Shown here in pieces: positions 1 to 33,730 of a DNA stretch of 33,730 bases. The translations under genes were made by a program, and so were the position numbers. The notes below the pieces were generated by a model that was given only the letters and a program-made list of their open reading frames with translations, searched no databases and was not told the origin of the DNA. This stretch comes from Bacillota bacterium (lineage in GTDB: Bacteria; Bacillota; UBA994): positions 1 through 33,730 of the forward strand of contig QLUC01000003.1 in NCBI GenBank assembly GCA_018725275.1, read 5' to 3'. Position 1 is the stretch's first letter. Each line of letters starts with the position of its first letter.

Positions 1-19
1 AAGAACGGGGGGTTAGGCA

Positions 20-607
20 GTGTGGCCTAAATGGTCGACTTCACACCAAAAAGAGACCAAAATCAACATCGACGCTATCTCCGCTGTGCAAGAAGTGAGT
101 CGTGCCGTTACGTTGGCCTTGGGAGGGCGTCTTTCCTTTACTCCTGGTGTTGTCGTCGTCTGCATTGGGTCCGACCGTTCCACGGGGGACGCCCTCGGAC
201 CCATCATTGGAACATTTCTCAGTCAAAGGCGGCTCCCTAACACCCAGATTTACGGCACGCTACAAGAACCCGTGCACGCTGCCAACCTCCACGAGACGCT
301 TTCCATCCTTTCTCGGAAACACGGGACAGCCAAAGTCGTGGCCGTCGATGCTTGCCTGGGCAAATCAGATAGTATCGGTGTCATTACCGTGGGCCTCGGC
401 AGCTTACGCCCAGGCGCGGGTGTCCATAAGGAACTGCCTCCCGTAGGCGACATCTATGTGACGGGAGTGGTCAACATCGGGGGGTTTATGGAGTACTTTG
501 TCCTGCAGAACACTCGCCTGTACTTGGTCTACCGACTGGCCGAGACCATTGCGGCCGGGCTCTCCACCGCGCTCGGAGGAACCGATGGCGACAAAATACG
601 CGCTTAA
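20..607 (+). CDS. yyaC: Spore protease YyaC (DUF1256, GPR-like)
   Basis: Signature motifs CIGSDRSTGDALGP, YGTLQEPVHAANL, VDACLG, PGAGVHKELPPVGD and LQNTRL; GTG start after a G-rich RBS. Confidence 0.92.
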   Translation: MWPKWSTSHQKETKINIDAISAVQEVSRAVTLALGGRLSFTPGVVVVCIGSDRSTGDALGPIIGTFLSQRRLPNTQIYGTLQEPVHAANLHETLSILSRKHGTAKVVAVDACLGKSDSIGVITVGLGSLRPGAGVHKELPPVGDIYVTGVVNIGGFMEYFVLQNTRLYLVYRLAETIAAGLSTALGGTDGDKIRA

Positions 608-608
608 A

Positions 609-3600
609 TTAGGAGCAACCGGTGGTGGTGCCACAGTCTAGGCAGACTTTGCACGTTCCATTTATTGCCATACGAAAACTCGAGCAGTTCGAGCAAGTGG
701 AATGATACAGCTTTTCGCCGTTTTTCTCGGCATCGCGGATAATTTCCTCCACACCGCTAGGTTGGCGCGCCGGCAGACTGTCCGCAAACCTCGCTTTGGC
801 CCGCAAAATGACATCGTCACTCTCTGGCTTCACTTGCACCCGCGAGAAATCCCCCAGTTCAATTTCAATGACCTTAGCAATCAGGTCAGATATGGAACTA
901 GCGGTTTTAATGTAAGGGTGACGGGTGACAAAGCCATGGGGTTCATATTTTTGTCCCCGCAGCATGCGGGCTATGTCTTCAGCCGGAATGTGGTACTGGA
1001 GCATGACCGAAATGGTCTTGGAGAGAGAATTGAGAAGCCCCGTGATTAGGCTACCTTCGCGGTCAGTACTCATGTAGATCTCGGATATCTTCCCAAATTT
1101 ATTGCGATTGACGGTAATGTATAGTTTCACATCTTCTATTTGGGCCGCATGAGTGCAGCCGGCGCGAATGCCGGTGATTTTTTCGCGCCTTGACCCAGGT
1201 AGTGGCGCGGCCAAACGGTCCCTGGCGACGCGAGCATATTCCAGCAAGGCCGCATAGTCGAGGTTCTCGAGGTCGGCCTCGCCGTCGGCACTGTCCACTT
1301 TGCTGTTCAACGGTTGGGTAAACTTTGAGCCGTCACGATACAAGGCTAGGCCCTTCACGCCTTTTTGCCAGGCCAGAATATGCACTTCTTTAAAGTCGGC
1401 GACGGTCGCCTGTGCGGGCAAATTAACTGTCTTCGAAATGGCCCCGCTGACGAGGGGAGTAAGGGCCGCGACCATCAGCACATGGCCGTGGTGATGGATG
1501 AAACGGCTGCCACTGCCGTTCTTACTGGCAGTATCGAACACGGCATAGTGCTCTTCTTTGAGGTGTGGCGCGCCTTCCATTTTGCCATCCGCCAACCTGC
1601 CATTTTCTGTCCGCCCAATATATTCGGCAATTTCGGCTACCTGCTCTGTAGAATAGCCCAACTTCCGGAGAGCGGTGTGTATTACAGGGTTGACTATGGT
1701 CATAAAGCCGCCGCCAACCAGTTTCTTGTAGGCTACATGCGAGAAGAAAGGCTCGATTGACGTCGCCGCACAGTCCATAGCAAAGGAGATTGTGCCTGTC
1801 GGCGCCACCACCGTTACCTGGGCGTGCCGATAACCATACAAATCCCCAAGCTCTACTGCCTCCGCCCAACACTCTTTGAGAGTCGTTGATAATTCTGGCC
1901 ATCCTAGGTTTTGCAGCAGGCTATGGTCTACTTGGTATGGTTCGTAATGCAGCCCCTCATAAGCATCACTAAGAGCCCCGGCCACCCGCGCATGGTTCCG
2001 TATAACCCGCTTCATGTGCGCCTGATTGATGTCGTACTTCTCAAAAGGGCCGGCGACTTGGGCTATGAGGGCGGAAACGCGGTAGCTCTCCCCCGTGACC
2101 ACGCCCATCAGAGCCGCCGCTAGGCTACGAGCTTCCGGCGAATCATAAGGCAGGCCCGTGGCCATCAGCAATGCGGCTAAATTGGCTACCCCTAGGCCGG
2201 TGGTACGAAAGAGATAGGTCTTGCGAGCTATATCCTCGGTGGGAAACTGCCCCCATATAATCGAGGCCTCGAGCACCAACTGGGACAACCTAATCATGTG
2301 CCGGTAGCCTTCTAGGTCAAACTGGCCGTTTTCGCTGTCATAAAAACGATAGAGGTTGAGAGAGCCCAAGTTGCAGCTGGTATCGTCAAGAAAGGCGTAT
2401 TCCCCGCAAGGGTTAGTCGCATTGAGTCGATTATGCGGGGCCCACAGCTGGCCATCCTCGCCGGCCGGGCAGGTATGCCAAGCATTAAAGGTGTCCGTAA
2501 ACTGTGGGGCAGGGTCGGCCACGCGGTGCGCGGCCTCGTTAAATAGTTCCCACAAGTGCAATACAGAGACCTCCCTGTCCACGGCGTGGTCCTTCCTACC
2601 GGTGAGCCTCATAGTCTGCGTGGGGTCTTCACTTAACTTTTGCACCTGCTGCATAAAACTATCGGGGATGCGCAGAGAATTGTTTGAGTTTTGCCCTGAG
2701 ACTGTCTCGTAAGCCTCCCCATCGATATCTGTCGAGTAACCCATCTTCGCTAGCGCCCGCACCTTGTCTTCTTCGCGGACCTTCCACAGGATAAAGTTTT
2801 CAATCTCGGGATGATCGATATCCAAAGAGACCATTTTTGCCGCCCGCCTAGTAGTCCCACCGGATTTTATCCCGCCGGCATTGCGGTCAAGCCCTTTTAG
2901 AAAGCTCATGAGACCCGAGGAAAATCCCCCACCTGAGAGCCTCTCGCCAACGGCGCGCAGTGGCGAAAAGTTTGTGCCAGTGCCGGAGCCACCTTTAAAG
3001 AGGGCCGTCTCGGTGACATAGTGCTCGGAAATTGAGTTTTTGCCGAGCAACCTGTCCTCAATGGACAAGATGAAACAGGCCGAAGCCTGGGTTCGAGTGT
3101 AGGTATCCTTCGACGCCACGACTTTCTTTTGCTTTGGGTCATAGTACAAGTGGCCGTTTTCACTGCCCTTAATGCCGTAACTACGGGCTAGACCAGTGTT
3201 AAACCATTGCGGAGAATTAGGAGCAAAAACTTGGTTGAGCAGCCCATAGGCAACTTCGTCGTAGAAGATGAGCCTTTGCTCTTCTGTCTTGAGTATTCCT
3301 TCCTCACTGAGGGCCGCGGTCCAGAAATCGACCAGGCGATGCACCAACATCTTTAGTGAATTTTCCTGCCCGCTCTCGTTATTCACCCCAGCTTTGCGGA
3401 AGTACTTTGAGGCAATAATGTCTACCGCGTTTTGCGAGTAGTGGGTTGGAAACTCTAGATTCTTCATATCAGTTAGTACTTTCCCCGTCTTATGGTCCTT
3501 CAGGAGTACATCTCTCTTTGACCACTCAAACATATCATAAACCGAGAGGTCGGGACGCCCCTCGAGTTCTTTGGTGTAGTAACGCACGATAAACTTGTCA

Positions 3601-3611
3601 AGATTAATCAT
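609..3611 (-). CDS. nrdJ: Class II (adenosylcobalamin-dependent) ribonucleotide reductase with C-terminal TSCPD-like and Cys-rich tail
   Basis: Motifs PNSPQWFN, QASACFI, GGSGTGTN, RRAAKM, NPCGEY (thiyl Cys), SCNLGSLNL, APTGTIS and C-terminal CxxC...CxxCxxC...GCS. Start placed at ATG 3611 (RBS AGGTG/GGGGG); the ORF track's TTG at 3653 is an alternative. Confidence 0.95.
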   Translation of the reverse strand: MINLDKFIVRYYTKELEGRPDLSVYDMFEWSKRDVLLKDHKTGKVLTDMKNLEFPTHYSQNAVDIIASKYFRKAGVNNESGQENSLKMLVHRLVDFWTAALSEEGILKTEEQRLIFYDEVAYGLLNQVFAPNSPQWFNTGLARSYGIKGSENGHLYYDPKQKKVVASKDTYTRTQASACFILSIEDRLLGKNSISEHYVTETALFKGGSGTGTNFSPLRAVGERLSGGGFSSGLMSFLKGLDRNAGGIKSGGTTRRAAKMVSLDIDHPEIENFILWKVREEDKVRALAKMGYSTDIDGEAYETVSGQNSNNSLRIPDSFMQQVQKLSEDPTQTMRLTGRKDHAVDREVSVLHLWELFNEAAHRVADPAPQFTDTFNAWHTCPAGEDGQLWAPHNRLNATNPCGEYAFLDDTSCNLGSLNLYRFYDSENGQFDLEGYRHMIRLSQLVLEASIIWGQFPTEDIARKTYLFRTTGLGVANLAALLMATGLPYDSPEARSLAAALMGVVTGESYRVSALIAQVAGPFEKYDINQAHMKRVIRNHARVAGALSDAYEGLHYEPYQVDHSLLQNLGWPELSTTLKECWAEAVELGDLYGYRHAQVTVVAPTGTISFAMDCAATSIEPFFSHVAYKKLVGGGFMTIVNPVIHTALRKLGYSTEQVAEIAEYIGRTENGRLADGKMEGAPHLKEEHYAVFDTASKNGSGSRFIHHHGHVLMVAALTPLVSGAISKTVNLPAQATVADFKEVHILAWQKGVKGLALYRDGSKFTQPLNSKVDSADGEADLENLDYAALLEYARVARDRLAAPLPGSRREKITGIRAGCTHAAQIEDVKLYITVNRNKFGKISEIYMSTDREGSLITGLLNSLSKTISVMLQYHIPAEDIARMLRGQKYEPHGFVTRHPYIKTASSISDLIAKVIEIELGDFSRVQVKPESDDVILRAKARFADSLPARQPSGVEEIIRDAEKNGEKLYHSTCSNCSSFRMAINGTCKVCLDCGTTTGCS

Positions 3612-3696
3612 AAGTCGGCCCCCAATCACCTGTTTTACTTGCCACCAAGCCAATTACTCCCTGCACTGAAGGTAGCGCATCAATGCGTTATCGCTC

Positions 3697-3744
3697 TCGC
3701 AATATATTGTATCATGAAGTTAATGCTACCACTATATGTTGTGT
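3697..3744. promoter_or_regulatory. Tandem NrdR boxes
   Basis: TCGCAATATATTGTAT (3697-3712) and CCACTATATGTTGTGT (3729-3744) match the acaCwAtATaTwGtgt consensus, lie 32 bp apart start to start, and sit directly upstream of nrdJ. Confidence 0.88.
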
Positions 3745-3756
3745 AATGAGCTGGTC

Positions 3757-3784
3757 ATAGTAGTCAGGTGGGCATAGTGGTCAA
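3757..3784 (-). promoter_or_regulatory. Putative sigmaA promoter of nrdJ
   Basis: Minus strand TTGACC-N16-TACTAT, immediately upstream of the NrdR boxes. Confidence 0.55.
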
Positions 3785-3820
3785 ACAATAAAATATGGTT
3801 CCTGCAAAAAACAGAAACCA
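3783..3820 (-). terminator. Putative intrinsic terminator after the lipid kinase gene
   Basis: Minus strand TGGTTTCTG-ttttttg-CAGGAACCA hairpin (one G:U pair) followed by the T-rich tail TATTTTATTGTTT. Confidence 0.5.
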
Positions 3821-3905
3821 GCCTTTGATTGCACTGCCATTGGTATGCTCAATCTATTACCACCAGAAACGCTCTACAGGCGCCAATGTGCTGAAAACCA
3901 CCGTG

Positions 3906-4784
3906 CTAGGGCAAAAATACTTTTTGTTTAGTTTCGGCAATGTGGAACTCCTGCGGTAGTATCCCCAAGACCTCGCCATCGGCCTGGACAGCCATCTTCG
4001 CCAAAGACGATATCCGAACACGGCGCGCCCGATGCATCTCTACCGCTTGATGGTGGACATGCTCACCCTTAAAAGTTTTTGGGATCAACTTAATGAGCTC
4101 AAACTTCGTGATCTCTTTGACAATGCAGACATCAAAGAGGTCATCATCAAGCTCCGCCTGGGGCGCGATCATGAGTCCACCGCCGAAATAGCGAGCATTG
4201 GCGATGGCGACAAACCACACCTTGGCATGACGCACTTGGCCATCAAGTTCGATGTCCACCTCTTGGGGAGTATAGAAAACTAGTTGCCGCAAGATCGAGG
4301 CTACATAGGCCATGTACCCGCGAAAATATCTCTTGCCCCAGGTATTAGCTGTCAAACCCACCTCTGCATCGAAACCAGCCCCTGCGATATTAATAAAATG
4401 TCGCTCTCCAACGCGGCCAATATTTATTTCCTGCACCTTAGCTCTGGCAATGACCTGGCAGGCCCCTACGGTGTCGCGCGAGCTAACGCCAAAAGTGCGT
4501 CCGAAATCGTTGCCAGACCCGGCAGGTATAAAACCTAAAATTACTCCGCTACCAGCCACCCCGTTGACCACTTCGTTTAAAGTGCCATCACCGCCCATAG
4601 AGACCACGGCCTCGTAGCCGGACTGCACCGCTTGTCTGGCTAATTCCGTGGCATGTCCGGGTTTTTCGGTGAACATCGGCGTAAAATTAATCCCTGCGCT
4701 CTGAAAGTAGTTGGCGACACCTAGATACTTTTGCCCGCACCCACCGTTGCCGGCAATTTTATTGACGATAAGAGCTATGCGCAA
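3906..4784 (-). CDS. Diacylglycerol/lipid kinase, YegS/DgkB/BmrU family
   Basis: GGDGTLNEV, PAGSGNDF, GAGFDAEV, NARYFGGG and QADGE motifs; RBS GGAGG. Confidence 0.9.
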   Translation of the reverse strand: MRIALIVNKIAGNGGCGQKYLGVANYFQSAGINFTPMFTEKPGHATELARQAVQSGYEAVVSMGGDGTLNEVVNGVAGSGVILGFIPAGSGNDFGRTFGVSSRDTVGACQVIARAKVQEINIGRVGERHFINIAGAGFDAEVGLTANTWGKRYFRGYMAYVASILRQLVFYTPQEVDIELDGQVRHAKVWFVAIANARYFGGGLMIAPQAELDDDLFDVCIVKEITKFELIKLIPKTFKGEHVHHQAVEMHRARRVRISSLAKMAVQADGEVLGILPQEFHIAETKQKVFLP

Positions 4785-4834
4785 TGTAGTGCCTCCATAC
4801 TTTTCACCCTAGCCTCTTGCTGCCAGGGCACTCT

Positions 4835-5230
4835 CTATTCCTTTTTTTGTATCCCTATTTCTGGCGCTTGCATATTGCACTGCCCGTGAAAGATGGCTCC
4901 GTCGGCGATTACTACTTTGCCAGCCGTCATATCACCGTAGAGCTTGCCTGTACCGGCAATGTCCATTGTGCCCACAACAAAGATATTTCCCCTGATGGTA
5001 CCGCCCAGTTTGATGGAGCGACTGTGCACCTCAGCCTCTACAACCCCAGTGTCGCCCACGACTAGGTCGCCCGCACAGTCCACCTTACCCTCGACGCGCC
5101 CATCAATGCGCAATGTACCCTTAACTCGGATATCACCGACGAAGACTGTACCCGCGCCAATAATGGTATCCACCTTGTCGTGCTGGCGCTCCTGCTGAAT
5201 ATCGCTCTTCGGTTTGCTGCTGCCAAACAT
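4835..5230 (-). CDS. Bactofilin (polymer-forming cytoskeletal protein, CcmA-like)
   Basis: TIIGAGTVFVGDIRVKGTLRIDGRVEGKV beta-helix repeats ending IADGAIFHGQCNM; N-terminal MFG motif. Confidence 0.92.
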   Translation of the reverse strand: MFGSSKPKSDIQQERQHDKVDTIIGAGTVFVGDIRVKGTLRIDGRVEGKVDCAGDLVVGDTGVVEAEVHSRSIKLGGTIRGNIFVVGTMDIAGTGKLYGDMTAGKVVIADGAIFHGQCNMQAPEIGIQKKE

Positions 5231-5238
5231 CTCTTTCC

Positions 5239-6177
5239 CTACCTCGCTTCTAAGAATCGCATGGGATTGACGGTCGTGCCACCCACCCGCACTTCATAGT
5301 GTAAGTGCGGGGCAGTGCTGCGCCCGGTACTGCCCACGAGCCCAACTAGTTGCCCCTTGGCAACCTCTTGTCCAACGCGCACGGATATTCTGGAGAGATG
5401 AGCGTAGACAGTGCTGAAACCAAAACCATGGTCAACGAAGACCACGTTACCATAACCCCCATTAAAGCTGGCCATGCGCACCGTGCCTGCTGCGGTAGCA
5501 TGGACCGGCGTACCGCGCGGGGCGGCAATATCTATGCCGGCATGAAACTCGCGGCCGGCGCCAAAGGGTGAGCGGCGCAGGCCAAACCCAGAGGTGATAT
5601 CCCCCTCGACCGGCCACAGGGAAGGAGTAGCCTCTTCTTTTGCTCGGCGTTCCCCCACCTGCTGCTCAAGCCCCTTGAGGCTGTCCTCTGTCTCGGGGAG
5701 AGCTTCTTTGATAGATTCGATACTCTGCTCGGTGCGCAACAGTGTCGCCGCCAAACTCAGGCTGCGATTGGTCAATTGTGCGCGGGTCACGCCTTCTTGT
5801 GCTATAGCTAGGGTAGGCTGAACACGAGCCGAGGTGGTGACTCGGCTACTGCCCAATTTCATCATTTCTCGAATCGAGGTGTCTAAAGCCTGTATCTCCT
5901 GTAGCTGGGTCTGCAGTTCGGTGGTCTGCTTGGCCAGAAACAATATATGTTCCTGTTGCTGCCTGTTTTCAAGCATCAAGCCATGGTAGTTTGCTAGTTG
6001 CAGTTTAGTCTGTCTAAGGGAATATATGAGACTGATGGAGCTGATAAAGAGCACCACTAAGGCTATACCACCCCAGTGCAACCACCAATACGGCATGCGC
6101 ATGGCATAAGTCTCTTCGTCCCCATGCGGAATAATCATTAGGGTAAATTCTTTTTCTTGTTTCTTGTTCGAAACCAA
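5239..6177 (-). CDS. Membrane-anchored M23 family peptidoglycan endopeptidase (TM, coiled coil, M23 domain)
   Basis: N-terminal FTLMIIPH and a TM segment, coiled coil, Zn ligands HAGID, YAHL and PHLHYEV. Start placed at TTG 6177 after RBS GAGGGGAGGGG. Confidence 0.92.
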   Translation of the reverse strand: MVSNKKQEKEFTLMIIPHGDEETYAMRMPYWWLHWGGIALVVLFISSISLIYSLRQTKLQLANYHGLMLENRQQQEHILFLAKQTTELQTQLQEIQALDTSIREMMKLGSSRVTTSARVQPTLAIAQEGVTRAQLTNRSLSLAATLLRTEQSIESIKEALPETEDSLKGLEQQVGERRAKEEATPSLWPVEGDITSGFGLRRSPFGAGREFHAGIDIAAPRGTPVHATAAGTVRMASFNGGYGNVVFVDHGFGFSTVYAHLSRISVRVGQEVAKGQLVGLVGSTGRSTAPHLHYEVRVGGTTVNPMRFLEAR

Positions 6178-6208
6178 GTGACGACCCCTCCCCTCACGCA
6201 AAGGAATG

Positions 6209-6238
6209 CATTCTTTAGAGCATGCTCAATATCCTGCA
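6209..6238 (-). promoter_or_regulatory. Putative sigmaH promoter of the M23-bactofilin-kinase run
   Basis: Minus strand GCAGGATAT...AAAGAAT, with AGGA and GAAT 18 nt apart as in the sigmaH consensus. Confidence 0.5.
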
Positions 6239-6258
6239 AACATTACTTTGCCGTGCAA

Positions 6259-6720
6259 CTATTTATTTGTCTCTATAGCCTGCTCTATGGCTGCCCTCTC
6301 TTCTTTACTCAAGGGACTACTGGTGCCACCCTTGACCACCGGCTTGGCGTAAACTCTCGCTTCAGCCCGTCCGTAGATAGAGCTAACCACCACCCCACTG
6401 CCCTGAGCATCTAGCAGGGCGACCGCAAAGCTCATTTCTCCCCCGACATCACTAAAGGCATTAAACCTGACCATGCCCACCTTTTGGATGGCCTGCGCGA
6501 GCTTCTGCTCAACCTCCCACAATTGTTTCCCTTGGCTCTGGCGTTCCTGTTCTAAATGTTCTAAGTGGGCGGCTTGGGCGAGCAATACCTGCTCTAAGTT
6601 CCCTTGGTCTGTTCCGGTCATAAAGACCCGATACATGCGCCTCGCTTTAGCAAATTCAGAGTGCGCGAGAGCTGCCGTGAGCAAGGCCACTACCGACAAA
6701 AAAATCCCTATGGCGTCCAT
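6259..6720 (-). CDS. DUF4446 family membrane protein
   Basis: N-terminal TM, coiled coil, then QKVGMVRFNAFSDVGGEMSFAVALLD...SSIYGR...YAKPV...LSKEE. Start placed at ATG 6720 after GGAGG. Confidence 0.88.
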   Translation of the reverse strand: MDAIGIFLSVVALLTAALAHSEFAKARRMYRVFMTGTDQGNLEQVLLAQAAHLEHLEQERQSQGKQLWEVEQKLAQAIQKVGMVRFNAFSDVGGEMSFAVALLDAQGSGVVVSSIYGRAEARVYAKPVVKGGTSSPLSKEERAAIEQAIETNK

Positions 6721-6831
6721 ATCCAAGCCCTCCAATGCCACCTATGTCCTATGGCGAAAGTTTATGCCCAACACAGGGCCACTTATTTTATCACGCATTC
6801 TAAACATACGCTACCTCTACCACAGAGCGGT

Positions 6832-7779
6832 TCAAATCAGGAGCTGTGCTATTTCTGCTGCGTCGACATTAGCCCCACTAACTATACAGACTATGTTTTT
6901 TACACTAGAGGGCAAATCGTAAGTGCGCATCCCAGCTACTGCCACCGCCCCCGCCGTCTCCACCACTACTCGCATCTCACTGAGCAGATCTTTCTGGGCA
7001 TATCTGATATCTTCATCACTAACTTGGTGTAGCGCCGGCTTGTGCTTATGGACAATAGCAAAGGTCAGTTCTCCCGGAGTGCGCACGGCGACACCGTCAG
7101 CAATGGTGTGTAAGCTAGCCAGGGTAGACAAAGTGCCGGCGTCAACCGAGGCCTGCATGCAAGCGGCACCGTTTGGCTCCACGCCAATAATTTCCACCTT
7201 GGAGCAGAGTTGTTCTTTGGCGAGGAGCAAGCCTGCTAAGAGCCCACCCCCACCAACAGGCGCAAAGACAACATCTGTTTCTGGACGGTCAGCTAAAATT
7301 TCCGCTAAAATGGTTGCTTGTCCTTCCATGATGCGCGGATGGTTGAAACTTGGCACGTAGACATACCCCTCCTGGGCCGATAAAAGTTCGGCTTGCTCCC
7401 GCGCTTCGTCGTAACAACTGCCGTGTAAAAGTACTGTGGCCCCATATCCTTTAGCTCTCTCCTGTTTGACGAGCGAAGCATTCTTGGGCATGACCACTAT
7501 GCACTCTAGTCCTAAAATCTTCCCACTGAGCGCCAATCCTAGGCCGTGACTGCCACTAGAGGCCGTAATAACCTTACTCTCTGCCTCTTTGCCGCTCATT
7601 GTCAGCAAAAAATTCATGGCACCGCGAAATTTAAAAGCCCTGGTTTTTTGCAGGCTTTCTATTTTGAGAAAAATACGTTTCCCCGTTTGGGCTGAGAGGT
7701 GCTCCACCTCTACTAAGGGGGTGCGAATTATATACGGCCGAAGACGCTCCAAACAGCTGCTGACATTGAAATTGGCCAT
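6832..7779 (-). CDS. PLP-dependent threonine/serine dehydratase family enzyme, catalytic domain only (no ACT domain)
   Basis: RTPL, LKIESLQKTRAFKFRGA (PLP Lys), PVGGGGL, TIADGVAV and SGAN motifs. Start placed at ATG 7779 after AGGGAGG. Confidence 0.88.
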   Translation of the reverse strand: MANFNVSSCLERLRPYIIRTPLVEVEHLSAQTGKRIFLKIESLQKTRAFKFRGAMNFLLTMSGKEAESKVITASSGSHGLGLALSGKILGLECIVVMPKNASLVKQERAKGYGATVLLHGSCYDEAREQAELLSAQEGYVYVPSFNHPRIMEGQATILAEILADRPETDVVFAPVGGGGLLAGLLLAKEQLCSKVEIIGVEPNGAACMQASVDAGTLSTLASLHTIADGVAVRTPGELTFAIVHKHKPALHQVSDEDIRYAQKDLLSEMRVVVETAGAVAVAGMRTYDLPSSVKNIVCIVSGANVDAAEIAQLLI

Positions 7780-7949
7780 GTTTCTTCCTCCCTTTCCTGC
7801 AATTCTACTCTTCGTTATCCCAAACTTCGTTCGCGCAACCCCGTTTTGAGCGCTATCATTCCTGTCGCCTCTTGCCATCCGCATTGGATATTGTCTGGAG
7901 CTAATCCACACACTAAGGAGCGTAGAATTACGGTTAGAGGTGACAGAGC

Positions 7950-9920
7950 TTGACTATCTCCCAGTACATTTACTTGGTCGCCGTAGCAGCGTATGTGCTG
8001 CTCTTCCTCATGTTTAGTAGATTTTTTCTCTGGAAACGCTATGCTGAAAAACGCTACTGGCACGTTCGCCCCAATGTAACCATTTCCAGCATCTTAGAAA
8101 CAAGTAGGGTCTGCGAAAATCCATTGCCATTTTTTTCAATTCTCATTCCTGCCCGCAATGAATCCCAAGTAATCGAGAAAACCTTGCGACACATGCAGCA
8201 ACTCAATTATCCCAAAAATTCTTACGAAGTGATAGTGGTCACCGATGAAAAAGAAACTCTAGAAGCTGACCGCATCAAACCATCCACTATGAAGAAGACC
8301 CTTGCCTTCCTAATCGGCACCATGAAGGGGTGCCTTGAGCCATTGGGCAGTGAGGAACGTAGTCTTTCCCTTTCTGTGCTGAGTGAAATAGCCTTACTAG
8401 AATATCATACCACCAAGATGAAGGAGCACACGTGGCTCTCCCCCCTTGAATTGACCAATGAGCCAAGGTGGCGCTCGCGGGAGCTTATATCCACCCTGGC
8501 CACAGAGCTTATCCAGAGCCGCGGAAGGCTACACATGGGTCGTGTCTACTGCCTCTTGCGCCGTGCCTATCCGGGCAGTTCGGATGACGATATCGCCCGC
8601 CTTTACCCAAACTACCTTTGCTTAACCCTGCCCGTCATCGCCACCTTCGAAAGCCTAGCCGGTTCTTCCCATCCTCGCCTCCTGCATGCGGCCATAAAAT
8701 GCACCGCCCAGGCCGGACACAAGGTCACGCAAGACATTCTCGCTAGTTTTACTAATATCATTGCGCAAGGTATGTCTTCTTCTTTACAAAATCTCATCCA
8801 TACGGACGAAGTTCGCCATTTATGCCACGATGTCTATCCTTACTGCTTTCCCACCACGCAAAATATTGTCGCGCGAGTTTTAGGCGAAGGAAACATGCCC
8901 CACCCAGTAATCAAACATGTAGACGTTCCTCACGATTACGATGGATTATGGCTTAGCGGGCGCCAAGGTAGCCCTGTTCCCTCCACCAAGGGGCGCGCTT
9001 TAAACTATGCCCTGACGCGGGCGGTTTCTACTGAAACGGCCATCTGTGGTTTTTATGATGCCGAAAGTCGCCCGCAAGCTGATGTGCTGCTTTTTGTGGC
9101 CTATCAGAAGCTCACCCTAAAAAACGAAACAAAAATTTGGCAGGGTCCTGTCTTTCAAGTGCGCAATTTTTACGAAATGGGGCCATTTAGTAAGATAGCT
9201 TCCCTCTATCAAGCCATCGCTCATGACTGGTACTTGCCGGTGGTGTTTCGCCGCTTGCCATTTGTTGGCGGAACAAACCTCTATGTCGAGTTCAGCCTGC
9301 TTCAAGCGCTCGGTGGATATGACCACCAATCACTGACGGAGGACCTCGAGCTTGGCACGAGAGCGTACCTTACTACCGGGGCCTGGCCGGACTATCTACC
9401 CTATGCCAGTAGCGAGCAGACCCCCCCGAGTTTTCTCTCCTTTTATCGCCAACGCCTGCGTTGGGGAGCAGGGCACCTCCAGGTCATGGATAAAATACGG
9501 CGATCCGAGGGTAGTCCTCCGGCCCGCAAGGAACTTCTCTTACGGCATTTGTCTATTAAAGGTCCCTATGAATGGACTTTTTATCAGACCGTCACCTTAC
9601 TACCTCCCACCATGCTCTTTCTTTACCTGACAGGTAATGTCGACCCCAGCATCTTGCCTCCCTTTATCCGCATTCTTTTAAATGTCCTGAGCTTGGTGTA
9701 CATTTGTTTCACTTTCTATGCTTTTTTTCGCTATCGTCACTTCCTCGACCAAACGAGTCGCCCCCTCACTTGGTATGGCCATCTCGGAGTGGGAGCTGAA
9801 CTATGTTTCTTACCCCTAGCGGCCTTCTTTTTTCCGGTACCCTACACCAGCGCCATGATACTTAAAGCCATAGGGCGCTCACCAAAGACTTGGACCAAGA
9901 CCCCTCGCACCGGAGAATAA
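7950..9920 (+). CDS. Membrane-bound processive-type GT2 glycosyltransferase with a large internal insertion
   Basis: N-terminal TM, FSILIPARNE, VIVVTD, TKGRALNYAL, FYDAE, GGTN, LTEDLEL, QRLRW, three C-terminal TMs and a WTKTPR end; TTG start after GAGGTG. Confidence 0.88.
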   Translation: MTISQYIYLVAVAAYVLLFLMFSRFFLWKRYAEKRYWHVRPNVTISSILETSRVCENPLPFFSILIPARNESQVIEKTLRHMQQLNYPKNSYEVIVVTDEKETLEADRIKPSTMKKTLAFLIGTMKGCLEPLGSEERSLSLSVLSEIALLEYHTTKMKEHTWLSPLELTNEPRWRSRELISTLATELIQSRGRLHMGRVYCLLRRAYPGSSDDDIARLYPNYLCLTLPVIATFESLAGSSHPRLLHAAIKCTAQAGHKVTQDILASFTNIIAQGMSSSLQNLIHTDEVRHLCHDVYPYCFPTTQNIVARVLGEGNMPHPVIKHVDVPHDYDGLWLSGRQGSPVPSTKGRALNYALTRAVSTETAICGFYDAESRPQADVLLFVAYQKLTLKNETKIWQGPVFQVRNFYEMGPFSKIASLYQAIAHDWYLPVVFRRLPFVGGTNLYVEFSLLQALGGYDHQSLTEDLELGTRAYLTTGAWPDYLPYASSEQTPPSFLSFYRQRLRWGAGHLQVMDKIRRSEGSPPARKELLLRHLSIKGPYEWTFYQTVTLLPPTMLFLYLTGNVDPSILPPFIRILLNVLSLVYICFTFYAFFRYRHFLDQTSRPLTWYGHLGVGAELCFLPLAAFFFPVPYTSAMILKAIGRSPKTWTKTPRTGE

Positions 9921-9930
9921 CCGCCAGAAC

Positions 9931-9960
9931 TCGACAAGCGGTCTTTCCCTTTGGTACAAT
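9931..9960 (+). promoter_or_regulatory. Putative sigmaA promoter of csoR-DUF3147
   Basis: TCGACA-N18-TACAAT with an extended TG at 9952-9953. Confidence 0.6.
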
Positions 9961-9987
9961 AAAAAAGGATCCCCTTGATGGGGATCC
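9961..9987. promoter_or_regulatory. Palindrome: candidate CsoR/RcnR-family operator and/or minus-strand intrinsic terminator
   Basis: GGATCCCC-ttgat-GGGGATCC (9967-9987) between the -10 and the RBS. It is preceded by A6, which reads as hairpin plus T6 on the minus strand. Confidence 0.65.
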
Positions 9988-10001
9988 GAGGGAGGAAGCT
10001 C

Positions 10002-10298
10002 ATGGAACAACATACCCAGAACAAAAATGTTATTACCAGGCTAGCGAAGATCAGTGGCCACCTTGAGGCAGTGAAAAAAATGGCGGCAGAGGGGCGAGAA
10101 TGCAGCGAACTACTCACCCAACTGTCTGCCATCATCGGCGCACTTAATGGGGTCAGCCGGGTAATTCTCGAAGACCACATCAGTCACTGCCTCGTGGGAT
10201 CAATTGGGGAGGGCAAACAAGAATCACTAGATAAACTCTTTGATGCCGTTGACAAGTACTTGGGCACAAATACGAAACGCCTTGAGAGCCCACACTAA
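10002..10298 (+). CDS. CsoR/RcnR/InrS family metal-sensing repressor
   Basis: RLAKISGHLEAVKKM...REC...LTQLSAI...LEDHISHC; ATG 10002 after GGGAGG. Confidence 0.92.
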   Translation: MEQHTQNKNVITRLAKISGHLEAVKKMAAEGRECSELLTQLSAIIGALNGVSRVILEDHISHCLVGSIGEGKQESLDKLFDAVDKYLGTNTKRLESPH

Positions 10299-10318
10299 GG
10301 TTAGAAGGAAGTTTTAAC

Positions 10319-10666
10319 ATGCAATTTGTCGTAAAAACCATCATTTCTGCTTTGCTTATCGCGACTATATCTACAGTTAGCCGCCGTCTGCCCATGCTCG
10401 GCGCTATCATCGCCTCGTTGCCGTTGACCTCGATCCTAGCTATGATCTGGCTCTATACCGACACACAAGATATCCACAAAGTGATTGCTTTATCCCAGGG
10501 TATTAGCTGGATAATACTACCTTCATTAGTGTTTTTTATTGCTTTTCAACTATTGCTCAGGCGAAACATTCACTTTTACCCGGCCTTGGCCATGGCCTCC
10601 TTGGTCATGATCGCCGCTTACTATGTCTACCTCAATATTCTCGGACGATTTGGTGTGCGCTTATAG
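10319..10666 (+). CDS. DUF3147 family small membrane protein (about 4 TM)
   Basis: KTIISALLIATISTVSRR.PMLGAIIASLPLTSILAMIWLY.DT...W.ILPSLVFF pattern; strongly hydrophobic. Confidence 0.8.
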   Translation: MQFVVKTIISALLIATISTVSRRLPMLGAIIASLPLTSILAMIWLYTDTQDIHKVIALSQGISWIILPSLVFFIAFQLLLRRNIHFYPALAMASLVMIAAYYVYLNILGRFGVRL

Positions 10667-10670
10667 TACT

Positions 10671-13121
10671 CTACTCCTCCAAAGACTCAGGCTTCTGTAC
10701 CACCCTAGCGATCGCCACTACGGAGTCGTTTTGGTCGAGGCGGATAATGGTCACGCCTTGCGTGGAACGACCAAGTTGCGAGATGCTCCTCATGTCCATG
10801 CGGATAATGATGCCTTGCTCCGTGATGACCATAAGATCGTCTTCTGAATTGACAGCGCGCAGGCAGACCACTTCACCATTGCGCTCCGTCATCTTGACGG
10901 TGCGTATGCCTTTGCCGCCCCTGGTCTGTTTACGGTATTCCTCGATGGCTGATCTTTTGCCAAAACCATTTTGTGTCACCACGAGCAGAGCGACGCCTTC
11001 TTTAACAATATCCATCCCGATACAGTAATCACCTGGCTCTAACTGTATCCCCTTGACTCCTTGGGTGTCACGACCCATGGCGCGCACATCGCCCTCATCA
11101 AAGCGAATCGCCATGCCGAGTCGCGTGCCAAGCACAATCTCTTGTTGTCCGTCGGTGACGCGGACGGCAATGAGTTCGTCATTCTCTTTTAAAGAAATGC
11201 CAATCAAACCATTGTTTCTGATAGAGGCATACTCCATTAGACTCGTCTTCTTGACCATGCCTAGGCGGGTGGCCATAAAGAGGTACTCTTCCGTCGCCGC
11301 TGTCTCCTTTAAGGGAATGACGGCGGTGATTTTTTCTTTGGCCTCGAGCGCAATGAGATTGACAAGGGCCAACCCGCGAGCCTGTCGGCTAGCCTCGGGC
11401 ACCTCATGCACCTTGGTGCGGTATACCCGACCCTTGCTGGTGAAAAAGTATAGATAGTGATGCGTCGTGGTGATGAAGAGATTCTCGACGAAGTCTTCTT
11501 CGCGCGTGCCCATGGCGGTTACACCGCGTCCGCCGCGCCGCTGACTGCGGTAAGTCTCTAGCGGCAGGCGCTTAATATACCCTTGGTGGGTGAGGGTGAC
11601 GACAACATCTTCTTCGGCAATAAGGTCTAGGGTGCCCAAGTCGGCAACCGTCTCGACTATTTCGCTGCGCCTTGCGTCGCCATGGCGTCTTTTGATATCG
11701 CTAATTTCGCTCTTGATGAGGGCGAGGAGGATTTTTTCATCGCCAAGAATGTTTTTTAATTGATTTATTAAAGCCGCTAACTCTCTTTTTTCATTTTCTA
11801 ATTTTTCACGCTCTAGCCCCGTGAGTCGGGCCAGACGCATATCCAAGATGGCCTGTGCTTGTTTTTCTGAAAAAGTGAACGCGGCCATGAGGTTTTGTTT
11901 GGCCAATTCCGTGGTTGCCGAAGCGCGGATGGTGGAAATAATGGCGTCAATATGGTCTAGCGCGTGCAGCAATCCGGCGATGATATGGTCTCTGGCTTCG
12001 GCTTTGTCTAAGTCAAACTTAGTCCGGCGACTGACCACTTCTTTTTGGTGCTGTAGATAATAGTGGAGCATCTCTTTTAGGGTGAGGGTCCGGGGCTGCC
12101 CATCAACGAGGGCGAGCAAGATTACGCCAAAGGTCGTCTCCATTTGGCTGTGTTTGTGTAGCTGGTTTAAGATGACCTCGCTATTGGCATCACGGCGTAG
12201 CTCGATGACGACCCTAATGCCCTCGCGGTCGCTCTCGTCGCGCAGGTCGGTGATGCCCTCAATCTGCTTATTCCGCACCAGTTCAGCAATACGCTCAATC
12301 ATCTTCGCTTTGTTGACTTGGTATGGGACCTCGTTGACTATGATCCTAGTCTTACCATTGTGCATCTTTTCGAGGCGAGTTTTGGAGCGAATACGCACCG
12401 AACCTCTGCCGGTATGATAGGCCTGCATGAAACCATCACGTCCGAGAATTAAACCACCGGTTGGAAAGTCCGGCCCTTTGATGTGCTGGGTCAGCTCGGC
12501 GATCGTGATCTCGGGGTTGTCAATCATAGCAATCACGGCGTCAATCAATTCGCTTAAATTGTGGGGGGGGATATTCGACGCCATCGCCACCGCAATGCCC
12601 GAGGTGCCATTGGCCAAAAGGTTAGGAATGCGCGCCGGCAGCACTAAGGGCTGTTCAAGGGTGTCATCAAAATTAGGGCCCATGTTGACGGTGTTCTTGT
12701 CTAGGTCGGCCAGCATATCCATGGCGAAGGTTTCGAGGCGCGCCTCGGTATAACGCATGGCCGCAGCGGAATCTCCATCGATAGAACCGAAATTACCATG
12801 GCCATCAATCAAAGGATAGCGCGAAGAAAAGCCTTGCACCAGCCTAACCATGGTGTCGTAGATAACCCCATCGCCATGCGGATGATACTTACCTAAAACC
12901 TCGCCCACGATGCGCGCACTCTTTTTGTGTGGTTTGTCAGGGGTGAAGCCCAATTCGTGCATCGCATAGAGGATGCGGCGATGAGCCGGTTTTAAGCCAT
13001 CCCGGACATCAGGCAGGGCCCTCGCGACGATGACACTCATGGCATAGTTGATGTATGATTTCTGAACCTCGTCTTCTATCTTGATTTTTTCGATGCGTCC
13101 GTGAGTATAGTCCATTATCAT
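10671..13121 (-). CDS. gyrA: DNA gyrase subunit A
   Basis: [18 protein letters not shown], catalytic AAMRYTE, GyrA-box QRRGGRG and C-terminal pinwheel repeats; follows gyrB at oriC. Confidence 0.98.
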
Positions 13122-13130
13122 CCCTCATCC

Positions 13131-15074
<1,944 letters not shown>

Positions 15075-15130
15075 TTATCATAGCAGGTATCTACTCCGTG
15101 TTGTAGTAAAAGATTCGTGATTTGTCACGG

Positions 15131-15388
15131 CTACGTGAATTTTGTTTTACTGAGAAAGTTGCTGCGCCGGCGCAAGGTAGCACCGGCTATGGCGGAGAGA
15201 TATATTTTGTCATTGGTCACGACAAATGCCTTGGGAATCTGATCGTTAGCCACGTTGACGTGCATGTTGCGTGAATGTGTTTGCTTGAGAAATTCTCTGG
15301 TTGACACTGCCTTGGCAGTCTTGATATCAAAGACACCGATAACCTGGTCACTAGGGATAATAAAATCCCCACCCAAATGAAGAAACAC
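15131..15388 (-). CDS. remB: RemB/YaaB (DUF370) family protein
   Basis: MFLHLGGD...IIGVFD-like segment, K.FVVT...IYLS.I...TL.RR; syntenic between recF and gyrB. Confidence 0.88.
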   Translation of the reverse strand: MFLHLGGDFIIPSDQVIGVFDIKTAKAVSTREFLKQTHSRNMHVNVANDQIPKAFVVTNDKIYLSAIAGATLRRRSNFLSKTKFT

Positions 15389-16497
15389 TAAATCACCTTG
15401 CCTTGCCGAATATTTATGATATTGCAGTATTCTCTATCGCCTGACCATGGCCACTCTAGTGTCTCCGTACCGGTGATGAGCGCTTGAACCCTGTCACTTA
15501 AAGTAGCAAGCAGCAGTTGACGGCGTTTTTGATCGAGCTCAGAAAAGACGTCATCAAGGAGTAATATGGGGTAATCGCCGGTAACTTTATACATGTACTC
15601 CAATTCGGCCAGCTTCAAGCTAAGTACTGCGGTGCGTTGTTGTCCCTGCGAGGCATAGTCTGCGGCCGATAGTCCGTTGATCAAAAAAAACAGATCATCA
15701 CGATGAGGCCCTATGGTGGTAATGCCACGGGCAACTTCCTCTGTTTGTCTTCTCTGTAGACTTTCAGTGACTTCAATTGGGGTATAGAGATGGCTATTTT
15801 TGACTAATGAACTCATGTACTTTAAAGAAAGGTTCTCCTTGCCTTGATTAATGCCCTTACTGATGGCGGCATAAGAGGTGGTCAATTCGTTGACTGCCTT
15901 AAATCTGCGTTCCGTTACTTGACAAGCCAAGGTAGCTAGTTGCTCGGTCCAGGGCCAAATTTCTGTAGGGCGCATTCTTCCCCTTTGTACTGCCTTTAAA
16001 CATTCGTTCCTTTGTCTGAGTACCCTACCGTACTGCTGTAGTACGCTAAGGTATACCCGGTCAATTTGCGAAAGCAAGATGTCAAGAAATCGTCGGCGAA
16101 GTCCAGGTGCCCCTTTGATGATATTCAAGTCATCGGGAGAGAAACACACAACATTAAGGATGCCTATAAAATCAGCAAGGCGTACTACGGGAACTCCTGA
16201 AACCTTGGCTTGTTTCTTGTTTTGTTTTTGTGAGTAGCTTATTTCTAGAGTATGTTTAATATTTCCTTGAAGGACGGCTTCTCCACTAACATAAAAGTTG
16301 TCTCTGTCAATGAAAACCATGTCTTTTTCGTGGGCTTGACGATACGACTTGGTGGTGGCCAAGAGAAACAGCGACTCAAGTAGGTTACTCTTACCTTCAC
16401 CATTACTGCCGACGATAAGGTTGATATGGGGAGAAAATGAGACATCTTCCGCGAAGTAGTTGCGAAAATTCCTCAGTCTAACGCTCTCTACCCACAT
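15388..16497 (-). CDS. recF: DNA replication/repair protein RecF
   Basis: NFRNY, Walker A GSNGEGKSN, RRRFLD, GPHRDDL, SQGQQR and LLLDDVFSELD. Confidence 0.97.
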   Translation of the reverse strand: MWVESVRLRNFRNYFAEDVSFSPHINLIVGSNGEGKSNLLESLFLLATTKSYRQAHEKDMVFIDRDNFYVSGEAVLQGNIKHTLEISYSQKQNKKQAKVSGVPVVRLADFIGILNVVCFSPDDLNIIKGAPGLRRRFLDILLSQIDRVYLSVLQQYGRVLRQRNECLKAVQRGRMRPTEIWPWTEQLATLACQVTERRFKAVNELTTSYAAISKGINQGKENLSLKYMSSLVKNSHLYTPIEVTESLQRRQTEEVARGITTIGPHRDDLFFLINGLSAADYASQGQQRTAVLSLKLAELEYMYKVTGDYPILLLDDVFSELDQKRRQLLLATLSDRVQALITGTETLEWPWSGDREYCNIINIRQGKVI

Positions 16498-16498
16498 T

Positions 16499-16696
16499 CT
16501 AGGTGATTAGATAAATCTGGCTATCTATAGTGACCTGGTCACCAGGATACAGTTTGCGGCCGCGGCGCTCTTCTTTTTCACCATTAACCAACACCAGATT
16601 ATTGATTAAATAGTTTTTCGCTTCTCCCCCACTAGAAGTGATGTTAGTGTTTTTAAGAAATTGTCCCAGAGTTATATGTTCTTTCACCACTATCAC
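16499..16696 (-). CDS. yaaA: S4-domain RNA-binding protein YaaA
   Basis: ITLGQFLK...SGGEAK...VNGEKEERRGRKLYPGD; syntenic between dnaN and recF. Confidence 0.93.
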   Translation of the reverse strand: MIVVKEHITLGQFLKNTNITSSGGEAKNYLINNLVLVNGEKEERRGRKLYPGDQVTIDSQIYLIT

Positions 16697-16720
16697 CCTC
16701 TTCGTCTCTAGGATTGATCA

Positions 16721-17836
16721 CTACGATAATCTTACCGGCATGACCAAACTCCAGTAGTTTTTCTCATTTTTCATACTTTGAACCACCACGGGACCAAATT
16801 GACCGGTAAAGGACATTTTGACATCGCCATAATCCAAGGCGCGCATAATATCACTGAGAACTTTATTATTAAAAAATATGTCTAGATCCTCACCGTTTTT
16901 TTCTATAGGCCATTCCTCATAATGGCTGCCAAGTTCGGCTGAATGCGCTCTGATACAGAGTATCTGATTGTTAAAATTTAATCTTACGATACCAGTAAGG
17001 AGATCCTTGGTCATAATGGCGCATCTATCTAAGGCGGTCAGTAGAATTTTTGGGTTTAACTGGACTACCGTAGTGAAATTTGTGGGAACATATTGGTCGA
17101 CATTGATATATCTTCCTTCTAGTAACTTAGAAACCATCGTGGTATTCCCTATTTGAACAAGACAATGGTTTTTACCTACCGCTACTTCGACAAGCTCGTC
17201 AGTTTCGTCAAGTAGCCGTAATAGTTCATGGACAGCCCTTCCCGGCATGACCATGGAAAATTGAGTTTCGTCTTGGTCTACCAATGATTCCTGGCGGGAG
17301 GCCACTTTAGTGCCATCAGCCGCTACGAGCCGGAGTTTGTTAGCCTGGTATTCCCATAGCATGCCGGTGAGGATGGGACGAATTGAATCCTGCGACATGG
17401 CGAAACTTACTTGTTTCAGCATGCTTTTCAACTGCTCTTGGGGGAGGGTGATTACGGTCAAGCCTTCGATATCCGGAATCTCCGGAAAAAAGGATGCAGC
17501 CATACCAACTAGCTCCATGTCGGAAAAACCGCTGCAAAGTTTAAGCACATGCCGCCCTTCGGCCACGTGCATACTAACTTCTTCGCTCGGGAATCTTCTG
17601 GCAGCTTCGCTTAACAGGCGCCCAGGTACTACGATTGACCCAGGAACAATTACCTCTGCTTTAATCTGGGCGGAAATAGCTAGTTCTAAATCATTTGCGG
17701 TGAGAATTAAGGAGTCATTTTCGGCGATTATCCTGACGCTAGATGAAGACTCTCCTAATTTGGAGCTCGTAGCCCTAGCTACATCCGTGGCGGCGGCGAC
17801 AAAATCATCTCTTCGCATAACAATTTTCACGGGCAT
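16721..17836 (-). CDS. dnaN: DNA polymerase III beta sliding clamp (divergent)
   Basis: 371 aa; LTANDLEL, RPILTG, KLLEG and C-terminal LVMPVRL; located directly downstream of dnaA. Confidence 0.95.
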   Translation of the reverse strand: MPVKIVMRRDDFVAAATDVARATSSKLGESSSSVRIIAENDSLILTANDLELAISAQIKAEVIVPGSIVVPGRLLSEAARRFPSEEVSMHVAEGRHVLKLCSGFSDMELVGMAASFFPEIPDIEGLTVITLPQEQLKSMLKQVSFAMSQDSIRPILTGMLWEYQANKLRLVAADGTKVASRQESLVDQDETQFSMVMPGRAVHELLRLLDETDELVEVAVGKNHCLVQIGNTTMVSKLLEGRYINVDQYVPTNFTTVVQLNPKILLTALDRCAIMTKDLLTGIVRLNFNNQILCIRAHSAELGSHYEEWPIEKNGEDLDIFFNNKVLSDIMRALDYGDVKMSFTGQFGPVVVQSMKNEKNYWSLVMPVRLS

Positions 17837-18071
17837 CCTCCGTTCTAAATAATCAAAGCGTGCATAGAATGATTAGTTAAGAAATCGTAGTGCTAGTAGT
17901 AAGGGCTGTGGAGATGTTATTAAGTGGGGAAGATGTAGAGCACATCGTCTCTAAAGGGCGCTGTTAGGTTGTGAGTAATTGTCATCAACTATGCGGCGAG
18001 CTAGGGATAAAGTTGGTCCATAAAATTAGTCCACAAGAAAAAGTGGATAAAGTGAGCAAGGGTGTTGATTA
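17837..18071. other. oriC, dnaA-dnaN intergenic part with basal unwinding system
   Basis: Minus strand TTAATAACA/ATCTCCACA overlapping boxes, GCCC, then TACTACTAGCACTAC trios (17888-17923) and an AT-rich tail. Further degenerate boxes such as AGTGGATAA at 18042-18050. Confidence 0.85.
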
Positions 18072-19397
18072 TATAGTTTTTAACTTTAGCTCAATTTCTC
18101 GGATAATAGCCGCAAAAGTAGGGTCATTGACCATGTCGGTGGAGATTTTATCACAAGCATGAATTACGGTGGTATGGTCGCGGCCGCCAAATTCTGCGCC
18201 AATGCGCGGCAAGGAGGAGTCGGTGTTTTTACGGGCTAGGTACATGGCAATCTGGCGCGGCAAAGAAATATTGCGGGTACGTTTCTTGGCGGAGAGTTCC
18301 TCTACCTTTATACCAAAGTGGGCGGCAATAACTTTTTGGATATCACTTATTTTTATAACCCTAGTCTTCTCCTCGGGGAATAGATTGCGCAAGACTTCAT
18401 CGATGAGTTCTCTGGTGATGGGTTTTTTACTGAAAGAAACATAGGCCATGATACGAATCAGCCCGCCTTCAAGCTCCCGGATGTTGCTGTTGATGCGACC
18501 TGCCAAGTAGGAGGTCAGATCTAGGGGGATGCGGAAGTTCTCACTCTCTGCTTTCTGGCGGAGGATGGCCACCCGGGTTTCGAAATCCGGGGGCTGAATG
18601 TCCGTGATTAATCCCCATTCGAAACGGGAGCGCAACCGGTCCTCTAAGGTGGCAATCTCTTTTGGCGGACGGTCGCTCGAAAAAATTATTTGTTTACTGG
18701 CTTCATGGAGGGCGTTAAAAGTATGGAAAAATTCTTCCTGGGTCTGCTCTTTCCCTGCCAAAAATTGTATATCATCCACTAACAACAAGTCCACCGACCG
18801 GTATTTGCTGCGAAACTCAACTGTCTTGCGCTGTTGTATGGAAGAAATGAATTCGTTAGTAAATTTTTCACAAGAAATATACACTACTTTCATTCTGGGA
18901 TAGTTCTGGAGGACATAATGACCTATGGCATGCATAAGGTGGGTTTTACCAAGACCGACGCCGCCATAGATAAATAGAGGGTTGTAGGCTGTGGCCGGCG
19001 CTTCGGCCACAGCTAAAGAAGCGGCATGGGCGTAACGATTACTTTCCCCAATCACAAAATTGTCAAATGTGTAGCGGGGAGTAAGCAAAGGCATGTCCTC
19101 AGAGTTTACCCGCTCGGAGGAGAGAGATGAAGATTTTGCCGATACTTCGGAGGCTAAGATAAACTTAACCGTCATTTCTCTATTGAGTACAGATGAGAGG
19201 GATTTCTGCACCGTAGGGGTATAGTTGTTTTCCAGCCAGTTGCGGTTAAATTCGGTGGCCACGATGATGGAGAGGGTATTACCTTGCAGCTGATGGGCTT
19301 GGCAGGGATAAAGCCACGTTTCGAATTGATGCTTGCTGATTTGAGATTCGAGCAAACCAAGTGTAGTCTGCCAGATCTCGGCTGCGGTCATTGGCAT
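18069..19397 (-). CDS. dnaA: Chromosomal replication initiator DnaA
   Basis: YTFDNFV, YNPLFIYGGVGLGKTHL, DDIQFL, RLRSRFEWG, SNIRELEG and FGGRDHTTVIHA. Confidence 0.99.
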   Translation of the reverse strand: MPMTAAEIWQTTLGLLESQISKHQFETWLYPCQAHQLQGNTLSIIVATEFNRNWLENNYTPTVQKSLSSVLNREMTVKFILASEVSAKSSSLSSERVNSEDMPLLTPRYTFDNFVIGESNRYAHAASLAVAEAPATAYNPLFIYGGVGLGKTHLMHAIGHYVLQNYPRMKVVYISCEKFTNEFISSIQQRKTVEFRSKYRSVDLLLVDDIQFLAGKEQTQEEFFHTFNALHEASKQIIFSSDRPPKEIATLEDRLRSRFEWGLITDIQPPDFETRVAILRQKAESENFRIPLDLTSYLAGRINSNIRELEGGLIRIMAYVSFSKKPITRELIDEVLRNLFPEEKTRVIKISDIQKVIAAHFGIKVEELSAKKRTRNISLPRQIAMYLARKNTDSSLPRIGAEFGGRDHTTVIHACDKISTDMVNDPTFAAIIREIELKLKTI

Positions 19398-19881
19398 ATG
19401 CTAGCCTCCCCAGAAAGTGTAGACGTACCTATTCTCCGCGAAGTGCGTCGAATCCTATGTGGACAAAGTATAAGCTGGACTCTTTTTTTGCGGATAGCTC
19501 TGGATATGATATACACAATCGCTGTGGATGTCTAGTTTTTGACGTTAAGGGCTTGCTACTGCTCTATATTTCGCTCTGTGTCGAGCTGTTTCGACATCGG
19601 AATAATCCACAAAGATATCCACAGGTGTGGAGAACATTTGTACGGGTCACTAAAATGGTTCGCCAGTATTTTCGTGCACTGCTCTGATTGCAGCCATCGA
19701 CAGCGGGCGAGGGCAGTTGACAAGATGCACAAGTTATCTACAGAGTTATCAACAGGTGTGCATAAACGACACCGTTCGACATGGATAATAGCTTGGTTTT
19801 GATGATTGCGTCAGGCAGAGCGTTTTGATATAATCGCAAGGATAGTCTTGCTCTATAGGCTCTGAAGGGAGAGTGAATATA
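19398..19881. promoter_or_regulatory. oriC upstream part / dnaA-rpmH divergent promoter region with DnaA boxes and Spo0A boxes
   Basis: DnaA-box-like 9-mers at 19458 (TGTGGACAA), 19603 (TAATCCACA), 19615 (ATATCCACA), 19626 (TGTGGAGAA), 19734 (TTATCTACA), 19746 (TTATCAACA) and 19757 (TGTGCATAA). TTCGACA occurs at 19590 and 19775. Confidence 0.85.
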
Positions 19882-20016
19882 TTGAAGCGTACATTCCAGC
19901 CAAATAATCGGCAACGCAAGAAAGTGCATGGTTTTCGCGAAAGAATGAGCACCGCTAATGGGCGTAAAGTGTTAAGCCGCCGCCGTTTAAAGGGAAGAAA
20001 AGTATTGTCTGCCTAA
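19882..20016 (+). CDS. rpmH: 50S ribosomal protein L34 (not in the ORF track)
   Basis: Translated by hand from TTG: [44 protein letters not shown]; RBS AAGGGAGAG. Confidence 0.98.
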
Positions 20017-20020
20017 GGAG

Positions 20021-20371
20021 ATGGGTGACCTGCGACCTTGCTACCGACTCAAGAAAAGAAAAGAGTTCTCTCATGTTTTTGCCACGGGGCGCTCTGCCGC
20101 TGGGAATCTCATGGTGGTCTACAGTCTCTCGAGGGATGGCGGTAGTGTTCGTGTCGGATTTTCTGCCGGCAAAAAGTTAGGTAATGCTGTTTTACGCAAT
20201 CGGGTCAGGCGCAGAATTAAAGAAATTGTGCGCAAGTTTCTGCCACACCTGGTGCCTGGCAGAGACTTAGTGGTCATTGTGCGAGCGGGGGCAGTGAAAG
20301 CGACGTGCTCAGAACTGGAAAAAGAATTTCAATTGATCTGCCGTCGCTTAAAATTGTGGAGTATGCCATGA
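20021..20371 (+). CDS. rnpA: Ribonuclease P protein component
   Basis: [33 protein letters not shown] (RNR motif); follows rpmH. Confidence 0.96.
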
Positions 20372-20577
20372 AGAGGGCGGCCCTTTTGTTGATTGACCTC
20401 TACCAGCGATATATTTCGCCCCTTAAGGCTCCTAGTTGTCGCTTTCGCCCTACTTGTAGTCAGTATGCTAAAGAGGCAATTCTGCGACATGGGGCTTTTT
20501 GTGGTATTGCGTTGGCCTTTTGGCGTGTGTTGCGCTGTCACCCTTGGTCTTTAGGGGGATACGACCCTGTGAAATAA
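20368..20577 (+). CDS. yidD: Membrane protein insertion efficiency factor YidD
   Basis: [31 protein letters not shown]; ATG 20368 overlaps the rnpA stop (ATGA). Confidence 0.95.
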
Positions 20578-20600
20578 GCTCTGGAGGGATGATTGCTTTA

Positions 20601-21293
20601 ATGGAAATTATCAATGTCATGCTAAAGACGATGCTAGACTATTTTTTCAGCTTTACACAGAACTATGGGGTGGCAGTCGTACTGTTGTCTTTAGCGGTCA
20701 CCGTCGTTACTCTGCCTTTAAACATTAAGCAGATGCAGTTTACCCGGGCTATGCGCCGCATCCAGCCCGAACTTGACGAAATCAAGAAGAAGTACAAAGA
20801 CGATAAAGTGAAGATTAATGAGGCCACCGTGGCGCTATGGTCAAAGTACAAGGTCAATCCCGCCTCGGGCTGTTTGCCAATGCTTATTCAGATGCCCGTC
20901 CTCTGGGCGATGTTTAATGTGCTGCGCATTCCCGATATTTTTTCTAAACAGCCCTACTTCTTTGGGCTCAATATGACCATGCCAAGTCCCGAGGTCGCTA
21001 TCATGACCTTACCATGGTTTTATTGGATTCTTCCTGTGTTGACAGTGGGGACTACATTTTGGCAGTCAAAGCAGAGTATGCAGAGTACTGACCCTTCCGC
21101 CCGCACCATGTTGTACATCATGCCCTTGTTCATGGGATGGTTTACCCTGCAGTTTCCCACAGCACTCGCGCTGTACTGGGTGTCGCGCAATGTCTTTACG
21201 GTAGGACAGGAGTATATCTATGCTATGTTCGTATCCCGTGGGACGGTGGAAGTGGAGGCGGGTACCAGTGAAAAGCGTCGAAAAGAGCGCTAA
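20601..21293 (+). CDS. yidC: Membrane protein insertase YidC/SpoIIIJ (short form without lipoprotein signal)
   Basis: NYG.AVVLL, LPL.IKQ, IQPEL..IKKKYK, NPASGCLPMLIQMP and ALALYW; synteny; RBS GGAGG. Confidence 0.95.
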   Translation: MEIINVMLKTMLDYFFSFTQNYGVAVVLLSLAVTVVTLPLNIKQMQFTRAMRRIQPELDEIKKKYKDDKVKINEATVALWSKYKVNPASGCLPMLIQMPVLWAMFNVLRIPDIFSKQPYFFGLNMTMPSPEVAIMTLPWFYWILPVLTVGTTFWQSKQSMQSTDPSARTMLYIMPLFMGWFTLQFPTALALYWVSRNVFTVGQEYIYAMFVSRGTVEVEAGTSEKRRKER

Positions 21294-21888
21294 GAGTGTC
21301 GGCGATGGTGTAGAGAGTGCCTTAGCCGAGCTCGGCCTATCCCTAGAGCAAGTCGAGGTGATAGTGCTCGAGGAGCCCACCAAGGGCCTTTTTGGCCTGT
21401 GGGGTGGGAAGCCTGCGCGGGTGAGGGTGACGAAGAAAACCACAGTTTTGGAGACGGCGGTGGTTTTCTTGACCTCTTTACTGCGCCACATGGGAGCTGA
21501 TGACGCCGTTTGTGAAATCACGCGGGAAGGTGCGGATGAGGTAGAAATTGCCATCAACGCCACTAACTCAGGCCTGCTTATCGGCAGGCGAGGACAGACC
21601 TTAGACGCCATCCAGCAGCTGACGGCAGTGATCTACACTCGCTCCGGCGGCGAAAAGCGGTTGCAGATCGACGTTGGGCAGTATCGTGAGCGCCGCAAGC
21701 AATCGCTCATTGAACTCGCCAAGAGCCTGGCCGAGAGAGTGCGCCGCACCGGTCGCAAAGCGGTACTTGAGCCGATGAGCGCCTCAGAACGGCGCATAGT
21801 ACATGTGGCCCTGCAGGACGAAATTGGCGTCTTGACCTACAGTGAGGGGGACGAACCCTACCGCAAAATCATTATCGCGGTGCGCTAA
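21268..21888 (+). CDS. jag: RNA-binding protein Jag/KhpB/EloR
   Basis: Jag_N (EEPTKGLFGL), KH (GLLIGRRGQTLDAIQ) and R3H (ERRIVH) domains; GTG 21268 after GGAGG, overlapping the end of yidC. Confidence 0.95.
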   Translation: MKSVEKSAKSVGDGVESALAELGLSLEQVEVIVLEEPTKGLFGLWGGKPARVRVTKKTTVLETAVVFLTSLLRHMGADDAVCEITREGADEVEIAINATNSGLLIGRRGQTLDAIQQLTAVIYTRSGGEKRLQIDVGQYRERRKQSLIELAKSLAERVRRTGRKAVLEPMSASERRIVHVALQDEIGVLTYSEGDEPYRKIIIAVR

Positions 21889-21898
21889 AGGATCGCTT

Positions 21899-21932
21899 GC
21901 CCAGTAACTGATGGTTACTGGGTTGTTTTGTT
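21899..21932 (+). terminator. Intrinsic terminator after jag
   Basis: GCCCAGTAAC-tgatg-GTTACTGGGT stem followed by TGTTTTGTT. Confidence 0.7.
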
Positions 21933-21946
21933 AAGGAGGAGGAAAT

Positions 21947-23299
21947 GTGTACCAGGAAGTCATTGCCGCTATTTCTACAGCCCCCGGAGAGGGCGGTATT
22001 GCCATAGTGCGCCTTAGCGGGGATGGGTCTATAGAAGTAGTCAAGAAGTGTTTTCGGCGTCGCAAGGGGCGCTTCTCCCCGCGTCCATGGCGAGTCTATC
22101 TAGGTGACATTGTGGATAGCGATGGAAGGCGCATCGATGAGTGTTTGCTCACATTTTTTCGCTCTCCTAATTCTTACACCGGGGAGGACGTAGTCGAGCT
22201 TGGCATTCATGGGGGCGCGTTTGTCGCCGTCCGGGTGCTCGAGCGCTTGCTCGAGTGCGGCGCGGTGTTGGCGGCCCCCGGAGAATTTACCAAGAGAGCC
22301 TTCCTCCAAGGGCGACTTGATTTGAGCCAGGCGGAGGCCGTCATAGATGTCATTCGCGCTAATTCCGATGTGGCTTTGCAGAATGCTAATCTCCACCTGA
22401 GAGGTGCCTTGACGGCAGAAATTAGGGAGGCTGAGCGGGCACTGCTCCGCGTGCTGGCGTTAATTGAGGCGCAAATTGATTTTCCGGATATGGACACGCC
22501 TAAGGTAACGCTGTCTGAGGCTGGGGCAGAGTTAGAGGCTGCTCATGCTGTTTTGAGCAAACTACTCGCTAGTGCCAGGCGTGGCCGGGTGGTCAAAGAG
22601 GGTTACCGAGTGGTCATAGTCGGTCGCCCCAATGTGGGGAAGAGCTCGTTGTTTAACTACCTTGCCGGTCAGGAGCGAGCAATTGTGACCGATATCGCCG
22701 GCACCACCCGCGACATTTTGGAGGTCAGTCTTAATATTAATGGCCTGCTCGTCAACTTGCTCGATACTGCGGGTTTGCGTGGTGATGGTGATTTTATTGA
22801 GAACCTAGGTATGGCGCGCACGGAGCAAGCCATGCTTGAGGCTGATTTACTATTGGTGTTGCTTGATGGTTCTACGAACTTAACGACCGAAGATGAGGCC
22901 CTCTTGGCGAAGACATCAACAACGCGACGTCTCCTCGTCGTCACCAAGGTTGATTTACCACTCCAGGTAACTTTGCCACCTGCTGAAAACGCAATTCTAG
23001 TGAGCACGGTGACCGGGGGGGGCATGGTCGAGTTAAGAGAGACCTTAGCCCGCGAGGCTGGGCGCACTATCGGCGGGGAGCATAATTTGCTCCTTACTAA
23101 TATCCGGCACACGGAAAGCGTGCGGCGAAGCCGAGAGGCCACGAGGGCCGCGGTAGAGGCGGCTCGCGCGGGTTGGGAGTTAGAGTTGGTCGCGATAGAT
23201 GTGCGCCAAGCCTTAGACTATCTCGGTGAGGTCGGGGGAAGGACGGTCTCTCAGTCTCTCACCGATGAAATCTTTGCACAGTTTTGCATTGGGAAGTGA
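21947..23299 (+). CDS. mnmE: tRNA modification GTPase MnmE
   Basis: IAAISTA, SYTGEDVVE, GRPNVGKSS, GTTRD, DTAG and C-terminal FCIGK. Confidence 0.98.
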   Translation: MYQEVIAAISTAPGEGGIAIVRLSGDGSIEVVKKCFRRRKGRFSPRPWRVYLGDIVDSDGRRIDECLLTFFRSPNSYTGEDVVELGIHGGAFVAVRVLERLLECGAVLAAPGEFTKRAFLQGRLDLSQAEAVIDVIRANSDVALQNANLHLRGALTAEIREAERALLRVLALIEAQIDFPDMDTPKVTLSEAGAELEAAHAVLSKLLASARRGRVVKEGYRVVIVGRPNVGKSSLFNYLAGQERAIVTDIAGTTRDILEVSLNINGLLVNLLDTAGLRGDGDFIENLGMARTEQAMLEADLLLVLLDGSTNLTTEDEALLAKTSTTRRLLVVTKVDLPLQVTLPPAENAILVSTVTGGGMVELRETLAREAGRTIGGEHNLLLTNIRHTESVRRSREATRAAVEAARAGWELELVAIDVRQALDYLGEVGGRTVSQSLTDEIFAQFCIGK

Positions 23300-23305
23300 A
23301 AAATT

Positions 23306-25168
23306 ATGTATGTGGCAGGTAGTTACGATTGTGTGGTGGTGGGCGGCGGACACGCCGGTTGCGAGGCTGCGCATGCGGCGGCGAGAATGGGCTGTCGCGT
23401 GGTTTTGCTCACGCACAGCCTCGACGCCATCGCCTTAATGCCTTGTAACCCAGCCATAGGGGGGCCGGCTAAGGGGCACGTAGTGGCTGAGATTGACGCC
23501 TTGGGTGGCTTGATGGGGTTTGTTGCCGACCAGACTTTTTTACAGATGCGCATGCTCAATACCGGCAAGGGTCCGGCGGTCAGGGCTCTCAGGGCTCAAG
23601 CCGACAAGAAGCAGTATCAGGCCCTAATGAAAAAATTGCTAGAGAGTACCCCGGGTTTGCGCATTATCCAGGCCTTAGTGACCGAAGTTTTGTCTGACAA
23701 CGGTCAAATTAGGGGGGTACGCACCCATTATGGGGCGGAGTTTTATGCCGCGACTGTGGTCATCACGGCGGGAACTTACCTCGAGGGCCGGGTGGTCGTA
23801 GGCCAGGCAAGTTTGCAGAGTGGCCCCAACAGCCTACTCGCTTCAACGGGTTTGTCGGCCAGTCTTGGCCGTCTGGGCATAGAGATGGGCCGCTTTAAGA
23901 CCGGGACGCCACCGCGCATTCACCGCCGGAGCGTTGATTTTTCGCAAATGGAAGAACAGCCTGGGGACGATATCCCGGCGAGGTTCTCTGCGCGCAGCAC
24001 TCGTGAAAGGCGGGCGCAGCTCAGCTGTTACCTCACCTACACCACAGAGCGCACTATTGCCATAATACGGGACAATTTGCATCGTTCGCCTCTATACTCG
24101 GGGATGATTGAAGGGCGAGGGCCGCGGTACTGCCCTTCGATCGAGGACAAGGTGGTGCGCTTTGCCGACAAGGAGCGCCACCAGTTGTTTCTCGAGCCCG
24201 AGGGGTTTGACACGGACGAGATGTATGTACAGGGCTTTTCCACTTCCCTACCCGAGGATGTGCAGGTGGAATTGTTGCGCTCTGTAGTGGGCCTGGCCGA
24301 GGTCGAGATGATGCGCCCCGGTTATGCCATCGAGTACGACTTTGTTTTGCCGACCGGTCTTAGTCTGGCGCTAGAGAGCAAAAACTGCGCCGGCCTTTTC
24401 TTTGCCGGACAAATCAATGGTTCCTCAGGTTATGAGGAGGCTGCCGGGCAGGGTTTGCTCGCCGGTGCTAATGCCGCGGCCAGAGTTTTGGGCAGACCCC
24501 CCTTGGTCCTGCTCCGCTCGGAAGCCTATCTTGGGGTGTTGGTAGATGATTTGGTTATGAAGGGCGTGACTGAACCCTATCGACTGATGACTTCGCGCGC
24601 TGAGCATAGACTGCTACTACGTCTAGACAATGCCCGTAGTCGCCTTGGCGAGGTCGCCGCCCAGTATGGGCTAATTGCCGCGGAAGATTACCAAGCCATA
24701 AAAGAGGAAGACGAGGAGTTGGCACGTTTGGTTGCCGGGCTTAGCAGCAGGACGGTGCCAAATTGCGATGCGGTGAACCAGGTGTTGCAGGGTGTCGGTA
24801 GCGCCCCCCTCACGCAAGCTCAAACGGCAGCCGCCCTCTTAAGACGTCCCGAGGTGCGGTGGGAGCATCTCGCGCCATTTTTACCCGAGGCCAGCTCGAT
24901 GTCACCGTCCTTGGCGATGCGCCTGGAGGTGGAGATTAAGTACGCGGGGTATATTGCTAAGGAGAGGGAGCAAGTGGAGCGATTTCTCCGCTTGGAGAAT
25001 CGACTCATTGCGCAAAATATAAATTTTGGGAATATTAGGGGTCTTTCTAATGAGGCCAAGGAAAATCTCACCCTACGCCGACCGCATTCTGTTGGGCAAG
25101 CCATGCGCATCAGCGGGGTGTCTCCGGCCGATGTAGCGGTGCTCTTAGTATATCTTGAGGGGAGGTAG
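23306..25168 (+). CDS. mnmG: tRNA uridine-5-carboxymethylaminomethyl modification enzyme MnmG (GidA)
   Basis: GGGHAGCEAA, MPCNPAIGG, FKTGTPPR, GPRYCPSIEDK and GQINGSSGYEEAA. Confidence 0.98.
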   Translation: MYVAGSYDCVVVGGGHAGCEAAHAAARMGCRVVLLTHSLDAIALMPCNPAIGGPAKGHVVAEIDALGGLMGFVADQTFLQMRMLNTGKGPAVRALRAQADKKQYQALMKKLLESTPGLRIIQALVTEVLSDNGQIRGVRTHYGAEFYAATVVITAGTYLEGRVVVGQASLQSGPNSLLASTGLSASLGRLGIEMGRFKTGTPPRIHRRSVDFSQMEEQPGDDIPARFSARSTRERRAQLSCYLTYTTERTIAIIRDNLHRSPLYSGMIEGRGPRYCPSIEDKVVRFADKERHQLFLEPEGFDTDEMYVQGFSTSLPEDVQVELLRSVVGLAEVEMMRPGYAIEYDFVLPTGLSLALESKNCAGLFFAGQINGSSGYEEAAGQGLLAGANAAARVLGRPPLVLLRSEAYLGVLVDDLVMKGVTEPYRLMTSRAEHRLLLRLDNARSRLGEVAAQYGLIAAEDYQAIKEEDEELARLVAGLSSRTVPNCDAVNQVLQGVGSAPLTQAQTAAALLRRPEVRWEHLAPFLPEASSMSPSLAMRLEVEIKYAGYIAKEREQVERFLRLENRLIAQNINFGNIRGLSNEAKENLTLRRPHSVGQAMRISGVSPADVAVLLVYLEGR

Positions 25169-25174
25169 GCCGAG

Positions 25175-25888
25175 ATGGACTGGGGTGAATTCATCGCAGC
25201 GCTCGCGCCAATGGGGGTCACTCCCGGCGACCGACAGCGAGAACAACTGCAGCTTTACAGTGAGATGCTACGGGAATACAATGAACGCTTCAATTTGACT
25301 GCGATTGTTCTAGAGAGCGAGGTCTGGCGCAAGCATTTTTTGGATAGTCTGTCGGCCTTGCTCGTTTTGCCACACCGGGCGAGGGGGATAGATATTGGCA
25401 GTGGGGCAGGTTTTCCGGGCATACCTCTAGCCATAATCTGTGAGGAGATGCACTTCTTGTTGCTCGACAGTCTCAAAAAGCGTGTTGGCTTCTTGCAGGA
25501 AGTTATTACCAAGGTCGGTTTGGAGACAAGGGTGAGTGCTTTGCACGGGCGGGCCGAAGATGTGGCGCGGCAAAGCCTCTACCGGGAGAAGTTTGATTTT
25601 GCCATTTCGCGCGGGGTGGCTAAATTGGTAGTATTATGCGAATTGTCCCTGCCCTTCGTCCGGGAGGGAGGGTTTTTTGTGGCGATGAAGGGGCCGCGCG
25701 CACCCTTAGAAATAGAGGAAGCAAAGCATGCGGTAAGCCTGCTCGGAGGTGGGAAGATGAGTATGGTGGCCTGGTGTTTGCCTGGGGGCGAGGAGGAGCG
25801 CTTGCTGGTGGTTGTCCCAAAGATTGGCAGTACCCCGCTATCCTTCCCGCGGCAGGCCGGATTGCCGGAAAAAAAGCCACTGCTATAG
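25175..25888 (+). CDS. rsmG: 16S rRNA m7G527 methyltransferase RsmG (GidB)
   Basis: FNLTAI, KHFLDS, DIGSGAGFPG, DSLKKR and HGRAE. Confidence 0.97.
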   Translation: MDWGEFIAALAPMGVTPGDRQREQLQLYSEMLREYNERFNLTAIVLESEVWRKHFLDSLSALLVLPHRARGIDIGSGAGFPGIPLAIICEEMHFLLLDSLKKRVGFLQEVITKVGLETRVSALHGRAEDVARQSLYREKFDFAISRGVAKLVVLCELSLPFVREGGFFVAMKGPRAPLEIEEAKHAVSLLGGGKMSMVAWCLPGGEEERLLVVVPKIGSTPLSFPRQAGLPEKKPLL

Positions 25889-25898
25889 GCGATGCGGA

Positions 25899-25925
25899 GA
25901 AGGAAGGAATTTTGCGGTAGCGAAT
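25899..25925 (+). promoter_or_regulatory. Putative sigmaH promoter of noc
   Basis: GAAGGA...CGAAT, with AGGA (25901) and GAAT (25922) 17 nt apart. Confidence 0.5.
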
Positions 25926-25943
25926 TATAAGCCGTAGAGTGTA

Positions 25944-26786
25944 ATGACAAAGGAGTGGGATGCGGCGATGAGGTGGTTTGGTGGCGGTAACCTTGAGCGG
26001 GTCATAGAGCTTAAGGTGGACGACGTGAAGCCTAACCCATATCAGCCTCGCAAAACCTTTACCGAAGAGGGTTTGGCTGAACTGCGGGACTCGATACTGC
26101 AAGTCGGAATTATACAACCGGTGGTGGTGCGGAGGATTGGCCAGGGTTATGAATTGGTCGCGGGGGAGAGGCGCCTGCGGGCCGCCAAGGGGGCTGGGTT
26201 AGCCACTGTTCCTGCGGTGGTGCGGCAATACACCGATCAGGAGGTCGCCCAGGCCACTCTCATTGAGAATATTCAGCGCGAGGACTTAAATGTCTTGGAG
26301 GAGGCGCTCGCGTATGACCAGCTGCTCTCTGAGTTCCAGATCACACAGGAAGAGCTAGCCAAAAGGGTGGGCAAGAGCCAGTCCACCATCGCCAATAAGC
26401 GTCGTTTGCTCCGCTTATCCGGTGAAGTTAAGGAGATGCTCGCTTCCGGTGCGGTCAATGAGAGGCAGGCGCGCGCTCTGCTCAAAATTGAGGATGTAGC
26501 ATTACAGACAGAGGTGGCCCTGCAAGTTGTGCGGGCCGATATGACCGTCCGTCAAGTGGAAGAGGCCGTGGAGCGGTGCCTTGGTGGTGAAGGGCTTGAG
26601 GCCGCCGTCTTGGCCTCCACGGTGAAGCCTTTGCGCAAGTTCTTGGTACGTGACGTGCGTATTTTTGTCAACACGGTGCGGGACGCAGTCGACCTGATGA
26701 AGCGCAATGGCGTCGAGGCTTCTGTGGCGGAGATAGATGAGGAAGGGTATTATGAGGTGGTAGTGCGCATCGTCAAGCGCAGGTGA
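25944..26786 (+). CDS. noc: Nucleoid occlusion protein Noc (ParB-like)
   Basis: PNPYQPR, GERRLRA, ENIQREDL, GKSQSTIANK, C-terminal DVRIFVNTV; amphipathic N-terminus (MRWFGG); located between rsmG and parA. Start could be ATG 25968. Confidence 0.9.
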   Translation: MTKEWDAAMRWFGGGNLERVIELKVDDVKPNPYQPRKTFTEEGLAELRDSILQVGIIQPVVVRRIGQGYELVAGERRLRAAKGAGLATVPAVVRQYTDQEVAQATLIENIQREDLNVLEEALAYDQLLSEFQITQEELAKRVGKSQSTIANKRRLLRLSGEVKEMLASGAVNERQARALLKIEDVALQTEVALQVVRADMTVRQVEEAVERCLGGEGLEAAVLASTVKPLRKFLVRDVRIFVNTVRDAVDLMKRNGVEASVAEIDEEGYYEVVVRIVKRR

Positions 26787-26839
26787 GGCGGGCGGGCGAT
26801 GCTCTACCCCCGAAGTAGTTTATTGAGGTGAAGAAGGTA

Positions 26840-27604
26840 ATGCCAGCAAAAGTAGTAGCCATTGTCAATCAAAAAGGCGGTGTGGGGAAGACCACGACCG
26901 CCGTTAACTTAGGCGCGGGGCTTGCGGAAATTGGGCAGCGAGTGTTGTTAGTGGACATAGATCCTCAGGGTAATGCGACTTCGGGACTGGGGATTAATCG
27001 TCGGCGCATCAAAAAGTGCATCTACAATGTCCTGATTGACGGCTTGCCCATGGATGCGGTCATTTTGCCTACCGGGAATGAGGGCCTTGATCTTGCGCCC
27101 GCCACCATCCAATTGGCAGGAGCCGAGGTGGAGTTAGTCTTGGCCATGCAGCGGGAAATAAAACTGCGGGAGGCCTTGCTTCCGATCCTTACTAGTTATG
27201 ATTATATCCTCATCGACTGCCCACCCTCCCTCGGACTACTCACATTGAACTCGTTGACGGCGGCCTCCGGCGTGCTTATCCCTGTGCAATGCGAATACTA
27301 CGCCCTCGAGGGGCTCAGCCAACTGATGAGCACGGTGACCTTGGTCCAGCGCCATCTCAATCCCAACCTCGTGGTGACGGGGGCCCTACTGACCATGTAT
27401 GATTCCCGCACGAATTTAGCGGCACAGGTGGTCGAAGAGGTTAAGTCATTTTTCAAGGAGAGAGTCTTTGTGGCGATTGTGCCCCGCAATGTCCGTTTGA
27501 GCGAGGCCCCCAGCCACGGTCAACCGATCATGACCTATGACCCACGTTCCAAGGGGAGCGAGGTCTATAGGGAATTGGCGAAAGAGGTGCTGGAGCGTGC
27601 TTAA
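26840..27604 (+). CDS. parA: Chromosome partitioning ATPase ParA/Soj
   Basis: NQKGGVGKTTT, DIDPQGN, DCPPSLG and PRNVRLSEAPSHG; ATG 26840 after GAGGTG (GTG 26828 is an alternative). Confidence 0.97.
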   Translation: MPAKVVAIVNQKGGVGKTTTAVNLGAGLAEIGQRVLLVDIDPQGNATSGLGINRRRIKKCIYNVLIDGLPMDAVILPTGNEGLDLAPATIQLAGAEVELVLAMQREIKLREALLPILTSYDYILIDCPPSLGLLTLNSLTAASGVLIPVQCEYYALEGLSQLMSTVTLVQRHLNPNLVVTGALLTMYDSRTNLAAQVVEEVKSFFKERVFVAIVPRNVRLSEAPSHGQPIMTYDPRSKGSEVYRELAKEVLERA

Positions 27605-28451
27605 GCAGCGTTTAGGAAAGGGCTTACAGGCCTTGATTACCGACATGGAGTCCGCTGCCAATGAGGGTGTATTGCAGATTGCCCTCGAGCGCATTTTGCC
27701 CAATCCTCATCAGCCGCGGAAGATTTTTGCCGATGAGGAGTTAAAAGAGTTAGCCGATTCCATTCGTCAACATGGTGTCATCCAGCCCATCACGGTCCGG
27801 TTGAGGGGCGATGTTTACGAATTGGTGGTGGGTGAGCGGCGGCTGCGGGCCTCTAGGCTGGCTGGTTTGCGCGAGATTCCCGCCTTGGTCAGGGAGATGA
27901 CCGATTTAGAGAGCGCGGAAATAGCCATTATTGAAAATTTACAGCGAGAGGACCTTAACCCACTCGAGGAGGCCGCAGCTTTTAACCACCTTTTAGCTGA
28001 ACTCGGCTATACGCAGGAGAAGATAGCTATTCGCCTCGGCAAGAGCCGCTCCCATGTGGCCAACACCCTGCGTTTATTGGCACTGCCCCAGCTGGCAGCG
28101 GACCTTATGTTAAAGGGGCAACTGAGCGCCGGACAGGCGAGGGCAGTTTTGGCTGTTCCAGAGCATCTCCGCGAGTCCTTCGCCTTGCGCATTGCCAGCC
28201 AGGGATTGACCGTTCGGGAAGCGGAAAAGGCTGCTCATCGCCTGCAAAATGTTTCACGTGAAACAACAGCCTCGAAAACAAGGAGCGTGCTCTCGCTGGA
28301 GTACCGCGAGGCGGAGGGCCGTCTGCGGGACTGCCTGCAAACCAAGGTGGAACTCAAACACCAAGGACCGGGGGGCACTATAGAAATCGCCTATCATAAC
28401 TCCGAGGAATTGGAGCGCTTAATGGAGCTAATGCTCAGGCAGGGGAGTTAG
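27597..28451 (+). CDS. parB: Chromosome partitioning protein ParB/Spo0J
   Basis: RLGKGLQALI, GERRLRA, ENLQREDLNP and KSRSHVANTLRL; GTG 27597 overlaps the end of parA. Confidence 0.97.
   Translation: MLKQRLGKGLQALITDMESAANEGVLQIALERILPNPHQPRKIFADEELKELADSIRQHGVIQPITVRLRGDVYELVVGERRLRASRLAGLREIPALVREMTDLESAEIAIIENLQREDLNPLEEAAAFNHLLAELGYTQEKIAIRLGKSRSHVANTLRLLALPQLAADLMLKGQLSAGQARAVLAVPEHLRESFALRIASQGLTVREAEKAAHRLQNVSRETTASKTRSVLSLEYREAEGRLRDCLQTKVELKHQGPGGTIEIAYHNSEELERLMELMLRQGS
28250..28265. promoter_or_regulatory. parS centromere-like site
   Basis: Perfect palindrome TGTTTCACGTGAAACA inside parB. Confidence 0.96.
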
Positions 28452-28452
28452 T

Positions 28453-29598
28453 ATGAAGAAGCAGGTCTACTTGGATAATGCGGCCACCACTTGGCCGAAG
28501 CCTTTTTCGGTGGGTGAGGCCATGGCTGCCTTCCTCCGCGATGGTGCCGCCAATCCAGGTCGCGGGGGTCACAGCCTGTCCTTGGCGGCCGGCAGGTCCG
28601 TCTTCGCCTGCCGCCAGCAACTGGCGGCACTACTCGGGGTGAAAGATGCCTCACGGCTGGTGTTCACCGCCAATGCCACGCAGGCTTTGAATATAGCCTT
28701 GTTGGGAGTGCTTCGCCCCGGGGATCACTGTATTACCACCTCTATGGAGCACAATGCTGTAGTTCGTCCCTTGCACCACTTAGCGCAGCAGGGGGTTGAA
28801 GTGACCGTGGTGCCGGGTACCAGCGATGGTTCAGTGGAGACCGCGTTAGTGGCAGCGGCCATTCGTCCCAACACCCGTCTAATCGCCATGACCCATGCCT
28901 CGAATGTTTGCGGCACGCTCTTGCCCATAGCGGAGATCGGCGCGGTGGCGAGGCAGGCAAAATTGCTCTTGCTCGTTGATGCTGCCCAGACGGCGGGGGT
29001 CTTCCCCATAGACGTCGAGCAGATGGGGATAGACATGTTGGCGGTGCCCAGCCACAAATCGCTCCTTGGTCCGCCCGGTCTCGGGGCACTCTTTGTGGGG
29101 CCGCGGGTCCTCCATATTGCCCCGCTTGTTTACGGTGGGACAGGGAGTTTTTCTGCCGAGGCCGAGATGCCGCAAGTTTTTCCCGACCGCCTGGAGGCTG
29201 GCACCTTAAATACGGTCGGGATTGTAGGGCTGGCAGCGGGGCTGGACTACCTCGCCACGCGGGGCATGCCCGATATCTATCGCCACGAGAGTGGCTTAAT
29301 CCGGCAGTTGCGTAGTGGCCTAGAAAGCATAGCCAAGGTGAGGCTCTATGGTCAGTCCCTAGGTGCCCCCATCGTGGCCTTCAACATTCTGGACATGGGT
29401 TCGACGGAAGTGGCTCATATTCTGGATGGAGAATTTGGCATAGCCACTCGGGCAGGTCTACACTGCGCCCCCCTCGCTCACCAGACGCTGGGCACAAGCA
29501 AGCAGGGCGTGGTAAGGGTTAGCCCCGGACCATTTTCCACCGAAAATGACATCGATTTGCTTCTGGAGGCAGTTTTAGAGATAGCGCGGGTGAGTTAG
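28453..29598 (+). CDS. Cysteine desulfurase family protein (class V aminotransferase, SufS/Csd-like)
   Basis: YLDNAATT, MEHNAV, DAAQTAG, PSHKSLLGP (PLP Lys) and RAGLHCAP (catalytic Cys). Confidence 0.92.
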   Translation: MKKQVYLDNAATTWPKPFSVGEAMAAFLRDGAANPGRGGHSLSLAAGRSVFACRQQLAALLGVKDASRLVFTANATQALNIALLGVLRPGDHCITTSMEHNAVVRPLHHLAQQGVEVTVVPGTSDGSVETALVAAAIRPNTRLIAMTHASNVCGTLLPIAEIGAVARQAKLLLLVDAAQTAGVFPIDVEQMGIDMLAVPSHKSLLGPPGLGALFVGPRVLHIAPLVYGGTGSFSAEAEMPQVFPDRLEAGTLNTVGIVGLAAGLDYLATRGMPDIYRHESGLIRQLRSGLESIAKVRLYGQSLGAPIVAFNILDMGSTEVAHILDGEFGIATRAGLHCAPLAHQTLGTSKQGVVRVSPGPFSTENDIDLLLEAVLEIARVS

Positions 29599-29600
29599 GA

Positions 29601-30275
29601 ATGTTGGGAACAATAGTCAATGCTCTGGCCATTGCCGTGGGAGCTCTGCTCGGGCTGGTATTACGCGGGGGCATTAGCGAAAAGAGTAAGGAGACAGTGC
29701 TGCATGGCCTAGGTTTGGCAGTTATGCTCATTGGTCTGACTAAGGCACTAGAGACGGGTAACCCGCTGATTGTCATCGGCAGCCTCGTCCTCGGAGGACT
29801 GACCGGTGAGTGGCTCGACATAGAAGGGCGACTGTACAGTCTCGCCCAGGCGCTGGAGAAAAGGTTTATGCGGGGCGAGAGTCAAATAGGGCAAGCTTTT
29901 GTCACTACCAGCCTCATTTACTGTGTTGGGGCGATGGCGATAACGGGAAGCCTTGAAAGCGGTTTGACCGGCAACCATGCCACTCTCTTCGCCAAGGCAA
30001 TGCTTGATGGGGTGTCGGCGATAGTGTTTGCCTCCACCATGGGTGTGGGGGTAGTCTTCTCTGCTGTTGCGGTCTTTTTCTACCAAGGGGGCATAACCTT
30101 GCTCGCCGGCACGATTGCACAGTGGTTGACCGCCGCTGCGATTCGCGAAATGTCGGCCACAGGGGGCCTCCTCATTTTAGCCATTGGCATCAATATTCTG
30201 GAGCTCAAGAAAATACGCCTGGGCAATCTTTTGCCGGCCATGTTCTATGCGGTGGTATTGACGCAGCTGTTTTAG
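29601..30275 (+). CDS. DUF554 (YdfK-like) membrane protein
   Basis: MLGTIVNA.AI, GEWLDIE, FVTTSLIYCVGAMAI.GS, KAMLDG and NLLPA. Confidence 0.9.
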   Translation: MLGTIVNALAIAVGALLGLVLRGGISEKSKETVLHGLGLAVMLIGLTKALETGNPLIVIGSLVLGGLTGEWLDIEGRLYSLAQALEKRFMRGESQIGQAFVTTSLIYCVGAMAITGSLESGLTGNHATLFAKAMLDGVSAIVFASTMGVGVVFSAVAVFFYQGGITLLAGTIAQWLTAAAIREMSATGGLLILAIGINILELKKIRLGNLLPAMFYAVVLTQLF

Positions 30276-30349
30276 ATGGTAGAGCAATAGATGATGGCGG
30301 GATTTTTTGGTATACTAATAATGGGACAATTATAGAAAGAGGGTGCAGT

Positions 30350-30694
30350 ATGCCAAATTTTGCCAATCCATTCCAAGGGAATGTCAACAGGAAAATTACC
30401 AAGGAGGAGCTCATCCAGGCCATCCGTCTCAACATCGCCGGCGAACTAGAAGCGATATTTGTCTATGACGCCCATGTGCTAGCCACCGACGACCCTGTAG
30501 CTAAAAAGGTGATAGGTGACATTAGGGATGAAGAGAAAGTCCATGTAGGCGAATTGATGGCCCTCTTGCGCTACTTAGACCCCGAGGAAGCCGAGCACTT
30601 TGCCGAGGGCGAAGGCGAAGTCAGAGCAATGTTAACGGCCCTGGGGATGCCAACCAATAATCGTCCAACCATCGGCAGCCTAAAAAAAGAGTAG
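30350..30694 (+). CDS. Encapsulin-associated ferritin-like protein with C-terminal cargo-loading peptide
   Basis: ELEAIFVY...IRDEEKVH ferroxidase-type ligands and C-terminal PTIGSLK; ATG 30350 after GAGGG; directly upstream of the encapsulin gene. Confidence 0.88.
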   Translation: MPNFANPFQGNVNRKITKEELIQAIRLNIAGELEAIFVYDAHVLATDDPVAKKVIGDIRDEEKVHVGELMALLRYLDPEEAEHFAEGEGEVRAMLTALGMPTNNRPTIGSLKKE

Positions 30695-30707
30695 GGAGGT
30701 GTAGGGG

Positions 30708-31544
30708 ATGGAATTCTTACTGCGCAAGGATGCTCCTTTCACCCCGGAGCAATGGGAGAAAATAGACGAAACAGTGGTTAAAATCGCCCGCCAAGTGCTC
30801 GTGGGGAGGCGTTTTATCAGCCTTTACGGACCGCTGGGGGCGGGGGTGCAGAGCATCAACGTAGATACTTTCACAGCCACAAACTGTGGGCAGATAGATT
30901 TTTTCGGCGAAGACGAATGCGGCCCCTTAGCCGTTCGGAGCCGCTGTTTTGTCGAGATACCCATGGTTTACAAGGATTTAAAAATCGCTTGGCGAGACCT
31001 AGAACATAGCAATCAGTATGGGTTGCCATTAGACTTGTCCAGTCTAATCGGCGCGGCTGCCATCTGCGCCAAGAAGGAAGACGAGCTCATTTTTCTCGGC
31101 AACCCAGAGCTTGGTTATGAGGGGCTTTTGACGGCAGCGGGAGTGTGCCGCATTGCCAAGGGAAACTGGAGCGAGGGAGAAAGCGCTTTTCTCGATGTAG
31201 CCCAGGGGATTGAATTATTGGTTGGGCAGGGCCTAGTCAGCAACTTCGCCTTGGTGGTCAGCCCTGATCTGTATCGGCAGATGCAGAGAGTACAGCCCCA
31301 TACCGGGCTCTTGGAGTCGGAGCGCGTCGGGAAGCTCGTGGAGGGGCATTTGTTCCAAAGCGCGGTGCTAGGCACAAACAGTGCCGTTTTAGTCTGCAGT
31401 GAGGCGCAAAACATGGACCTTGTCATCGGACAGGACATGATTACCGGCTACCTCGGCCCGGATAGACTCAACCACACCCTCAGAGTGCTCGAGACGGCCC
31501 TCTTGAGGATCAAAAGAAAAGACGCCATCGTGGTCTTCGGCTAA
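30708..31544 (+). CDS. Family 1 encapsulin shell protein (Linocin M18 type)
   Basis: MEFLLRKDAPFTPEQWEKID...LVGRRF..LYGPLG, AKKEDELIFLG...GLL, DLVIGQD..GY and ET...RIK..DAIV; 278 aa. Confidence 0.95.
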   Translation: MEFLLRKDAPFTPEQWEKIDETVVKIARQVLVGRRFISLYGPLGAGVQSINVDTFTATNCGQIDFFGEDECGPLAVRSRCFVEIPMVYKDLKIAWRDLEHSNQYGLPLDLSSLIGAAAICAKKEDELIFLGNPELGYEGLLTAAGVCRIAKGNWSEGESAFLDVAQGIELLVGQGLVSNFALVVSPDLYRQMQRVQPHTGLLESERVGKLVEGHLFQSAVLGTNSAVLVCSEAQNMDLVIGQDMITGYLGPDRLNHTLRVLETALLRIKRKDAIVVFG

Positions 31545-31585
31545 AGAAGGCGCCTCGCAAAAAAGCGAGGCGCCTTCTTTATTTT
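31542..31585. terminator. Bidirectional intrinsic terminator
   Basis: 17-bp perfect inverted repeat TAAAGAAGGCGCCTCGC-aaaaaa-GCGAGGCGCCTTCTTTA between convergent genes. Confidence 0.92.
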
Positions 31586-31603
31586 GTTAATTGAACAGTT
31601 AAA

Positions 31604-33580
31604 TTACCGCCTTATATACCAAGCTTCGCTAAACCAAGCACCGATGGGCCCCCACTGTACTCCCTGCACGCGATTGGCGATCGCCGTGACCACCGTGCGT
31701 TGGAAGATCCAAATATAGGGTAGCTCGTGATTCAAAATGCGGTCAAGCTCATGGTAGAGGCGCCGTCTTTCGGCGAGATCCATGGTGGCGCGTCCAGCCT
31801 CTATCAGTCTGTCGGCCTCGGCATTACGGAACTGGCCGCGGTTAAACCCTGGCACAACGCCGGCTGGATTTCTCACCGCTTGGGAGGAGTGGAAGAAGGA
31901 AAAACCACTAGGGTCAAGCCCAAGAGCCCAACCGATGAGCACCATGTCATACTCCACCCGACTAAAACGGGCGAGCATCACGGACCACTCGAGGATTTCG
32001 GTCACCAGTTCTACCCCGATGCGCTTCCAGTAGCTTTCGGCGAGGGCGGCGATATCGGCACGGATGGCATTCCCCGCATTGGTCATGAGGCGCAAGGTCA
32101 AACGCTGGCCGTCCTTCATGCGCACTCCATCACGGCTACCCGCCGGCACGCGCCATCCGGCGGCATCGAGCATCTGACGCGCTCGCACCGCACTGTGAGT
32201 GTAGGGGTTCAGTCCCTCGGCCCCGGTAGCCCAAGAAGTCGGCACTTGGTGAGCGTGGATGACCTGCCCTCGCCGGTCGAGGACAGTGTCGACCAAGGCC
32301 CGACGGTCAAGTCCCACTACCAGGGCCTCGCGCACGCGGCGGTCACTGAGGATGGGATGCTCAAGGTTGAAGCTCACATAGTCATAACCGTGGCTTGGTA
32401 CCTCTCTAAAGTAGGCACGCTGAGCATGTTCGCGCATGATGCGGTCAATGTGGTCAGTGAGCAGCGCGCCAAACCAGTCAATGTCGCCATTTTCCCAAGC
32501 AGCCTGCATGACATTGATATCCGGGTAGGTGCGGGTGATAACGCTCTGAATGTAGGGCCTCCCTCCGCCTTGGAAGAAGTCTGGGTTGCGGGTCAGCTCC
32601 ACGAATTGTCCGGATACCCAGCGGGTAAAAAGGTAGGGGCCGTTCCCCATGGGCGCACGGCTCGTGGGGTGGGCACGGTGCTCCCGCACCGGTACATGGC
32701 CTAAGATGTGGTGTGGAATCAACCCCAGGCCGATGTTAAATAAGAAGGCGGAGTCAATCTGTCGCATTCTAAAATCGACAATATGGTCGCTGACCGCGAT
32801 GATCTCTTGCACATGAATTACCGCCGGACGGCGAGGGCCGTCGTATTCGGCATGCGCTATGGTGTCGAAGGTGAATTTTACGTCGCGAGCGGTCACCGGG
32901 GTGCCGTCATGCCACCTGACGTTCGGGTTCAACCAAAAACGCCAAATCAGCGCTGTTTGATCCCATGTCCAGCGATCGGCGATGGCATTCATGGGCTGGA
33001 GGTTTACATCGCTCCGCACTAAGCCCCAGGTGGTGCGTCCGTGAATGGCCGCCGAGGCGGTGTCTGTGGAGAGGATGGGGTTTAAGATCACCGGGTCAGC
33101 AATAGATCCGAGCGCTAGGGTGCCACCAACGGGTGGAGGCACGTAGGGGGTGTGAGTAATAGTGACGGTTGGGGGGGCGTCCTGCCAAGCGACCTCGGCA
33201 CCAAGGGCCTCAGCCACGAAGCGCAGAGGAACCATGGTGCGACCTTCGACAATGACCGGCGGAACTGCCAGTTGCACCGGCGGCCCGTTGACCCAGGCGG
33301 TGGTGCTGCCGATGGTAAGGACTATGGCGCGTTCGCGCCGGTAGGCGGTAACAGTGCTGGTGGCCTGGTCCCAGTGTACTCTGGCCCCTAGCGCTTCAAA
33401 GATAGCGCGCATAGGAACGAGCGTGCGACCGTTTTGAATGACCGGTGCGACTTCTAAGACTAAGGGGCTTGCGTTAATGAGTACGCGTATCGGCCCCTGG
33501 GCAACAACTGGCGGGATGCCGATGAACAACGCCGCCAGCAAAGAAAGTATGGAAACGACCAGCAAAACGTGTTTACCCAA
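31604..33580 (-). CDS. Family 5 (peptide/nickel) ABC substrate-binding protein fused to an N-terminal Cu-amine-oxidase-N (stalk) domain
   Basis: Cys-free signal peptide; GRTLVPMRAIFEALGA and GRTMVPLRFVAEALGA repeats; SBP5 motifs WHDGTPVTARDVKFTF, GNGPY and DRRVREAL...LDR; TTG start after AAGGAGGGG. Confidence 0.9.
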   Translation of the reverse strand: MGKHVLLVVSILSLLAALFIGIPPVVAQGPIRVLINASPLVLEVAPVIQNGRTLVPMRAIFEALGARVHWDQATSTVTAYRRERAIVLTIGSTTAWVNGPPVQLAVPPVIVEGRTMVPLRFVAEALGAEVAWQDAPPTVTITHTPYVPPPVGGTLALGSIADPVILNPILSTDTASAAIHGRTTWGLVRSDVNLQPMNAIADRWTWDQTALIWRFWLNPNVRWHDGTPVTARDVKFTFDTIAHAEYDGPRRPAVIHVQEIIAVSDHIVDFRMRQIDSAFLFNIGLGLIPHHILGHVPVREHRAHPTSRAPMGNGPYLFTRWVSGQFVELTRNPDFFQGGGRPYIQSVITRTYPDINVMQAAWENGDIDWFGALLTDHIDRIMREHAQRAYFREVPSHGYDYVSFNLEHPILSDRRVREALVVGLDRRALVDTVLDRRGQVIHAHQVPTSWATGAEGLNPYTHSAVRARQMLDAAGWRVPAGSRDGVRMKDGQRLTLRLMTNAGNAIRADIAALAESYWKRIGVELVTEILEWSVMLARFSRVEYDMVLIGWALGLDPSGFSFFHSSQAVRNPAGVVPGFNRGQFRNAEADRLIEAGRATMDLAERRRLYHELDRILNHELPYIWIFQRTVVTAIANRVQGVQWGPIGAWFSEAWYIRR

Positions 33581-33730
33581 AACAAATCCCCCTCCTTCAA
33601 ATTAAATCCTTCGATGGCAAAAAGAGCCGGTGCCGTGCGATTGCTAGCAACACCTCCTTAGTCCTTGATTACTGCGCAATTTCCAAGTCGCACTACCTAT
33701 GACTATAGATAAAGTATAGTGCCGTGCAGA

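Follow-up and report, generated by a model that had tools for sequence, protein, structure and literature searches.

Does a YidC insertase that lacks the arginine in transmembrane helix 1 (TM1), the textbook catalytic feature of YidC/Oxa1/Alb3 insertases, carry its groove charge somewhere else? The question is raised by the yidC gene of a Bacillota bacterium (UBA994), encoded in a 33,730-nucleotide stretch of DNA that we refer to as the window. The original prediction, made from the letters alone, was that the essential positive charge of the hydrophilic groove had moved from TM1 to TM5 in a natural compensatory swap. The TM1 arginine has been called "highly conserved" among family members (PMC4252904) and "strictly conserved" in "all homologs" (PMC8920935); these statements, like those cited below from PMC6827917, are taken from the portions of the articles available to us.

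The gene sits in a housekeeping context, the rpmH-rnpA-yidD-yidC-jag-mnmE origin cluster with dnaA and a predicted oriC adjoining:

18069 to 19397, reverse strand: dnaA (PF00308, E = 3.1e-78), divergent from the rpmH cluster
19873 to 20016, forward strand: rpmH (ribosomal protein L34), a 47-aa ORF named from its sequence and position, which opens the rpmH-rnpA-yidD-yidC-jag cluster
20021 to 20371, forward strand: rnpA (RNase P protein component; PF00825, E = 9.1e-29)
20368 to 20577, forward strand: yidD (membrane protein insertion efficiency factor; PF01809, E = 7e-31)
20583 to 20588, forward strand: GGAGGG, likely ribosome-binding site for ATG 20601, 12 nt upstream of that ATG, read directly from the sequence
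20601 to 21293 (stop included), forward strand: yidC, short Gram-positive-type YidC/Oxa1 insertase, 230 aa from ATG 20601
21220 to 21888, forward strand: jag/khpB, with Jag_N, KH, and R3H domains (PF14804, PF13083, PF01424)
21947 to 23299, forward strand: mnmE (trmE), tRNA modification GTPase (PF12631, PF10396, PF01926)

Residue numbers in this study follow a 234-aa reading of yidC from ATG 20589 (ORF 20589-21290; protein P0001). Translation probably starts at ATG 20601 because GGAGGG directly abuts ATG 20589, and the nearest homologues (P0002-P0005) are 230 aa long, matching the product read from ATG 20601. P0001 scores well above the cut-offs of PF02096 (60KD_IMP; E = 4.7e-49, 166.9 bits against a cut-off of 35, profile positions 1-161 of 163) and TIGR03592 (183.1 bits against 84.3) and falls below that of the SpoIIIJ equivalog NF002803 (132.4 against 377 bits); judged by these profiles it is a generic short YidC and, by the NCBI criterion, no SpoIIIJ orthologue. 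Across the whole window we counted 16 one-mismatch matches to the DnaA-box consensus TTATCCACA compared with 5.6 expected, a number reached in 0 of 100 shuffles, and seven of the 16 fall in the dnaA-rpmH intergenic region at 19458-19765, which is probably oriC. The first 74 bases (21220-21293) of the listed jag/khpB ORF, which starts at ATG 21220, fall within the end of yidC; the Jag_N domain of this ORF begins at residue 23, and the true start may lie further downstream.

Four residues of P0001 bear on the groove charge:

20700 to 20702, forward strand: Thr38 (ACC), at the TM1 site of the canonical groove Arg (E. coli R366, B. halodurans YidC2 R72, SpoIIIJ R73)
20709 to 20711, forward strand: Thr41 (ACT), SpoIIIJ Ile76 equivalent, one turn below position 38 on TM1
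21177 to 21179, forward strand: Trp197, opposite E. coli Tyr517 in the phmmer alignment, retained as Trp in 25 of 25 swap proteins
21186 to 21188, forward strand: Arg200 (CGC), TM5 groove position (E. coli S520, SpoIIIJ G231), within LYWVSRNVF

We aligned P0001 to solved YidC chains with phmmer. Thr38, which lies within AVVLLSLAVTVVTLPL (translation of the 20589-21290 ORF), falls opposite E. coli R366 and the B. halodurans YidC2 groove Arg, with Pro43 opposite Pro371 as counted in the native-numbered chain 4utq_A. The threonine that had been read in place of SpoIIIJ Arg73 thus holds in coordinates, frame, and alignment to R366/R72, and P0001 carries Thr38 where the canonical TM1 groove charge (R366/R72/R73) would be. 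Another basic residue at the R73 position would have undone the prediction; there is none at or beside it, as TM1 residues 30-42 contain no Arg or Lys in P0001 or in any of the 25 swap proteins, by which we mean those with an uncharged TM1 site and the TM5 Arg. The second half of the proposed exchange, an Arg where SpoIIIJ has Gly, also stands: the CGC codon is confirmed, and Arg200 aligns with E. coli Ser520 and with the Bacillus Gly three residues past the conserved Trp, while Asn201 lies opposite E. coli Asn521. The equivalence of R200 and G231 is based on the W-x-x-G spacing (Trp228 and Gly231 in the available text of PMC6827917) together with the B. halodurans chain alignment.

The predicted structure has the YidC fold. 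An AlphaFold2 model of P0001 built from a 66-sequence alignment (pLDDT 89.1, pTM 0.83) has helices at residues 26-40, 42-68/73-87 (a hairpin), 96-112, 143-163, 169-186, and 191-215, and the PDB entries closest to it in fold are crystal structures of E. coli and B. halodurans YidC (TM score 0.64-0.72, rmsd 2.4-3.1; B. halodurans YidC 3wo7_A by Foldseek, TM 0.71/0.74, rmsd 2.5). Model and Foldseek matches agree on five core helices, with TM1 and TM2 joined by a cytoplasmic coiled-coil hairpin. In the E. coli crystal structure the groove residues given in the available text are Thr362, Arg366, Thr373, Gln429, Thr474, Ser520, Asn521, and Gln527 (PMC4252904), and the N-tail of Pf3 touches groove residues 517, 520, and 524 (PMC8920935). 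The TM5 equivalents here are W197, R200, N201, T204, and Q207, whose i, i+3, i+4, i+7, i+10 spacing defines one helical face. Placed by homology to these groove residues, the Arg200 side chain would point into the groove.

Engineering of B. subtilis SpoIIIJ provides a direct precedent. R73A inactivates the protein (PMC6827917), and R73 can be replaced by an Arg at any of Ile72, Ile76, Gln140, Leu144, Trp228, and Gly231 (PMC6827917, citing Shimokawa-Chiba 2015). The rescue of an R73 mutant by Arg at the TM5 Gly, invoked in the original prediction, is in print, at second hand, for Gly231. We found no description of natural groove-charge relocation in a full-text literature search, which missed most subscription-journal papers.

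We surveyed the class by whole-genome searches in 27 species genomes from three families (f1, f2, f3; the window's genome, G000, belongs to f1) and then read residues and codons genome by genome. The TM5 Arg is present in all 10 f1 genomes, including the window's, and in all 10 f3 genomes, and the TM1 site is uncharged (T, M, I, or V) in all 19 of these that are readable there; in the twentieth (G008), yidC is cut by a contig end. The third family, f2, has TM1 Arg and TM5 Gly in six of six readable genomes (of seven). Covariation of the two columns, proposed as a check of the swap, is perfect within the class (20 swap genomes, 19 of them readable at both columns, versus 6 canonical). One f2 genome (G014, 96% complete) yielded no YidC match to the protein query or to the Pfam profile, probably because the assembly has a gap around the origin and not because the gene is truly absent.

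The relocated Arg is fixed clade-wide and has a single origin. We built a 42-row maximum-likelihood tree without the three trait columns, omitting the G008 fragment (L072), L091 because of its very long branch, and L074 as a duplicate of L073. A single branch (UFBoot 90, SH-aLRT 76) separates the 19 swap rows from all others, so that one change is needed, and the swap rows are sister to f2 (90/80). A quick tree that contained L091, L073, and L074 but again not L072 recovered this grouping and supported the swap clade with an SH-aLRT of 94. This topology points to a swap that arose once and then became fixed. The TM5 Arg is encoded by four different codons across the 20 genomes (CGC in 13, AGA in 4, CGT in 2, CGG in 1), and the residue is therefore held by selection rather than by recent descent. 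Position 41 also differs between the families, being Thr in 19 of 19 swap genomes and Ile or Leu in six of six canonical sister genomes; in the wider protein set described below, Thr occupies this column in 25 of 25 swap proteins and also in 27 of 189 canonical proteins, which makes Thr41 weaker evidence of co-adaptation. A scan for clade-specific columns (shared by 90% or more of the swap clade and found in no more than 10% of canonical sequences) returned only F51, W84, F118, P122, L141, Q162, T191, and R200, most of them outside the TM core.

We next looked beyond the class. A word-indexed search of 5.8 billion proteins returned 85 homologues, which together with the query gave 86 aligned proteins (MAFFT). 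Twenty-four of the 86 (P0001-P0023 and P0028; 43-100% identity) combine an uncharged TM1 residue (T in 5, M in 18, I in 1) with the TM5 Arg. In P0024-27 and P0029 (about 43% identity) the TM1 column is Arg and the TM5 column Gly. The other 57 aligned proteins all lack Arg at the TM5 column and, setting aside four fragments that miss one column, all carry R or K at TM1 except P0062 (Asn). Adding the best 150 of 17,389 exhaustive HMMER hits (E ≤ 0.001) to the query and 85 homologues gave 235 proteins, a sample biased towards relatives of the query, of which 229 were readable at both columns. Here, Arg at TM5 column 200 occurs in 25 of 43 proteins without TM1 R/K and in 0 of 186 with it; the 25 are related sequences and represent one evolutionary event, so that the covariation at this column is statistically weak on its own. 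Counting a basic residue at either column 200 or column 204, the figures become 28 of 43 without and 0 of 186 with the TM1 charge.

The three additional proteins carry Arg204, one turn lower on TM5 and equivalent to E. coli Thr524, with Asn (P0062), Ser (P0155), or Gly (P0211) at TM1. A further example, L091 (G011:C1:3348401-3352012; TM1 Asn with Arg204), comes from a genome of the canonical family f2, where it is a second YidC copy; one TAG lies inside its protein-search match, and its Pfam match is in an open 206-aa frame. The Arg204 motifs include VVRIF, LFRIGQ, and VIRSLQ. P0155 and P0211 share 49% identity; all other pairs among the four share 23-34%. The remaining 15 of the 229 proteins have a non-basic TM1 residue (Gln in nine, Asn in two, Tyr in two, Ser, Phe) and no Arg at column 200 or 204 (P0092, P0101, P0120, P0124, P0130, P0132, P0161, P0164, P0165, P0178, P0186, P0194, P0226, P0229, P0235). 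Most of those with Gln at TM1 are long forms of 480-560 aa. Ten of the 15 are free of R/K throughout the scanned TM-core columns, and five have Arg at TM3 column 146, a residue also found in 9 of 186 canonical sequences. Separately, a MAG labeled Clostridia bacterium contains a YidC-like ORF (L050, DATKVU010000176.1) in which Gly occupies the TM1 Arg column and the TM5 Arg is absent, as read from a tblastn match that spans query residues 25-111 only. As aligned, the TM1 charge is clearly not universal among YidCs, and the charge that reappears falls on the predicted groove face of TM5. We tentatively suggest, at somewhat less than even chances, that the groove charge is movable in nature and that groove-face TM5 sites have replaced TM1 more than once, the Arg204 type having then arisen in at least two or three other lineages at below 35% identity (P0062, P0155/P0211, L091). 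If YidCs that lack the TM1 charge are functional sole copies, the claim of strict conservation in all homologues is wrong, and if the suggestion is true, a natural mutant series is available to decide between electrostatic-attraction and groove-hydration models.

How the swap protein is to be interpreted depends in part on copy number. YidC is essential in bacteria where it has been tested, and a single PF02096 match was found in the window's genome (93.8% complete, 227 contigs) and in 18 of the 20 swap-clade genomes, which include two of 9 and 10 contigs (G019 and G022; 99% and 98% complete); as the sole copy of an essential protein, the swap-type YidC is predicted to be functional. The opposite reading, that it is a specialised or degenerating paralogue and that a canonical, unassembled YidC is the essential one, draws on the fragmented state of these MAGs, any one of which might be missing a second copy, and on an additional canonical YidC (325-aa open frame, TM1 Arg and TM5 Gly) in two genomes of the clade, G003 and G005. 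These extra copies (L074, G003:C44:2342-5653; L073, G005:C44:4300-7611) sit on a very long branch, and their aligned parts are identical even though the two genomes belong to different genera of the window's family. They could derive from a shared mobile element, recent transfer, or a contaminant contig, and an ancestral gene explains the pattern less well than a shared mobile or contaminant contig does. Against degeneration, moreover, the window's yidC occupies the canonical origin cluster and contains no stops, and its Arg is conserved across synonymous codons; with single copies even in the near-closed G019 and G022, we regard a paralogue as very improbable. Less credible still, to the point of being negligible, is an alignment or assembly artefact in which the true R73 equivalent lies elsewhere in TM1. 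We found no support for it: residues 30-42 lack R/K in all 25 swap proteins, phmmer against PDB chains agrees with MAFFT (86 proteins, 235 proteins, and locus ORFs), the invariant anchors Gly27 and Pro43 (E. coli Pro371) flank the position, and many independent assemblies contain the same sequence. A pseudogene was rejected together with an artefact on the intact frame, the conservation of Arg across synonymous codons, the recurrence across assemblies, and the agreement between aligners.

A more substantial alternative is that the groove needs no charge at all, staying hydrophilic through Trp197, Thr41, Asn201, Gln101, and Gln207, with Arg200 kept for some other reason (lipid head-group contact, helix packing, or substrate preference) and the two changes not compensatory. 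In E. coli, an aromatic or polar residue 517 makes R366 dispensable, and with suppressors even an acidic residue is tolerated, according to the available text of PMC8920935; the equivalent of 517 is Trp here. The fixation of Thr41 in the clade and the 15 of 229 YidCs with a non-basic TM1 site and no Arg at column 200 or 204 are also what such a reading would expect. It sits poorly, however, with the distribution of the charge, which at two columns that both lie on the groove face is absent from all 186 proteins with TM1 R/K and present in 28 of the 43 without. The groove charge is, furthermore, essential in the Gram-positive systems tested, B. subtilis SpoIIIJ and S. mutans YidC2, as far as the available text describes them (PMC8920935, PMC6827917), and rescue by the engineered G231R demonstrates that the TM5 site is able to carry the function (PMC6827917). 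On balance, we consider it unlikely that the charge is superfluous.

We conclude that Arg200 is probably the functional groove charge, a natural, clade-fixed counterpart of the engineered R73A/G231R protein, in agreement with the compensatory swap first proposed from the letters; alignment, covariation, single origin, sole-copy status, and the published Gly231 precedent all support it. On this view, P0001 would be a housekeeping YidC that uses a hydrophilic groove, open to the cytoplasm and to the lipid phase, to insert small or simple membrane proteins. Arg200, one turn cytoplasmic of the conserved Trp, would supply the single positive groove charge in place of TM1 and perform the role of R73. 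With an uncharged TM1 site (T/M/I/V) and Thr one turn lower, the TM core would keep a net charge of +1, and the groove should therefore still attract or hydrate polar substrate tails.

The swap may have been reached in two steps, with gain probably preceding loss. A single-base change from Gly (GGN) to Arg (CGN/AGA) in TM5 would likely have given a viable +2 intermediate, and a second single-base change would then have removed the TM1 Arg, for example AGG to ATG (Met, Ile, and Thr are each one base from AGR). Support for this order comes from a SpoIIIJ variant with both R73 and R231, which is among those recovered in a library selection (PMC6827917, strain table in supplement file 5). Were loss to come first, the route would cross a state with no groove charge, and in B. 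subtilis that state is lethal.

Taken this way, evolution would conserve the groove charge and not one particular residue, and a two-step route through a +2 intermediate becomes plausible. The clade offers natural proteins with which to ask whether the charge attracts acidic substrate tails or just hydrates the groove, and the TM1 Arg appears to be an unsafe diagnostic for annotating or filtering YidC homologues. The relocated-charge YidC is a variant of a very well-known protein and no new system; it is noteworthy but not astonishing, given that transplant experiments had predicted such variants can work.

Compared with the YidCs of known structure, B. halodurans YidC2 (3WO6/3WO7) and E. coli YidC (3WVF, 6AL2), P0001 shares the five-helix core, the C1 hairpin, and the conserved groove residues Gln101, Trp197, Asn201, and Gln207, at 28-31% identity. 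It differs from both in the position of the groove Arg, which in those proteins is on TM1 (R72, R366) with Gly or Ser at the TM5 site, and it differs from E. coli YidC in that the latter has an extra TM helix and a P1 domain. The Arg-less YidC mutants of E. coli and S. mutans resemble the swap clade in that the TM1 Arg is dispensable as long as the groove stays hydrophilic (available text of PMC8920935), but they compensate through a neutral polar or aromatic residue 517 or through suppressors, whereas the swap clade would keep the full charge elsewhere. Groove-charge position and number also vary in B. subtilis, where PY79 carries the natural YidC1 allele Q140K and where library variants reach +2 or +3 (PMC6827917, in the portions available); the R73+R231 library variant matches the proposed evolutionary intermediate of the swap clade. 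These variants keep R73 or add charge, while the swap clade appears to have moved its single charge and lost the TM1 Arg. The closest counterpart is engineered SpoIIIJ (YidC1) with R73A and G231R, in which the charge is likewise off TM1 and on the TM5 Gly site three residues past the Trp, and the TM core carries a charge of +1 on a short Gram-positive scaffold, as in P0001. That protein has an N-terminal lipoprotein signal, which P0001 lacks, and its TM1 site is Ala, compared with T/M/I/V in the swap clade, where Thr is in addition fixed at the Ile76 equivalent. Finally, SpoIIIJ R73A + G231R was made in the laboratory, in a species that has two YidCs, whereas the arrangement described here is natural, fixed in two families, and mostly that of the sole YidC.
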